64,000 bases of DNA from an uncultured bacterium (lineage in GTDB: Bacteria; Gemmatimonadota; Gemmatimonadetes; Gemmatimonadales; GWC2-71-9), in contig CBFGRM010000002.1 in the NCBI GenBank assembly GCA_965651205.1, forward strand, positions 15,321 to 79,320, in the 5' to 3' direction. The notes below the pieces were generated by a model. That model was not told the DNA's origin. It worked only from the letters and a program-made list of their open reading frames with translations, and ran no database searches. The number at the start of each line of letters is the position of its first letter. The stretch's first letter is position 1. Position numbers and translations under genes: made by a program. Shown piece after piece: positions 1 through 64,000 of this stretch.

Positions 1-263
1 GTGTTGCGATCCCAGAGCACCAGCGTCTCGCGCTGGTTGGTGATGCCGATGGCATCGGGAATTGCACCGGAACGTTCAACGGCCTCGCGACCAGCGGCGA
101 TCAACGTGTCGAACAGGTCGGCGGGATCGTGCTCGACCTGGCCCGAGGCCGGGAAGTGCTGCGGCACCTCGCGATAACCGCGCGCCAGCACCCGGCCGTC
201 ACCACCTATGAGCAGTGCGGTCGAGCCGGTCGTGCCCTGATCGAGGGCGAGGATGTGGGGCAT
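1..263 (-). CDS. glpK: glycerol kinase, N-terminal part (gene continues beyond window start)
   Basis: Reverse translation from ATG 263..261 gives MPHILALDQGTTGSTALL...AIGITNQRETLVLWDRN, the FGGY/glycerol kinase N-terminal signature. Confidence 0.85.
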   Translation of the reverse strand, partial: MPHILALDQGTTGSTALLIGGDGRVLARGYREVPQHFPASGQVEHDPADLFDTLIAAGREAVERSGAIPDAIGITNQRETLVLWDRN

Positions 264-283
264 CAGGAGAATGTACCGCAGGG

Positions 284-840
284 CCCCGTGTCGCTGAAGC
301 GACGGGGTGCCTCTCACGATTCCCGCCGATTTGCTCACGGCTGAAGAGACGGGGCCCCTCTCACAATTCCCGTCGATTTGCTCACGGCTGAAGCCGCGGC
401 TCGGCGGGGCCTGGCGGCCCCGTGTCGCTGAAGCGACGGGGCCCTCTCACCGTTCCCGTCGGTTTGCTCACGGCTGAAGCGACGGGGCCCTCTCACCGTT
501 CCCGTCGGTTTACCGACACCGCCGACTTCAGTCGGCGGCCGAGCCGCGGGTTTACCCGCGAGCTCTACGGCCCCGCGAGCTCCACGGCCCCGCGAGCTCT
601 ACGACCCCGCGAGCTCCCGGCCCCGTGTCGCTGAAGCGACGGGGCCCTCTCACCGTTCCCGTCGGTTTGCTCACGGCTGAAGCGACGGGGCCCTCTCACC
701 GTTCCCGTCGGTTTACCGACACCGCCGACTTCAGTCGGCGGCCGAGCCGCGGGTTTACCCGCGAGCTCTACGGCCCCGCGAGCTCTACGGCCCCGCGAGC
801 TCCACGGCCCCGCGAGCTCCCGGCCCCGCGAGCTCGGAGC
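284..840. repeat. nested tandem-repeat array: ~46-nt hairpin units, a double-hairpin module, 15-nt repeats, and a near-identical 203-bp tandem duplication (418..620 / 621..823)
   Basis: Direct reading: units GCTGAAGCGACGGGGCCCTCTCACCGTTCCCGTCGGTTTGCTCACG repeat. CCGCCGAC-TTCA-GTCGGCGG and CGCGGG-TTTA-CCCGCG are hairpins. (CCCCGCGAGCTCYACGG)n forms 15-mers. ORFs 422..634 and 625..870 are the same sequence shifted by 203 nt. Confidence 0.9.
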
Positions 841-866
841 GCCTCACCTCTACATATATTCAACCA

Positions 867-1652
867 ATGACCTACTCCACGCTCCTCTACGCCGTCGACG
901 CCGACGGGATCGCCACTGCGACGATAAACCGTCCCGACAAGTTGAACGCCCTCAACGCCCAGGTCATCGCCGACCTCGGCCGCTTGGCCGGCGAGGTCGA
1001 ACGCGACAAGGCCGTCCGCGCCCTGATCATCACCGGCAGTGGCCCCAAGGCGTTCGTGGCAGGCGCCGACATCGCCGAACTTGCCGAGGTAGATGGCGGC
1101 GAGGGTCGCAAGCTCGCCGAGCGCGGCCAGGCGGTGTTCCGTTCGATCGAGAAGCTCCACAAGCCGGTGATCGCCGCGGTCAACGGCTTTGCCCTGGGGG
1201 GTGGTTGCGAGCTGGCAATGGCCTGCCATATCCGCGTCGCCTCCCCCAACGCCAGGTTCGGCCAGCCGGAGGTGCGCCTCGGCCTGATCCCGGGCTACGG
1301 CGGCACTGTGCGGCTGCCGCGGCTGGTGGGCAGGGGCATCGCCACCGAATTGCTGCTCACCGCCCGGATGGTCGACGCGGATGAGGCAGCACGAATCGGC
1401 CTCGTCAATCGGGTGGTCCCCGCCGAGTCACTGCTCGATGAGGCGCGAGCAGTCGCCACGAGCATCCTCGAGATGGGACCACTGGCGGTGGCAATCTGCC
1501 TCGACCAGATCGACCGGTCGCTCGACTCACCGATGGATCGCGCGATGGAACTGGAGGCCGAGGCATTTGGCGCAGCCTGCGCCAGCGAAGACAAGCAGGA
1601 GGGAACCGCCGCGTTCCTGGCCAAGCGACCGGCCAAGTTCACCGGCCGCTGA
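867..1652 (+). CDS. enoyl-CoA hydratase (crotonase family)
   Basis: 261 aa with crotonase motifs: INRPDKLNALN, ITGSGPKAFVAGADI, NGFALGGGCELAMACH, GQPEVRLGLIPGYGGT. Confidence 0.9.
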   Translation: MTYSTLLYAVDADGIATATINRPDKLNALNAQVIADLGRLAGEVERDKAVRALIITGSGPKAFVAGADIAELAEVDGGEGRKLAERGQAVFRSIEKLHKPVIAAVNGFALGGGCELAMACHIRVASPNARFGQPEVRLGLIPGYGGTVRLPRLVGRGIATELLLTARMVDADEAARIGLVNRVVPAESLLDEARAVATSILEMGPLAVAICLDQIDRSLDSPMDRAMELEAEAFGAACASEDKQEGTAAFLAKRPAKFTGR

Positions 1653-2688
1653 CGACGATGCGGGCCGCGTCCCTGGCGGTGCGCGGCTTCCGCAATCTCG
1701 CCGACACCACCCTCGAACTGCCGCCCGGCGGCGTGGTGGTGCTGGGACCCAACGGTCACGGCAAGACCAACCTGCTGGAGGCGCTGGCCTACCCGGTGCT
1801 GTTCCGGTCGCTGAGGGGCAGTCGCGATCGCGATGTGGCCCGCTTCGGCGGCATCGGCTTCCACGTGGCCATAGCCCGCGACGATCAGGTCACCATCGGG
1901 ACCACGTGGGAAGCCACCACGGCACGCAAGCGGGTGACCGTCGACGGCATCGAACGCGACCGGATCACCGACGCGCTGGGCGAGTGGCTGGCGGTGGCAT
2001 TCCTGCCCACCGACCTGGCCCTGGTCCAGGATGGTGCCGCCACCCGCCGTCGCTGGTTGGACCGGATGCTCTCCCTGGGCTCGGCACCTTATCTTGAGGC
2101 ACTGCTGCGCTACCGTGCCGCGGTGGCCCAGAGGAATGCGGCGCTGCGGCGGGGCGACCGGACAACCGCATCGGCGTTCAATGTCCCGCTGATGCGAAGT
2201 GGTGCGACAGTGGTTGCGGCTCGACTGGACTGGCTGGAACGCGCCGGGACAACGTGGCGAGATGAACTGGCGCGATCGGGAGAACCGCTCGACGTCGGAA
2301 TCCGTTACCGGGGTGACACGACACTGGTCGACGAGTCGCGCTGGCCGGAACTGCTGGAACGCTCGATCGCACGTGACGTGGAGCGAGGACAGACTCACGT
2401 CGGGCCGCACCGCGACGACCTGGTCCTCACGCTGGCGGGGCGCTCGCTCAGGCAGTTCGGCTCCACCGGACAGCAGCGCAGCGCGGCGATCGCGTTGAGG
2501 TTGCTCGAGCACGACACCATATCGTCGCGACGAGGAACCAATCCGGCGCTGCTGGTCGACGATGTGTTCGCGGAACTCGATGCGACCAGGCAGGACCTGC
2601 TGGCGACCAGACTTATGGCAAGCGGCTCGCAACTGGTGGTCACTGCGCCGCGAGCAGCAGATGTACCGGATCGATTGGAGGCAGCGCG

Positions 2689-4987
<2,299 letters not shown>

Positions 4988-5092
4988 AAAAGGGAGAGGG
5001 GAGAAGGGAAAAGGGAGAATTGCCTGCATCCCCTCTCCCTTCTCCCTTCTCCCTTCTCCCTTCTCCCTTCTCCCTTCTCCCTTCTCCCTTCA
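4988..5092. terminator. long imperfect hairpin made of 7-nt tandem repeats (GGGAGAA-type arm / (TCTCCCT)n arm) between convergent gyrB and a lipoprotein gene
   Basis: The purine-rich arm is GGGAGAGGGGAGAAGGGAAAAGGGAGAA (4992..5019) and the loop is TTGCCTGCA. The complementary arm is TCCCCTC followed by about eight copies of TCCCTTC (5029..5090). Confidence 0.7.
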
Positions 5093-6062
5093 CTACTGCT
5101 CCACGATCTTGAACAGCTTCAGCACGGCATTCCCCACGTACGCGGTGTCGGTGGGCGCGCAGGCCATTGCGACCCAGCTTCCAGCCACCGACCAGGCTTC
5201 GCTCCGGCCGCGAAAGCCCGGACAGGCCACGGTTGCCCTGCCAAGGAACTCCGTGTCGGCGAATGCGTCGGCATAGACCGAGTCACCCGCCGGGCCGAAA
5301 ATCCAGAACCTGCCAGAGCCGTCGATCGCGGCCGGCAGGAAGGTCGTAAAATGCGGATGCCTGGATTCCAGAAGCTCGGCGCGCTTGGCTTCGAGTGCAC
5401 TCGGCGTCGCACGCCGCCCTGGCGGTGATTCCTGCCACGATGTGAACGCCGCCTCGGCCTGCGCGCTCGTGAGGGCAGACCGGTCGACGTTCCTGCTGAT
5501 GACACGCGCCAACTTGCCGGTCCAGTCGTACAGCCCAAGCCGGTAGCTCGCAGCATCGCCGACCAGGAACCCGTTCCTCCACACCCCGAAGCTGGGCTGG
5601 AAGTCTTCATCCTCGAGAGCCTGCTTCACCGATGCCAGCAGCGTATCAGTCGAGCCCAATCTTTGTCATCTCCATCACCGTGGCACCGTGACTGTCCACT
5701 TTCAGCGGTCGAGGCACCTGGAGTTCCCCTGGGCCCGAGCCTGTCTTGCCGAATCGGTACAGTTCCTTGCCCGATGAATCCACCACCAGCATCTGATTGC
5801 CGGAAGGATGATTGGCAAACATCAGGACCGCGCCGTCCGGACCGACCACAAGTTGCCCGCCGAGAGTCGGCGGGCTCAGGTCCGGATCGGTCGACACATA
5901 TCGCTCGACCAGTTGCGGCATCGTGGCAGTGATGGGTGGCGGTGGTTCGGTCGTCTCGGGTGTGCGGTCTCCGCAAGCTGCCACGGACCACATCAGGGAG
6001 ACTACCGCGAGCGTCGCAATGAGTGTCTGGGTCCTGGGTTGCCTGGGCAACACTGGTGTCAT
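5093..6062 (-). pseudogene. beta-propeller-type lipoprotein split into two overlapping ORFs (5646..6062 and 5093..5659); frameshift, assembly error or two genes
   Basis: The upstream ORF has a lipoprotein signal (LAVVSLMWSVAAC) and GKTGSGPGEL. It stops at 5646, while the next frame continues from a TTG at 5659. Combined length is ~340 aa. Confidence 0.4.
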
Positions 6063-6100
6063 CTCGCCTTCTCGCTTTTCGCCTTCTCGCCCTCTCGCTT

Positions 6101-6342
6101 TCAAAGTATCCCCGGCAACCCGCTCCGGGACGTGCCCGGACCCCAGTCATCGTCGTCGCCTTCTTCGCCCAGTGCCTCGTTGATCGGGCGAGCGGCAGAA
6201 TCTTCTGCCAGTTCCGCTTCGGCGATGGCCAGTTCGTCCTTGTCCATCGGAGTCGACACGTCGTCCTCGGGAGCCGGCGCCGGCCTGCCTCGTCCGAATC
6301 CCATCAACCACATCAGTGCAGCTATCAGGACTGCGGCCCCGA

Positions 6343-6358
<16 letters not shown>
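6101..6358 (-). CDS. small membrane-anchored acidic protein, hypothetical
   Basis: 85 aa with one N-terminal TM helix (SLIGAAVLIAALMWLMGF) and an acidic tail. Its start overlaps the deoA stop by 16 nt. Confidence 0.45.
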
Positions 6359-9755
<3,397 letters not shown>

Positions 9756-9767
9756 CTTCGGCTACCG

Positions 9768-10307
9768 ATGTCATTCCTCTGCATTGCCCCGGAATCGCTC
9801 CGCCGCCTCCGCCGGAAACTCGAAGCCCACGACCCTGCGCTGGCCGCATCGCTGCTGCACGATGCCGGCTTCGCCACCGGCGAGGCGCTGGTCAGGGCCT
9901 GGCCCGAGCGCATCCGTGAGCGCACCGGCCTGGACGACGCCGACCGACTCGATCAGCGCTGGTTCGGTCCACTGCTGGCCGAAGCCGCTCGCGAGTTCGG
10001 CTGGGGCGACCCGACAATCTCCGCACTGGGCGATGATGCGATGTTGCTGGAGGCGGAGGATTGGTCGGAGTCCGGGACCGATTCGTCGGCACAGCCGGCC
10101 TGTCACTTCACGGCCGGCGCACTGGCAGCATTCCTGAGCGGGCTGGCTGGTGCCCCGATCGCGGTGCTTGAAGTGGAGTGTCGCTCGATGGGCAAGTCAC
10201 GCTGTGCTTTCCTGGCGGGGTCACCAGCGACGATGTCGGCAACCTGGGACCTGATGGTGGCAGGTGGCGACTGGCGTGACAACTTCGCCGCCGCACATAC
10301 CGACTGA
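9768..10307 (+). CDS. V4R (4-vinyl reductase-like) domain protein, hypothetical
   Basis: The C-terminal pattern CHFTAGALAAFLSGLAG...EVECRSMGKSRCAFL resembles the Cys-containing V4R small-molecule-binding domain. Confidence 0.5.
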   Translation: MSFLCIAPESLRRLRRKLEAHDPALAASLLHDAGFATGEALVRAWPERIRERTGLDDADRLDQRWFGPLLAEAAREFGWGDPTISALGDDAMLLEAEDWSESGTDSSAQPACHFTAGALAAFLSGLAGAPIAVLEVECRSMGKSRCAFLAGSPATMSATWDLMVAGGDWRDNFAAAHTD

Positions 10308-10308
10308 A

Positions 10309-10818
10309 TCAGCCACCAACCAGGTCGCGCAAGTCGGGCCGCATCACCAGCTCACCGTTCTCGACCACCTCACGATCCCAGGGCAGGATGATCGCCTTCT
10401 CCGTTTCGAAGGCGTGGAAGTCGGGTTGATACGGGCCGGTCCGGAACGACACCGCGGTCCGAATCGCGCTGGGACCCACCTGCTGCAACTCGTGGATCGC
10501 CAGCTTGAGCGTATCGCCGGTGTCGCAGGTTTCGTCCACCAGCAGCACCCGGCGACCCTGCACTATGTCGGGTGGGCCGGCAACAAGTAGTGGGGCCTCG
10601 CCCGGTTCCGGCCGGGCGATGACTATGGAGGCGAACTCACGTTGCAGGATCGAGGCGATGATCGCCGCCGGGATCACCCCGGCCTTGGCCACCCCCACCA
10701 CCACCTCGGGGTCGTATCCCCGCGAGACGTGCAGGGCCAGTGCCCGGCACAACTCGCCGAAGAAGGGCCAGTCGATCTCGAGGATGTCGCGACTTGGGGT
10801 AGGTCGAGGTCTCGGCAC
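10309..10818 (-). CDS. phosphoribosyltransferase (purine PRT-like)
   Basis: 169 aa with the PRPP-binding loop VLLVDETCDTGDTL and the VVGVAKAGVIPAAI motif. Confidence 0.8.
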   Translation of the reverse strand: MPRPRPTPSRDILEIDWPFFGELCRALALHVSRGYDPEVVVGVAKAGVIPAAIIASILQREFASIVIARPEPGEAPLLVAGPPDIVQGRRVLLVDETCDTGDTLKLAIHELQQVGPSAIRTAVSFRTGPYQPDFHAFETEKAIILPWDREVVENGELVMRPDLRDLVGG

Positions 10819-10948
10819 ACAGTCTCCCGGGAGCAGGGCTGGCAGAATCCTGCTTGAAGGTACACCGTGGCGGCGGTGCGCGTTGCCCGCCCCCCAGCCG
10901 CGGGCCTAACTTAGGGGCAATGCTGCGACTGTCCCGAGGTGCCCGGAT

Positions 10949-11392
10949 ATGAGCTGGTGGAAGCGGATCCTCACCGGAGACGATGAGACGCTAACCCCAA
11001 GGCGACTCGACTACCTCAACGAAGGCCTGGCGCTCGAGCGCCAGGGCGACTTCGAGGGGGCGGTTACATCCTACCAGCTCGCCCTTCGTGACCAGCCCCA
11101 CAACGTCAAGGTCCTCCAGTACATCGCGATCGCCCTTTCCAAGACCGGGCGCATCGAGGAGGCCATCCGGCACTACCGCCGGGCCCTCGAGCTGGACCCC
11201 GACCTGGTGGGCGCACACTACGGCGTGGCGTTCCTGCTGCTGCGGCGCGGTGACAACGAGCGCGCCGCCGAGCACCTGCGGGCGTTCCTCGCCAGGCCAC
11301 CACGCGACGCCGAGATGTCGCGGTGGGTGGGTCACGCGCGCGAGACGCTCGACCGGATCAGCACGGTGCCGGCAACCGAGGGGAACGAATGA
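10949..11392 (+). CDS. TPR-repeat protein
   Basis: 147 aa with repeated A..Y..AL...P....A....G TPR pattern. Confidence 0.65.
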   Translation: MSWWKRILTGDDETLTPRRLDYLNEGLALERQGDFEGAVTSYQLALRDQPHNVKVLQYIAIALSKTGRIEEAIRHYRRALELDPDLVGAHYGVAFLLLRRGDNERAAEHLRAFLARPPRDAEMSRWVGHARETLDRISTVPATEGNE

Positions 11393-11790
11393 TGATCCCG
11401 AAGCACCGATTGCTGCTGCTGGCATTGATAGCGGGTTGTGCCAATCTGCCGTCGACCACCGACGGAGTCGTCGCGCTGGAAATCGACATCCCGAGTCCGC
11501 TCACGATGATCGAGGGTTCCAGCCGGCAATTGACCGCGCGAGCATTCAACAGCGCTGGCGAGCAGGTGACCACGGCGATCTGGTGGCGCACCCCGGACAC
11601 CACCATCGTGGTCGACTCCGCCACCGGACTTGTCACCGCCGTGGCTGCCTCGGGTGTTGGTCGGGTGCAGGCGAGTGCCGGCACGCTGCGTTCCGACCTG
11701 ATAACCTTCACGCTTCAACCAGACCCCGATGCCCAGCCGGAACCGGAGCCGGAACCGGAGCCCGACCCGGAGCCCGATCCGGAGACCTGA
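11389..11790 (+). CDS. lipoprotein with Ig-like (Big_2-like) domain and (PE/PD)n C-terminal tail
   Basis: ATGATG start overlaps the TPR gene stop. The signal is MMIPKHRLLLLALIAGC and the tail is PDAQPEPEPEPEPDPEPDPET. Confidence 0.6.
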   Translation: MMIPKHRLLLLALIAGCANLPSTTDGVVALEIDIPSPLTMIEGSSRQLTARAFNSAGEQVTTAIWWRTPDTTIVVDSATGLVTAVAASGVGRVQASAGTLRSDLITFTLQPDPDAQPEPEPEPEPDPEPDPET

Positions 11791-11832
11791 CCCGCCTTCC
11801 TGCACCGCACCGGTGCCTGCCCAGGAGTACCG

Positions 11833-13629
11833 ATGCCTGCCACTCTCAACGAACTGTTCTTCGAGGCACTCGACCGCCACGGTGACCTGCCGGCCGCCTA
11901 TCGTCACAAGGTGAGTGGGCGCTGGCAGCCGATCACCCACGCCGAGTTGCACCGTCGGGTGCGCGCCGTGAGTGCCGGGCTGCGAAGCAGCGGAGTGAAC
12001 GCGGGCGATCGGGTTGCGATTCTCTCCGAGAACCGGATCGAATGGGCAATCACGGATTACGCCTGCCTGACCGTGCGCTGTGCCGATGTACCGGTGTACC
12101 CCACACTGCCGTCGCACCAGATCGAATACATCCTCCGCGACGCCGGTTGCAAGGCGGTGTTCTGTTCCGACGCAACCCAGCTCGAAAAGATCCGTGAGAT
12201 CCGCGCCAACCTGCCGACGCTGGAACTGGTGGTGGCGTTCGACGACGGGATCGCCGGTGACGGTGAGCGGCAGTTCAGCGAGTTCGAGGCGGCCGGCGCT
12301 GCGGAGATCGACCGGTGGCCCGACTGGCGCGCCGAGGCACTGCAGGTGACCGCGGATGACCTGGCCACGCTGATCTACACCTCGGGGACCACCGGTGACC
12401 CCAAGGGCGTGATGCTTTCGCACGGCAACATCACCAGCAATGTCGTTGCGTCGCTGCAGGTACTGGAATTGCGCCCGGGATCGGACTGCCTCTCGTTCCT
12501 GCCGCTGTCGCACATCTTCGAGCGGATGGTGGGTCACTACCTGATGCTCAAGGCAGGCGTGATCATCAACTACGCCAGCAGCATCGACGCGGTGGCTGCG
12601 GAGATGATGGAGGTCCGGCCCCACCTGATGGCCAGCGTGCCACGGTTGTACGAGAAGATCTATGCCCGGGTGGTGGAGTCTGCCGCGGAGGGAAGTCGAC
12701 TCAAGCGGGCGATCTTCGAGTGGGCCCGTGCCACCGGCGAGAAGCTGCTCGACTATCGCACCGAGAAGCGCAGCCCGTCCTGGTTGCTGCTGGCCGCGAG
12801 CCGCGTGGCCGACCGGCTCCTCTTTGCCAAGCTGCGGGCGCGCCTGGGTGGTCGCTTCGAGTTTGCCGTGTCCGGCGGCGCACCGCTCAACCCCGAGATC
12901 TGTCGCTTCTTCCTGGCCGCCCGCATCCCGATCCTCGAGGGCTACGGACTGACCGAGACCTCGCCGGTGATCACCGTCAATCGGATGGAGTTGATCAAGC
13001 CGGGAACGGTGGGGCCGCCGATTCCCGGCGTGGAGGTGAAGATCGCCGAAGATGGCGAGATTCTCACCCGTGGCCCGCACGTGATGCTCGGTTACTACCA
13101 GAACCCGGCCGCCACCAGCGAGGCGATCGACGGTGACGGCTGGTTCCACACCGGCGACATCGGCGAGATCGACGCCGATGGCTACCTGCGGATCACCGAT
13201 CGCAAGAAGGACCTGATCGTCACCGCGGGCGGCAAGAACATCGCGCCGCAACCGATCGAGGCACTGTTCAAGACCAGCCCCTTCTTCACCAATGCCGTGA
13301 TGCTGGGCGACAAGCGCCGCTTCCCGATGATGATCCTGGTGCCCAACTTCGACACCCTCCGCGGTTGGACCTCTCACAAGGGGATCACCGAACAGGACCG
13401 CGCCCGGCTGGTCGCGATGCCGGAGGTGAAGGAGAAGCTCGAGCGCGAAGCGCGCAAGCTGATGCGCGACCTGGCCCACTACGAGACGCCGAAAAAGTTC
13501 CTGATCATCCCCACCGACTTCACCATCGACGGTGGCGAACTCACTCCCAAGCTGTCGGTCAGGCGCAAGGTGGTGGAGGAAAAGTGGCGGGCTGAGATCG
13601 AGGCGATCTACGGCGAGGGAGAAGCGTAG
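11833..13629 (+). CDS. fadD: long-chain fatty acid-CoA ligase (AMP-binding enzyme)
   Basis: 598 aa with the AMP-binding motifs LIYTSGTTGDPKGVMLSH, GYGLTETSP, HTGDIG and DRKKDLIVTAGGKNIAP. Confidence 0.9.
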   Translation: MPATLNELFFEALDRHGDLPAAYRHKVSGRWQPITHAELHRRVRAVSAGLRSSGVNAGDRVAILSENRIEWAITDYACLTVRCADVPVYPTLPSHQIEYILRDAGCKAVFCSDATQLEKIREIRANLPTLELVVAFDDGIAGDGERQFSEFEAAGAAEIDRWPDWRAEALQVTADDLATLIYTSGTTGDPKGVMLSHGNITSNVVASLQVLELRPGSDCLSFLPLSHIFERMVGHYLMLKAGVIINYASSIDAVAAEMMEVRPHLMASVPRLYEKIYARVVESAAEGSRLKRAIFEWARATGEKLLDYRTEKRSPSWLLLAASRVADRLLFAKLRARLGGRFEFAVSGGAPLNPEICRFFLAARIPILEGYGLTETSPVITVNRMELIKPGTVGPPIPGVEVKIAEDGEILTRGPHVMLGYYQNPAATSEAIDGDGWFHTGDIGEIDADGYLRITDRKKDLIVTAGGKNIAPQPIEALFKTSPFFTNAVMLGDKRRFPMMILVPNFDTLRGWTSHKGITEQDRARLVAMPEVKEKLEREARKLMRDLAHYETPKKFLIIPTDFTIDGGELTPKLSVRRKVVEEKWRAEIEAIYGEGEA

Positions 13630-13757
13630 AGTCGACGCCACAGTGCTGTGATGCCGCCACAGAGTGGCCTTCCGGCCAGCTTGGCCGGCCTCGACGCCCT
13701 GATGGCAAGCCATTGCACTGCAACAACTTGCGCCTCTGGTCCGGGCTTCCGGTTTGT

Positions 13758-13772
13758 TGGCACAGGCCCTGC
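13758..13772 (+). promoter_or_regulatory. candidate sigma-54 (-24/-12) promoter for the PEP-CTERM protein gene
   Basis: TGGCACaggccCTGC matches TGGCAC-N5-TTGC with correct GG/GC spacing and one mismatch. It lies 38 nt upstream of ATG 13810. Confidence 0.4.
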
Positions 13773-13809
13773 GCACAGTCCGGCTGAACCCCGGATCACA
13801 GGAGCATCG

Positions 13810-14538
13810 ATGCGAGCCCGATTTATTGCAGCAGCGGTCCTGGCAATGGCGATCCCAGCCGTTGTCGGCGCCCAGAACAACACCGGCGGAAGCGGCTGGA
13901 CCGTTGACCGCAACGTCAACCCCGGCGACTTCGGAAGCTGGACCGGTCCGCAGGCCGTGGCGGTGCCCGGCAGCGGCCAGCCCGATGTCTGGACCACTGA
14001 CGGCAACGCGAGCTGGATCAGCGCCTGGGGCAACTTCAGCGGCCCCGGCGGTGCCGGTGATTACAATCGCACCAACGACGCCAATCACCGCTACACCTAT
14101 CTCTTCACGTACACCTTCGGCGCCCCGCTCGGTGGCGGCTCGATCGCGTTCGATATGGGATGGGACAACATCCTCAAGAGCTTCCAGTTCGACAACGGCG
14201 GGGTGCTCTCGCCGGTGAGCGCCTACAACATCGCCGGCGCGGGCCAGCAGACTCCAGTCGATCAGTGGTTCGGCTTCTGCCGTACCGGTGACGCGATGTA
14301 CCCCTCGGGCAACGGCGTCTGCACCACCTCATTCGTGGTGCCGGTTGCCGCTGGCGCCACCTCGATGACCTTCGAGCTGTGGGGCGATGGCCAGACCGAC
14401 GCGATGTGGCTGGCCTGGGATCAGGCGTCGATCCCCACCGAAACCGTCCCCGAGCCGGCGACGATGACGCTGCTCGCGACCGGCCTCGCCGGCCTGGCGG
14501 GATCCTCGATCCGTCGGCGCCGCCAGCGTCAGTCGTAA
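13810..14538 (+). CDS. secreted PEP-CTERM sorting-domain protein
   Basis: AGGAG lies 6 nt before ATG 13810. The signal peptide is MRARFIAAAVLAMAIPAVVGAQ, and the C-terminus VPEPATMTLLATGLAGLAGSSIRRRR is a PEP-CTERM anchor. Confidence 0.8.
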   Translation: MRARFIAAAVLAMAIPAVVGAQNNTGGSGWTVDRNVNPGDFGSWTGPQAVAVPGSGQPDVWTTDGNASWISAWGNFSGPGGAGDYNRTNDANHRYTYLFTYTFGAPLGGGSIAFDMGWDNILKSFQFDNGGVLSPVSAYNIAGAGQQTPVDQWFGFCRTGDAMYPSGNGVCTTSFVVPVAAGATSMTFELWGDGQTDAMWLAWDQASIPTETVPEPATMTLLATGLAGLAGSSIRRRRQRQS

Positions 14539-14558
14539 CTGGTTTCGCGATCCGGGGC

Positions 14559-14589
14559 GAGCCCCGCACCGAGCATCGGTGCGGGGCTC
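14559..14589. terminator. 13-bp-stem hairpin between convergent genes (bidirectional terminator candidate)
   Basis: GAGCCCCGCACCG-agcat-CGGTGCGGGGCTC, followed by TTGCCTTGCC. Confidence 0.6.
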
Positions 14590-14619
14590 TTGCCTTGCCA
14601 GCACTCCCCAGGCCCCGTT

Positions 14620-15195
14620 TCAGGCGTGTCGGACCAGCCAGGCACCAGGCACGGCAGCCACCAGCTCGTCGTTGCCCGACAGCACCGGCGGCTCACCCTC
14701 ACCCGCCGCCCTGAGGCCGGGCAGCAGGCTGGCGATGGCATCCACCACGTTGCCACTGTCTGCCCCCGCGACGACACCACGCATCGAATGGCTCTTGATC
14801 GGCCAGGTCGCGCTCCTGATCACGGTGACCATCCCCTTCGACTCCACGTCGCCTGGCGGGTTGACTGCAACCAGGTTCACATCGGGAAGCAGCTCCGCAA
14901 ACTTGTGCGCGAGTGCGCCGGTCCTCCCCGCGAAGGCCACCCAGCCGCCAGGGCCGTCCAGACCCAGCAGCGCCAGCGCGGCCTCGGCATCGAATGTCGG
15001 CAACTCGGCGCTCGGCTCCGGCGCGTCACCAAACGTCGGCACGCCCTCATCCCACACGGTGCTCCAGTCGCAGATCGGGCAGCCAAGACGGCCGGCAATC
15101 ACCCTACGGCCAGCCATACGGTCGGGGACAAGCACGAGGAACGCTTCGTCGTGATCCTGGGGACAGCGGAGGTGATCGGTGAGTTCGATGAACAC
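14620..15195 (-). CDS. hypothetical protein with Trm112-like zinc-ribbon N-terminus
   Basis: 191 aa. LRCPQDH...LGCPICDWSTVWDEGVPTF resembles the Trm112/UPF0434 ribbon. The rest is unassigned. Confidence 0.45.
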   Translation of the reverse strand: MFIELTDHLRCPQDHDEAFLVLVPDRMAGRRVIAGRLGCPICDWSTVWDEGVPTFGDAPEPSAELPTFDAEAALALLGLDGPGGWVAFAGRTGALAHKFAELLPDVNLVAVNPPGDVESKGMVTVIRSATWPIKSHSMRGVVAGADSGNVVDAIASLLPGLRAAGEGEPPVLSGNDELVAAVPGAWLVRHA

Positions 15196-15213
15196 TGATG
15201 GGGCCCGTTGCGT

Positions 15214-15909
15214 TCAGGCGGGCCCGAGCCGCAACCAATCGACGGCGACTCTGGCCGGGCGCAACAACGTCCAGGTCACGGCTTCGGCGACATCGTCCGG
15301 ATGCAGCATCGACGCCCGCGGCGTGAAGCCAGCGCGCGCATCGGGATCGAACGGATCCCAGACTCCGGTGTTGGTCGGTCCCGGCGAGATCAGGGTGCAG
15401 AGCACGCCGGTGCCGCGGTACTCCTCGGTGAGCACCTCGTGGAGGCCGCGCGCGCCGAACTTGGACGCGGAATAAGCCGCGTTCTCGGGAAAGGCCCGGT
15501 GATCCGACACCGAGCCGATCATCACGTGGCGACCGGCACCCCGGCGCTGCATCGCCGGCAGGAAGGTGCGCGCCACGGCGAATGGCACCTCGAGGTTGAT
15601 GGCAATCTGCTCCCGCAACAATTCGTCGCTGGTCTGCTCAAGTGGCGCCAGCAGGAATGCCCCCGCGTTGCTCACGATCGCCCACGGCACGCCGCATTCC
15701 TGCTGGATGCGTTGCAGCACCTGGTCGCGCTGGAGCGCATCGGCCAAGTCGGCGCGATAGTCGAGCGCTCTTGGCAGTGGCGGCATTTCACTGCGGGCAA
15801 TCCGCACCACCACTGCACCGAGGCCGGCCAGCCGGCTTGCGACCGCCGCACCGATGCCGCGCGACGCCCCACTGACCAGCACGACTCGTCCGTCGAGCGG
15901 CAGTGTCAT
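15214..15909 (-). CDS. short-chain dehydrogenase/reductase (sepiapterin-reductase-like by context)
   Basis: MTLPLDGRVVLVSGASRGIGAAV (TGxxxGxG), NAG, and YSASK catalytic motifs. The ATGA overlap with the upstream PTPS gene is at 15906..15909. Only the last 231 aa of ORF 15214..16521 are used. Confidence 0.85.
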   Translation of the reverse strand: MTLPLDGRVVLVSGASRGIGAAVASRLAGLGAVVVRIARSEMPPLPRALDYRADLADALQRDQVLQRIQQECGVPWAIVSNAGAFLLAPLEQTSDELLREQIAINLEVPFAVARTFLPAMQRRGAGRHVMIGSVSDHRAFPENAAYSASKFGARGLHEVLTEEYRGTGVLCTLISPGPTNTGVWDPFDPDARAGFTPRASMLHPDDVAEAVTWTLLRPARVAVDWLRLGPA

Positions 15910-16325
15910 CTGGCATCCCCCTCGTATTCGACATAGTTGCGCGGTGTCTCCCACAGCCGGATCAACTTGAGCTGCCCGGCGGGAATCCGTGGTGCGAGTT
16001 GCTCCCAGATGAACACGGCAATGTTCTCCGCCGAGGGCAGACGCTCGGCGAACCACGGCACGTCGAGGTTGAGATTGCGATGATCGAGCACGCCGTGGAC
16101 GTACTGGTCGAACAGGTTCTTGATGATCGCCACGTCGACCACGTAACCGGTTTCGGGATCGATGCTGCCGTGGACGCAGATCTCGACCTCGTAGTTGTGG
16201 CCGTGATAGTTGGGGTTGTTGCAGGGCCCGAAGGCCTTGCGGTTCCACTCGTCGGACCGCGCCGGGTTGTGGAGCCGGTGGGCCGCGTTGAAGTGGCCGC
16301 GACGAACGACAACGGCACTCGGCAT
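15906..16325 (-). CDS. 6-pyruvoyl-tetrahydropterin synthase family protein
   Basis: RRGHFNAAHRLHNP...GPCNNPNYHGHNYEVE...DHRNLN are PTPS/QueD-family motifs. Start is set at ATG 16325, with GGGAG 7 nt upstream. Confidence 0.85.
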   Translation of the reverse strand: MPSAVVVRRGHFNAAHRLHNPARSDEWNRKAFGPCNNPNYHGHNYEVEICVHGSIDPETGYVVDVAIIKNLFDQYVHGVLDHRNLNLDVPWFAERLPSAENIAVFIWEQLAPRIPAGQLKLIRLWETPRNYVEYEGDAR

Positions 16326-16563
16326 CAGCGACTCCCGACAGGAGGGCAGAAACAAGAACGGCGCAACTCCTGAACCACGAAGTAGCGCCGCTGACCGTAC
16401 GATGGCGGGGAGGTGGTCTTGAAGCCCGGGGAGAAACGCTTGGCGTCCTCACCCCGTCGTCCGTCTTCCCCACTGCGGAGGCGTGACGTCGGACGAAGCA
16501 TTCGGACCCATCCTCGGACACGTTGGCTCAAGTACGTCTGTCCCCCCGCCACCGTGCGGCCAA

Positions 16564-16572
16564 TGGTATAAT
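16564..16572 (+). promoter_or_regulatory. extended -10 promoter element (TGgTATAAT)
   Basis: A perfect TATAAT at 16567..16572 is preceded by TGN. It lies ~50 nt upstream of the small membrane ORF start. Confidence 0.3.
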
Positions 16573-16621
16573 ACCGACCGGTACATCCGCCGTCAAACAC
16601 CCTGCACCGCCCGAGGCGCCC

Positions 16622-16780
16622 GTGCGTGAACTCCTGGTCGGCATCTTCCTGCTCGCGTTCTGGGTGGCGGTGCAGTTCCTCGTCAAACCGGCCAGCGGCT
16701 GGCTGCATCTGCTGCTGATCGCGGGCGCGGTACTGGTGATCAGGGGCGTGGTGCTGCGCGACGCCGAGCGCCACGGCTGA
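16622..16780 (+). CDS. small two-TM membrane protein, hypothetical (GTG start guessed)
   Basis: The hydrophobic segments LLVGIFLLAFWVAVQFLV and WLHLLLIAGAVLVI are present. No homology was recognised. Confidence 0.3.
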   Translation: MRELLVGIFLLAFWVAVQFLVKPASGWLHLLLIAGAVLVIRGVVLRDAERHG

Positions 16781-16781
16781 A

Positions 16782-17978
16782 CTACCGGGCCGCCGGGGAC
16801 AGCCAGGCGTGGGCTGCCCGCCGCCCGGCATCGCGCAGCACCGACGGCTCAGCCACCATCGAAATCCGCACGTAGGGCGTGCCACCGGGTCCGAAGCCGC
16901 TTCCCGGGGTGATCACGATCCGCTCCTCGGCCAGCAGGCGCTCAGTAAGTCCCCAGTCGGTGGTTCCCTCGGGCACCGGGATCCACAGGTACATCCCGGC
17001 CGCCGGCGGCTTGACAGTGAGCCCGGATTCGGCAAAGCCCTCGATCGCCGCGGCAAACCTGGCCCGGTAACCCTCACGGATCCCTGCCGACAGTTCCTCG
17101 GCGTTGGCAAAGGCGTAGGCGCCGGCACGCTGCACGATGGTGGGCACGCCATACCCCACCAGGGTGCGATAGCTGTTGAGCGTCGTGATCACGTCGCGTC
17201 GGCCCGCCACCACGCCAAGTCGCATCCCGGCCATCGAGAAATTCTTCGAGCCGCTGTGAACTTCGATTGCAACGTCGCGCGCGCCATCCACTTCGAACAC
17301 GCTGGGCGCCGGTGGACCGTGCTGCACCAGCTCGCTGTAGGCGATGTCGCTGATCAGGATGATGTCGTGGCGACGGCAGAACTCCACCGCCTCGCTCCAG
17401 CGCTCACGAGTGGTGATCGCGCCGGTGGGGTTGTTCGGAAAATTGAGCAGCAGGAACTTGGCCCGGCGGGCCGTGTCGTCCGGCACTGCAGCCAGGTCGG
17501 GCCAGTAGTCATCGGCACCGTGCACCGGCAGTCGCACCAGGTCGGCACCGGCAGCCAGCACTGCGCGCTCATAGACCGGATACGCCACGTCGGCGATCAG
17601 CATCGCGTCGCCGGGCTCGCAGTACGCGGCAACCAGGTTGGCGATCGCTTCCTTGGCACCCGCGGTGGGGGTGACCTCGGCCGGGGTTTCGAAGGTGACG
17701 CCGAATCGTCGGGTGATGAAGTCGTTGAATGCCTCGTGGAACGCCGGTTCGCCGGTCATCACCGGGTATCCGTGCGACCTGGTGTCGCGTGCGGCCCTGG
17801 CAACCGACTCGATCAGCCCCGGTGGCATCGGCTGGTCGGGTGAACCCAGCGAGAGATCGAGCACTTTCGCACCGGTCGCCTCGACAGCGCGCTTCTTGCC
17901 GATCAGGGTGGTGAAGACATAGGGCTGAATCGACTGCAGGATCCTGGTCGGGCGGGGCACGGCACACTCCAGAGGCAA
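16782..17978 (-). CDS. class I/II PLP-dependent aminotransferase (candidate aromatic/prephenate aminotransferase by operon context)
   Basis: 398 aa with LNFPNNPTG and the PLP-lysine motif SGSKNFSMAGMRLG. It lies 48 nt downstream of aroH on the same strand. Confidence 0.8.
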   Translation of the reverse strand: MPLECAVPRPTRILQSIQPYVFTTLIGKKRAVEATGAKVLDLSLGSPDQPMPPGLIESVARAARDTRSHGYPVMTGEPAFHEAFNDFITRRFGVTFETPAEVTPTAGAKEAIANLVAAYCEPGDAMLIADVAYPVYERAVLAAGADLVRLPVHGADDYWPDLAAVPDDTARRAKFLLLNFPNNPTGAITTRERWSEAVEFCRRHDIILISDIAYSELVQHGPPAPSVFEVDGARDVAIEVHSGSKNFSMAGMRLGVVAGRRDVITTLNSYRTLVGYGVPTIVQRAGAYAFANAEELSAGIREGYRARFAAAIEGFAESGLTVKPPAAGMYLWIPVPEGTTDWGLTERLLAEERIVITPGSGFGPGGTPYVRISMVAEPSVLRDAGRRAAHAWLSPAAR

Positions 17979-18026
17979 GGACTCCGGGAAGATACCAGCA
18001 GCGGGCCCCCAGCGGGAATCAGCCCG

Positions 18027-18440
18027 TCATTGCATCGTGCCACTGGCAAGGTCGGGACGCAGTCGCACCGCATCGCGAAGGTAGACGTGTCTGGGAGGAG
18101 TGCCGTTCCAGGAGCGTTCCACGTGCAGCAGCACGCGCAGGCAGCGCGGCAGTCCGGCCGGCACCGGAATCTCGGTGGTGCAGATCAGCGGCACCTGGTT
18201 CCAGCCGGCCGCCCGCGCAGCACCTGCCGGAAATGCGCTCACCAGGTCGGGAGTCACTGTGAAGATCGCCGAGATCACTTCTTCGTCGCTGAGCGCGTTC
18301 TCCCGGCGCAGTGCGCCGATCAATTCGTCCACCGCACCGGCGATGCCGTCGGGAGTGTCGCGGTCCACCGATATCGCGCCGCGAATGCCGCGCACCGTGC
18401 GGATGTCGAGTGCCCGCGCGATCAATGTGCGGATGCTCAC
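18027..18440 (-). CDS. aroH: chorismate mutase, AroH type
   Basis: VRGIRGAISV...FTVTPDLVSAFPAGAARAAGWNQVPLICTTEIPVPAGLPRCLRVLLH matches the AroH fold signature. It has an ATGA-type 4-nt overlap with pheA. Confidence 0.85.
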   Translation of the reverse strand: MSIRTLIARALDIRTVRGIRGAISVDRDTPDGIAGAVDELIGALRRENALSDEEVISAIFTVTPDLVSAFPAGAARAAGWNQVPLICTTEIPVPAGLPRCLRVLLHVERSWNGTPPRHVYLRDAVRLRPDLASGTMQ

Positions 18441-19003
18441 GCCGCAACCACCTGTTGAGCCGCGCGGCGGCGCACCACGACGAATGTGGTCCGGTTGTCG
18501 GGGGCATCGGCGATGTCACTCGCGAGACTGACCAGGCCGTATCGCTCGGCGGCCTCGATCGGCGCGATCGCGGCGCGAGTCCAGTCGCGATCGGCGGCGA
18601 TCGCACGGGCGGCACCGGCTGTGTCACCCACGGCGCGCGGTGCCAGTCGCCTTGCCGACAACCACCGGGTGCATTGCGCCAGGGCCACCGGGTGCGATTC
18701 GGCCCACCTGAGACTGGCCAGGTCGGCGCCTGGCAGGGCCAGCAGGCAGTGAGCGATTCGTTGATCGAAGCGATCCGTGATCTCGAGGCTGGTCCACTCC
18801 TCCAGCACCCTGCTGGCGGCCTCGACTTCGCCCACCACCGTGTTCCACACCGGCAGCACGCCCAGGTCGGCACGCCCAGCCATCACCGCGGCGGCCACGG
18901 CGCCGAAGTCAGCCAGTCCGCTGGTACTTGCGCCCGGGTGGCGCGCGCTCGCGGCGATCTGGCTGTAGGCACCCGGGACTCCCTGATACACGATCCGCAT
19001 CAC
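18437..19003 (-). CDS. pheA: prephenate dehydratase, catalytic (PDT) domain only, no ACT domain
   Basis: RIVYQGVPGAYSQ...ESHPVALAQC...DNRTTFVVV. The ORF ends ~10 aa after the N-TRF-like motif, where the ACT domain normally begins. Confidence 0.8.
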   Translation of the reverse strand: MMRIVYQGVPGAYSQIAASARHPGASTSGLADFGAVAAAVMAGRADLGVLPVWNTVVGEVEAASRVLEEWTSLEITDRFDQRIAHCLLALPGADLASLRWAESHPVALAQCTRWLSARRLAPRAVGDTAGAARAIAADRDWTRAAIAPIEAAERYGLVSLASDIADAPDNRTTFVVVRRRAAQQVVAA

Positions 19004-19013
19004 ATCTGCTCCC

Positions 19014-19056
19014 GAAAAAGAAAGCGGCCCTCTCGAGGGTCGAGAGGGCCGCGGGG
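19014..19056 (-). terminator. intrinsic terminator of the Phe attenuator (leader of pheA operon)
   Basis: On the minus strand: GCGGCCCUCUCGA-ccc-UCGAGAGGGCCGC (13-bp perfect stem) followed by UUUCUUUUU. It lies 11 nt upstream of the pheA start region. Confidence 0.7.
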
Positions 19057-19080
19057 TCTGTTGCTGGGCACTGAGTCCTG

Positions 19081-19158
19081 CTAGTGCGTACGCCGATCCC
19101 GGACCCTCTTCCCAAAGAAGGCCGCAAAAAACTCGGCGAGGCGATAGCTGTGCGTCAT
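19081..19158 (-). CDS. candidate Phe leader peptide (25 aa: MTHSYRLAEFFAAFFGKRVRDRRTH)
   Basis: The ORF runs from ATG 19158 to TAG 19083..19081. It has four Phe codons within six (UUU UUU GCG GCC UUC UUU). TTGACG-N18-TAGCGT lies upstream, with the -10 ending 7 nt before the ATG. Confidence 0.55.
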   Translation of the reverse strand: MTHSYRLAEFFAAFFGKRVRDRRTH

Positions 19159-19269
19159 TGCAACAACGCTACAGGGCGGGGTATCCCGGCGTCAACCCCC
19201 CGCGGTAAATTGAGCCTTGGCCCCGAGGTCGGCGGCCCGCCCGACCGCGCTTTCCCGGAGTTGCCACTG

Positions 19270-19800
19270 ATGCCAGCCAGCAGCCAGGACGCCTTCGATG
19301 CCGCATTCCTTGCGGCATACAGCGAACTTCGCCGGCTGGCGGCCCACCTCCAGCGCAACGACCCCGCGGCAACCATCGATCCCACCGGACTGGTCAACGC
19401 GGCCTGGCTCAAGCTGGCCGGCACGCCCGAGCTGGCCGACACCTCGCCGGTCCACTTCAGGCGGATCGCCACTCGGGCGATGCGGCAGGTGCTGGTGGAA
19501 GCCGCTCGCCGCCGCAACGCGGACAAGCGCGGCGCCGGCGAGGCGATAACGGTGACGCTGGACGAATCGGGCCAGTCGGGGCCTCACACCGCCACTGCCA
19601 GCGAGGTGCTGGCGCTGCACGATGCGCTCGACGTGCTGGCGAGCAAGCATCCCCGCCCGGCAGCGGTGGTCGAGGCGCGCTACTTCGGCGGCCTCACCAC
19701 GGTGGAGGTGGCAGAGACGCTGGGCATCAGCGAAGCCACGGTGCTGCGCGACTGGCGCACGGCGCGCGCCTGGCTGGCAAGCGAACTGGCGTCCGACTGA
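19270..19800 (+). CDS. ECF-type RNA polymerase sigma factor (Sigma70_ECF family usually paired with Ser/Thr kinases)
   Basis: YSELRRLAAHLQRNDPAATIDPTGLVNAAWLKL and VVEARYFGGLTTVEVAETLGISEATVLRDWRTARAWL. The stop overlaps the kinase start (TGATG). Confidence 0.85.
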   Translation: MPASSQDAFDAAFLAAYSELRRLAAHLQRNDPAATIDPTGLVNAAWLKLAGTPELADTSPVHFRRIATRAMRQVLVEAARRRNADKRGAGEAITVTLDESGQSGPHTATASEVLALHDALDVLASKHPRPAAVVEARYFGGLTTVEVAETLGISEATVLRDWRTARAWLASELASD

Positions 19801-22445
19801 TGACCGATCAGGCGTGGGAAGAACTGCAGCGACTGTTCGAGGAAGCACTGCTGCTCGACCCCACCGCACGTGCAGCACTGATCGCCGGGGTGTCCGCCAG
19901 CAATCCTGCCCTGGCGGCCAGGCTCGAGGCGATGCTCGTGCACGACACCGTGCAGGTCGAGGCACTCGACCGGAACCTGGCCGAAACCGCGTCTCGACTG
20001 CTAGGTCGCGAAGTGCCGGCGTCGATCGGTCCGTATCACGTGCTCCGACTGCTCGGCGAAGGCGGAATGGGCGCGGTGTGGCTGGTCGAGCGGACCGATA
20101 CCGGTGGTCTGGCCGCCCTGAAGCTGTTGCGCGACGCCTGGATTTCGCCGGGGCGAAGGGCCCGCTTCGCCGCCGAGCAGCGAGCGCTGGCACGGCTCAA
20201 TCACGCCGGTATAGCACAATTGCACGACGCGGGCACCCTTCCCGACGGCACACCGTGGTTCGTGATGGAGTATGTCGAAGGTGAGCCCATCACCACCTGG
20301 TGCGCGATGCGCAACTGCACTGTTGCCGAGCGCATCGCCCTGCTTCGCGCCGTGGCGCTCACGGTTCAGCACGCCCACGCGCACGCCGTGATCCACCGCG
20401 ACCTCAAGCCGACCAACATCCTCGTCACCGGCGACGGCAACGTCAAGTTGCTGGATTTCGGCATCAGCAAGCAGCTCGATGATTCGGGCGAAGCCAGCGA
20501 GCGCACCGCCACCGGGATGCGGATGCTCACGCCTGCGTACGCCGCTGCGGAGCAGTACACGGGCGGGCCGATCGGAGTTCACACCGACGTGTTCGCCCTG
20601 GGTGCACTTGGCTTCGAGCTGCTCACAGGCAAGAAACCGTTCGCCGACGCCGGCTCCAGCGAATCAGAACAGCTTGCGGCTCGACTTGCCGAGCTGCCCC
20701 GACCGTCCACGATCGGACTGGCTGGAACCGGTGCACCCGGTCGCGCATCCTGGGATGAACTCGACGTGGTGATCCGGAAGGCGATGCACCCCGACCCGGC
20801 GCGGCGCTACATATCGACCGAAGCACTGGTCCGCGACCTCGACAATTACCTCCGGGGGCGTCCGCTCGAGGCACGGCCCGACTCGTTCGGTTACCGGGCG
20901 GGCCGTTTCCTCCGCCGCAACTGGCAACCGGTGGCGGCCGCCACGGTGCTGCTGGCCGCGCTGATCGGCCTGACCAGCTTCTACACCGTGCGGCTCTCGC
21001 AGGCGCGGGATGCTGCAGTCACCGAGGCGGAACGCACCGCACGGATTCAGGCTTTCGTGACCGCGCTGTTCCAGGGAGGCGACGACGCTGCCGGCCCACC
21101 CGACTCGCTGCGGGTGCGTGACCTGATCGATCGCGGTGTGCGCGAAGCGGTGGCGCTCCACGAGGAGCCACTGGTCCAGGCCGACCTGTTCACCACGCTG
21201 GGCACGCTGCAACTCCAGATGGGCCACCTCGATGCTGCCGACTCGCTCTATTCGCGCACGCTTTCACTGCGCCGGGCCGAACTGGGTGATGGTCATCCGG
21301 ATGTTGCCGCCACCCTCACCGCGCTGGGAAGGTTGCGGATCGAGCAGGCCCGGTTGGCTGCCGCGGACACGCTGCTGAGACAGGCGACGGCTATCATCGA
21401 CGGCACGCTCAGGCCCACCGACCCGCGGGCCATCGCCGCACACGCCGCCCTGGGCGCCCTGCACCAGGAACGTTCCGACTGGCCGGCGGCCATCGCCCGG
21501 CAGCAGTCGGTGCTGGACCGCCTGCAGGCCACTGCCGGCGCTCCGCTGGACATTGCCGACGCACAGGTGCAACTCGCCAACACACTTTTCTACGCTGGCG
21601 AGCTCGAGGCATCGGATTCGATCAACCGGCTGGCCCTGGGCACCTATCGCAGGGTGCGCGGCGACGACCATCCCCGGGTGGCGGAGGTGCTGGTCAACCT
21701 CGGCGCCGCCGAGTTCGAGCGGGGCAACTATGCAGCAGCGGAAGGGCTGTTCCGCGAAGCACTGAGTCGAACCGAGAAGTGGCACGGTCCCTCCCACCCG
21801 GCTACTGCATCGTCGCTCACGATGCTCGGGCGGGCGCTGACGTTCCAGGATCGCCGAGATGAAGCGCTCGAAGCCCTGTCGCGGTCACTGGTGATCCAGG
21901 AGGCGCACTTTGGCCCGGATCATCCGCGGGTCGCGTCGGCACTCAACGAAGTTGCCACGATCGAGATGCAGAATGGCAACTACGCGAGGGCCGAGTCGCT
22001 GTGGCGACGGACCGAACAGATCTACCTGGCAGTGCACGGCGAGCGGCACTGGCTCCTCGGTGTGGCGCGATCCAATCTCGGAACGGTCAACACCCGGATG
22101 GCCAACCTGCCACGCGCCGAGTCGTATTTTCGCCAGGCGATCGAATTGTTCACGGAGTCGCAGGGCCCCGATCACCTCAACACCGGCATCGCGCGCATCA
22201 AGCTGGGACGCGCGCTGCTGGGTCAGCGACGCTGGCGGGAAGCCGTGGCCGAATCACGGGCTGGTCGGGATATCCTGAACGCGCTCGAGGCGGCACCGCG
22301 GGCATTCATCGACGCTGCCACCGACGACATCAAGGCAGCCGAGTCGGCACTGGGCGACAAGGACGAGGCTCAGCCCCTCTCCGGTCAGGCCACTCAGATT
22401 TCCCAGTTCGAGAGCACTATGCCGGTGGTGGCCGGCTCGGGGTGA
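19800..22445 (+). CDS. Ser/Thr protein kinase with one TM segment and a long TPR region
   Basis: Hanks motifs GEGGMGAVW, AALK, HRDLKPTNIL, DFGISK and TPAYAAAEQ are present. The TM is VAAATVLLAALIGLTSFY, followed by TPR repeats (TPR_12-like). Confidence 0.9.
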   Translation: MTDQAWEELQRLFEEALLLDPTARAALIAGVSASNPALAARLEAMLVHDTVQVEALDRNLAETASRLLGREVPASIGPYHVLRLLGEGGMGAVWLVERTDTGGLAALKLLRDAWISPGRRARFAAEQRALARLNHAGIAQLHDAGTLPDGTPWFVMEYVEGEPITTWCAMRNCTVAERIALLRAVALTVQHAHAHAVIHRDLKPTNILVTGDGNVKLLDFGISKQLDDSGEASERTATGMRMLTPAYAAAEQYTGGPIGVHTDVFALGALGFELLTGKKPFADAGSSESEQLAARLAELPRPSTIGLAGTGAPGRASWDELDVVIRKAMHPDPARRYISTEALVRDLDNYLRGRPLEARPDSFGYRAGRFLRRNWQPVAAATVLLAALIGLTSFYTVRLSQARDAAVTEAERTARIQAFVTALFQGGDDAAGPPDSLRVRDLIDRGVREAVALHEEPLVQADLFTTLGTLQLQMGHLDAADSLYSRTLSLRRAELGDGHPDVAATLTALGRLRIEQARLAAADTLLRQATAIIDGTLRPTDPRAIAAHAALGALHQERSDWPAAIARQQSVLDRLQATAGAPLDIADAQVQLANTLFYAGELEASDSINRLALGTYRRVRGDDHPRVAEVLVNLGAAEFERGNYAAAEGLFREALSRTEKWHGPSHPATASSLTMLGRALTFQDRRDEALEALSRSLVIQEAHFGPDHPRVASALNEVATIEMQNGNYARAESLWRRTEQIYLAVHGERHWLLGVARSNLGTVNTRMANLPRAESYFRQAIELFTESQGPDHLNTGIARIKLGRALLGQRRWREAVAESRAGRDILNALEAAPRAFIDAATDDIKAAESALGDKDEAQPLSGQATQISQFESTMPVVAGSG

Positions 22446-23356
22446 CTGGCGAGGTGCATCCGCAGGTCGGTCCACTGGACCTGGAAGCGCTCGGCGATTA
22501 GGGCACCAAATAGGTCGCCGTAGTCTGACTGGCAGCGCAGCGAAACGTGGGCCGCACCGCGTCGCGCCGCCTCGGTGGAGACACCGCGGATCACCGTCAT
22601 CGCGACGAACCGGTCCACCGCCACCAGCTTGAGGATCCTCACGTCGTCGGTGGGGTGATCGTTGACCAGTGCGGCGTGGTGCCACAGGGCGAAGCCACGC
22701 AGGCTGCCGGCCTCGTCGCTCACCAGCAGCACATCACCGAGGCCGAGTTCGAGCGTGATCCGGATTTCACGGGAGTAATCTCCCGCGCCGCCCACGGCTG
22801 CCACCAGTTCACGACAGTGCACGACGGCAGCTTCGCGCTCGACGTCAGGCAACCGACTCAACAACTGGCCAGTGCCGTGGTAGCTGGAGCTGGCATCGCC
22901 CTGCATCGACACCGTCAGCGGGCCGGGCCGGAAACCCAGGGTGGAGTAGAAGCCGATGTTGTCCACGGTGCGCGGCATAGTCTCCAGGCCGATCGTGGTG
23001 ACACCGGCGGCGGATAGCCACTGCACCGCCTCCATCACGATCCGGCGACCGAGGCCGCGTCCCTGATGGTCCTGACGGACGGCCAGCGGACCCATCCAGC
23101 CCTCCCGCCCGGAGAGATGCGCCAGGTTGAACGCGATCAGTGCTCCGCGACCATCCCGCCACAGCATCGCGCCCTCGCCGGCATTGCTGATCGCGTATCG
23201 CCAGACGGCGGGATTGAGGTACGGCACTCGCACGCCGTGGAGCCCGTCGCGACGATAGCGATCGGTGAATGCCTCGCTGAACAGCTTGTTGAGCTGGGCG
23301 ATATCGGCCGTGGTGGCCGGCGTGGGTCCGACGATGCCACGGTCAGTCCGCCACAT
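22394..23356 (-). CDS. GNAT-family N-acetyltransferase with a C-terminal extra domain
   Basis: Acetyl-CoA motif RQDHQGRGLGRRIVMEAVQW. 320 aa, ending in LSNWEI. Its 3' end overlaps the kinase 3' end by 52 nt (convergent). Confidence 0.7.
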   Translation of the reverse strand: MWRTDRGIVGPTPATTADIAQLNKLFSEAFTDRYRRDGLHGVRVPYLNPAVWRYAISNAGEGAMLWRDGRGALIAFNLAHLSGREGWMGPLAVRQDHQGRGLGRRIVMEAVQWLSAAGVTTIGLETMPRTVDNIGFYSTLGFRPGPLTVSMQGDASSSYHGTGQLLSRLPDVEREAAVVHCRELVAAVGGAGDYSREIRITLELGLGDVLLVSDEAGSLRGFALWHHAALVNDHPTDDVRILKLVAVDRFVAMTVIRGVSTEAARRGAAHVSLRCQSDYGDLFGALIAERFQVQWTDLRMHLASHPEPATTGIVLSNWEI

Positions 23357-25757
23357 CCACCAGCTCCGGAGTGTCGTCGTGCAGCGTGCTCACACCGCGC
23401 TCGACATCGTATTCCACCCGCACCACGCGATCGAACGCATCCCGGAGCGATTCGATGTGCGAGATGACGATCACCTGCGGGAAGTGGTCCTCGAGCGCCC
23501 GCAGCAGGTCGACCACCGCGGTGCGCCGCTCGTCGTCGAGCGAGCCGAACACTTCGTCGAGCACCAGCAGTGACAGCGGCTGCCCGGCGCGCTCCGCGAT
23601 CATCTCCGAGATCGCCAGTCGAAGCGCGAGGTGCAGCACGTCCTGTTCGCCGCCGGAAATCACCGGCTTGACCTCGCCGTCCTCCACCACGGTCGTGAAG
23701 TAGTTCTCGTCCAGCTCCACGTCGTCGTAGCGGTGACGGGTCAGTTCGGCCAGGAAGCGTGACGCGCGCTCGCGAAGCTCGGGCCGCAATTGCTGGTTGA
23801 GCGCGGTGCGCAGCTCGGCGATGGCCCGGTCGAGTTCGTTCCAGCGGTCAAGCTCGCGCGCCAACTTGTAGGCGATCTCCGCCTTTGCGGCACGATCGGC
23901 CCGGCGATCCAGCGCGGCCACGTGGACCTGCTCGGCGCCTGCCACCGTCGCCACTGCCCTCGTGAGCGAGATCTCGGCCTCCTGCACCTGGGCGCGGGCC
24001 GCCTTGAGGCGCCCGTCCACCTCGGCGAACCGATCCTGATCCCACTGCAGCGCGGTCATCCTGCGATCGATCTCCTCGAGCACCTCCTCGGTTGCGGTGG
24101 CGGCCTGTTCCGCCCGGGCAGCTTCGGCCGTCAGCGCCGCGGCGGCTGCGGCCTGCCCGCTCAACTGATCGTGCTGGCTCCGGAGCGGCTCCAGCTCGGC
24201 GATCCGGGCTCGCACCGACTCGTGACGAGCGGCGTCGTAGCTGGCTGCTGGCCCTGCGAGGGACTGGTCGAGCGCCACCAACTCGCGCTGGAGAGTTGCC
24301 GCTTCCTCCACCAGGCGGAGCCGACGGGCGCGCTCGCCTTCGGCCGAGGCCTGGGCCTCGGTGGTCGCCTGCACCAGGGCCGCCGCCGCGCGTCGCTCCT
24401 CCTCGAGGCGAGTCACGTCCTCCGGCGCGGCGCGCAACTGCTCGACGCGCTGGCGATAATAGTTGCCGCTGGCCTCGGTCTCCTCCATCTGGGCATCGAG
24501 CTTGTCGAAGGTGTGGGTCACGTCGTCACCCAGCGGGCGCTGGCAGAAAGGACAGGTGCCGTCGGGACCGGCCACTTCAATTGCCCGGCGCTGCTCGCGC
24601 AGTTCCTTGTATCGATCGCGATAGAAGTCGAGCTTGGTGCGTGCCTCCTGCTCGTCCTGCTTCCAGCGGGTGCGCCGCTCCTCGAGGCGTTCGTCGATGG
24701 CGCTGAGCGCGGTGGCGGCGGCGGTGCGGGCAGCAATCCGTTGTTGCACCACGGCGTCGTCGGCCAGGGTTGCCAGTTCCCGGGTCACGTCGGCTTGTCT
24801 TGCCATCACCTGATCGCGTCGCGCGACGGCCTTGCTTCGCGCCGTGACCGCGGTGGCGGCTTCGTCGAGCGACTGTCGCTCCGCCACCAGCGCGGGCCAG
24901 TCTGCCAGCAATTTCGACAGCGGCTCCAGCCTGCTGCGCGCATCGAGCGCTGCGGCGAGCTGCTTGTCGAGTGCCTCCAGCGCCGAGCGTGCGGCAGTCA
25001 CCCGTGCCTCGGCGACCCGGCGTTCTCCCTCGAGTCCCTGCCAGGCGGTGCGTCGCTGGGACAGCTCCAGCCAATCGGGTTCCACGCTGGCAACCAGTTC
25101 GGCCGCCGCCGCTGCCTGCTGCTGGGCCGCCACTTGCGAGGCACGCGCGGTTTCCAGGGCTGCGGCAGCCTGCGCCAGTGCACCGTCGAGTTCCTCGGGG
25201 TCGCTCAGTCCCTGCTCGATGCCGCTCAGCTCGGCGCGACGCTCGGAGCGTCGGGTCCGGAGCAGATCCTGCATCTCCCGCAACTTCTCGTAACCCAGCA
25301 CCCGCGACAGGAATCGGCCCCGCTCCATCGGTGACATCGACGCCATCACCGCCAGTTCCTTCTGGCCGGTGAAGTAGGTGTTGAAGAACTCGTCGCGCTG
25401 CATCCCGAGCAGGCCCTGGACCCGCTCGCTCACCGCAGTGGCGCCGTTGGCTATCGCTGAACCGTCAAGCAGCAGCTCAGCGTTGGTCAGGCTGCGGCTC
25501 AGGCGATAGTTGTGCTGGCCGAGCACGAAGTCGAGGATCACCTCGACCCTTGCCCGCGGCGGTGCGCCGCGACGCTTGATCGTCTCCCTGGTGCCACGGG
25601 CGGCGGGATTGCCGTACAGCGCCCACGCTATCGCCTCCAGCAGGGTGCTCTTGCCCGAGCCGTTGGGGCCGACCACCGCCAGCATTCCGGGACCCAGCTC
25701 GAGGTCGGTCCGTTCGTGCTGCCGGAAGTTGCGGAGCGACAGACGGAGGAGCTGCAT
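23343..25757 (-). CDS. sbcC: SbcC/Rad50-family ATPase
   Basis: N-terminal LRNFRQHE...VVGPNGSGKSTLLEAI, long coiled coils with a CPFC zinc hook, and the C-terminal signature SGGEQ plus LLVLDEVFGSLD. Confidence 0.85.
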   Translation of the reverse strand: MQLLRLSLRNFRQHERTDLELGPGMLAVVGPNGSGKSTLLEAIAWALYGNPAARGTRETIKRRGAPPRARVEVILDFVLGQHNYRLSRSLTNAELLLDGSAIANGATAVSERVQGLLGMQRDEFFNTYFTGQKELAVMASMSPMERGRFLSRVLGYEKLREMQDLLRTRRSERRAELSGIEQGLSDPEELDGALAQAAAALETARASQVAAQQQAAAAAELVASVEPDWLELSQRRTAWQGLEGERRVAEARVTAARSALEALDKQLAAALDARSRLEPLSKLLADWPALVAERQSLDEAATAVTARSKAVARRDQVMARQADVTRELATLADDAVVQQRIAARTAAATALSAIDERLEERRTRWKQDEQEARTKLDFYRDRYKELREQRRAIEVAGPDGTCPFCQRPLGDDVTHTFDKLDAQMEETEASGNYYRQRVEQLRAAPEDVTRLEEERRAAAALVQATTEAQASAEGERARRLRLVEEAATLQRELVALDQSLAGPAASYDAARHESVRARIAELEPLRSQHDQLSGQAAAAAALTAEAARAEQAATATEEVLEEIDRRMTALQWDQDRFAEVDGRLKAARAQVQEAEISLTRAVATVAGAEQVHVAALDRRADRAAKAEIAYKLARELDRWNELDRAIAELRTALNQQLRPELRERASRFLAELTRHRYDDVELDENYFTTVVEDGEVKPVISGGEQDVLHLALRLAISEMIAERAGQPLSLLVLDEVFGSLDDERRTAVVDLLRALEDHFPQVIVISHIESLRDAFDRVVRVEYDVERGVSTLHDDTPELVDVAD

Positions 25758-26933
25758 TCAGGCCTCCTGCTCCGCCCGCTCCACGTCGGCGAGCAGTGCG
25801 GTTCCGTCGGCCACGAACTGATCCCGGTCGATTCCCTTGGGAAGGGGCCGGTTGCGCAGGTGCTGCTTGAGTTCGTCACCCAGCGTCCGGCGGGTTCCCG
25901 GGGCGCCCGCTCCGCCACGCAGTCGAGCCGGTTCGGGTCGGCGCAGGTCGAGGTGGAAGTGCAGCGCAGCCGACTTCCATTGCCGGATGGCAGTGTGATT
26001 GAGTTCGCGGGCCAGGGTGCGCGACACGTTGCGGACCACTTGGCGCACCACCGCATCATCGATCCCGCCCGAGACACTCTCCACCGCCTCCTCCAGCAGC
26101 CGATCAAGTTCGGTGGCTGAAAGGTCGACTGCGTCGAGCCAGGGGAGGTCGAGCACCCGACGCGGGGCCGCTATCGGCTGTCGCTCCACCGTGCCCTGCT
26201 CGAGATCCACCAGCAACCATCCCTTGCCGCGGATCTTCTCCTCGCGCTCGACGCGCAGTTCGCCCCACGGATTGGAGGAGACGTAGTCGAGCGAACCGGC
26301 ATACCAGACCAGGTCGCGCACCCTGTGCTGCACGTGATAGTGACCCAGCGCGACGTAGTTCCACGCACCACCGGCGATGTCGGCCTCGGTGAGGTGGGCG
26401 CCACCCGGTTCCTCGATGTCGCGATGCCGGCCGAACAGGCCGGGGGTCTCGCCGTGCAGCACCAGCACCTGGTATCGCTCGGGCCCGGCGGGTTCCATCG
26501 CGATCCGCGGCTGGGTGAACAGCGCCTGATGCGGCACCGCGAGCACCGACAGGTCGCCCAGGCTGAACCGCCGTGCGTCGTGGTGGGCCACGTGCACGCC
26601 GATCGCATCGAACAGCCCGAGAATCGACGCCGTCTCGGTCGAGCGCGGCGAGTCGTGGTTGCCGGCGATCAGCACGACAGGCACGCCGGTCAGTGCCTGT
26701 CGCAGCCGGCTGAACTGGCGGTATGCTTCCAGGATCGCGGAGTTGGGCGGTCGCACCTGCTCAAACAGGTCGCCGGCAATGATCACCGCATCAGGCGCGG
26801 CCGCGATCACGCCGGTGATCGCGCTGGCAAAAGCGGCAGCAACATCGGCCTCGCGCTGGTTGCGACCCCGCGGGGTGAGGCGGGTGTAGCGACGGAAGCC
26901 GAGATGTGGATCGGCGATGTGGGCGATGCGCAT
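25758..26933 (-). CDS. sbcD: SbcD/Mre11-family nuclease
   Basis: The calcineurin-like phosphoesterase motifs IADPHLG, IAGDLF, IAGNHD and GHYH are present. It is adjacent to sbcC. Confidence 0.9.
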   Translation of the reverse strand: MRIAHIADPHLGFRRYTRLTPRGRNQREADVAAAFASAITGVIAAAPDAVIIAGDLFEQVRPPNSAILEAYRQFSRLRQALTGVPVVLIAGNHDSPRSTETASILGLFDAIGVHVAHHDARRFSLGDLSVLAVPHQALFTQPRIAMEPAGPERYQVLVLHGETPGLFGRHRDIEEPGGAHLTEADIAGGAWNYVALGHYHVQHRVRDLVWYAGSLDYVSSNPWGELRVEREEKIRGKGWLLVDLEQGTVERQPIAAPRRVLDLPWLDAVDLSATELDRLLEEAVESVSGGIDDAVVRQVVRNVSRTLARELNHTAIRQWKSAALHFHLDLRRPEPARLRGGAGAPGTRRTLGDELKQHLRNRPLPKGIDRDQFVADGTALLADVERAEQEA

Positions 26934-28876
26934 CAGTAGGGCGCGAAGGGGTCGTCGGGGTCGTGTGCCAGCGGTGTCGTTCCCTGCGGCGGCAGCCCGC
27001 GTTCGGCGGGAATCACCCGCCGCAGGCAGCCGCGGAACAGTGCCAGCACGTCGTCCGGTTGTTCGCGGACCACCACACCCAGGGCTCGACGCACTTCTGC
27101 CTCGGGCCTGCCTTCGATCGCGGCCATCACCGCATCGGAACTGATGCGCGGATCGAGGCGACGCAATCGGGTGACCACCGCGTCACCAAACGGCACGTCG
27201 GCCACCGGTGGAAAGCGCTCCACTCCCTCGCGTCCCGACAGCACCGAGGGCCTGGGGAAGCGGACGAACACCGGTTGGGTGAAGTGCGGATGCCGCAGCA
27301 TCAACTCACCCTTGGCCAGCGAGGCAAGCTTGGCCCGCACCGCGTTGGAGAGCGTGGCGTATCCCGGCTGCGCCAACTCGTCGCCGTCCATCCGGCCGTA
27401 GGCAGAAGTGCCGGCATTGCCGACCACCCTCCGCAGCACCTGCGAACGGAACTGCTGCGCGGAGAACAGCACCAGCCCCAGATACCTGCCACGCTCCGAC
27501 AGATCGAGCAGCATCCGCTTGACGTAGGTCTCGTGACCGTCGGTGGATGCGTACTTGTTGAGCTCATCGACGAACACGATCACGTTGTCGACACCGAGGT
27601 CGCGACGCTCCAGATGTTCACGGAGCCGCGAGATCACCCGTGCGAACACCAGGTCCTGCGCCAGGGGGTCGACTCCCGCGACGTCCAGCACGGTGACGGA
27701 CCGGTCGCGGAACTCACCCCACGGCAGGTCGTTGGCCACGCCGTCGTCGGTCACCAACCCCTTTGACCGCGTGGCGACGTTGCCGAGTCGGTTGCGGACC
27801 TTGCGGATCGTGGCAACGTGATGGGTCCGCCACACCTCCGGCCCGCGCCTGTCGGTCTCGAGGTAGTCGAAGATTGCCCGGAACAATTCATCGAGATCCC
27901 GGAAGGAAGCGACCTCGAACGGCGCTCCGCGCAGCTCGGGCGCTTCGAAGCGCTTGCCCACCACCCGTTCCGCCAGGAAGTCGATCAGCGCACCGGCCTT
28001 GGCGTCCACGTCATCCCGGTTGAGCACCACCTCGGCGTAGTCGAGGATCTCGCGCAACCCCCACACCAGCGGCTCGACCCGATCGGCCAGGTCGGGATGG
28101 CTGCGGAGCGTGTTGATGTTGACCCCGTCGGGCTTGTAGGGCGCGTATACGGTGACGTCGGAGAACGGCGTCGCGTGCAGCCCCAGCCGCTGCCACAGCT
28201 CCAGATCGGCGTCGCCCAGCGGTGCCGGCTGGTCCAGGAAGCAGAGATCGGGACCCTTCACGTTGAAGCACACGGCCGCCACACTGCCCCGACTCGGCGG
28301 CAACTTCTGGAAGATGCTCGACAGCAGGAAGGTCACCGCACTGGTCTTGGTGGCCAGGCCGGAGACACCGGTGATGTTGAGATGCGCCGCCTCGGGACCA
28401 AGCAGGAAGTCGGCATCGAGTTGCACCGGCGCCGACGTGCCGCCGGCGGCGTAGAGACCGATCGGCACACCGCGCGGATCGTCGCCACTGGTGTAGGCGT
28501 CCATCCGGAGTGCGACGCTCACGTCGGCATCGTCAGCCATAGTGACGCCGCCGAACGGCACCGGCTGCATCGGATCCTCGGGGAGTTGCCTGAGCACCGC
28601 CGCGGTCCAGAGCCGGATCTCGGGGCGAAGCGTCGGTTCGCCACCAGCTCGGAGAGGATCACCGTCAGCACCGATAACCGCGTCGAGCGGCCGGGCCAGG
28701 TCGGCGTATGCGAACGCCTCGGTGACAACGCCGAACACGGTTCGGTCCTCGTGGTCGACACGAACGATGCTGCCGATGCCGATCGTGGTTTCGACCGCGG
28801 TCCAGAACCGGAACTCGTGCGGGGTGCTGGGCCGCAACTCGGTGGCGACGACGCGCCCGATCACGGTACCGCTCAC
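26933..28876 (-). CDS. herA: HerA-like (FtsK/HerA superfamily) ATPase
   Basis: The GTG start at 28876 overlaps the nurA-like stop (GTGA). Walker B is VIVFVDELNKY and the P-loop-like segment is GVSGLATKTS. The stop overlaps the sbcD start. Confidence 0.65.
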   Translation of the reverse strand: MSGTVIGRVVATELRPSTPHEFRFWTAVETTIGIGSIVRVDHEDRTVFGVVTEAFAYADLARPLDAVIGADGDPLRAGGEPTLRPEIRLWTAAVLRQLPEDPMQPVPFGGVTMADDADVSVALRMDAYTSGDDPRGVPIGLYAAGGTSAPVQLDADFLLGPEAAHLNITGVSGLATKTSAVTFLLSSIFQKLPPSRGSVAAVCFNVKGPDLCFLDQPAPLGDADLELWQRLGLHATPFSDVTVYAPYKPDGVNINTLRSHPDLADRVEPLVWGLREILDYAEVVLNRDDVDAKAGALIDFLAERVVGKRFEAPELRGAPFEVASFRDLDELFRAIFDYLETDRRGPEVWRTHHVATIRKVRNRLGNVATRSKGLVTDDGVANDLPWGEFRDRSVTVLDVAGVDPLAQDLVFARVISRLREHLERRDLGVDNVIVFVDELNKYASTDGHETYVKRMLLDLSERGRYLGLVLFSAQQFRSQVLRRVVGNAGTSAYGRMDGDELAQPGYATLSNAVRAKLASLAKGELMLRHPHFTQPVFVRFPRPSVLSGREGVERFPPVADVPFGDAVVTRLRRLDPRISSDAVMAAIEGRPEAEVRRALGVVVREQPDDVLALFRGCLRRVIPAERGLPPQGTTPLAHDPDDPFAPY

Positions 28877-29799
28877 GCCGGCCTCGCCCGCAACCAGCGT
28901 TCGACATCGTGCACGCCGTACAGCAACCGGTCCCGCCTCGGGTCGTTCGACAACGGCGCCCGCTCCGCCAGCAACCAGCGCGCGAGCATATCGGCATCGC
29001 CAGAGAGCGGGCCTGAGGCCGCGGTCTCGATCCGCACCAGTCCGTGCATCAGGTCGTGCCCCTGCCAGGGCCAGAGCCGGAGTCCCCACGAGTGAACCGG
29101 GGTGAGCTGCCTGGTGTCGGGAGTGAAAATCGAAGTGCGGTGCCCTGAAGGCAGTGTCAGGTAGGTCTCGAGCTCGCCACCCGCAAACCAGAGCGTTGCG
29201 TGGCTCTTGATCACGCCCACGATGCGCGGATCGGTCGACCAGTCTGGTGACGCCGTGATGGTGCCGTCGACCACCAGCCACTCCGCAGGTGCGCTGCGGC
29301 GAAACTCGCGCGCCACCTCGATTTCGAGCCGGATCCTGATCCGTTCGACCAGTGCTCTACCGCGATCGAGGTCGGCGATCGGATGCGCTGGCTCATCCGC
29401 AACAATCGGCACCGCCTCGACACCGTCGGGCAGTTCCCCGAAGGCGTCGAGTGCCTCGGCACGGCCGACCATCACGAACGCATCGCGATTCACCACGCCC
29501 TGGGTACGACGATCTACCCTGCGCCGGATCCCGGCAGCAACCCGCCCAGCCACGATCGGCGAAGTGCCGACGTGGCCGATCAGGTGGCTCTCCTGGATCC
29601 CGTCGAGGAATGCCACGGGCCCGGGCCAGGCGGTGGCCGGTCCGGGATCGATCGCGCGCAGTGGTGGTTCGAGCACTGCCGCGCTGCCGTATCCCGCAGT
29701 GTCGATGCGACTGGTGAGTGCCGTGATTGCCGCGTGCGACGGACGACCACCGATGAGGGACAGGCGACGCCGCACGGCGTGGAAACGGGGGTCGCTCAT
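28873..29799 (-). CDS. nurA: NurA-like nuclease
   Basis: The FLDGIQES and WLVVDGTI acidic motifs resemble NurA catalytic Asp motifs. It sits immediately upstream of herA. Start is set at ATG 29799. Confidence 0.5.
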   Translation of the reverse strand: MSDPRFHAVRRRLSLIGGRPSHAAITALTSRIDTAGYGSAAVLEPPLRAIDPGPATAWPGPVAFLDGIQESHLIGHVGTSPIVAGRVAAGIRRRVDRRTQGVVNRDAFVMVGRAEALDAFGELPDGVEAVPIVADEPAHPIADLDRGRALVERIRIRLEIEVAREFRRSAPAEWLVVDGTITASPDWSTDPRIVGVIKSHATLWFAGGELETYLTLPSGHRTSIFTPDTRQLTPVHSWGLRLWPWQGHDLMHGLVRIETAASGPLSGDADMLARWLLAERAPLSNDPRRDRLLYGVHDVERWLRARPA

Positions 29800-29809
29800 T
29801 GCGTGGTGA

Positions 29810-31012
29810 TCAGGCCCTGCCGGTTTCGCCGATGAAGCGCACCAGGCGATCGGTTGCTTCCTCCAGCTCGGTGTCGGAAACGCTGTATGACAGCCGCACC
29901 CAGCGATCATCGCCGAACGCTCCACCGGGCACCAGTGCAACTCCCTCTCGCGCCATCAACTGCTGGCAGAACTCCATTCCGGTGCGCGGCGTGCCGCCCT
30001 GCAGGCCGTCGACCCGGAAGAACAGATAGAAGGCGCCGTGCGGCTCGACGAACTCCACCCCCGGCAACTGATCCTGGTACCGCGCCACCAGGTAATCGCG
30101 ACGACGCCGGAAGGCTGCCACCATCCGATCCACTTCGGCATCGACGGCGGGATCGGCAAAGGCGGTCGCCGCGGCCCACATCGCGGGGTGATTGGCACCG
30201 GTCGTGGTGTGGGACTGCAAGGCCGCCATCGCCTTGACCAACTCGGGCGGTGCCCACGCGGCGCCGATCCGCCAGCCGGTCATCGCGTACGCCTTCGACG
30301 CACCGAAGATCATCACGGCTCGCTCGAGTGCAGCATCATCCAGGTCGAGAATCGACGGCGCCGGACCGCCCCCGTAATTGATCCGGCGATAGATCTCGTC
30401 ACTGATCAGCCAGATGCCGTGACTCGCAGCCCATTGGCTGATCGCGCGCAGTTCGGCTTCCGTGTAGACCGCACCGGTAGGGTTGCACGGCGAGCAGATC
30501 ACCAGTCCCTTGACGCGGGGATCGCGGTGACGCTCCAGGTCGTCGACGCTCACCTTCAGGCCCCACTCGGGATCGCCACTCACCGACACCGGCTCTGCCC
30601 GGGTCAGGTGGACGATCTGCGGATACGAGACCCACGCGGGACTGGGAATCAACACCTTGTCGCCAGGACCGAACAGCGAGAAGCAGGCGTTGAACAACGC
30701 CTGCTTGGAGCCGTTGCTGACGATGATCCGTGCCGGATCGACATCGCGTCCCGGACTCATCCGGCCGAGTGCTCCTGCCATCGCCTCGCGCAACGGTGCG
30801 ATGCCCACGTTGGGCGGATAGCGGGTCTTGCCCTCACGGATTGCTGCTATGCCCGCTTCGGCGACTGCCGACGGGGTCGAAAAATCGGGTTCGCCCACGC
30901 CGAGGTCGAGCACGTTTTCGCCTGCCGCCTGTCGCCGCTTTGCCTCGGTGCTGATTGCGACGGTGGCGGAAGCTTCGAGGTGTTCAAGATTGGCAGACCG
31001 CTGGAAGGACAT
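29810..31012 (-). CDS. aspartate/aromatic aminotransferase (class I)
   Basis: LDLGVGEPDFSTP, CSPCNPTG, and the PLP-lysine SKAYAMTGWRIG are present. Start is set at ATG 31012. Confidence 0.85.
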   Translation of the reverse strand: MSFQRSANLEHLEASATVAISTEAKRRQAAGENVLDLGVGEPDFSTPSAVAEAGIAAIREGKTRYPPNVGIAPLREAMAGALGRMSPGRDVDPARIIVSNGSKQALFNACFSLFGPGDKVLIPSPAWVSYPQIVHLTRAEPVSVSGDPEWGLKVSVDDLERHRDPRVKGLVICSPCNPTGAVYTEAELRAISQWAASHGIWLISDEIYRRINYGGGPAPSILDLDDAALERAVMIFGASKAYAMTGWRIGAAWAPPELVKAMAALQSHTTTGANHPAMWAAATAFADPAVDAEVDRMVAAFRRRRDYLVARYQDQLPGVEFVEPHGAFYLFFRVDGLQGGTPRTGMEFCQQLMAREGVALVPGGAFGDDRWVRLSYSVSDTELEEATDRLVRFIGETGRA

Positions 31013-31261
31013 TACGAATCCGGGGCGAACGGTGAAGTCGACTGGGAAGCCCAAACCTCCCCGCCTTTCGGGCTGCTGTCAACTTGCCGGAGCAGCCCGA
31101 GTGGTGCCCTGAGCGGCTTGGATCCCCCGCCGGGATCGGCTACGATTGTATCGGCCTTCGAGGCGACGACGCTGGTACCGGGTTCGATCGGATCTGAAAT
31201 CGCGACCCGCAGGCGGGGCTTCTGATCGCGACTGCCCCAAGCCCGAGCACGGACCGGTCGG

Positions 31262-31316
31262 TTCACCGACACCGGCGGCTTAAGCCGCAGGCCGAGTCGC
31301 GGGTTTGCCCGCGAGC
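31262..31316. repeat. dispersed copy of the double-hairpin module found in the 284..840 array
   Basis: CACCGACACCGGCGGCTTAAGCCGCAGGCCGAGTCGCGGGTTTGCCCGCGAGC aligns with 512..564 and 715..767. The stems are preserved by paired substitutions. Confidence 0.8.
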
Positions 31317-31350
31317 ATCGGGAACGACATTGACAATCGAGAGTGGCGAG

Positions 31351-32817
31351 ATGAATGAGGATTGGTGGGGAGTGACCCCGGCGGTGGCCGGTGTGCTGGC
31401 GGCGCGTGGCTGGCAGCAGCGTGACGATCAGGTCCGTCAGGTGCTGCCTGCCATTGCCCGGCACGGCAACGCGGTGGTCGCGACACCCCCGGCGCCGGCG
31501 GCTGCGCTGCCGACGCTGGCCGGTGTGACGGCCGCAATCGCGGCCAGCAAGGGCCGCGCCCTGATCCTGGCCGCACCCGCGCTGGTGGCGCCTCTCGGGC
31601 AGGCACTGGCCCAACTCGCCTCCGCGGCCGGGCTGCGTCTCGTCACCGCCACTGGCCCTGCCCGCGCCACTCGTCATCTCACCGCCGGCACCGTCGACGT
31701 CCTGCTCACCTCGCCCACCGTGGCACTCGGCCTCCACACCCGCTCGGCGCTTGCCATCGATGGGTTCACCTCGATCACCCTGGCCTGGCCCGAGGACTGG
31801 GACGGCGATGAGGCCACCACCGTCCTGCTCGGCGAACTGGCCCGCGACGCCCAGCGGGTGCTGCTCACCAGCGACCTGATCCGGGTCACCCGCCTGGTGG
31901 AACGCCACTTTCACCGTGCCCTCGTGGTGGGATTGCCGTCGGTAGAGACCCCCACCGAGGCCCCGAGGAGCGTCCGCACCCTGGCCACGCCGTGGTCGAG
32001 TCGACCGCAAGCGCTGGTGACATTGCTGGAGGCGCTCGACCCGCAGTCGCTGGCAGTGTGGGCTATCGACCGCCACGACAGCGACGCGATCGCCGCTGCC
32101 ACTGTCGAACTCGCCGAGGCGACCCTGGTGGTGCGGAGCACGCCCGAGGCCGCATTGGTGGTCTGTCACGACCTGCCCTCGCCGGGCGAGCTGGCACAGT
32201 TGGGCGCTGGTCGGGATGTGGTGCTGCTGGTACCACCGGGGACCGAGCGCTACGTGGCCCGGCTGGCCAAGGGCAGCCTGCCGATCCGCGAAGCCGGGCT
32301 GGTCGACCGGCTCCGTGACCGCGACGCGGTGCTCCGCACCGAGCTGGCGAATGCCATCAAGGAGCGCGACCTCACTGCGGCCGCCTACGCCCTGGCACCG
32401 CTGTTCGACCGCTTCGATCCGCAGGCAGTTGCCGCTGCCTGTTTCGCGCTTTGGCGTCGCGACCAGCCGAGTGCCGGCAGCGTCACGACCGCAGAGCCGG
32501 AACCGCAGCGACCGACCGCAACACCGGTGGGCGGTGTCGCAACCACCAAGCTGTGGGTTGGTGTCGGCAGGCGCGACGAAGCAACCATCGGCGATCTGGT
32601 TGCGGTGCTGATCAAGGAAGTCGGACTTACCCGCGAGGCCGTTGGCAGAATCGAATTGCGTGAAACGTTTTCGTTGGTCGAAGTGCCGGCAGCCGACGCG
32701 GAACGGGTCGCACGAGCGCTCAACGGCCTCACCGTGCGGCGTCGCAAACTGGTTGCGCGCGTCGACCGGGGACAGGGCGGAAAGCCATCAGGAATGCGGG
32801 GTCCGCGCCGGCAGTAA
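31351..32817 (+). CDS. DEAD-box-helicase-like protein with degenerate catalytic motifs and a DbpA-type C-terminal RNA-binding domain
   Basis: The architecture is collinear with DeaD/DbpA, but motif I reads ATPPAPAA, DEAD reads WPED, and SAT reads TSD. The C-terminus KLWVGVGRRDEATIGDLVAVL...IELRETFSLVEVP is DbpA-like. Confidence 0.6.
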   Translation: MNEDWWGVTPAVAGVLAARGWQQRDDQVRQVLPAIARHGNAVVATPPAPAAALPTLAGVTAAIAASKGRALILAAPALVAPLGQALAQLASAAGLRLVTATGPARATRHLTAGTVDVLLTSPTVALGLHTRSALAIDGFTSITLAWPEDWDGDEATTVLLGELARDAQRVLLTSDLIRVTRLVERHFHRALVVGLPSVETPTEAPRSVRTLATPWSSRPQALVTLLEALDPQSLAVWAIDRHDSDAIAAATVELAEATLVVRSTPEAALVVCHDLPSPGELAQLGAGRDVVLLVPPGTERYVARLAKGSLPIREAGLVDRLRDRDAVLRTELANAIKERDLTAAAYALAPLFDRFDPQAVAAACFALWRRDQPSAGSVTTAEPEPQRPTATPVGGVATTKLWVGVGRRDEATIGDLVAVLIKEVGLTREAVGRIELRETFSLVEVPAADAERVARALNGLTVRRRKLVARVDRGQGGKPSGMRGPRRQ

Positions 32818-32822
32818 AGTCG

Positions 32823-32848
32823 ACGGGCCGCCCAGCGGGGCGGCCCGT
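32823..32848. terminator. GC-rich hairpin between convergent helicase-like and HU genes
   Basis: ACGGGCCGCCC-agcg-GGGCGGCCCGT (11-bp stem). Confidence 0.55.
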
Positions 32849-32886
32849 ACTCCTTGCGGAGGGTGACTGTGACAGCAGCGGGCTGC

Positions 32887-33177
32887 TTACTTGCCCTTGT
32901 TGACGGTGTCCTTGAGACCCTTGCCGGCACGGAACGCCGGGACCTTCGACGCCTTGATCTTGATGGTGGCACCGGTCTGCGGATTGCGGCCTTCACGCGC
33001 GGCACGCTTGCGAACCTCGAAGCTGCCGAAACCGGTGAGATTGACGCTGCCGCCCCTCTTCAGTTCCTTCGCGATGAGCCCGTCGGCCGAGAAAAAGAGA
33101 TCGACGATGTCGCCGGCGTCGGACTTGGAGGTGTCGCGGGCTGCCGCAACTGCCTCGATGAGCTCCTGCTTGTTCAC
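32887..33177 (-). CDS. hup: HU-family DNA-binding protein
   Basis: The GTG start at 33177 gives [10 protein letters not shown]...[42 protein letters not shown], a canonical HU/IHF fold. Confidence 0.9.
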
Positions 33178-33353
33178 GGGCTGCTCCTGGGTGTGATTGG
33201 TGGGCACCGAGCCCCGGCCCGATTGGCCGGGTCTGGCGAGAATATGGGTACCGTGCGCGAAACTCCGCAAGTTCTCTATCATTCCCGAGTCTCTGTGGCC
33301 GGACCCCTTGCGGGGCAAGGCCTGCGCGTTGACACCCCCGCGGAGGGCAGCCG

Positions 33354-33965
33354 ATGACCACGCAACAGCGTGGGGGCAGGATCGAAATCGTGGCCGGAGT
33401 GATGTTCAGCGGCAAGAGCGAGGAGCTGATTCGCCGGGTCCGTCGGGCCATCATCGCCCGGCTCAGGGTCCGGGTCTTCAAGTCTCATCTCGATGCCCGC
33501 TACGAGGGCCTCCACCGGGTGGCCTCACACACCGGCGTGACCATCGAGGCGGCCCCGATTGATCGATCCGACGAGATCCTCCGGGTCCTGGAGTCGCCCG
33601 CCAACGTCGACGTGGTGGCGATCGACGAGGTCCAGTTCCTGGACGCCGGCATCGTCGAGGTGGCCACCCACCTCGCCGAGCACGGTGTCCGGGTGATCTG
33701 CGCCGGCACCGACACCGATTTCCGGGGCGAGCCGTTCGGGATGATGGGGCACCTGATGGCGATCGCCGAGGATGTCACCAAGCTCCAGGCGATCTGCGTG
33801 GTCTGCGGCGACCTGGCCTGCCGCAACCAGCGACTGGTCGATGGTCGGCCGGCGAGCTGGAACTCACCGGTGGTGATGGTCGGCGGCAGCGAGAGCTACG
33901 AGGCGCGCTGTCGGCGCTGTTTCCAGGTGCCCCGCCACGACGAAGACCAGGTCTCGCTGCTGTGA
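33354..33965 (+). CDS. tdk: thymidine kinase
   Basis: Has the [15 protein letters not shown]-loop, VAIDEVQF, and a C-terminal Cys4 zinc site (CVVCG...CRRC). Confidence 0.9.
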
Positions 33966-34561
33966 CGCGCGTGGTCGGACTCACCGGCAACATCGCCTCC
34001 GGCAAGAGCAGCGTGGCACGGCTCCTGGCCGAATGGGGTGCGGTGGTGATCGACGCCGATGCCATTGTCCGCAGCCTGCAGCAGCCGGGTCAGCCAGTGT
34101 ACCAGGCGATCATCGAGCGGTTCGGGCCGGGGATCATCGCCGGGAATGGCGAACTCGACCGCGCCGCGCTGCGCGCCGCGATGCTGGCGGATCCTGACAA
34201 CAAGCAGGATCTCGAGCGCCTGGTGCATCCCGCGGTGTATCAACGGATCAGGGAGCGGATCACCCAGGCCGGCGAGAACGGGGCAGCGCTGGTCGTGGCC
34301 GACATTCCGCTGCTGTTTGAAACCGGCGACCCGGCCGAATTCGATGCGGTGATATTGGTCGACGCGCCTGTCGCCGAGCGACGTCGGCGCCTGATCGAGG
34401 ATCGTGGCATCGACCCGGGGCAGGCCGATGCACTGATCGCCGCCCAGCTTCCGGCCGACCTCAAGCGTCGGGCCGCGGATGTGGTCATCGACAACGATGC
34501 CGATCTCGAGACACTGGCCCGGAGAACTCGCGACGCGTGGGCCACGGTGATTTCGGGGTGA
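33962..34561 (+). CDS. coaE: dephospho-CoA kinase
   Basis: VVGLTGNIASGKSSVARLL P-loop. 199 aa, with a GTGA overlap with tdk. Confidence 0.9.
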   Translation: MTRVVGLTGNIASGKSSVARLLAEWGAVVIDADAIVRSLQQPGQPVYQAIIERFGPGIIAGNGELDRAALRAAMLADPDNKQDLERLVHPAVYQRIRERITQAGENGAALVVADIPLLFETGDPAEFDAVILVDAPVAERRRRLIEDRGIDPGQADALIAAQLPADLKRRAADVVIDNDADLETLARRTRDAWATVISG

Positions 34562-35313
34562 GCACCCTGCTCTGGCTGGACCTCGATCCCCGCCCCGCCG
34601 AAGCGCAGATGTCCATCGACGAGGCGACCGTGGCCGCCGCACGCAGCGTCGGCCGCGACATTCTCCGGATCTATCGCTGGCAGGGACACACCGTGACGCT
34701 GGGTGCCAACGAGCGCGCAGTTGCCGTGTGGGATCGCGAGCGGCTCCAGCACGACGGCATCCGAGTGGTCCGTCGCCCGACCGGTGGCCGTGCAGTCTGG
34801 CACGATGCAGCCGACCTCACCTACGCCTGGGCCGGCGCCGCCGACGGACCGGCGGACGTGCGACGGATCTACCGCGAGCTGCACGAACAGTTGGCGAGTG
34901 CGATTCCACAGGGCAACCAGGCGGTGACACTGGCCACCGCCGGACGGATCGCCGACCTGTCCCCCGGCGCCTGCTTCGACCTGCCAGTGGGGGGCGAAGT
35001 GCTGGTGGGCACTCGCAAGGCGATCGGCTCCGCCCAGCGCGTCTACGGCAGCCACCTGCTCCAGCACGGTGCAATTGCGCTCCGCGACCGCAGCCAGTTG
35101 CTGGCACGATACCGGCAGGACACCAGCACCGTCCGTGCATCGCAGGATGGCTCCGACCTGCCCGACTCCGAGCAACTGGCCGCCGCGATTGCGGCACGAT
35201 GGCTGGACGACGGTGCGGAGCCCATCGCAACGGAGTTGACGTCGCGCATCGTTCTTGCCAGCGTGGAGCATCATCCCCACTACCTCGACCCGGCCTGGAC
35301 CTGGCGCCGCTGA
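34558..35313 (+). CDS. lipoate-protein ligase / octanoyltransferase-like (BPL_LplA_LipB) protein
   Basis: ILRIYRWQGHTVTLGANE...VVRRPTGGRAVWHD is an LplA/LipB-family motif. The GTG start overlaps the coaE stop. Confidence 0.65.
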   Translation: MSTLLWLDLDPRPAEAQMSIDEATVAAARSVGRDILRIYRWQGHTVTLGANERAVAVWDRERLQHDGIRVVRRPTGGRAVWHDAADLTYAWAGAADGPADVRRIYRELHEQLASAIPQGNQAVTLATAGRIADLSPGACFDLPVGGEVLVGTRKAIGSAQRVYGSHLLQHGAIALRDRSQLLARYRQDTSTVRASQDGSDLPDSEQLAAAIAARWLDDGAEPIATELTSRIVLASVEHHPHYLDPAWTWRR

Positions 35314-35356
35314 CGCACATCGCACCGGAGCAAGTCTTTTGACCAATCGTATCAGG

Positions 35357-36967
35357 ATGAGGGTTGTGCTGGTCACGGCGATCCTGCTCGGGGCAACTGC
35401 ACCGCTGGCAGCACAGCACGGTACCATTTCGATGGGCATCCGTCAGGACGCCACCCTGCCGGTGCCGTACCTCGGTCCTGCCACGGCCGGCAACGCGGTG
35501 GTCACCGACCAGCTCTTCCTGCGACTCGCCGGGCTCGGCACCAGCGGCGCCACCATCGGTGACAACGCGATGGTACCGCAACTGGCGAGGGCCTGGTTCA
35601 GGCAGGATTCGCTCACCGTGGACTTCGAACTGGATCCCCGCGCCCGTTGGCACGACGGCACTCCGGTTACCGCGCGCGACGTGGTGTTCGGCTGGCAGAC
35701 GCTGCGCCAGCCCGTGCTGGGCGTCACCCAGGCCCCGTTTGCACTGATCGCCGGCGTGGAAGCGCGCGATGCAGGCACGGTGCGCTTCCGCTTTCACCGC
35801 TGGTCACACGAACAGGTGTATACCGCCGGATTCCTGGTGCAACCGCTCCCGGCACACCTGCTCGAGTCGATCCCGGTCGATTCGCTCACCACCTCGGCAT
35901 TCGCCCGTGCGCCGGTGGGCAACGGCCCCTATCGCTTCGTGCGCCGGGAACCGGGTCAGTTCACCGAGCTCGGCGCCACCGGCAACTTCTTTCTCGGCCC
36001 ACCCGGAATCGCACGGATCATCTTCCGGCACATTCCGTCGAGCGATGCGCAGGTCAACCTGGTGCTTTCGGGTGAACTCGATGTAATGACCGATGCACCC
36101 GCATCTGCGCTGCCGCGACTGTCACGGAGCAGCACCCATCGAGTGCTCAACTCGCCGGGCAGCTTCATCACCTATCTGTTGTTCAATTCGCGCGCGCCCG
36201 GCAACCCCGACCAGCCGCATCCGATCCTGTCGGACGTGCGGGTCAGGCGCGCACTCACGCTCGGACTCGATCGCAGCCGGATTGCCGCAACCGCATTCGG
36301 ACCGGCGGCCGACACGCCCGGCTCGCTCCGCTCGCAGGCCTGGTACTGGCTCGGTGGCGGCCGTGACAACGGCCGAGCCGACACCGCCCGGGCCCGGGCG
36401 ATGCTCCGGCAGGCCGGCTGGATCGATCGCGATGACGACGGCGTCCTTGACCGCGACGGTTCACCGCTGGCACTCACGATCATCTATCCGGTCCAGTCGG
36501 CATTGTTCGCAGGTATCGCCGTCCAGGTGGAACAGATGTGGCGCGCGCTCGGCGTGCAGGTTCAACTCGAACCGATCGATGGTTCGGTGTGGTTCCAGCA
36601 GCGACGTGCCGGCCGTTTCGACGTCGACATCGCCGGCGCCGAGCAGGACCCGTCGCCGTCGTCGCTGTCGCAGAGCTGGTCGTGTGCTTCCGCGGCGGCA
36701 GCCAGCACCAGCAACGTGGCGCGTTGGTGCGACCCGGAGTTCGACAGGCTGCGCGACGCCGCAGCGGCCGACGCCGACCCCCAGGCAGCATTCCGTGCGG
36801 CTTTGAGCCGGATGGCGGAGTGGCAGCCGGCGATCGCCTTCGCACCTCCCAATCGCGTCGTGGTGCATCGCCGCTATGACAACGTGACCGTGCACAGCAG
36901 CAGGGCCTGGACCGGGTTGTGGCGTTGGCAGGTCAGGCCGGGCGCGGCACTGCCCCGCGATCGCTGA
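35357..36967 (+). CDS. ABC transporter substrate-binding protein, family 5 (peptide/nickel type)
   Basis: Signal peptide MRVVLVTAILLGATAPLAAQ, ~536 aa of SBP_bac_5-like sequence, followed by dppBCDF-like genes. Confidence 0.85.
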   Translation: MRVVLVTAILLGATAPLAAQHGTISMGIRQDATLPVPYLGPATAGNAVVTDQLFLRLAGLGTSGATIGDNAMVPQLARAWFRQDSLTVDFELDPRARWHDGTPVTARDVVFGWQTLRQPVLGVTQAPFALIAGVEARDAGTVRFRFHRWSHEQVYTAGFLVQPLPAHLLESIPVDSLTTSAFARAPVGNGPYRFVRREPGQFTELGATGNFFLGPPGIARIIFRHIPSSDAQVNLVLSGELDVMTDAPASALPRLSRSSTHRVLNSPGSFITYLLFNSRAPGNPDQPHPILSDVRVRRALTLGLDRSRIAATAFGPAADTPGSLRSQAWYWLGGGRDNGRADTARARAMLRQAGWIDRDDDGVLDRDGSPLALTIIYPVQSALFAGIAVQVEQMWRALGVQVQLEPIDGSVWFQQRRAGRFDVDIAGAEQDPSPSSLSQSWSCASAAAASTSNVARWCDPEFDRLRDAAAADADPQAAFRAALSRMAEWQPAIAFAPPNRVVVHRRYDNVTVHSSRAWTGLWRWQVRPGAALPRDR

Positions 36968-36968
36968 C

Positions 36969-37940
36969 GTGATCGCCTGGGCAGCAAGGCGCATCGCCGG
37001 GGCAGCGTTGCTCACCTTGCTGGGCAGCGCCATCCTCGTGCTGCTGGTGCAGTTGCTGCCCGGTGATCCGCTGGCTGCATTCATCGGCGACCGCGGCCTG
37101 GATCCGGCCGCCGAGGCCGCACTGCGCCAGCGTTGGGGAATCGACCGCCCGGCACTGCAGGTACTCACCGACTTTTTCCGCGGCGCCGCCAGGGGCGACC
37201 TCGGAACCTCGCTGGCTGCGCAACGACCCGTTGTCGAACTGCTGGCTGAACGACTCGAGCCCACCCTGTTGCTGGGTGGCTGCACCCTGGTGATCGACTT
37301 CACGCTGGGCATCTGGCTCGGGTTGTGGAGCGCACTCCGACCCGACACCTGGCGGGCCCGCCTGATCGCCGGTGCGACGCTGTTCTGCTACGCGGTGCCG
37401 GGATTCGTGATCGGGCTGCTGCTGATCTGGGCATTCGCGATCCAGTGGCCGGTCTTTCCGGCCGCCGGCTTTGCCGACCCGCTGCTCGCCGCAGATGCGT
37501 CGGCACTCACTCGCACGCTCGACATCACCAGGCACCTCGCCCTGCCGCTCGCAACGATGGTGCTGGCAACCATCGCGGTGCCGATCCGGATGCAGCGCAC
37601 CGCCGCACTCGAAACGCGCGACGCGACCTGGGTGCGTGCAGCAGTTGCGCGCGGCATCCCCGCGCGGCAAGTGGCCTGGCGACACGTCTGGCGACCGGCA
37701 ATCTCGCCGGTCGTCACGCTGCTGGGCCTCTGGCTGCCGATGCTGGTCTCGGGAGCGATCTTCGTCGAGGCAGTGTTCGCCTGGCCGGGACTCGGGTCGC
37801 TGATCGCCAGTGCGGCAGCCAGTCGCGACCTGCCAGTCGTGATCGGCGCCGGTGCGCTGCTGATCGCCGTGGTGCAGGCCGGATCCCTGCTCGCCGACCT
37901 GCTCAATCGCTGGCTCGATCCGGCACAGCGGACCTCGTGA
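36969..37940 (+). CDS. ABC transporter permease (DppB/OppB-like)
   Basis: 323 aa, multi-TM, with a BPD_transp_1 pattern. Confidence 0.85.
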   Translation: MIAWAARRIAGAALLTLLGSAILVLLVQLLPGDPLAAFIGDRGLDPAAEAALRQRWGIDRPALQVLTDFFRGAARGDLGTSLAAQRPVVELLAERLEPTLLLGGCTLVIDFTLGIWLGLWSALRPDTWRARLIAGATLFCYAVPGFVIGLLLIWAFAIQWPVFPAAGFADPLLAADASALTRTLDITRHLALPLATMVLATIAVPIRMQRTAALETRDATWVRAAVARGIPARQVAWRHVWRPAISPVVTLLGLWLPMLVSGAIFVEAVFAWPGLGSLIASAAASRDLPVVIGAGALLIAVVQAGSLLADLLNRWLDPAQRTS

Positions 37941-38740
37941 GCACCACCCTCCGGATCGCGCTGACGCTGGCCGTCATCCTGCTCGGCCTGGCCGTGGTGG
38001 GACCACTGTTGGTGGGCGATCCAGCCGCACCCGCCGCGAGCGGTGCACTGCTCACTGCACCCGGCAACACCCATTGGCTCGGCACCGACCCGTTCGGTCG
38101 CGACGTGCTGGCCCGACTGGTTCACGGTGCCCGCATTTCGATGATCGTGGCTCTCGGTGCGACGCTGATCGCGCTGGCACTGGGGGTCACCATCGGCGTG
38201 ATCGCCGGTGGCTCTGATCATCTGGTGGCACGACTCACCAGCCACGCAATCAATCTCGCCCTTGCCGTACCCAGAGTGGTGGTGCTCCTGCTGCTGGTGA
38301 CAATCACCGGACGACTGGGGCCGTGGACCCTCGCGCTGCTGCTGGGCCTGACCGGCTGGCCGGCAATCGCCCGCCTGGCGCGCGGCGAAGCACAACGAAT
38401 CGGCCACAGCGACTACGCCCTGGCCGCCAGGGCGCTGGGTGCGACTCCGATACGGCTCCTGCTGCGGGAAATCCTGCCCGGTACCGTCCCGCCGGCTCTG
38501 GTGGCCGCCACGCTGGGCGTCGCCGACGTGCTGCTGCTCGAAGCCGGCTTGTCGTATCTGGGCATCGGCATCCGACCGCCAGCCCCGAGTTGGGGCGGGA
38601 TGATACTCGAAGCCCAACCGTATCTCGCCGAGGCACCCTGGCTGCTGATCGCACCGGGTGCGGCTCTGGTGCTGGCAACCGCAACCGCCACGCTGCTCGG
38701 CGACGCGCTCAGGTCACGCCTGGTGCCGACAAGATCGTGA
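37937..38740 (+). CDS. ABC transporter permease (DppC/OppC-like)
   Basis: The GTG start overlaps the upstream stop (GTGA). GTDPFGRDVLARLVHGARIS is the typical OppC N-terminal motif. Confidence 0.85.
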   Translation: MSTTLRIALTLAVILLGLAVVGPLLVGDPAAPAASGALLTAPGNTHWLGTDPFGRDVLARLVHGARISMIVALGATLIALALGVTIGVIAGGSDHLVARLTSHAINLALAVPRVVVLLLLVTITGRLGPWTLALLLGLTGWPAIARLARGEAQRIGHSDYALAARALGATPIRLLLREILPGTVPPALVAATLGVADVLLLEAGLSYLGIGIRPPAPSWGGMILEAQPYLAEAPWLLIAPGAALVLATATATLLGDALRSRLVPTRS

Positions 38741-39720
38741 AGCATCTGCTCGAGGTATACGACCTCCGCGTGACATTCCGCGGCGACGACAACCGGAGCC
38801 GGCAAGTCGTCGACGGCGTGTCGTTCGCGATCTGCCCCGGTGAGATGGTCGCGCTGGTCGGTGAATCCGGCTCGGGCAAGAGTCTCACCGCACTGGCACT
38901 GCCGTCGTTGCTGCCGCAGGGCGCCACCGTTGGTGAATCGAGTCGGATCCTTTTCGACGGAGTCGACCTGCGCACCCTCGCACCGCGCGAACTGCGCCGG
39001 TACCGCGGCGCCCGCCTGGGTATGGTGTTCCAGGATCCGTATTCATCGCTCAATCCGGTGCTTCGTGTCGGCGACCACCTGACCGAGGCAATCCTCGCGC
39101 ACCAGGATCTGCCGCGGGGCGCGGCCCGACAGCGAGCCGTGTCGCTGCTGGCTGAGGTGGGGATTGCCGATCCGGAGGCAGGATTCACGGCCTGGCCACA
39201 CCAATTGAGCGGCGGGATGAGGCAACGAGTGATGATCGCAACTGCACTCGCTGCCGAACCGGAACTGCTGATCGCCGATGAGCCGACCACGGCACTCGAT
39301 GTCACCGTGCAGGCCCAGGTCCTCGAACTGCTCGACCAACTTCGCACCACTCGCCGGATGGCGGTGCTGCTGATAAGCCACGACCTGTCGATGGTTGCCG
39401 GACGCGCCGACCGGGTGATGGTGATGTACGCTGGCAGGATCATCGAGGAGGCGACCACTGCGGCACTGTTCTCCGCCCCAACCCACCCGTACACACGCGG
39501 ATTGATGGCAGCGGTTCCCCGGCTCGATTCCATCGCGACCCGCCTGACAACCATTTCCGGCACGGTGCCATCGCCGGACAACTGGCCCACTGGCTGCCGG
39601 TTTCACACCCGTTGCCCGCTCGCGATCGATCGGTGCACGCGCGACGCACCACCACTGGTTCAGGACACCCCGCAACACTCGACGGCCTGCTGGATCACCG
39701 CGCCGCCGGAGGAATCGTGA
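38737..39720 (+). CDS. ABC transporter ATP-binding protein (DppD/OppD-like)
   Basis: GESGSGKS, LSGGMRQR, LLIADEPTTALD, and the C-terminal oligopeptide-type CRFHTRCP motif. Confidence 0.9.
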   Translation: MKHLLEVYDLRVTFRGDDNRSRQVVDGVSFAICPGEMVALVGESGSGKSLTALALPSLLPQGATVGESSRILFDGVDLRTLAPRELRRYRGARLGMVFQDPYSSLNPVLRVGDHLTEAILAHQDLPRGAARQRAVSLLAEVGIADPEAGFTAWPHQLSGGMRQRVMIATALAAEPELLIADEPTTALDVTVQAQVLELLDQLRTTRRMAVLLISHDLSMVAGRADRVMVMYAGRIIEEATTAALFSAPTHPYTRGLMAAVPRLDSIATRLTTISGTVPSPDNWPTGCRFHTRCPLAIDRCTRDAPPLVQDTPQHSTACWITAPPEES

Positions 39721-40706
39721 CCGCGCCGCTGGTCGAGGTGCTGGACCTGGCGAAGCATTACCAGCCGGGTGGCTGGCGATCCAGACTTCCACCGGTCCGC
39801 GCCGTGGATGGCGTGTCACTCACGATCGCACCCGGCGAAACGCTGGCGCTGGTCGGAGAATCCGGCAGCGGCAAGTCGACAGTGGGCCGGGCAGTGCTCG
39901 GCCTGGAATCACCCACTTCGGGATCGGTGCGCTTTGATGGTCGCGACCTCGCCAGGCTGCCCGCGACCGAGTTGCGCGCCCTGCGCCGACGGATGCAGAT
40001 GGTGTTCCAGGACCCACTGGGATCGCTCAACCCGCGACGCAGCATAGGCGCGTCGATTGCCGAGGGACTTGCCATTCACCGCCTGGGGACGAGAGCCGAA
40101 CGATCAGCGCGGGTGGCGGAACTGCTGGAGGAAGTCGGACTCGACGCCACCTGGGCCAACCGATTGCCCGCAGAGTTTTCCGGCGGGCAACGCCAGCGGA
40201 TCGGAATCGCGCGGGCGCTGGCGGTGTCACCGGACCTGATCGTCTGCGACGAACCGGTGTCGGCGCTCGATGTGTCGATTCAGGCACAGATCCTCAATCT
40301 GCTGCTCGACCTGCGTGAGCGCCACAACCTCGCCTACCTGCTGATCGCCCACGACCTGGCTGTCGTGCGGCTGGTGGCCGATCGGGTTGCGGTGATGTAC
40401 CGGGGAACGATCGTGGAGACGGGACCGGCGCGTGAGGTGATCGAGTCGCCCAGGCATCCGTACACCCGCGCGCTGGTCTCGGCGGTGCCGTCGCTCGACC
40501 ACGCTCGCCAGCGGGAGCGTATCGTGCTGGCAGGCGAACCGCCATCACCGGGTGAGGCGTCGGCGGGATGTCCATTCGAGTCGCGCTGTTTTCACCCGTC
40601 CAGGGACGCGCGCTGCCGGACGGAGCGACCGGTGTTGCGGTCGCTCGGGCGGCAGGCAGTGGCTTGTCATCACGAGAACGATGTCGAAAGGAGTTCGGCC
40701 GACTGA
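39717..40706 (+). CDS. ABC transporter ATP-binding protein (DppF/OppF-like)
   Basis: GESGSGKST, FSGGQRQR, LIVCDEPVSALD, and C-terminal CPFESRC. Confidence 0.9.
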   Translation: MTAPLVEVLDLAKHYQPGGWRSRLPPVRAVDGVSLTIAPGETLALVGESGSGKSTVGRAVLGLESPTSGSVRFDGRDLARLPATELRALRRRMQMVFQDPLGSLNPRRSIGASIAEGLAIHRLGTRAERSARVAELLEEVGLDATWANRLPAEFSGGQRQRIGIARALAVSPDLIVCDEPVSALDVSIQAQILNLLLDLRERHNLAYLLIAHDLAVVRLVADRVAVMYRGTIVETGPAREVIESPRHPYTRALVSAVPSLDHARQRERIVLAGEPPSPGEASAGCPFESRCFHPSRDARCRTERPVLRSLGRQAVACHHENDVERSSAD

Positions 40707-40723
40707 ATCGGCCGGGGCGGAAT

Positions 40724-41599
40724 TCAGCGTCGGCTGCCGCCCATCGAGGTGCTGGCAGTTCCCTGACCGATCACTCCCGGACTGCGGTCGCGCGGCAGTC
40801 CGCCGCCGATCGGCTCGACCGGGAACAGATTGATGCGCGGAATGCGGCCACCACGCAGCACCAGCATCCTCGTCTCATCGGGCCCGGGGATCGCGCGCCG
40901 AACCACCGCACGCTCCTCCGCATCGACCCAGAAGTAGAGAGTCCTGCCGTCCATCATCGCCTCGACCATCCAGACCGGTTTGAAGCTCACCGCGCTGCCG
41001 ACGGTGCGCGGCTCCTGGGTCTGGTCGACCACCGAGTAGTGGAGCCACTGCAGTCGATCACCAAGGCCGTCGACCACTGCAATCGAACCGCCGGCTCCCA
41101 TCCGCATCGGCAGCGCACCCATCACCACCTCGATGCCGATCAGCCCATACGGAGCGGCATCGTGCAGGCCGTGCCAGCCCTGCTCGCCGCCGTTGGGCGT
41201 GGTGCGTCGCGACTTGACCGAACGACGGTTGATCTCGATCTCGGTCCGGCCTTTGTGGTCGTGCCGGATGCTCCTTATCGTGCGAAGGGTGTAGCGATCC
41301 AGCCAGGCGCTGTCGACCACAGTGCGGCCCTGATTGTCCTGGGTGGTCCGCGACAGCAACCATACCCTGTTGCCATCGATCCGTACCGTGTCGATCCGGA
41401 ACTCACCGTCGAAGCGGGAGAGGGTGTCGGCCCCGGCGGTCCAGCTCACCTTCTCGACCACATCAAGCGGACGCAGCCGGGCCCCGTCCGGCTGCGGAAT
41501 CGCGCCGAAAAAGCCGTAGTTCTGCAGCTCCAGCCCGGCAGCGGAGCAGCCGAGACAGCCGAGCACGGTCAACGCCAACGACACAGCAGCGGTGCGCAG
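40724..41599 (-). CDS. hypothetical lipoprotein; proposed CTG start
   Basis: CTG at 41599, with GAGGA 8 nt upstream, gives MRTAAVSLALTVLGC (a lipobox). The first canonical start (41758) adds 53 non-signal residues and leaves 14 nt to the divergent gene. Confidence 0.45.
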   Translation of the reverse strand: MRTAAVSLALTVLGCLGCSAAGLELQNYGFFGAIPQPDGARLRPLDVVEKVSWTAGADTLSRFDGEFRIDTVRIDGNRVWLLSRTTQDNQGRTVVDSAWLDRYTLRTIRSIRHDHKGRTEIEINRRSVKSRRTTPNGGEQGWHGLHDAAPYGLIGIEVVMGALPMRMGAGGSIAVVDGLGDRLQWLHYSVVDQTQEPRTVGSAVSFKPVWMVEAMMDGRTLYFWVDAEERAVVRRAIPGPDETRMLVLRGGRIPRINLFPVEPIGGGLPRDRSPGVIGQGTASTSMGGSRR

Positions 41600-41772
41600 G
41601 GTGAGGATCCTCTGGTGCGGGGTAAGGTTCGCGGGCCCCCCGGGAGGCCCGCCACCGTCAGTACGCAAACTTACCCGCCCTGGTTGAGCGGGGGAACGGG
41701 CCGGGTCCTCGCTGACGGGAATTGGCGAATGGCAGTATCGTTGAGCTTCCATCCCCAAGAGGTCCGAATACG

Positions 41773-43146
41773 ATGCCCCGTTGCCAAGCCGCCGGCTTGC
41801 TCATCGCCCTGACCATCACGATTGCTGCCCCCGCCCCCGCGAGGGGCCAGAGCCGCCCGCCGACTTGGTCCGCCCTCCTGGACAGCATTGCCCACGCCCC
41901 GTCGGCAGATCGGATCGCGGCCGACATCCGGACCCTGGTGAGCTTCGGCACTCGCAACACCCTGAGCGACACGCTCTCGTCGACTCGTGGCATCGGCGCG
42001 GCCAGGCGCTGGATCCACGCCGAGTTCGAACGGATCAGTGCCGCTTGTGGCAACTGCCTGGAGGTGCGCTACCTGCACCACCTGGTGCCCGGCAGGCCGG
42101 GGAGTCGCACTCCCCTGGACATCGACGTGGTGAGCGTCGTGGCGATCCAGCGCGGCACGACCCTGCCGGACCACTGGGTGATTATGTCGGGTGACATCGA
42201 CTCGCGGATCAGCGACGTGCTCAATGCCGTCGATGACTCGCCCGGAGCCAACGACAACGCCTCCGGGATGGCCGGCACCATCGAGGCGGCGCGGGTGCTG
42301 AGCCGCCATCGCTTCGCGAAGTCGATCGTGTATGCCGGCCTGGCCGGCGAGGAGCAGGGACTGCTGGGCGGCACCGGCTTCGCGGCCCAGATCGTCGACA
42401 GCGGCTGGGTGGTCGAGGCGGTGCTCAACAACGATATGATCGGCAACATCGAAGGAATCAACGGCGTGATCGACAACCGTTCGTTCCGGATCTTCAGTGA
42501 ACCGGTGTCGTTCACGGAATCGGAGTCGGCACGCAACGCACGCCGCAGTTATGGTGGCGAGGTCGACGGCCCGTCGCGACAACTTGCCCGCTACATCGAA
42601 CGACTGACGCGGCAGTACCGGCCAGACCTCGAGCCGCGGATGATCTATCGGCTCGATCGCTTCGGGCGTGGTGGCCATCACCGCCCGTTCAACGACCAGG
42701 GGATGCCGGCAATCCGGTTGATGGAGTCGCACGAGAACTACGATCGGCAGCACCAGGACTTGCGCACCGAGGACGGCCGGGAGTACGGTGACGTCATCGA
42801 GCACGTCAACTTCGACTACGCAGCAAGTCTCACCGCCGTCAATGCGCTCACACTGGCTTCGCTCGCCTCGGCACCACCGCCCCCCGGACGGGTGCGACTG
42901 CGGGGCGCCGTCTCCGCCAACACCACCGTGAGCTGGGAAGCCGCCGGCAGTGACCTTGTGGCCGGGTACCGAGTCTACTGGCGTGACACCACCGCCCCCC
43001 AATGGACCTGGTCAAGGTTCGTGCCGTCAGGAACAACGTCGATCACGCTGGCCGGCGTGATCATCGACGACTTCCTGTTCGGAGTTGCATCGGTTGGTGC
43101 AGACGGCAGTGAATCAGTGATCCGGTTTCCGTCCTTCGGCCGCTGA
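41773..43146 (+). CDS. M28-family aminopeptidase with a C-terminal FN3-like domain
   Basis: Signal MPRCQAAGLLIALTITIAAPAPARG. The metal-binding motifs SPGANDNASGMAG and AGEEQGLLG are present. Confidence 0.85.
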   Translation: MPRCQAAGLLIALTITIAAPAPARGQSRPPTWSALLDSIAHAPSADRIAADIRTLVSFGTRNTLSDTLSSTRGIGAARRWIHAEFERISAACGNCLEVRYLHHLVPGRPGSRTPLDIDVVSVVAIQRGTTLPDHWVIMSGDIDSRISDVLNAVDDSPGANDNASGMAGTIEAARVLSRHRFAKSIVYAGLAGEEQGLLGGTGFAAQIVDSGWVVEAVLNNDMIGNIEGINGVIDNRSFRIFSEPVSFTESESARNARRSYGGEVDGPSRQLARYIERLTRQYRPDLEPRMIYRLDRFGRGGHHRPFNDQGMPAIRLMESHENYDRQHQDLRTEDGREYGDVIEHVNFDYAASLTAVNALTLASLASAPPPPGRVRLRGAVSANTTVSWEAAGSDLVAGYRVYWRDTTAPQWTWSRFVPSGTTSITLAGVIIDDFLFGVASVGADGSESVIRFPSFGR

Positions 43147-43186
43147 AGCCGGCGGCGCAGGTCATCCCTCGAGGAGTGACTGGTCA

Positions 43187-44266
43187 ATGCCTCCAATGAA
43201 GGCCTTGTGGTGCCTGTTGACGTGTGCTTCGGCTATGGTTTCCGGGTGTTCGCATTCGGATCCGGTTGGCGCGGGAATCAGCTACCAGGGTGACCAACCG
43301 CACCGGACGGACGATCCGGTCCAGCTCACCTTCTCGCCCTCGGTCGATGGCCGACCGGTGTACTCTCGCGGCGGAACCTGGCTGGCCTACGCGGCCGGAC
43401 GGGGCACCGCGCAGCGACAGGATCTCTGCCTGGCCGTGCTGCCGGGTGGCGGGGGACAGCAGCGGCTCAATCATTGCCTCGACGTGCCTGACTCGACCCA
43501 TCGGATCGAGGCGGTCGAGTACGCCGCGATGCACGACGATGGTCGGGTGACGTTCATCCGCAACATCGGCCTCAGTGGCGGCTTCGGCAGCATCGCGAGC
43601 GAGCTGCTGATCACCGACATCGATTCCCGACAGGCGCCGCGCAAGCTGCTGGACCTCGGTCGATTCTTCCCGGGCGTGAGCGGCCGGGTCGACTACCTGC
43701 TCGGAATGACGTGGACCGGCCCCAACGAGATCACCGCGATGGCCACCACCGCACAGATCGGCGAACAGTGCCAATTCTGCCCGATAGACACGCTGTATAC
43801 CGGGTCGCAGGTGGTCAGGTTCCGCACCGATCAGGCGCAGCCGGCGCTGCAAGTGGTTGCCGGGGCCGCTGGTGCGTCCAGGATGGCGGTCGACGTCGGT
43901 GCCCGGCAGATCTACCTGCTGCACGGCACCACCATCAGCAGGATGCCGATCGACGGGGGCGAGATGACGACATACCACATCCCGCCACCCCGACCCGGCA
44001 CCGTTTCCGACACGGTGTCGTCGATCGCCGCCGGTGGCGGCCTGGTCTTCTACGCACGCCACACGATCACCCTGGTGTCCAACATCCGCACCGAGTCCCA
44101 CGCGATCTATCAGGTGGAGGATCAGGGCAACGCCCGGGTGCTTTTCACGGGCGGAAACGTCCAGTTGGGGGATTACCTCACCGCCACCGATGATGGTCGG
44201 CGAATCGCCTTCGAAGCGACTGGCCACGAGGGCAGAAACATCTTCCGAATCGAGGTGGCGCCGTGA
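43187..44266 (+). CDS. TolB-like beta-propeller lipoprotein
   Basis: Lipobox AMVSGC, with repeated PD40-like segments (P.YS..G..LAY..., DDGRRIAFEA). Confidence 0.55.
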   Translation: MPPMKALWCLLTCASAMVSGCSHSDPVGAGISYQGDQPHRTDDPVQLTFSPSVDGRPVYSRGGTWLAYAAGRGTAQRQDLCLAVLPGGGGQQRLNHCLDVPDSTHRIEAVEYAAMHDDGRVTFIRNIGLSGGFGSIASELLITDIDSRQAPRKLLDLGRFFPGVSGRVDYLLGMTWTGPNEITAMATTAQIGEQCQFCPIDTLYTGSQVVRFRTDQAQPALQVVAGAAGASRMAVDVGARQIYLLHGTTISRMPIDGGEMTTYHIPPPRPGTVSDTVSSIAAGGGLVFYARHTITLVSNIRTESHAIYQVEDQGNARVLFTGGNVQLGDYLTATDDGRRIAFEATGHEGRNIFRIEVAP

Positions 44267-47031
44267 ATCGTGCTCGACTTGCGGTACTGCTCCTTGTGCT
44301 GCCCGTCGCCACGATGTCGGCGCAGTCGACAGGTGGCCTGGTGGGTCGAGTCGTGGACGCCGCCACCGGAAGACCGATCGTCGGTGCCGACGTGCGCTTG
44401 CCGGAGCTCGGCCTGCTCACGCGCACCGATCGCGACGGCGAGTACCGGTTGCGCGGAATCGTCGCAGGCCAGCATCGGCTCAGGGTGACGTCGCCCGGCT
44501 ACCGACCGGCTGAGCGCGATTCGATCCAGGTGCTTGCGGGCGAATTCGTGCGGGTCGAGGTCCGACTGGCCGCATTGGCGGTCGAGCTGGGCGACCTGGT
44601 CTCGGTGGGAGTGATGGATCCGGTGCTGGATCCACTGGCGACCCAGACGGTGCAACGGATCAGCGCCGAAGACCTGCGCCGGCTGCCGGTGTCGTCGCTC
44701 GATGACGCAATCGCGCTGCAGGCCGGCGTGGTGGGTGAATCATTCCGGGGCGGTCGGGCCGGTCACCAGTCGTTCATCCTTGACGGCCTCGGTGTCAAGA
44801 ACCAGCTCGACGCCTCGACCAACGGCTTCGGACTCAGGATTCCGACCGACCTGATCACCGAGGCCCAGTTGGTCACCAACGGCTTCTCGGCGCGCTACGG
44901 TCAGGCGCTGTCCGGATTGGTGAGCGTCAACACCCGTGACGGCGGCGACGAGTGGCGCGGCCGGTTGGCCTACGAAACCGACCGACCGATGAGCGGCATC
45001 CACGACCTCGGACTGGATCGAGTGGTGGCACAGGCGGATGGCCCGCTGATCGGTGGTGCCACCCTGGTGGCCGTGCTCGACCTCACGGCGCGACTCGACA
45101 ACGACCCGGTGAACGCACCCAATGCGGTCGACGAGCTCGACCCGAGACATCTCGTGTCGCGGCCGCTGCCGCACAACAGTGGCGAGAACTGGAGCGGCGC
45201 GCTCAAACTCACGGTGCCGATCGGCCGTCGAGTCATCACCCGATTCTTCGGCCTGCAGAGCATCGACCAGCAGTACCTGTACGACCAGCGCTACAAGTAC
45301 GAACCCGACTTCGGCCCGGGCCGCCGGGTCAACGGCTCGCTGTACACGGCGCACCTGCAATTGCTGCCGGGCGAGTCGACCCCACTGATCGGCGACATCC
45401 GGATCGGCCGCTTCTCGCGCGAGTTCGTGCGCGGACCGGTGGACGCGCCCGATTACAGCTTCGGCGCATTCACCGGCGACCGGATGAAGATCCTCGGCGA
45501 GGAACTGGCCCGGTCGCAGGACACCATCGCCGCCCGCAACCCGGTGGCAGGATTCACCGCACCGACCTACTCCAGCCACACACCCTGGGGCGTGCCGGCG
45601 TTCTTCCTGGGAAGCGGCACGGCCGGCGAACTGGCGTGGAACGAGTTCAGCGAGTTGCGCCTGCAGGCAGACTTCGTGCTGGGAGTGGGACAGCGCGCCG
45701 ACCTCCTCTTCGGCGCGCTGTACGCGGGACAGGAAGTGAACACGTTCCAGCGCGTCGACGCGGGGTTGCCGGTCGGTGGCGACATACCATCGGCAACGGC
45801 CTCGGCATTCTCGCCACTGATCACCGCCGCGTACGTCGAGGGTCAGGCGCGTGCCGCTGATCTCGGCTTTACCGTGGGGGTCCGCTACGACGGTTTCGAC
45901 CCCGGCGCTGAACTCGGCAACTCCACTATCGGTGCGCGTCAGTCGATCAACCCCAGAGTGGCGGTTTCCACCGTGCTGAGTGGCGCCACGGTGGTCGGCA
46001 GCATCGGCAAGTTCGCCCAACCGCCAGACCTGCAGTACCTGATCGATGCCGCATTCGACGACACCACCCGCACCGGTCGCTTCCGCCAGGGCAATCCCGA
46101 TCTCGGCTTCGAAGAGGGAACCCAGTTCGAGTTGTCGGCAAGGATCCGGGTGCGGCCCCACAGTTCACTACGGCTGAACGTGTTCAACAAGCGGCTCAAT
46201 GGCCTGGTGTCCACCGCACCGTTCGGCACCAACCCGGACTCGAGCCAGTTCGTCAACGCAGACTTCGGCACCGTGGTCGGAGGCGAGGTGATTTTCGAGC
46301 GGGAACGCACCGACGGCTGGGGTGCCCGGCTGGCGATGACCGTGCAGCGCGCCGAGGCAACGGTCACCGATGCATTCGAACTGCAACGGGTGCGGATGAT
46401 CGACCCCAACACCGGTGACACGCTGCCGCCACCGGCGCGGGCACAGTATCCGCTCGACTACGACCGTCGACTGGCGCTGGTCGCGACCCTCGACGGCGAG
46501 CTGAACCCCGGGTTCGGGCCGGCAATTCTTGGTGTGCGCCCGCTGGCCTCGCTGTCAGGGGCAGTGATCGGGCGTTACGGCACAGGGCTGCCGTATTCGC
46601 GCACCGACATCACCGGAGACTCGCTGATCTACTCGCCCAACGGCTCGCGGCTGCCGTCGCAGTGGTCGATCGACGCCCTGTTGCGGCGACCGCTCCGCTT
46701 CGGCAGTATTGCTGGAGGACTTTACCTGGATGTCCGCAACGTGACCAACCGCCGCAACGTGCTGTCGGTGCGACGTGACACCGGCCTTCCCGACGCCTCC
46801 GAGTCGTACCTCAACGCGATCGCGGAGACGGCCTACCAGGCCAATCCGGGAACGATACCGTTCGAGTCCGCGCGCTACCGGCGATTCGCGGACCTCAACA
46901 ACGACGGAGCAATCAGTGGACGAGAGGAGCTGTTCCCGCTTTACCTGTCGGCAGCGCGCGACTTCTCGCAGCCGCTGTTCGTGTACGGGCCACCGCGCCA
47001 GGTGCGTTTCGGCGTGGAGCTGACGTTCTGA
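44263..47031 (+). CDS. TonB-dependent receptor-like outer membrane protein with an N-terminal carboxypeptidase-regulatory-like domain
   Basis: GRVVDAATGRPIVGADV...TDRDGEYRLRGI (CarboxypepD_reg), a plug-like region, and the C-terminal beta-barrel end RFGVELTF. Confidence 0.8.
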   Translation: MNRARLAVLLLVLPVATMSAQSTGGLVGRVVDAATGRPIVGADVRLPELGLLTRTDRDGEYRLRGIVAGQHRLRVTSPGYRPAERDSIQVLAGEFVRVEVRLAALAVELGDLVSVGVMDPVLDPLATQTVQRISAEDLRRLPVSSLDDAIALQAGVVGESFRGGRAGHQSFILDGLGVKNQLDASTNGFGLRIPTDLITEAQLVTNGFSARYGQALSGLVSVNTRDGGDEWRGRLAYETDRPMSGIHDLGLDRVVAQADGPLIGGATLVAVLDLTARLDNDPVNAPNAVDELDPRHLVSRPLPHNSGENWSGALKLTVPIGRRVITRFFGLQSIDQQYLYDQRYKYEPDFGPGRRVNGSLYTAHLQLLPGESTPLIGDIRIGRFSREFVRGPVDAPDYSFGAFTGDRMKILGEELARSQDTIAARNPVAGFTAPTYSSHTPWGVPAFFLGSGTAGELAWNEFSELRLQADFVLGVGQRADLLFGALYAGQEVNTFQRVDAGLPVGGDIPSATASAFSPLITAAYVEGQARAADLGFTVGVRYDGFDPGAELGNSTIGARQSINPRVAVSTVLSGATVVGSIGKFAQPPDLQYLIDAAFDDTTRTGRFRQGNPDLGFEEGTQFELSARIRVRPHSSLRLNVFNKRLNGLVSTAPFGTNPDSSQFVNADFGTVVGGEVIFERERTDGWGARLAMTVQRAEATVTDAFELQRVRMIDPNTGDTLPPPARAQYPLDYDRRLALVATLDGELNPGFGPAILGVRPLASLSGAVIGRYGTGLPYSRTDITGDSLIYSPNGSRLPSQWSIDALLRRPLRFGSIAGGLYLDVRNVTNRRNVLSVRRDTGLPDASESYLNAIAETAYQANPGTIPFESARYRRFADLNNDGAISGREELFPLYLSAARDFSQPLFVYGPPRQVRFGVELTF

Positions 47032-47387
47032 ACGCAGCCCTCGGCCTTGTAGGGCTCGCCGCCGGTGTCCTGTCGGGACTGTTCGGCATCGGCGGCGGCG
47101 TGGTTATCGTGGCCGCGCTGGTTGCGATTGCGAAGTTTCCGATCCACAAGGCCACCGGCACGTCCCTGGCTGCACTGCTGCTGCCGGTGGCCATTCTGGG
47201 CGTGCTCGAGTACTGGAAGTCGGGCAACGTCGACATCCGGGCCGCAGCGCTGCTGGCCGCCGGCTTGCTGGTGGGCGCCTGGATCGGCGCACGACTGGCG
47301 CTGCAGTTGAGTGGCCCCGCCCTGCAGCGCGCCTTCGCGGTTTTCCTGGTGGTGATCGCAGTGCGGATGTGGCTCAAGGCCGGCTGA
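47028..47387 (+). CDS. TauE/SafE-family (sulfite exporter-like) small membrane protein; proposed CTG start
   Basis: The in-frame upstream sequence encodes LNAALGLVGLAAGVLSGLFGIGGGVVIV, the conserved TauE N-terminus. No ATG/GTG/TTG occurs before 47100. CTG 47028 overlaps the upstream TGA (CTGA). Confidence 0.65.
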   Translation: MNAALGLVGLAAGVLSGLFGIGGGVVIVAALVAIAKFPIHKATGTSLAALLLPVAILGVLEYWKSGNVDIRAAALLAAGLLVGAWIGARLALQLSGPALQRAFAVFLVVIAVRMWLKAG

Positions 47388-47458
47388 TACTCTTGCCCCT
47401 GTCGCGCCGTGGGGTGATTCTGCGCAATCGAAGCAAGCCCAAGCCGCGTGGAGTCGCT

Positions 47459-48316
47459 ATGCACCGCCAGTTCCGTCCAGTTGTCGTCGCCTGCCTGCTT
47501 GTCATTGCGGCGGTCGCCTGCCGCCTGGAGCAGCGCCCGCCCGCACCGATCGACTCCACCGCCACTGACACCACCCGGATCACGCTCGCCAACTGGGAAA
47601 TGGAACCGATCCCGGATGGCCCGATCGGCGAGAGCATCAGGCGCGGCCTGGCGATCCTGACAGCCACCAATGATTCACTGCCCGAGTACGTCGGCAACGA
47701 CCTCAACTGTATGTCGTGTCACCTGGAGCAGGGCAGCCGCCCCAACGGCCTGCCGCTGGTGGGCGTGTACGCGCGATTCCCGCAGTACAACGCCCGTGCC
47801 GCGCGGGTGTTCAATATCGAGGACCGGATCAACGGCTGCCTGGTCCGCTCGATGAACGGCAAGCCAATGCCGGACACCGCTCGTGCGATGCGCGATATGG
47901 TCTCGTGGATGGCCCACGTGTCCAAGGGACTGCCGGTGGGCGGCCGAATCGAGGGACTCGGCGTGCCAAGACCGGATCAGTTGGCGGGAGACACCGTGGC
48001 CGGTGCGGAGACCTGGCTCCGGGTCTGCGCAGCCTGCCACGGACGGGATGGCCAGGGCACGCCGCTGGCTCCGCCCACCTGGGGACCCCGGTCGTTCAAC
48101 ATTGGTGCGGGAATGGCGCGGATCCGGACCGCAGCCGGGTTCATCCGGCACAATATGCCCAACGACCGGCCCGGCACCCTGACCGACCAGCAGGCGCTTG
48201 ACGTGGCGGCATACCTCGTTTCGCGCCCCAGACCGGATCTGCCAGGCAAGGAGAAGGACTGGCCCAACGGCGGAGCGCCGCCGGATGTGGCGTATCCGGT
48301 TACAAGCCAGCGCTGA
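47459..48316 (+). CDS. dihaem cytochrome c, TsdA (thiosulfate dehydrogenase)-like
   Basis: Has a signal/anchor and two CxxCH motifs (CMSCH, CAACH). DRINGCLVRSMNG places a Cys 39 aa after the first haem His, as in TsdA/SoxA-type His/Cys haems (from memory). Confidence 0.6.
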   Translation: MHRQFRPVVVACLLVIAAVACRLEQRPPAPIDSTATDTTRITLANWEMEPIPDGPIGESIRRGLAILTATNDSLPEYVGNDLNCMSCHLEQGSRPNGLPLVGVYARFPQYNARAARVFNIEDRINGCLVRSMNGKPMPDTARAMRDMVSWMAHVSKGLPVGGRIEGLGVPRPDQLAGDTVAGAETWLRVCAACHGRDGQGTPLAPPTWGPRSFNIGAGMARIRTAAGFIRHNMPNDRPGTLTDQQALDVAAYLVSRPRPDLPGKEKDWPNGGAPPDVAYPVTSQR

Positions 48317-48318
48317 AA

Positions 48319-48346
48319 GGGAGAAGGGAGAAGGGAGAAGGGAGAG
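48319..48346. repeat. (GGGAGAA)3-GGGAGAGG heptamer array, one-armed, left flank of the ars module
   Basis: Direct reading. It is the reverse complement of the pyrimidine arm at 49701..49727. Confidence 0.85.
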
Positions 48347-48347
48347 G

Positions 48348-48381
48348 TTGACATATCAATATTTGTTGATACATTGCTGTT
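48348..48381 (+). promoter_or_regulatory. arsR promoter with an overlapping inverted-repeat operator; probable leaderless transcript
   Basis: TTGACA (48348..48353), a 16-nt spacer, then TACATT (48370..48375). The ATG follows 6 nt later at 48382. The inverted repeat TATCAA-N6-TTGATA lies in the spacer. Confidence 0.55.
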
Positions 48382-48729
48382 ATGGTCACCGAAGCCGCAA
48401 TTGCCCGCAAGGTTCCCGTCGACATCCCACGGATCGCCGAGCTGTGTCACGCACTCTCCGACGAAACCCGGCTGTCGGTGCTGGAGCTGTTGCGTTTCGG
48501 CGAGCGCTGCGTCTGTGACCTGCAGACGGACCTCGACATCGGCCAGAGCCGGCTCTCGTTCCACCTCAAGGTCTTGCGCGATGCCGGCCTGGTGAACGAC
48601 CGCCGGGACGGGCGCTGGGCCTTCTACACGCTGACGCCCTCCGCGGTCGAGGAACTGCACGACCTGGTGATCACGCTGCGCCCCAGGTCAGGCGCGCTGC
48701 CGATCGTCCAGGCGCCGTGCTGCGACTGA
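48382..48729 (+). CDS. arsR: ArsR/SmtB-family metalloregulator
   Basis: LSDETRLSVLELLRFGERCVCDLQTDLDIGQSRLSFHLKVLRDAGLV, i.e. the wHTH plus the CVC metal site. Confidence 0.85.
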   Translation: MVTEAAIARKVPVDIPRIAELCHALSDETRLSVLELLRFGERCVCDLQTDLDIGQSRLSFHLKVLRDAGLVNDRRDGRWAFYTLTPSAVEELHDLVITLRPRSGALPIVQAPCCD

Positions 48730-48785
48730 CGAGTCGCAGTTTTTCCGAGGTACACATCAACCTTTCTTGATCAACGGAGGCGACA

Positions 48786-48836
48786 ATGAACGACGATTGC
48801 TGCATCGGCACCGTCTGCATCACCGGCGAGTGCTGA
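48786..48836 (+). CDS. candidate 16-aa Cys-rich mini-ORF (MNDDCCIGTVCITGEC)
   Basis: GGAGG lies 5 nt before ATG 48786. The peptide has four Cys with CCx4C spacing. The stop overlaps the candidate GTG start (48830) of the downstream gene. Confidence 0.3.
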   Translation: MNDDCCIGTVCITGEC

Positions 48837-49672
48837 GCGCGCACGCAGGGAGCGAACCCCGGCGCAATGCCGGGGTTCGTGCTGCCCGCCCGGAGGACCT
48901 CGCCCTGGTGCTGGCGTTGCTCGAGGCGGAGCGGCTGCCCGTCGAGGGCGTGGCCGAATCCTTCGCCGATTTCATCGTGGTCGAGCGAGGTGGGACCATT
49001 ATCGCGGCTGCCGGCCTGGAAGTCGTCGCGAACGATTGCCTGCTGCGTTCCCTGGTGGTCGCACCATCGACTCGCGGTCTGGGGCTGGGACAACTGCTGG
49101 TCACTACCCTGCTCGACCGCGCCCGCCAACTGAGGCTTGATTCCATCTGGCTGCTCACTGAAACCGCCGCGACGTACTTCAGCAGACTAGGCTTCGAGGC
49201 CCGGCCTCGCGACGAGGCGCCGACCGGCCTGAGGCAGACGGCCGAGTTTCGCCACTGCTGCCCTGCCTCCGCCACCGCGATGTCCCGCGCAGTCCGACAG
49301 CGGATTATGGTTGTGTGTACCGCGAACCGGGCCAGGTCACAGATCGCCGAGGCGTTGCTGCAACGCCATCTTGGCGACAGGGCCAGGGTTGCAAGTGCGG
49401 GGACTCATCCCGGGAACGAGCCTCATCCACTGGCGGTCGCGGCCCTGGCAGAACTCGGCATCGACTGGCAGGGGCGCAGATGCAAGTCCATCGGCGAGTT
49501 GGTCGGTCCGTGGGATCTGGTGATCACCGTGTGTGACAATGCGCTGGAAAGCTGCCCTGTGGTGCCCGCGGCACGAACCATCCACTGGTCGCTGCCCGAT
49601 CCGGAAGGCAAGAAGGTCGAAGCCTTCCGCGAGATCGCCGCAACCATCACGCGGTTGATCCCACAAGTGTAA
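48830..49672 (+). CDS. arsC: fusion of a GNAT (ArsN2-like) acetyltransferase and an LMW-PTP-type, thioredoxin-coupled arsenate reductase; start uncertain (GTG 48830 or TTG 48767)
   Basis: The GNAT part is RGLGLGQLLV...FRHCCPASATAM. The ArsC part has the CX5R loop VCTANRARSQ and VCDNALESCP. Confidence 0.75.
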   Translation: MLSAHAGSEPRRNAGVRAARPEDLALVLALLEAERLPVEGVAESFADFIVVERGGTIIAAAGLEVVANDCLLRSLVVAPSTRGLGLGQLLVTTLLDRARQLRLDSIWLLTETAATYFSRLGFEARPRDEAPTGLRQTAEFRHCCPASATAMSRAVRQRIMVVCTANRARSQIAEALLQRHLGDRARVASAGTHPGNEPHPLAVAALAELGIDWQGRRCKSIGELVGPWDLVITVCDNALESCPVVPAARTIHWSLPDPEGKKVEAFREIAATITRLIPQV

Positions 49673-49727
49673 GAAGGGAGAATGCCAGCCTTCCATTCTC
49701 CCCTCTCCCTTCTCCCTTCTCCCTTCT
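49671..49727. terminator. heptamer-repeat hairpin between convergent arsC fusion and POT genes
   Basis: GAAGGGAGAATG-ccagccttc-CATTCTCCC, followed by CTCTCCCTTCTCCCTTCTCCCTTCTTC. Confidence 0.65.
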
Positions 49728-51259
<1,532 letters not shown>

Positions 51260-51263
<4 letters not shown>

Positions 51264-51787
51264 TCCCGCCCAAGCTTCTTCTTGAGCATTTCGAGTTGAG
51301 CGTCGACCACTGCCTCACGGGCCTGGCGGTCGCGCAGCGGATCATCCAGTGGGGATGCGGGTTGGTCATCGGGGTCGCCCGAGGTGGGCGGATCGAGCGG
51401 CAGGCCGTGGCTGGCCCGCTGGAAACGTTCGCGGGTGACTTCGTATTCGCGCTCGGCGATGTGCACTTCGTCACGTTGCACCAGCACCTTGCGCTCGAGC
51501 AGGTCCACTCGCTGGCGCGCCCGCTCCACATACTCGGCGGCCACCCGTGCCGTCTCGGCGTCGTCGATTTCTGCGGCGAGTCGGCCGCGGCGCTCGTAGT
51601 CGACCAGATTGCGGCGTGCCTGATCAAGTTCCTGCTCGGTGACCACCAGCGACTTGCGCAACTCGTCGAGCGCGACCTTGAACTCCACCAGCGCCTCGCG
51701 AAGCCCAGCCGCCTGCTGGCGGGACGAACCCGCCGGTCGGTAGGCAAAGAGTCGGTCGAGATGTGCCTTGATGTCGTCGAAGCTCAC
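51260..51787 (-). CDS. coiled-coil protein, hypothetical (PspA/IM30-like in composition only)
   Basis: GTG 51787 gives VSFDDIKAHLDRLF... with heptad-rich charged helices. Its end overlaps the POT gene start by 4 nt. Confidence 0.45.
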
Positions 51788-51897
51788 ACGACTCCCATCA
51801 GGTGAAACGGTGGTGCCGGTGGAGTGGGGATACCGGAATGGTAGGCCGCGCCAGCGGCAACCGTCAAGCAAGGTCGGGCAAGTAGATTCCCTGCGCT

Positions 51898-52995
51898 ATG
51901 AGTTACGGTGAATCTTCGGGCAACGCCCCGCTCCGGATCCTGCACGTCGCCAGCGGCCGCGAATGGCGCGGCGGCCAGCGTCAGGTATTCCTGCTGGCAC
52001 GCGGCCTCGGTGCAATTCCGGGGGTGTACACCAAGGTGGTGACCGGCAGCGGCTCACAGCTCGCCGAGCGGCTCCAGCAGGCCGGTGTCGCGGTTCACGC
52101 CGCACCGTGGTCGATGGGACTGGACCCTCGCGTTGTGGCCTCGATGCTCGGCGAGGTGACCACCGGCACCATCGTGCACGCCCACGACAGTCACGCCCAC
52201 ACACTGGCGGATGCAGCGGCGAGAATCCGGGGTGGCCGGATCGTGGTCACCAGGCGAGTCGATTTTCCGATCCGGCAGGCCTCGCGCTGGCAGCGAGTCG
52301 AGCGCGCGATCGCATTGTCGACTCCGGTCCGCGATCGACTGCTGGCCGCCGGCGTGCTACCGGAACGGATCTCGGTCATCCCGCCTGCGGTGGATCTCGA
52401 TGCGGTCGACGACGACGCGGTGGCTGTCGACGTGCGCCGCCACCCGGAGCGCCGGATGATCGTGTGCGTGGCCGCGCTCACCGCCGAGAAGGGGATCGAC
52501 GTGCTGCTGGAGGCCGCGGCTCGGGTGCGGGCGACGCATCCCGACCTGGAGTGGCTGGTGCTGGGAGAGGGTTCGCAGCGGAAGCAGCTCGAATCCCGCT
52601 GCCAGGCGCTCGCACTCACCGACTCGGTGACGTTCGCAGGACACGTCGACGCCCCCGAGGCGCTGATCGGCAAGGCAGCGCTGATGGTGCAGCCGTCGCT
52701 GAGCGAGGGATTCGGTTCGTCGGTGCTCGACGCACTGGCGCGCGGCATTCCGGTGGTGGCGAGCAGCACCGGCGGATTGCCGGAATCGCTGGCCGGGGGC
52801 GGTGGGATGCTGGTGCCACCGGCAGACCCCGCTGCGCTGGCCCGCGCCGTGACCTCGATCCTCGAAGATCCATCGCTGCACGAACGGCTCTCTGGTGACG
52901 GCAGGGCCGCGGTGGAAAGTTTCGATGTGCCGACGATGGTGAGCCGCACGCTCGAAGTGTATCGTTCCCTCGCCCAGACTACGGAAGCCAAGTGA
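51898..52995 (+). CDS. glycosyltransferase family 1 (GT4-type)
   Basis: ILHVASGREWRGGQRQV, with C-terminal PSLSEGFGSSVLDALARGIPVVAS (EX7E region). Confidence 0.85.
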   Translation: MSYGESSGNAPLRILHVASGREWRGGQRQVFLLARGLGAIPGVYTKVVTGSGSQLAERLQQAGVAVHAAPWSMGLDPRVVASMLGEVTTGTIVHAHDSHAHTLADAAARIRGGRIVVTRRVDFPIRQASRWQRVERAIALSTPVRDRLLAAGVLPERISVIPPAVDLDAVDDDAVAVDVRRHPERRMIVCVAALTAEKGIDVLLEAAARVRATHPDLEWLVLGEGSQRKQLESRCQALALTDSVTFAGHVDAPEALIGKAALMVQPSLSEGFGSSVLDALARGIPVVASSTGGLPESLAGGGGMLVPPADPAALARAVTSILEDPSLHERLSGDGRAAVESFDVPTMVSRTLEVYRSLAQTTEAK

Positions 52996-53783
52996 TCTAT
53001 TTCTGCATCCCGACCCGTGACGAGGCGCCCACAGTGGGGCTGGTGCTGTGGAAGCTCCGCGAGGAGCTCGCCGCCTCGGCGCGCGAGTATCAGATGCTGG
53101 TCGGCGACGACGGCTCGACCGATGCCACCAGCGAGGTGCTGGAGCCGTACACCCGCGCGCTGCCGCTCACCGTGTTCAGGAGCGGAGAACCGATCGGCTA
53201 CGCAGCCACAATCGAGCGGTTGCTGCGCGAGGCGCTGGACCGATCCGACCGGCACAAGCGCGATGTCGCGGTGCTCTGGCCGGCCGACTACACTGTTGCA
53301 CCGTCCGACCTGGCCGAGATGCTCCGCAAGCTCGACTCGGGGGCGGACCTGGTGATCGGCGAGGCAACGGTGACCGGCGAACAAGATCGTGGCCGCCGCA
53401 TCGTGCGCCGCTGGGCATCCCGGCTGCTCGGCTCCAAGGTTCGTGTGCCGGGCGTGCGGGATGTCGTCTCCGGTGTGGTGGCCATCCGGCTGGTGGCCCT
53501 GCGACAGGCTTTTCGCGACCGTCCGGACCGCTGGCTCATCACCGAGGGATGGGCGGCCAACGCCGAACTGGTCTCGTGGGTCGCCGGCGCGGCACGCCAG
53601 GTCGAGCGGGTTCCGGTTGCGGTTCACGCCGATCGACGGCAGCGCCCCAGCAGGGTCGAGCCCTGGCCACTGGCAAGATCGCTGTGGCGGGCTCGCCGCC
53701 AACTCGTTGCACCACCCAGGAGCGCGTCGCCGGTGCGGGATCGACCACCCCGGCAGGGATCGCGCAGCAAGGATGTAACCTGA
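52992..53783 (+). CDS. glycosyltransferase family 2
   Basis: FCIPTRDEAPTVGLVL...LVGDDGSTDAT (DxD-type GT-A N-terminus). It overlaps the GT1 stop by 4 nt. Confidence 0.8.
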   Translation: MIYFCIPTRDEAPTVGLVLWKLREELAASAREYQMLVGDDGSTDATSEVLEPYTRALPLTVFRSGEPIGYAATIERLLREALDRSDRHKRDVAVLWPADYTVAPSDLAEMLRKLDSGADLVIGEATVTGEQDRGRRIVRRWASRLLGSKVRVPGVRDVVSGVVAIRLVALRQAFRDRPDRWLITEGWAANAELVSWVAGAARQVERVPVAVHADRRQRPSRVEPWPLARSLWRARRQLVAPPRSASPVRDRPPRQGSRSKDVT

Positions 53784-54511
53784 TGTTGCTTACCGCCGTA
53801 CTGCTGGCCGCGCAGGCCGCCCCCAGCCCGACTCCGCCGGTGCCGTTCGGCGTGGGTGAACGGCTCGAATACAGCGGCAAGATGGGATTCTTCCGCGCCG
53901 GCTCAGCGGTGCTGAGCGTCGATGGAATCGAGCCGATGCGCGGCCACCAGAGCTGGGTGTTCTCGTTCGTCACCGAGGTGAACCTGGCGGTGTACCGCAA
54001 TCGCTCCGAGTTCACGTCGTGGACCGGTGTCGACGATTTCATCTCGCGGCAGTTCGTCAAGAACGTCACCGAGAACTCGCGCGAACGGATCGAGACCTTC
54101 CGGATCTATCCCGACTCCGGCTTCTACCGCCGCAACAAGAACACCGAAACCAAGGCCACGCCCGACCTGCCGCTCGACGACGTGGCATTCTTCTACTGGA
54201 TTCGCACCCTGCCGCTGGAGATCGGGCACTCATACCGCTTCGATCGCTACTTCCGGCACGAACACAATCCGGTGATCGTCAGGGTGGAAAAGCGCGAGAC
54301 CAAGGAAATGCCCGACGGCACCAAGGTGCCGGTGCTGTTGCTGCGCCCGATCGTCAACGAGGATGGCGGAATGTTCCACGAGAAGTCGAAGGCCAAACTG
54401 TGGATCACCGACGACGCCCGCCGCATTCCGGTCGAAATCGAGACCGACATCAAGCTGGCGGGTCGGCTCACACTGACACTGCGATCCTACACACCCGCAC
54501 CCGGAAACTGA
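53783..54511 (+). CDS. DUF3108-like secreted protein
   Basis: ATG overlaps the GT2 stop (TGATG). Has a signal peptide, and FGVGERLEYSGKMGFFRAGSAVL is typical of DUF3108. Confidence 0.6.
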   Translation: MLLTAVLLAAQAAPSPTPPVPFGVGERLEYSGKMGFFRAGSAVLSVDGIEPMRGHQSWVFSFVTEVNLAVYRNRSEFTSWTGVDDFISRQFVKNVTENSRERIETFRIYPDSGFYRRNKNTETKATPDLPLDDVAFFYWIRTLPLEIGHSYRFDRYFRHEHNPVIVRVEKRETKEMPDGTKVPVLLLRPIVNEDGGMFHEKSKAKLWITDDARRIPVEIETDIKLAGRLTLTLRSYTPAPGN

Positions 54512-54583
54512 GATAGCCTGCCACGCAAACGGTGCCGTCCCGGAATCGGGGTGGCACCGTCGGCGGGGAACAACGAGTGGGTG

Positions 54584-54799
54584 CTACTGGCCCTGGTCGC
54601 CGCGAATCGTCTCGCGGATCTTCTGTGCCGTGTCGGGAGAGAACATCCGGATGATGGCGTAGATCACGTAGCCAACGAACGCCCACCAGAGAACGGCAAG
54701 GATCAGCCCGATCAACCCGCCGAAGATCGCCCCCAGCAGCTTGAACCCGACCACCGCCAGGAAGGCAAACACCGCGAAACCCGTGATATTGCGAATCAT
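54584..54799 (-). CDS. small two-TM membrane protein, hypothetical
   Basis: 71 aa with two Gly/Ile-rich hydrophobic helices and a basic tail. Confidence 0.45.
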   Translation of the reverse strand: MIRNITGFAVFAFLAVVGFKLLGAIFGGLIGLILAVLWWAFVGYVIYAIIRMFSPDTAQKIRETIRGDQGQ

Positions 54800-54891
54800 C
54801 GTAGTCGACTCCAGTGTGCCGGCAGACGCACCGCGCGCCCCGGTACATTCGAGTACGCTGGCAACCCTCGAAAGGTTTCAATCCGAACCGT

Positions 54892-55998
54892 ATGCCTGTC
54901 GGAGCTGATGTTCTGGTGATCGGTGGTGGCGCCGCCGGCGCTGCCGTGGCCCGGGCGCTGACCCTCAACGGGGCCCGGGTCAGCGTGGTCCGGCCCGATG
55001 CGCTGCCGGGTGAGGCCTGGCGGGCCGCGGCCGGGATGCTGGCAGCCCAGATCGAGGCCACCGCCGACGATCCACTTTTCGCCCTGGGAGTGGCCGGCCG
55101 GGCGTTCTATCGCCGCGAGGCCGAGGCACTGAAGGCGGGAAGCGGAATCGACATCGGGCTGGTTCAGGGCGGCATTCTCCAGATCGCCGCCACCGAGGCC
55201 CAGCTCGACCAGTTCAAGGCCAAGGTGGCCTGGCAGCGGCAGCAGGCGGAGTCGGCCGACCTGCTCCAGCCCGAGGACGTGGTCGAGAGCTGGCCCTGGC
55301 TGCAGCCCGGCCTGGGGGCTTTCTGGTCGCCCGAAGACGGCACCGTCCGGCCAGACCACCTTGTCGCCGCGTTGCTTGGGGATGCCGGGCGACTGGGCGC
55401 AACCGTGGTGACCGACACCATCATCGAGTTGCTGGTCGAGGACGGCAGGCTCAAGGGGGCCCGCGGTCGCGCCGCCAGCTACTACGCCGATCAGGTGGTG
55501 CTGGCTGCGGGGGCCTGGGCTGGCAGGATTGCCAATCTGCCACGGCCGCTGTCGGTCGAGCCGGTGCGGGGCCAGCTCCTCGCGTGGCCCTGGCCCGAGG
55601 ATCGTTCCCCCTCGACAATTTACGGCGACCACTGCTACCTGCTCCATCGCGGCAATGAGATGATCGGCGGGTCGACGATGGAACACGCCGGCTTCAACGC
55701 CGATGTGACCGACCAGGCAACTGAGGCCATCGTCCGGCGACTCGCCGCGCTCGATCCGACGCGTGCGTTCGCAGCACCGAGTCGCCGCTGGACCGGACTC
55801 CGGCCCGGTACTCCGGACGGCATTCCGGTAGTGGGCCGCGAGCCGCGGCTGCCCGGATTGTGGTATGCCGCGGGCTACGGCCGAAACGGCATTCTGCTGG
55901 CCGGTATCACCGGCGAGTTGCTCGCAGACGCGATCGCCGGCGAGGACGAACCCGACGTGCTGCGACTGATGCGCCCGGAACGATTCTGGAACTGGTAG
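54892..55998 (+). CDS. FAD-dependent oxidoreductase (glycine oxidase ThiO-like, DAO family)
   Basis: Has the DVLVIGGGAAGAAVARAL dinucleotide fold and the C-terminal GYGRNGILLA motif. Confidence 0.7.
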   Translation: MPVGADVLVIGGGAAGAAVARALTLNGARVSVVRPDALPGEAWRAAAGMLAAQIEATADDPLFALGVAGRAFYRREAEALKAGSGIDIGLVQGGILQIAATEAQLDQFKAKVAWQRQQAESADLLQPEDVVESWPWLQPGLGAFWSPEDGTVRPDHLVAALLGDAGRLGATVVTDTIIELLVEDGRLKGARGRAASYYADQVVLAAGAWAGRIANLPRPLSVEPVRGQLLAWPWPEDRSPSTIYGDHCYLLHRGNEMIGGSTMEHAGFNADVTDQATEAIVRRLAALDPTRAFAAPSRRWTGLRPGTPDGIPVVGREPRLPGLWYAAGYGRNGILLAGITGELLADAIAGEDEPDVLRLMRPERFWNW

Positions 55999-56016
55999 CG
56001 CGACACGGCGACGGCG

Positions 56017-57417
56017 CTACCTGCGCACCAGTTCGTAGCGCTCCAGTCCCCGGCCGTACAATGCGCCGCCCAGCGGAGCGACCAACAGCAGTCCGAACAG
56101 GCCGGCGGCAATCGGTGGCCAGCTCGGCATCGACATCAACGCCTGGCCACCCACCATCAACTGCACCATCACGGCGACTGTCATCCCACCCACCGCCAGA
56201 AGTCCCAGGAACATCGCCAACACGAAATGCCTTGGCTTGAACCAGGCCGCCATCCCGTTGGACATCGACGTTGCTGCGGTGATGGCACCCCACAACCCGA
56301 GTGCGACCGGCACGGTCATCTCGCCGTCCGCAGCAATCCTGACCAGGGAGATCAACAGCGTCGCGAGCAGGCCGAGGATCGCTGCAGCGATCACGGCACC
56401 GATGGCCACCAGTTCGCGACGCACTGGCAGCGTGGCCCAACCCTCCAGGCTGCCACTGCCACGCGCCTCGACCGTGCGGAACACCAACTGGCCCGGGATC
56501 GAGATCGCAATGATCGGCAGGTACGTGGCCCCGAAATACTGCAGCGACTCCGGCAGGTACGGCAGCGCGATGGCCCCGACGACCAGAAACAGGACTTGCT
56601 GCGGCATCCGCTCGGCGGCGATGCGCAGGTGCATCATCGTGATCGCCAGCAACACCTGGCGCTGCATTGCAGGGTAGCGCAGCCCGCGCCAGGTGAGGTG
56701 CGGCGTGTCGACCGGCATTCCTGGTGCGGTGCGTTCCTCCGCCACAGCCACCGCTCGGACCGCGATCCACAACGAGACCAGCAGTGACGCCAGCAGCAAC
56801 GACGCGCCCGGCAACATCACCAGCCAGGCATTGCCCGAACCGAGCAGTTCGAGCAGGTGTTGAAGCAGCGGGCCGGCGTTTGCCTCGAGCCACGCCTCCG
56901 TCGCATTGTTGCTGATCAGGTCCGCGAATAGCACGACCAGGAACAACGCCACCAGGACGCGTTCGACCCGCCAACGGAGTCCGACCGCGGCCACCAGCAT
57001 CATCGTGCTTGCCAGCAAGCAGGTCAGCAACATCCAACCGACCAGGATGGTGCTCGGGGCCGGCAGCAGGATTTCGGTGCGGGCAAGCAACGGCCACGCC
57101 GCGAACAGCCCGAGCGCCGCCAGCACAGCGCGAGACGCCACCGCGAGCAGCCGTCCCAGCATCAAGTCGGTTGCACTGGCGGGCAGGGTTCGCCACCACG
57201 CCACCCTGCCCTGCAATCGCTCCATCATTCCGGTCATCGACGTGCCTGCCACTGCAGCGGAGCCGGTGGCCACTATCAGCAGGCCAAGCACCGCGCCGAC
57301 ACCGGGCAGGGCAGCGATGGCCGCCCCGAGCAGCATCAGCAGCACCGCCCACATCACCGGTTTGCGGGTACGCTGCCAATCGAGCCTGAAACTGGCAGCC
57401 ACCACTTCTGCGTTCAT
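56017..57417 (-). CDS. multi-TM permease partner of the ABC ATPase (ABC-2-like), hypothetical
   Basis: 466 aa and very hydrophobic. Its start overlaps the ATPase stop by 4 nt. Confidence 0.55.
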   Translation of the reverse strand: MNAEVVAASFRLDWQRTRKPVMWAVLLMLLGAAIAALPGVGAVLGLLIVATGSAAVAGTSMTGMMERLQGRVAWWRTLPASATDLMLGRLLAVASRAVLAALGLFAAWPLLARTEILLPAPSTILVGWMLLTCLLASTMMLVAAVGLRWRVERVLVALFLVVLFADLISNNATEAWLEANAGPLLQHLLELLGSGNAWLVMLPGASLLLASLLVSLWIAVRAVAVAEERTAPGMPVDTPHLTWRGLRYPAMQRQVLLAITMMHLRIAAERMPQQVLFLVVGAIALPYLPESLQYFGATYLPIIAISIPGQLVFRTVEARGSGSLEGWATLPVRRELVAIGAVIAAAILGLLATLLISLVRIAADGEMTVPVALGLWGAITAATSMSNGMAAWFKPRHFVLAMFLGLLAVGGMTVAVMVQLMVGGQALMSMPSWPPIAAGLFGLLLVAPLGGALYGRGLERYELVRR

Positions 57418-58142
57418 TCTGGCGTCGCCCCGGCCAGCACATCGGCGATCAGTGTCGTGAGGCGCCCATCCCGCCGGGCGCTCCGCAGTTGGTGCGCACC
57501 GACCTCGCTCACCAGTTCGCCATCCTTGATCAGCAGGGCGCGATCACACAGCGCCTCGACATCCTCGAGCAGGTGCGACGAGAACAGCAGGGCACCCTCC
57601 GACTCGGGGGTGACTCGTTCGAGCAGCAACCGCAGCAGTTCCTGGCGCACCACCGGATCAAGTCCGTTGGTGGGTTCGTCGAGCACCAGCAACGGTGGCC
57701 GGGTGGCGAGCGCGGCAATGATCGCCACCTTGACCAGCGACCCGCGCGACAACTCCCCGATGCGACGAGCCGGATCGACTTCGAGCCGGTTGACCAGCTC
57801 GATTTCGTCGTCCATCGACCAGCGCGGATGCACGTCGGCCAGAAAGTCGAACCATTCACGCACCCGGAGCACCGGGTCGGCGGCAGGCGACTCACCGGCG
57901 TAGCCGACGTTGGCGTACCAGGCCGGCGGCGCGTCGTGCAGGTCGCGTCCCAGAATCAGGGCCTGGCCGGTTCGGCGCGGCAGCCGGCCGGTTATGGCAC
58001 GCAGTAGGGTCGTCTTGCCGGCACCGTTGGCGCCGAGCAGGGCGACCCGTTCGCCGGGAGCCACCGCCAGCGATAACGGCCCCAGCTTGAAGCCATCGTA
58101 GCGGACGGCGAGTTCGCGGACCTCGAGAATGGGTGCTGTCAG
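57414..58142 (-). CDS. ABC transporter ATP-binding protein; proposed CTG start
   Basis: Has GANGAGKTTLL, SRGSLVKV and LLVLDEPTNGLD. The conserved N-terminal strand ILEVRELAVRYDGFKLGPLSLAV lies upstream of the first GTG. CTG 58142 has GGAG 5 nt upstream. Confidence 0.8.
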   Translation of the reverse strand: MTAPILEVRELAVRYDGFKLGPLSLAVAPGERVALLGANGAGKTTLLRAITGRLPRRTGQALILGRDLHDAPPAWYANVGYAGESPAADPVLRVREWFDFLADVHPRWSMDDEIELVNRLEVDPARRIGELSRGSLVKVAIIAALATRPPLLVLDEPTNGLDPVVRQELLRLLLERVTPESEGALLFSSHLLEDVEALCDRALLIKDGELVSEVGAHQLRSARRDGRLTTLIADVLAGATPE

Positions 58143-58250
58143 GAAGTCTCCGGTTCGTGTCGGGTGTCGGAAAAGCTACAGCCGATAGACCCTCACCCGG
58201 TCCGGGGCTATCTTTGCGGGTTCATTCAGCCCCGTTCAGGAGGAACACCG

Positions 58251-59204
58251 GTGGCCGTACCGCTTGTCCAGGTGACCCGCACTCCGCCCACGGCCGAGGG
58301 ATCGGCCGGAACTCCTGCGGTGCTGCCCCTGGCGCCGGCACGGAAGCCGTCCTGGCTCAAGGTCAAGGCGCCCGGTGGGACCGAGTATCTGCGGATCAAG
58401 AAGCTGATGCGCGAGCTCGACTTGCACACGGTGTGCGAGGAGGCCCGCTGCCCCAATATCGGCGAGTGCTGGGACCATCGCGCCGCGACCTTTATGATCC
58501 TGGGCGACGTCTGCACCCGCAACTGTGCCTACTGCGCGGTGTCACACGGGACACCCAAGGCCTTCGACCCGGCGGAACCGGTCCGCCTGGCGGAAGCAGT
58601 CGCCGCGATGGGACTCCGGCACGTGGTGATCACCTCGGTCGATCGCGACGACCTCCCCAACGGTGGAGCCGAGGCGTTCGCCGGCTGCATCACGGAGATC
58701 AAGGCTCGACTGCCCGAGACCTCGGTCGAGGTGCTGATCCCCGACTTCAAGGGGTCGGAGCGGGCGCTCAGGATCGTGATGGATGCCAGGCCCGACATCC
58801 TCAACCACAATCTCGAGACGGCGGAGCGACTTTATCGACTGGCGCGCCCGGGCGGCCGCTACGACCGGGCCCTCCGGGTGCTCGCCAACGCCCGTGCTAT
58901 GGACGCCGACGCGCTCACCAAGTCGGGGATCATCCTCGGAATGGGCGAGGAGTGGGACGAGATCGTCACCGCGATGCGCGACCTGCGTCGCAGCGACGTG
59001 AACATCCTCACGCTGGGCCAGTACCTCCGTCCCTCGGATGGTCACCTCCCGGTGGTGCGTTACTACACTCCTGCGGAATTCGATGAGCTTCGCGATATCG
59101 GCCTGCAGATGGGCTTTGCACACGTGCAGGCATCACCACTCACACGTTCGTCGTACCACGCCTGGGAGCAGAGCGACCAGGCCAAGGCTGCAAGGAACTC
59201 CTGA
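58251..59204 (+). CDS. lipA: lipoyl synthase
   Basis: CEEARCPNIGECW and the radical-SAM CTRNCAYC motif. Start is set at GTG 58251, 8 nt after AGGAGG. Confidence 0.9.
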   Translation: MAVPLVQVTRTPPTAEGSAGTPAVLPLAPARKPSWLKVKAPGGTEYLRIKKLMRELDLHTVCEEARCPNIGECWDHRAATFMILGDVCTRNCAYCAVSHGTPKAFDPAEPVRLAEAVAAMGLRHVVITSVDRDDLPNGGAEAFAGCITEIKARLPETSVEVLIPDFKGSERALRIVMDARPDILNHNLETAERLYRLARPGGRYDRALRVLANARAMDADALTKSGIILGMGEEWDEIVTAMRDLRRSDVNILTLGQYLRPSDGHLPVVRYYTPAEFDELRDIGLQMGFAHVQASPLTRSSYHAWEQSDQAKAARNS

Positions 59205-60220
59205 TGGCAACCTCTACCGCCCGCGCACCAGGGACCGACTCCCAGGCTCGTTACAGCGACGAGTACAACGACTGGCTCCGGATGATGCTGTTGATCCGCC
59301 GATTCGAGGAGCGCGCCGGCGAGGCATACGCGGTGGGCCAGATCGGTGGCTTCTGCCATCTCTACATCGGACAGGAAGCGGTCGCAGTCGGTGGCATCTC
59401 CGCGCTGCGCCCGGATGACTACGTGATCAGTGCCTACCGCGAGCACGGCCAGGCGCTGGCGCGCGGAATGTCGTCGCGCAGCGTGATGGCCGAGTTGTTC
59501 GGCAAGGCCACCGGCTGCTCGGGCGGCAAGGGTGGCTCGATGCACCTGTTCGACGCCAGCAGGAACTTTATGGGCGGTCACGGCATCGTCGGCGGCCAGA
59601 TCCCGCTCGGCGCCGGCTTCGCGTTCGCCATCAAGTATCGCGGTGGCGACCAGGTCTCGCTCACCTACTTCGGCGAGGCCGCAGCCAACATCGGCGCGTT
59701 CCACGAGACGCTCAACATCGCCGCACTGTGGAAGCTGCCGGTGATCTTCGTGATCGAGAACAACGGCTACGGTATGGGAACCGCAGTGAGTCGCTCCGCG
59801 TCGATTCCGGACCTCGCCGACCGCGCCGCTTCGTACGGAATGCCGGGCGTCAAGGTGGACGGCCAGGACGTGGTCGCGGTGCGCGCGGCAACCGACGAGG
59901 CGGTGGCGCGAGCCCGTGCCGGCGAGGGGCCGACGCTGATGGACATCATCACCTATCGCTACGTCGGCCATTCGATGTCCGACGCGCCCCACGGCACCTA
60001 CCGCAGCAAGGACGAGGTCGAGGAGTTCCGCGCCCGCGACCCGATCACGGTGCTGTCCGACCGGATGCGCGAACTGGGAATGCTGGATGACGACCGCCTG
60101 GCCGAACTCGAGGCCGATGTCGCCGCCGAAGTGGCCGACGCGGTCACCTTCTCCGAGGAATCACCCGAACCCGATCCCTCGGAGCTGTACACCGACGTTT
60201 ACGCACCGGAGAACGATTGA
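59204..60220 (+). CDS. pdhA: pyruvate dehydrogenase E1 component, alpha subunit
   Basis: GFCHLYIGQEA, the ThDP motif GEAAANIGAFHETLNIAALWKLPVIFVIENN, and YRYVGHSMSD. Confidence 0.9.
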   Translation: MATSTARAPGTDSQARYSDEYNDWLRMMLLIRRFEERAGEAYAVGQIGGFCHLYIGQEAVAVGGISALRPDDYVISAYREHGQALARGMSSRSVMAELFGKATGCSGGKGGSMHLFDASRNFMGGHGIVGGQIPLGAGFAFAIKYRGGDQVSLTYFGEAAANIGAFHETLNIAALWKLPVIFVIENNGYGMGTAVSRSASIPDLADRAASYGMPGVKVDGQDVVAVRAATDEAVARARAGEGPTLMDIITYRYVGHSMSDAPHGTYRSKDEVEEFRARDPITVLSDRMRELGMLDDDRLAELEADVAAEVADAVTFSEESPEPDPSELYTDVYAPEND

Positions 60221-61200
60221 TGGCGACGCTCACGTACCGTGATGCCCTCAACGCAGCGCTGCGCGAGGAGATGGCGCGCGACGAGGATGTCTTCCTGATG
60301 GGCGAGGAAGTCGCCGAATACGACGGCGCATACAAGGTGTCGCGCGGCTTGCTGGCCGAGTTCGGTCCGCGCCGCGTGGTCGACACTCCGATCGCGGAGC
60401 TGGGCTTCGCCGGCATCGGCGTCGGCGCATCGATGGTCGGACTCAAGCCGATCGTCGAGATGATGACCTGGAACTTCGCGCTGCTCGCCATCGACCAGAT
60501 CGTCAACTCCGCCGCCAAGATGCGCTATATGAGCGGCGGCCAGTTCAGTTGCCCGATCGTATTCCGCGGCCCCGGTGGCGCCGCCCTGCAGCTCGCCGCG
60601 CAGCATTCGCAGGCGTTCGAGAGCTGGTATGCACACATCCCCGGCCTCAAGGTGGTCACGCCGGCAACCCCGGCCGACGCCAAGGGGCTGCTCAAGAGCG
60701 CCATCCGCGATCCCGATCCGGTGGTTTTCATCGAGGGCGAGATGCTCTATAACGCCAAGGGCGAGGTGCCGGACGAGGAATACCTCATCCCGATCGGTGC
60801 CGCCGACATCAAGCGCGCCGGCAAGGATGCCACCATCGTCTGCCACTCCAAGACCGTGGCACCCGCACTCAAGGCCGCCAAGACGCTCGAGGACGAGGGC
60901 ATCGACTGCGAAGTGATCGACCTTCGCAGCATCCGGCCGCTGGACGAGCGGGCGATCCTCGATTCGGTCGCCAAGACCAACCGGATCGTGGTGGCAGAAG
61001 AAGGCTGGGGATTTGCCAGCGTCGGCGCGCAGGTGGCGTCGGTGGTGCAACAGCACGCCTTCGACGACCTCGACCATCCCGTGCTGCGCTTGCATCAGGC
61101 CGACGTCCCGATGCCGTACAACAAGCACCTGGAGCGAGCGGCCAAGGTCGACGCCCCCAGTATCGCCGCCGCCGTCCGCACCGTCTGCTACCGGGACTGA
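60217..61200 (+). CDS. pdhB: pyruvate dehydrogenase E1 component, beta subunit
   Basis: LTYRDALNAALREEM...VVDTPIAELGFAGIGVGA. 327 aa, with a 4-nt overlap with pdhA. Confidence 0.9.
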   Translation: MMATLTYRDALNAALREEMARDEDVFLMGEEVAEYDGAYKVSRGLLAEFGPRRVVDTPIAELGFAGIGVGASMVGLKPIVEMMTWNFALLAIDQIVNSAAKMRYMSGGQFSCPIVFRGPGGAALQLAAQHSQAFESWYAHIPGLKVVTPATPADAKGLLKSAIRDPDPVVFIEGEMLYNAKGEVPDEEYLIPIGAADIKRAGKDATIVCHSKTVAPALKAAKTLEDEGIDCEVIDLRSIRPLDERAILDSVAKTNRIVVAEEGWGFASVGAQVASVVQQHAFDDLDHPVLRLHQADVPMPYNKHLERAAKVDAPSIAAAVRTVCYRD

Positions 61201-61203
61201 TCA

Positions 61204-62469
61204 ATGGCCACCAAGGTAGTTATGGAAGCACTGTCGCCGACGATGGAAGAAGGGCGACTGGTCGAATGGAAGAAGGCCGAGGGTGACAAGGTCACCACCG
61301 GCGACGTGCTCGCCGAGGTCGAAACCGACAAGGCGGTGATGGAACTGGTGGCACGCGCCGACGGCATCCTCCTCAAGCAGGTCGTGGCCGAAGGCGACAG
61401 CGTGCCGGTGGCCGAGCCGGTTGGCTGGATCGGCGAGGAAGGCGAGGAGATTCCTGGTGGTGGTGCGCCGGCCAAGTCCGCCGCACCTGCGCCCGCACCC
61501 GCGCAGAAGCAGCAGGAAGAGCAGCGCCAGGAGCAGGAAAAGGCCGACAGCCCAGCGGCGGAAGAGGGTCCCGCCGAGCCGGCCCCGGCGGCGACAGCGC
61601 CCGGCAGCGCGGCTGGTGAGAGGATCAAGGCCTCGCCAGTGGCCCGGCGCATCGCCAGCGAGAAGGGACTCGACCTCGGCGCCATCAAGGGCAGCGGACC
61701 CGAGGGGCGGATCATCAAGCGCGATGTCGAGTCCGCAACCGCAGCGCCTGCTGCGCCCGGTTCGTATGCTCCCGCAGCCACGGGAGTGGCGTTCACCGAC
61801 GTGCCGCTGTCGCAGATGCGCAAGGTCATCGCCAAGCGGCTGGCCCAGTCGATCGGCCCGATCCCGACCTTCTACCTCACTGCCGAGGTGGATATGGAGC
61901 GTGCCGCCGAAGCACGCGACGCGCTGGTGGCGGCCAATCCCGACGGCAAGTTCTCGTTCAACGACGTGATCATCCGCGCCGCTGCGGAGGCGCTGCGGCA
62001 GCACCCCTGGGTCAACGCCTGGTGGCAGGACGATCACATCCGGCAGTGGCAGGAAATCCACGTCGGCGTGGCAGTTGCGATCGACGAGGGGCTGATCACT
62101 CCGGTGATCCGCCACGCCGACCGCAAGTCGCTCCGAGAGATCTCCGCCGAGGTGCGGGAGCTGGCGGGGCGAGCCCGCAACAAGCGGCTCAAGCCCGAGG
62201 AGTACACCGGTGCCACGTTCACGGTGTCGAACCTGGGAATGTTCGGCATCGACGACTTCACGGCGATCATCAACCCGCCCGAGGTGGCGATCCTGGCGGT
62301 GGGCCGGATCGAGCCCAGGGCGGTGGTGATGGATGGCCAGGTCGTGATCCGCCGCCGGATGAAGGTGACGCTGTCGTGCGACCATCGGGTGGTCGACGGC
62401 GCCACCGGCGCGGAGTTCCTGCGCACACTGGTCGGGATGCTGGAGAATCCGTTGGCGCTGGTCTGGTAG
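61204..62469 (+). CDS. pdhC: dihydrolipoamide acetyltransferase (E2)
   Basis: Has the lipoyl domain EVETDKAVMEL, a PSBD (ASPVARRIASEKGLDL), and the catalytic site SCDHRVVDGA. Confidence 0.9.
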   Translation: MATKVVMEALSPTMEEGRLVEWKKAEGDKVTTGDVLAEVETDKAVMELVARADGILLKQVVAEGDSVPVAEPVGWIGEEGEEIPGGGAPAKSAAPAPAPAQKQQEEQRQEQEKADSPAAEEGPAEPAPAATAPGSAAGERIKASPVARRIASEKGLDLGAIKGSGPEGRIIKRDVESATAAPAAPGSYAPAATGVAFTDVPLSQMRKVIAKRLAQSIGPIPTFYLTAEVDMERAAEARDALVAANPDGKFSFNDVIIRAAAEALRQHPWVNAWWQDDHIRQWQEIHVGVAVAIDEGLITPVIRHADRKSLREISAEVRELAGRARNKRLKPEEYTGATFTVSNLGMFGIDDFTAIINPPEVAILAVGRIEPRAVVMDGQVVIRRRMKVTLSCDHRVVDGATGAEFLRTLVGMLENPLALVW

Positions 62470-62524
62470 CCGCAGCCCTGATTCCTGATCTCTGAAATCT
62501 CTGAACCCCGGGAGTATCACTACA

Positions 62525-63925
62525 GTGGCAAATCACTCCTTTGACGTCATCATCATCGGCGGCGGCCCTGCCGGATATCCTGCCGCAATCCGAGCTTCGC
62601 AGCTCGGGCTCACCGCTGCGGTGGTCGAGAAGGACAAGCTCGGCGGGGTCTGCGTCAACATCGGCTGTATCCCCACCAAGGCGTTGCTCCATTCCGCTGC
62701 GCTGCTGCGCTCGATCCGCAGCCAGGCCAAGGACAACGGCATCACCACCGGCGAGGTGAGCGGCGACTATGGCGTGGCGATGAAGCGCTCGCGCAAGGTG
62801 GCCGACCAGAACTCCAAGGGCGCCGAGTTCCTGATGAAGAAGAACAAGGTGACGGTGTTCAAGGGCACCGGCACGCTCACCTCGGCCAACACCGTGAAGG
62901 TCGGAGACGACACGCTCACCGCCAACAAGGCGGTCGTGCTCGCCACCGGATCGCGGACCAAGGGCATTCCGCCGGTCGGGCTGGAGGTCAACGGCAAGTC
63001 GGTGATCACCTCCGACGAGGCGCTGTTTCTCGAAGCCGCGCCCAAGCGCCTGGCCATCGTCGGTGCCGGAGCGGTTGGCACCGAGTTCGCCGACATCTTC
63101 AACACCTTCGGCAGCGAAGTGACCCTGATCGAGGCGCTGCCCCGGATCCTGCCGGTGGAGGACAAGGAGTCTTCCGACCTGATCACCAAGGCCTACAAGA
63201 AGCGCGGCATCACGGTGATGGCCGGCGTCAAGGTGGTCAAGGCAGACGTGAGCGACAGCGAAGTCACCCTTCATCTCGAAGTGGACGGCAAGACCGAGAA
63301 GATCACCGCCGACAAGGTGCTGATGGCCGCCGGCAGGGCCGTCAACACCGAGAACCTCGGGCTCGAGAAGGTGGGAGTGCAGCTCACCGATCGCGGCTTC
63401 ATCAAGGTCGACCCCGCGACACTCGCCACCAGCGTGACTGGCGTCTATGCCATCGGTGATGTGGCCGGTCCGCCGATGCTGGCGCACAAGGGCACTCGCG
63501 AGGGTATTCACGTGGCCGAGGTGATCGCCGGACACGCGCCGCGCGCGATCGACTACAGCAACGTGCCCAGCGTGACGTACTGTCATCCCGAAGTTGCCAG
63601 CGTGGGGATGACCGAGGAGCAGGTCAAGGAAGCCGGCATCGAGTATCAGGTCGGCCGGTTCCCGTTCTCTGCCAACGGTCGGGCCCGTGCCAGCGACGAG
63701 ACCGACGGTTTCGTCAAGATCATCCGCGGCAAGCAGTACAACGAGATCCTCGGCGCCCACATCGTCAACGGTCACGCTTCCGAACTGCTGCACGAGCTGA
63801 TCCTGGCCCGCACCAACGAGTACACCGTCGAGGAAGTGGACCTCGCCATTCACGCCCATCCGACCCTGTCGGAGGCGATCGCCGAGGCGGCGCTCGACTC
63901 GATGGGCCGGGCGGTGCACATCTAG
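62525..63925 (+). CDS. lpdA: dihydrolipoyl dehydrogenase (E3)
   Basis: VIIIGGGPAGY, the redox disulfide GGVCVNIGCIPTK, and the C-terminal HAHPTLSEA. Confidence 0.92.
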   Translation: MANHSFDVIIIGGGPAGYPAAIRASQLGLTAAVVEKDKLGGVCVNIGCIPTKALLHSAALLRSIRSQAKDNGITTGEVSGDYGVAMKRSRKVADQNSKGAEFLMKKNKVTVFKGTGTLTSANTVKVGDDTLTANKAVVLATGSRTKGIPPVGLEVNGKSVITSDEALFLEAAPKRLAIVGAGAVGTEFADIFNTFGSEVTLIEALPRILPVEDKESSDLITKAYKKRGITVMAGVKVVKADVSDSEVTLHLEVDGKTEKITADKVLMAAGRAVNTENLGLEKVGVQLTDRGFIKVDPATLATSVTGVYAIGDVAGPPMLAHKGTREGIHVAEVIAGHAPRAIDYSNVPSVTYCHPEVASVGMTEEQVKEAGIEYQVGRFPFSANGRARASDETDGFVKIIRGKQYNEILGAHIVNGHASELLHELILARTNEYTVEEVDLAIHAHPTLSEAIAEAALDSMGRAVHI

Positions 63926-63996
63926 ACGTGAGACGTGAGACGTGAGACCACGTCTCACGTCTCGCCTCTCACGTCTCCCCTCTGACGTAAATGGCC
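63924..63996. terminator. hairpin built from 7-nt repeats (AGACGTG)3 / (CACGTCT)n after lpdA
   Basis: GAGACGTGAGACGTG-agac-CACGTCTCACGTCTC (15-bp stem). The 3' arm continues with CGCCTCT CACGTCT CCCCTCT heptamers. Confidence 0.7.
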
Positions 63997-64000
63997 CCGA

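Follow-up and report, generated by a model that had tools for sequence, protein, structure and literature searches.

The sequence 5' of the pheA-aroH-aminotransferase operon in the window (the whole stretch of 64,000 nucleotides analysed here) very probably forms a ribosome-mediated leader-peptide transcription attenuator, which would set the expression of the operon according to the level of charged tRNA-Phe. This reading, with its 1:2 / 2:3 / 3:4 arrangement of helices, had been put forward in an original prediction made from the window sequence, and is now supported by a conserved mini-ORF, its aromatic codons, a terminator and covarying helices; the sequence features by which attenuators are recognised are found together, namely a Phe-enriched ORF in the leader, an intervening terminator, an exclusive 2:3 helix and a 1:2 helix overlapped by the regulatory codons. 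The mechanism would be a classical one; what is new, on our best reading, is the sequence family and the phylum, Gemmatimonadota, for which the literature searched yielded no published attenuator or leader peptide (the 2010 survey by Lopatovskaya et al. may mention related cases) and no report of leaderless translation.

Layout of the leader and of the operon

The element and the genes that follow it lie on the minus strand (Table 1); every coordinate given in the original prediction, from the promoter hexamers, the ATG and the ORF to the hairpin with its U-run and the helices paired by hand, was verified. The same layout lies 5' of PDT orthologues in 29 Gemmatimonadales genomes that represent GTDB species, and in 2 metagenome contigs; the alignment comprises 30 orthologous leader sites, and the counts given below for promoter, frame, codons and helices refer to these 30.

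Table 1. Positions of the leader elements and of the downstream genes in the window.
Feature	Position	Strand	Remarks
-35-like hexamer TTGACG, leader promoter	19190..19195	-	Read from sequence; TTGACN in 30/30 orthologous sites
-10-like hexamer TAGCGT	19166..19171	-	18 nt past the -35-like hexamer; TAnnnT kept in 30/30
Predicted leader ORF (pheL-like), 25 codons + TAG, encoding MTHSYRLAEFFAAFFGKRVRDRRTH	19081..19158	-	ATG 19158, TAG 19083-19081
Tyr5 codon TAT of the leader ORF	19146-19144	-	
Regulatory codon cluster	19114..19131	-	F10+F11 TTT TTT 19131-19126; A12+A13; F14+F15 TTC TTT 19119-19114
Region 1, CGGCCUUCUU	19115..19124	-	5' strand of the anti-antiterminator 1:2; fold and covariation; overlaps codons A12 to F15
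Region 2, AAGAGGGUCCGGG	19098..19110	-	Pairs with either region 1 or region 3 (folds)
Small middle hairpin GCACUAG...AGUGC	19068..19087	-	Holds the leader stop; nested in the 2:3 antiterminator; folds of WIN, L001, L009 and L013
Region 3, CCCGCGGCCCUCU	19043..19055	-	Terminator 5' arm, also antiterminator 3' strand
Intrinsic terminator hairpin 3:4, GCGGCCCTCTCGA-CCC-TCGAGAGGGCCGC	19024..19052	-	13 bp, loop CCC, starts 28 nt past the stop
Terminator U-tract, TTTCTTTTT / UUUCUUUUU	19015..19023	-	T-rich run after the hairpin in orthologues too
SD-like GGGAG of pheA	19009..19013	-	Outside the terminator stem; GGAG-like strings 5' of pheA in orthologues
pheA, prephenate dehydratase, 187 aa, PDT domain only	18437..19000	-	Pfam PF00800, E = 1.9e-42, residues 3-179
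aroH-type chorismate mutase (CM_1)	18027..18440	-	Pfam PF07736, E = 9e-40; start overlaps the pheA stop by 4 nt
Class I/II aminotransferase, third gene	16782..17978	-	Pfam PF00155, E = 5e-53; start codon uncertain

The two promoter-like hexamers with their 18-nt spacer, and the ATG lying 7 nt past the second of them without a Shine-Dalgarno (SD) sequence, had been read correctly. The arrangement TTGACN-17/18-TAnnnT, followed after 5-9 nt by an ATG, occurs in all 30 sites, usually with CCC 5' of TTGACN, and the orthologues leave no space for an SD either. A generic promoter scanner did not flag the leader hexamers, because TAGCGT is a weak match to TATAAT, agreeing with it at 3/6 positions only; their status as a promoter thus rests on conservation. 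The short distance between TAnnnT and ATG leads to a predicted 5' UTR of 0 to ~3 nt, and the leader mRNA is accordingly predicted to be leaderless, with its ATG at or within ~3 nt of the predicted transcription start. At the other end of the element, the U-tract is separated from the pheA ATG (19000) by 14 nt, a gap in which a separate promoter has no room.

The identities first proposed for the three genes (prephenate dehydratase, AroH chorismate mutase and aminotransferase) were confirmed by Pfam, which detects no ACT domain in the PheA of the window; about 100 homologues of ~187 aa to this PheA come from Gemmatimonadota. The leader is always found 5' of PDT-AroH: AroH follows PDT in all leader-bearing loci, and the aminotransferase follows AroH in ~60% of them, being absent in the rest. 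Moreover, the leader accompanies ACT-less PheA proteins of 182-187 aa, as opposed to most leader-less relatives, in which PDT and ACT are joined in proteins of ~270-310 aa. The ACT domain is the Phe-binding part of full-length PheA enzymes; with a PheA devoid of it, feedback by Phe on the chorismate-to-Phe branch may thus be exerted mainly through the attenuator, and the co-occurrence of leader and ACT-less PheA suggests that allosteric feedback is traded against transcriptional feedback. Elsewhere in the window, an unclassified, strongly covarying structured RNA of ~170 nt was observed at 16561-16393.

Conserved and mutually exclusive helices

The perfect 13-bp hairpin with its U-run, originally placed 28 nt past the leader stop, was found again by a terminator scan tool, which counts 13 pairs (10 G-C). 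Nowhere else in the 60 kb scanned (window 1-60000) is there a strong terminator-like hairpin: the remaining hairpin matches have 5-8 pairs and are fewer than in shuffled sequence. The hand pairings 1:2 and 2:3 were reproduced by ViennaRNA: helix 1:2 joins 19124-19115 with 19110-19100 (-12.7 kcal/mol), and helix 2:3 joins AGAGGGUCCGGG (19109-19098) with 19055-19043, in 12 bp with one bulged C at 19051; the energy of helix 3:4 in the window is -28.4 kcal/mol. As a whole, the leader folds with z = -3.0 relative to dinucleotide shuffles. The stretch of the small middle hairpin aligns with indels among the orthologues.

An alignment of the sequences upstream of orthologous pheA genes and a search for covarying helices, proposed as a check alongside the original prediction, were carried out, and both alternative helices proved to be conserved, with compensatory changes. 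Helices 1:2 and 3:4 taken together are 92.7% paired and include 10 pairs with compensatory change, and none of 500 shuffles reaches any of the five measures used; helix 1:2 (columns 44-54 with 58-67; 93% of cells paired) and helix 3:4 (columns 119-130 with 138-149; 92% paired) contribute 5 compensatory pairs each. RNAalifold independently recovers these two hairpins, its consensus consisting of two simple hairpins. The competing helix 2:3 is 91.7% paired in the 30 sequences, compared with 50-62% when the partner strand is slid; its pair 61:126, between regions 2 and 3, occurs as G-C (15 sequences) or A-U (11), and pair 62:125 as G-C (25) or A-U (3). The compensatory changes are linked across the exclusive structures: columns 51, 61, 126 and 142, one for each of the four strands, switch jointly between C/G and U/A. 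A few clade-level changes underlie much of this covariation, which corresponds to few independent events. A further, long-range helix between CUAUCG (Tyr-Arg codons) and CGAUAG (stop) was considered and rejected, being 68.6% paired, equalled by 92/500 shuffles and devoid of covariation.

A covariance model (R1, 144 positions) gives the window leader a score of 107 bits (E = 4e-28). Its second match, at 14083-14156 (+), scores 17.9 bits, covers 74 nt only in a coding-like stretch (YTYLFTYTFG), and was treated as spurious. A scan of metagenomes with a pattern built on regions 1 and 2 gave 28 loci. Two of these are true leaders (L091 and L093), both located 5' of PDT; the other loci are coding sequences for AAYLxEEAG-like peptides, the pattern being too loose. 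In Rfam, neither the window leader, at the gathering threshold, nor the related loci found a match; a permissive search of 18900-19350 (E <= 10) gave 7 weak matches, none of them Phe_leader, and these (e.g. mir-943 and Pxr) are noise, partial matches to the terminator hairpin.

The proposed switch and the alternatives to it

From this arrangement we infer the site of the transcription start, the translation of the ORF, the stalling of the ribosome and the dependence on Phe. Transcription would begin at the leader ATG or within ~3 nt of it, and the 25-codon ORF would be translated as a leaderless mRNA. With an ample supply of Phe, the ribosome would pass the Phe codons and region 2 and reach the stop codon 15 nt further, with region 2 either covered by the ribosome or paired again with region 1 behind it; region 3 would be left free for region 4, and the 13-bp hairpin with its U-tract would halt RNA polymerase 14 nt short of pheA. 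Under a shortage of Phe-tRNA, the ribosome would stall on the Phe codons (19131-19114), which lie just 5' of region 1 and within it; with region 1 masked, region 2 would pair with region 3 as soon as this is made, the terminator would not form and the operon would be transcribed.

The energetics bear on how such a switch could operate. In equilibrium folds of the 30 leaders, computed with a ribosome footprint of 30 nt at every codon in turn, the terminator usually prevails on thermodynamic grounds; it is still favoured in the window and in many relatives when the footprint lies on the Phe codons, and helix 2:3 dominates only where a nested rod, 1:4 + 2:3, can form. The footprint model thus does not yield the simple equilibrium picture in which a stall at the Phe codons produces the antiterminator, and the switch would have to work kinetically, like that of the E. 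coli trp leader; the mean energies over the 30 sequences (1:2, -14.1 kcal/mol; 2-to-3 segment, -36.4 kcal/mol; 3:4, -24.2 kcal/mol) fit a kinetic switch of this kind.

That the switch is read by a ribosome at all is what a first alternative, in our judgement an improbable one, disputes: the terminator and antiterminator would be real, their balance would be set by an RNA-binding protein (TRAP- or PyrR-like) or by a small-molecule ligand, and the ORF with its Phe codons would be a by-product of U-rich, G/C-paired sequence. Indeed, the alternative helices are the best-supported feature of the element, and the codon-position test is weak, the variability upstream of region 1 (0.98, 1.11 and 1.16 bits) showing a slight rise at the third position by which coding constraint is not proven. 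The leader frame is open in 30/30 sites, over 22-28 codons, as opposed to 12/30 and 20/30 for the other two frames, which speaks for the leader-peptide reading; open frames are nevertheless common in this GC-rich DNA, the figure of 20/30 (the +2 frame) indicating that they are not rare at 67% GC. The nucleotides UAUCG and the C-terminal RRxR* are conserved as well, and the ribosome model assigns them no clear function. Against a protein or ligand switch stand the fixed distance of the ATG from the -10 hexamer (5-9 nt, 30/30), the preservation of the frame by all N-terminal indels, whose lengths are multiples of 3, and the fixed position of the stop codon, 15 nt beyond region 2 in 26/30 leaders.

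The codons themselves point in the same direction. The 25-codon ORF with four Phe codons in an FFAAFF cluster is present in the sequence as first described; in the alignment, aromatic (mostly Phe) codons are confined to the stretch relevant to the ribosome, occupying five alignment codons just before or in region 1, each aromatic in 22-28/30 sequences, with none N-terminal of the cluster and two strays only C-terminal of region 2. Phe makes up 13.9% of the residues in the 30 leaders versus 2.5% in the window genes; the rare codon TTT is preferred in the leaders (TTT:TTC = 73:35, against 10:69 in the window genes), and the two codons replace each other at corresponding positions. The expectation of a conserved FFxxFF mini-ORF in relatives was borne out as regards the Phe-rich mini-ORF and not as regards the motif, which is alternating (e.g. 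AYRFAFAFAAFL), FFAAFF being the variant of the window sequence and of its closest relative (L006). Furthermore, comparable leader ORFs, rich in F/Y/W and accompanied by terminators, are laid out in the same way before other aromatic amino-acid operons of Gemmatimonadaceae and Acidobacteriota; these analogues in two phyla, dissimilar in sequence, keep the aromatic ORF and change the sequences of the stems, which also argues against a protein or ligand switch. As for a T-box or riboswitch, the leader has no Rfam match, and contains neither long conserved unpaired stretches nor a multi-stem junction of the aptamer type.

Less probable still is the possibility that the ORF encodes a functional small hydrophobic/basic peptide with its own terminator, pheA being expressed by leak-through or from an unseen promoter with no sensing of Phe. 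The peptide sequence is fairly conserved (e.g. AYRFAFAFAAFLxERAGSRRTR), and leader peptides acting in trans exist, such as peTrpL in Sinorhizobium (PMC7298713); conservation of the C-terminal half, however, falls mostly on helices 1:2 and 2:3 and is coupled to the terminator by covariation, a plain terminator needs no conserved competing helix, the space for a promoter between U-tract and pheA is missing, and the element accompanies the Phe operon without exception. Finally, a chance co-occurrence of ORF, Phe codons and hairpin in an intergenic region, only mildly improbable for a single 25-codon ORF with 4 Phe codons taken alone, is effectively refuted by the comparative data, the whole arrangement being kept in 30/30 orthologous sites with compensatory changes, recognised in the window with the covariance-model score given above and endowed with the sole strong terminator in the 60 kb scanned.

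Relation to known attenuators

The ribosome-mediated attenuator proposed here resembles the pheL-pheA leader of E. coli and other Gammaproteobacteria (Rfam Phe_leader), with which it shares a short Phe-rich leader ORF, the 1:2/2:3/3:4 helices, an intrinsic terminator directly 5' of pheA and the control, here predicted, of the Phe branch by charged tRNA-Phe. Unlike pheL-pheA, to which no similarity in sequence or structure was detected (the Phe_leader model is unmatched even at E <= 10), the Gemmatimonadales leader has no SD and starts at the predicted 5' end, and its stop codon lies 15 nt past region 2, within a small hairpin. Its peptide of 25 aa carries 4-5 Phe interleaved with Ala, unlike that of E. 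coli pheL, which has ~15 aa and a run of 7 Phe; likewise, the target of E. coli pheL is a fused CM-PDT-ACT P-protein, and the operon in Gemmatimonadales consists of an ACT-less PDT with a separate AroH mutase and an aminotransferase. With the trp attenuator of E. coli the element has in common the four-region logic and a terminator at least as stable as the antiterminator, a balance that in the trp leader makes the outcome kinetic, through the position of the ribosome; it differs from it in the amino acid sensed (Phe, as predicted), in the regulatory codons, spread over ~9 codons here and two adjacent ones in trp, and in region 2, which here lies entirely within the ORF. In Gammaproteobacteria, 53 pheL genes have been surveyed (PMC3082878).

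Leaderless leader peptides form a second group for comparison. The original prediction was aware of no attenuator described for this kind of high-GC lineage or combined with a leaderless leader peptide. Such leaderless cases are in fact known from other high-GC lineages: they are documented in Deinococcus deserti, with 14 predicted cases (PMC4007540), in Streptomyces lividans, for trpL/leuL/ilvL/thrL (PMC8079986), and in mycobacteria, as poly-Cys uORFs (bioRxiv 10.1101/834739). As in these leaders, the ORF lies at the 5' end of the transcript (here by prediction), has no SD, contains codons for the amino acid of the pathway and precedes amino-acid biosynthesis genes; a hairpin with a U-run is found in several of them as well. 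The differences concern the phylum, Gemmatimonadota, the 5' end, which was mapped by RNA-seq in the Deinococcus, Streptomyces and mycobacterial cases and is predicted here from promoter spacing, and the amino acid, the sets in the cited papers comprising leaders for Trp, Leu, Ile/Val, Thr, Ala, Met and Cys and none for Phe or pheA. The Gemmatimonadales element, leaderless by prediction, is one more example for the idea that high-GC bacteria generally resort to leaderless leader peptides. The trp, ilvB, leuA and aroR leaders of Corynebacterium glutamicum are also of the leaderless type.

Outside Proteobacteria, Phe operons of Actinobacteria have been surveyed, and no conserved RNA element was found 5' of them (PMC1262725). 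In Flavobacteriaceae, one study describes an unclassified structured 5' element before pheA, with no Rfam match, and clues to leader-peptide attenuation 5' of amino-acid biosynthesis operons (PMC9723704); the present element is likewise a pheA leader outside Proteobacteria unmatched in Rfam; those genomes, unlike the present one, are low-GC, and the passages concerned make no claim of a leaderless ORF.

A wider proposal, towards which we lean slightly sceptical, is that the element represents the founding Phe-specific case of a large set, hitherto undescribed, of leaderless leader peptides for aromatic amino acids across Gemmatimonadota and Acidobacteriota, sharing a Tyr-Arg-Phe / UAUCG core and located 5' of DAHP synthase-pheA, chorismate mutase-pheA and PDT-AroH operons, and that in the PDT-AroH clade the attenuator functionally replaces the lost allosteric ACT domain of PheA; if this were true, feedback on the Phe branch would have moved from the enzyme to the transcript in that clade. 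The textbook picture of attenuation would be unchanged by these observations, which offer a concrete and testable mechanism for the regulation of amino-acid biosynthesis in Gemmatimonadota, a phylum widespread in soils for which experimental genetics is almost lacking. The alignment of 30 sequences and model R1 could serve as the start of a new RNA family and help to annotate these genomes better.

Organization of the pheA leader

The candidate phenylalanine attenuator preceding the pheA-aroH-aminotransferase operon is laid out as in the original prediction, whose hexamers, start codon, 25-codon ORF, hairpin and pheA start were all borne out; the alternative helices, formerly paired by hand, are the same pairings that ViennaRNA returns, and the whole leader folds with z = -3.0. 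The terminator hairpin comprises 13 pairs, 10 of them G-C, and is the sole strong terminator-like site in the 60 kb scanned (window 1-60000), the remaining matches having 5-8 pairs each and being fewer than in shuffled sequence. Canonical intrinsic terminators are rare in this stretch, with 3, 3 and 5 weak matches per 20 kb versus the 6-9 expected from shuffles.

Features of the pheA leader, its surroundings and related leaders (regions 1-4, RNA strands; PDT, prephenate dehydratase domain; L numbers, PDT loci of related genomes)
Feature	Position	Strand	Remark
-35-like hexamer TTGACG	19195-19190	minus	sequence reading
-10-like hexamer TAGCGT	19171-19166	minus	18 nt past TTGACG
Leader ORF MTHSYRLAEFFAAFFGKRVRDRRTH, 25 codons	ATG 19158, TAG 19083-19081	minus	ATG 7 nt past TAGCGT
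UAUCGC (Tyr5-Arg6)	19144-19149	minus	
Phe codons of leader ORF	19131-19114	minus	
Helix 1:2 (anti-antiterminator)	19124-19115 with 19110-19100	minus	-12.7 kcal/mol (ViennaRNA)
Helix 2:3 (antiterminator)	19109-19098 with 19055-19043	minus	12 bp, one bulged C (ViennaRNA)
Terminator hairpin (helix 3:4) GCGGCCCTCTCGA-CCC-TCGAGAGGGCCGC	19052-19024	minus	28 nt 3' of leader TAG; -28.4 kcal/mol (ViennaRNA)
Tract TTTCTTTTT after hairpin	19023-19015	minus	sequence reading
GGGAG, then pheA ATG	19013-19009, 19000	minus	sequence reading
pheA	18437-19000	minus	Pfam
ECF sigma factor gene	19270-19800	plus	
Ser/Thr kinase gene	19800-22445	plus	
85-aa ORF	16523-16780	plus	
Promoter match TTGACG-17-TATTAT	16596-16568	minus	
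Rod-like RNA	~16561-16393	minus	
GC hairpin and U-rich run	~16389-16345	minus	
PTPS/QueD-like gene, ATG	~16325		
DAHP synthase-pheA(ACT) leaders	L030, L032, L034-L037, L041, L043, L044, L052, L054, L066		~1.0-1.5 kb 5' of PDT
Chorismate mutase-pheA leaders	L045, L047, L048, L051, L057, L058, L064, L067, L071, L074, L076		<=~0.65 kb 5' of PDT

The controlled genes, assigned by Pfam, encode a PDT-only prephenate dehydratase (187 aa, without ACT domain), an AroH-type chorismate mutase whose gene overlaps the pheA stop codon, and a class I/II aminotransferase. Because the genes on the other side, coding for an ECF sigma factor and a Ser/Thr kinase with TPR repeats (881 aa), are divergent from the leader, the hairpin cannot terminate an upstream gene. 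The stop and start codons of this divergent pair overlap, and the pair recurs on the opposite strand 5' of pheA in at least nine related loci (L001, L005-L008, L010, L021 and the metagenome copies L091, kinase only, and L093).

Conservation of the reading frame and of the competing helices

About 100 PDT homologues of ~187 aa were found, all from Gemmatimonadota or Gemmatimonadales where the source is named. Scanning a single genome for each GTDB species gave 80 loci, and the element precedes PDT in 29/29 of those with a PDT identity of at least 50% and upstream DNA present (L001-L028 without the truncated L012, plus L031 and L059); two more copies occur in metagenome contigs, both 5' of PDT-AroH, a gene pair which is invariant among leader-bearing loci and is followed by the aminotransferase in ~60%. 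The covariance model R1, built from the 30 leaders, matches the window once, with a score of 107 bits.

The succession TTGACN, 17- or 18-nt spacer, TAnnnT, 5-9 nt and ATG is present in 30/30 sequences; were transcription to begin 6-8 nt past the -10 hexamer, the leader 5' UTR would be 0 to ~3 nt long, and pheA, in contrast to the leader ORF, has a GGAG-type SD site. The leader frame is open in 30/30 sequences, versus 12/30 and 20/30 for the other two; its length (22-28 codons) differs solely by N-terminal indels of a multiple of 3 nt, and its stop codon lies 15 nt past region 2 in 26/30. These features support a real leader peptide that is probably leaderless, with transcription predicted to begin at or next to its start codon and translation to follow.

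Aromatic residues occupy five alignment codons, each in 22-28/30 sequences (for example A-Y-R-F-A-F-A-F-A-A-F-L), located within region 1 and in the 27 nt preceding it, the N-terminal part of the peptide being devoid of aromatics and the C-terminal part nearly so. Phe makes up 13.9% of leader residues versus 2.5% in the window genes, and the codons rare in those genes are favoured: TTT:TTC is 73:35 in leaders versus 10:69, and TAT:TAC is 29:11 versus 17:35. TTT and TTC swap at identical leader positions, and a test of codon-position variability was only weakly positive.

A Tyr-Arg(-Phe) string, UAUCG(A/C)UU, recurs in Gemmatimonadales leaders despite a 12-nt shift in position, and is present in Acidobacteriota leaders as well. 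Shared ancestry may explain it, as may a motif acting in the peptide or in stalling; the single RNA pairing examined as an explanation was not supported.

The helices were examined on a MAFFT alignment of the 30 leaders (A2) made without structural fitting. RNAalifold returned the 1:2 and 3:4 hairpins and nothing else; in these, 92.7% of cells are paired and 10 pairs are changed on both sides, and 0/500 shuffles reach any of the measures. The competing helix 2:3 is paired in 91.7% of cells, versus 50-62% after shifting of the partner strand by 1-3 columns, with compensatory changes at columns 61:126 (G-C 15, A-U 11) and 62:125 (G-C 25, A-U 3). Columns 51, 61, 126 and 142, one per strand, carry the same substitution. 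As read from the alignment, such a link across four strands marks regions obliged to pair alternately, since two independent hairpins need no identical stem sequences; the helix changes do, however, go back to a few clade-level events.

Mechanism and alternative explanations

Taken together, these parts and their covariation make classical Phe-responsive, ribosome-mediated attenuation of the operon very probable. A ribosome stalled on the Phe codons would cover region 1, leaving region 2 to capture region 3, so that no terminator would form and pheA-aroH-aminotransferase would be transcribed. A ribosome running on would cover region 2 and then rest on the stop codon, its 5' edge abutting region 2, or else would depart and let 1:2 re-form; with region 2 covered or held in 1:2, 3:4 would form and transcription would stop 14 nt short of pheA. 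Averaged across all 30 leaders, the folding energies are -14.1 kcal/mol for 1:2, -24.2 for 3:4 and -36.4 for the 2-to-3 segment, the last including a small nested hairpin with the leader stop codon. In an equilibrium model stepping the ribosome footprint along the leader, the terminator is usually favoured even with region 1 masked; the choice must therefore be kinetic: if region 2 is still available as region 3 is being transcribed, 2:3 forms ahead of 3:4. Kinetic control of this sort also governs the trp attenuator of E. coli.

A switch run by a protein or a ligand, with the ORF incidental, is argued against by the conserved start, frame, stop and codon pattern of the leader. Likewise, a stand-alone small-protein gene fits poorly with a competing helix that covaries and with the want of space for a promoter; chance co-occurrence is excluded by the conservation. 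Ribosome-mediated attenuation may, moreover, be the main Phe feedback on this branch, because the ACT domain, the Phe-binding regulatory domain of PheA, is absent: PheA is ACT-less (182-187 aa) at all 29 leader-bearing loci, whereas relatives without the leader mostly carry PDT plus ACT (~270-310 aa), with a few exceptions (e.g. L032, L036).

Known systems, related leaders and a second structured RNA

No Rfam family matched the window element, and the weak matches at E <= 10 include no Phe_leader; pheL as described is gammaproteobacterial (PMC3082878), a survey of Actinobacteria reported no RNA element 5' of Phe operons (PMC1262725), and one study reports a Flavobacteriaceae pheA 5' element without Rfam match (PMC9723704). 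A literature search on leader peptides or attenuators in Gemmatimonadetes or Acidobacteria found nothing relevant. The original impression that an attenuator with a leaderless leader peptide is new to high-GC lineages was incorrect: Deinococcus deserti (PMC4007540), Streptomyces lividans (PMC8079986) and mycobacteria (10.1101/834739) all have well-documented leaderless leader peptides. On these comparisons the pheA leader is therefore filed as a new sequence family within a known attenuator class, its mechanism being known and its novelty modest.

R1 also matches other lineages, more weakly and over its full length, at F/Y/W-rich leader ORFs with terminators, none of them with an Rfam match: Gemmatimonadaceae leaders 5' of DAHP synthase-pheA(ACT) operons (example MVLSVRHNSWFAFTYFRGYPPGG...) and Acidobacteriota leaders 5' of chorismate mutase-pheA operons (example MHTYRFSFGYAYRYYFRV...). 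Their common order is aromatic codons, region 2 within the ORF, and terminator; indeed, the best partner of the terminator 5' arm lies within the ORF, directly past the aromatic codons, in 23/23 (z -0.9 to -5.8), so the attenuator layout is general in both phyla. Aromatic leader-peptide attenuation thus seems widespread in Gemmatimonadota and Acidobacteriota, and the codon mix of these predicted leaders follows the pathway step that they would control.

Between the aminotransferase gene and the next gene, a PTPS/QueD-like (6-pyruvoyl-tetrahydropterin synthase) gene, sits the window's best match to a sigma-70-type promoter. Across more than 30 loci of Gemmatimonadales, the RNA 3' of this promoter match retains 70-86% DNA identity and lacks a consistent reading frame. 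It folds as an extended rod of 51 pairs, with 95.8% of cells paired and 14 pairs compensatory; 0/500 shuffles reach the observed values. Rfam 15 gave no match to it even at E <= 5. A GC hairpin and U-rich run follow it in most loci, and in one clade the PTPS start codon comes directly after. This RNA, possibly a riboswitch-like leader not yet described or else a divergent 6S-like sRNA, merits separate study. Related loci preserve the protein sequence of the 85-aa ORF convergent to the aminotransferase gene (40-57% identity over ~60 aa, tblastx).
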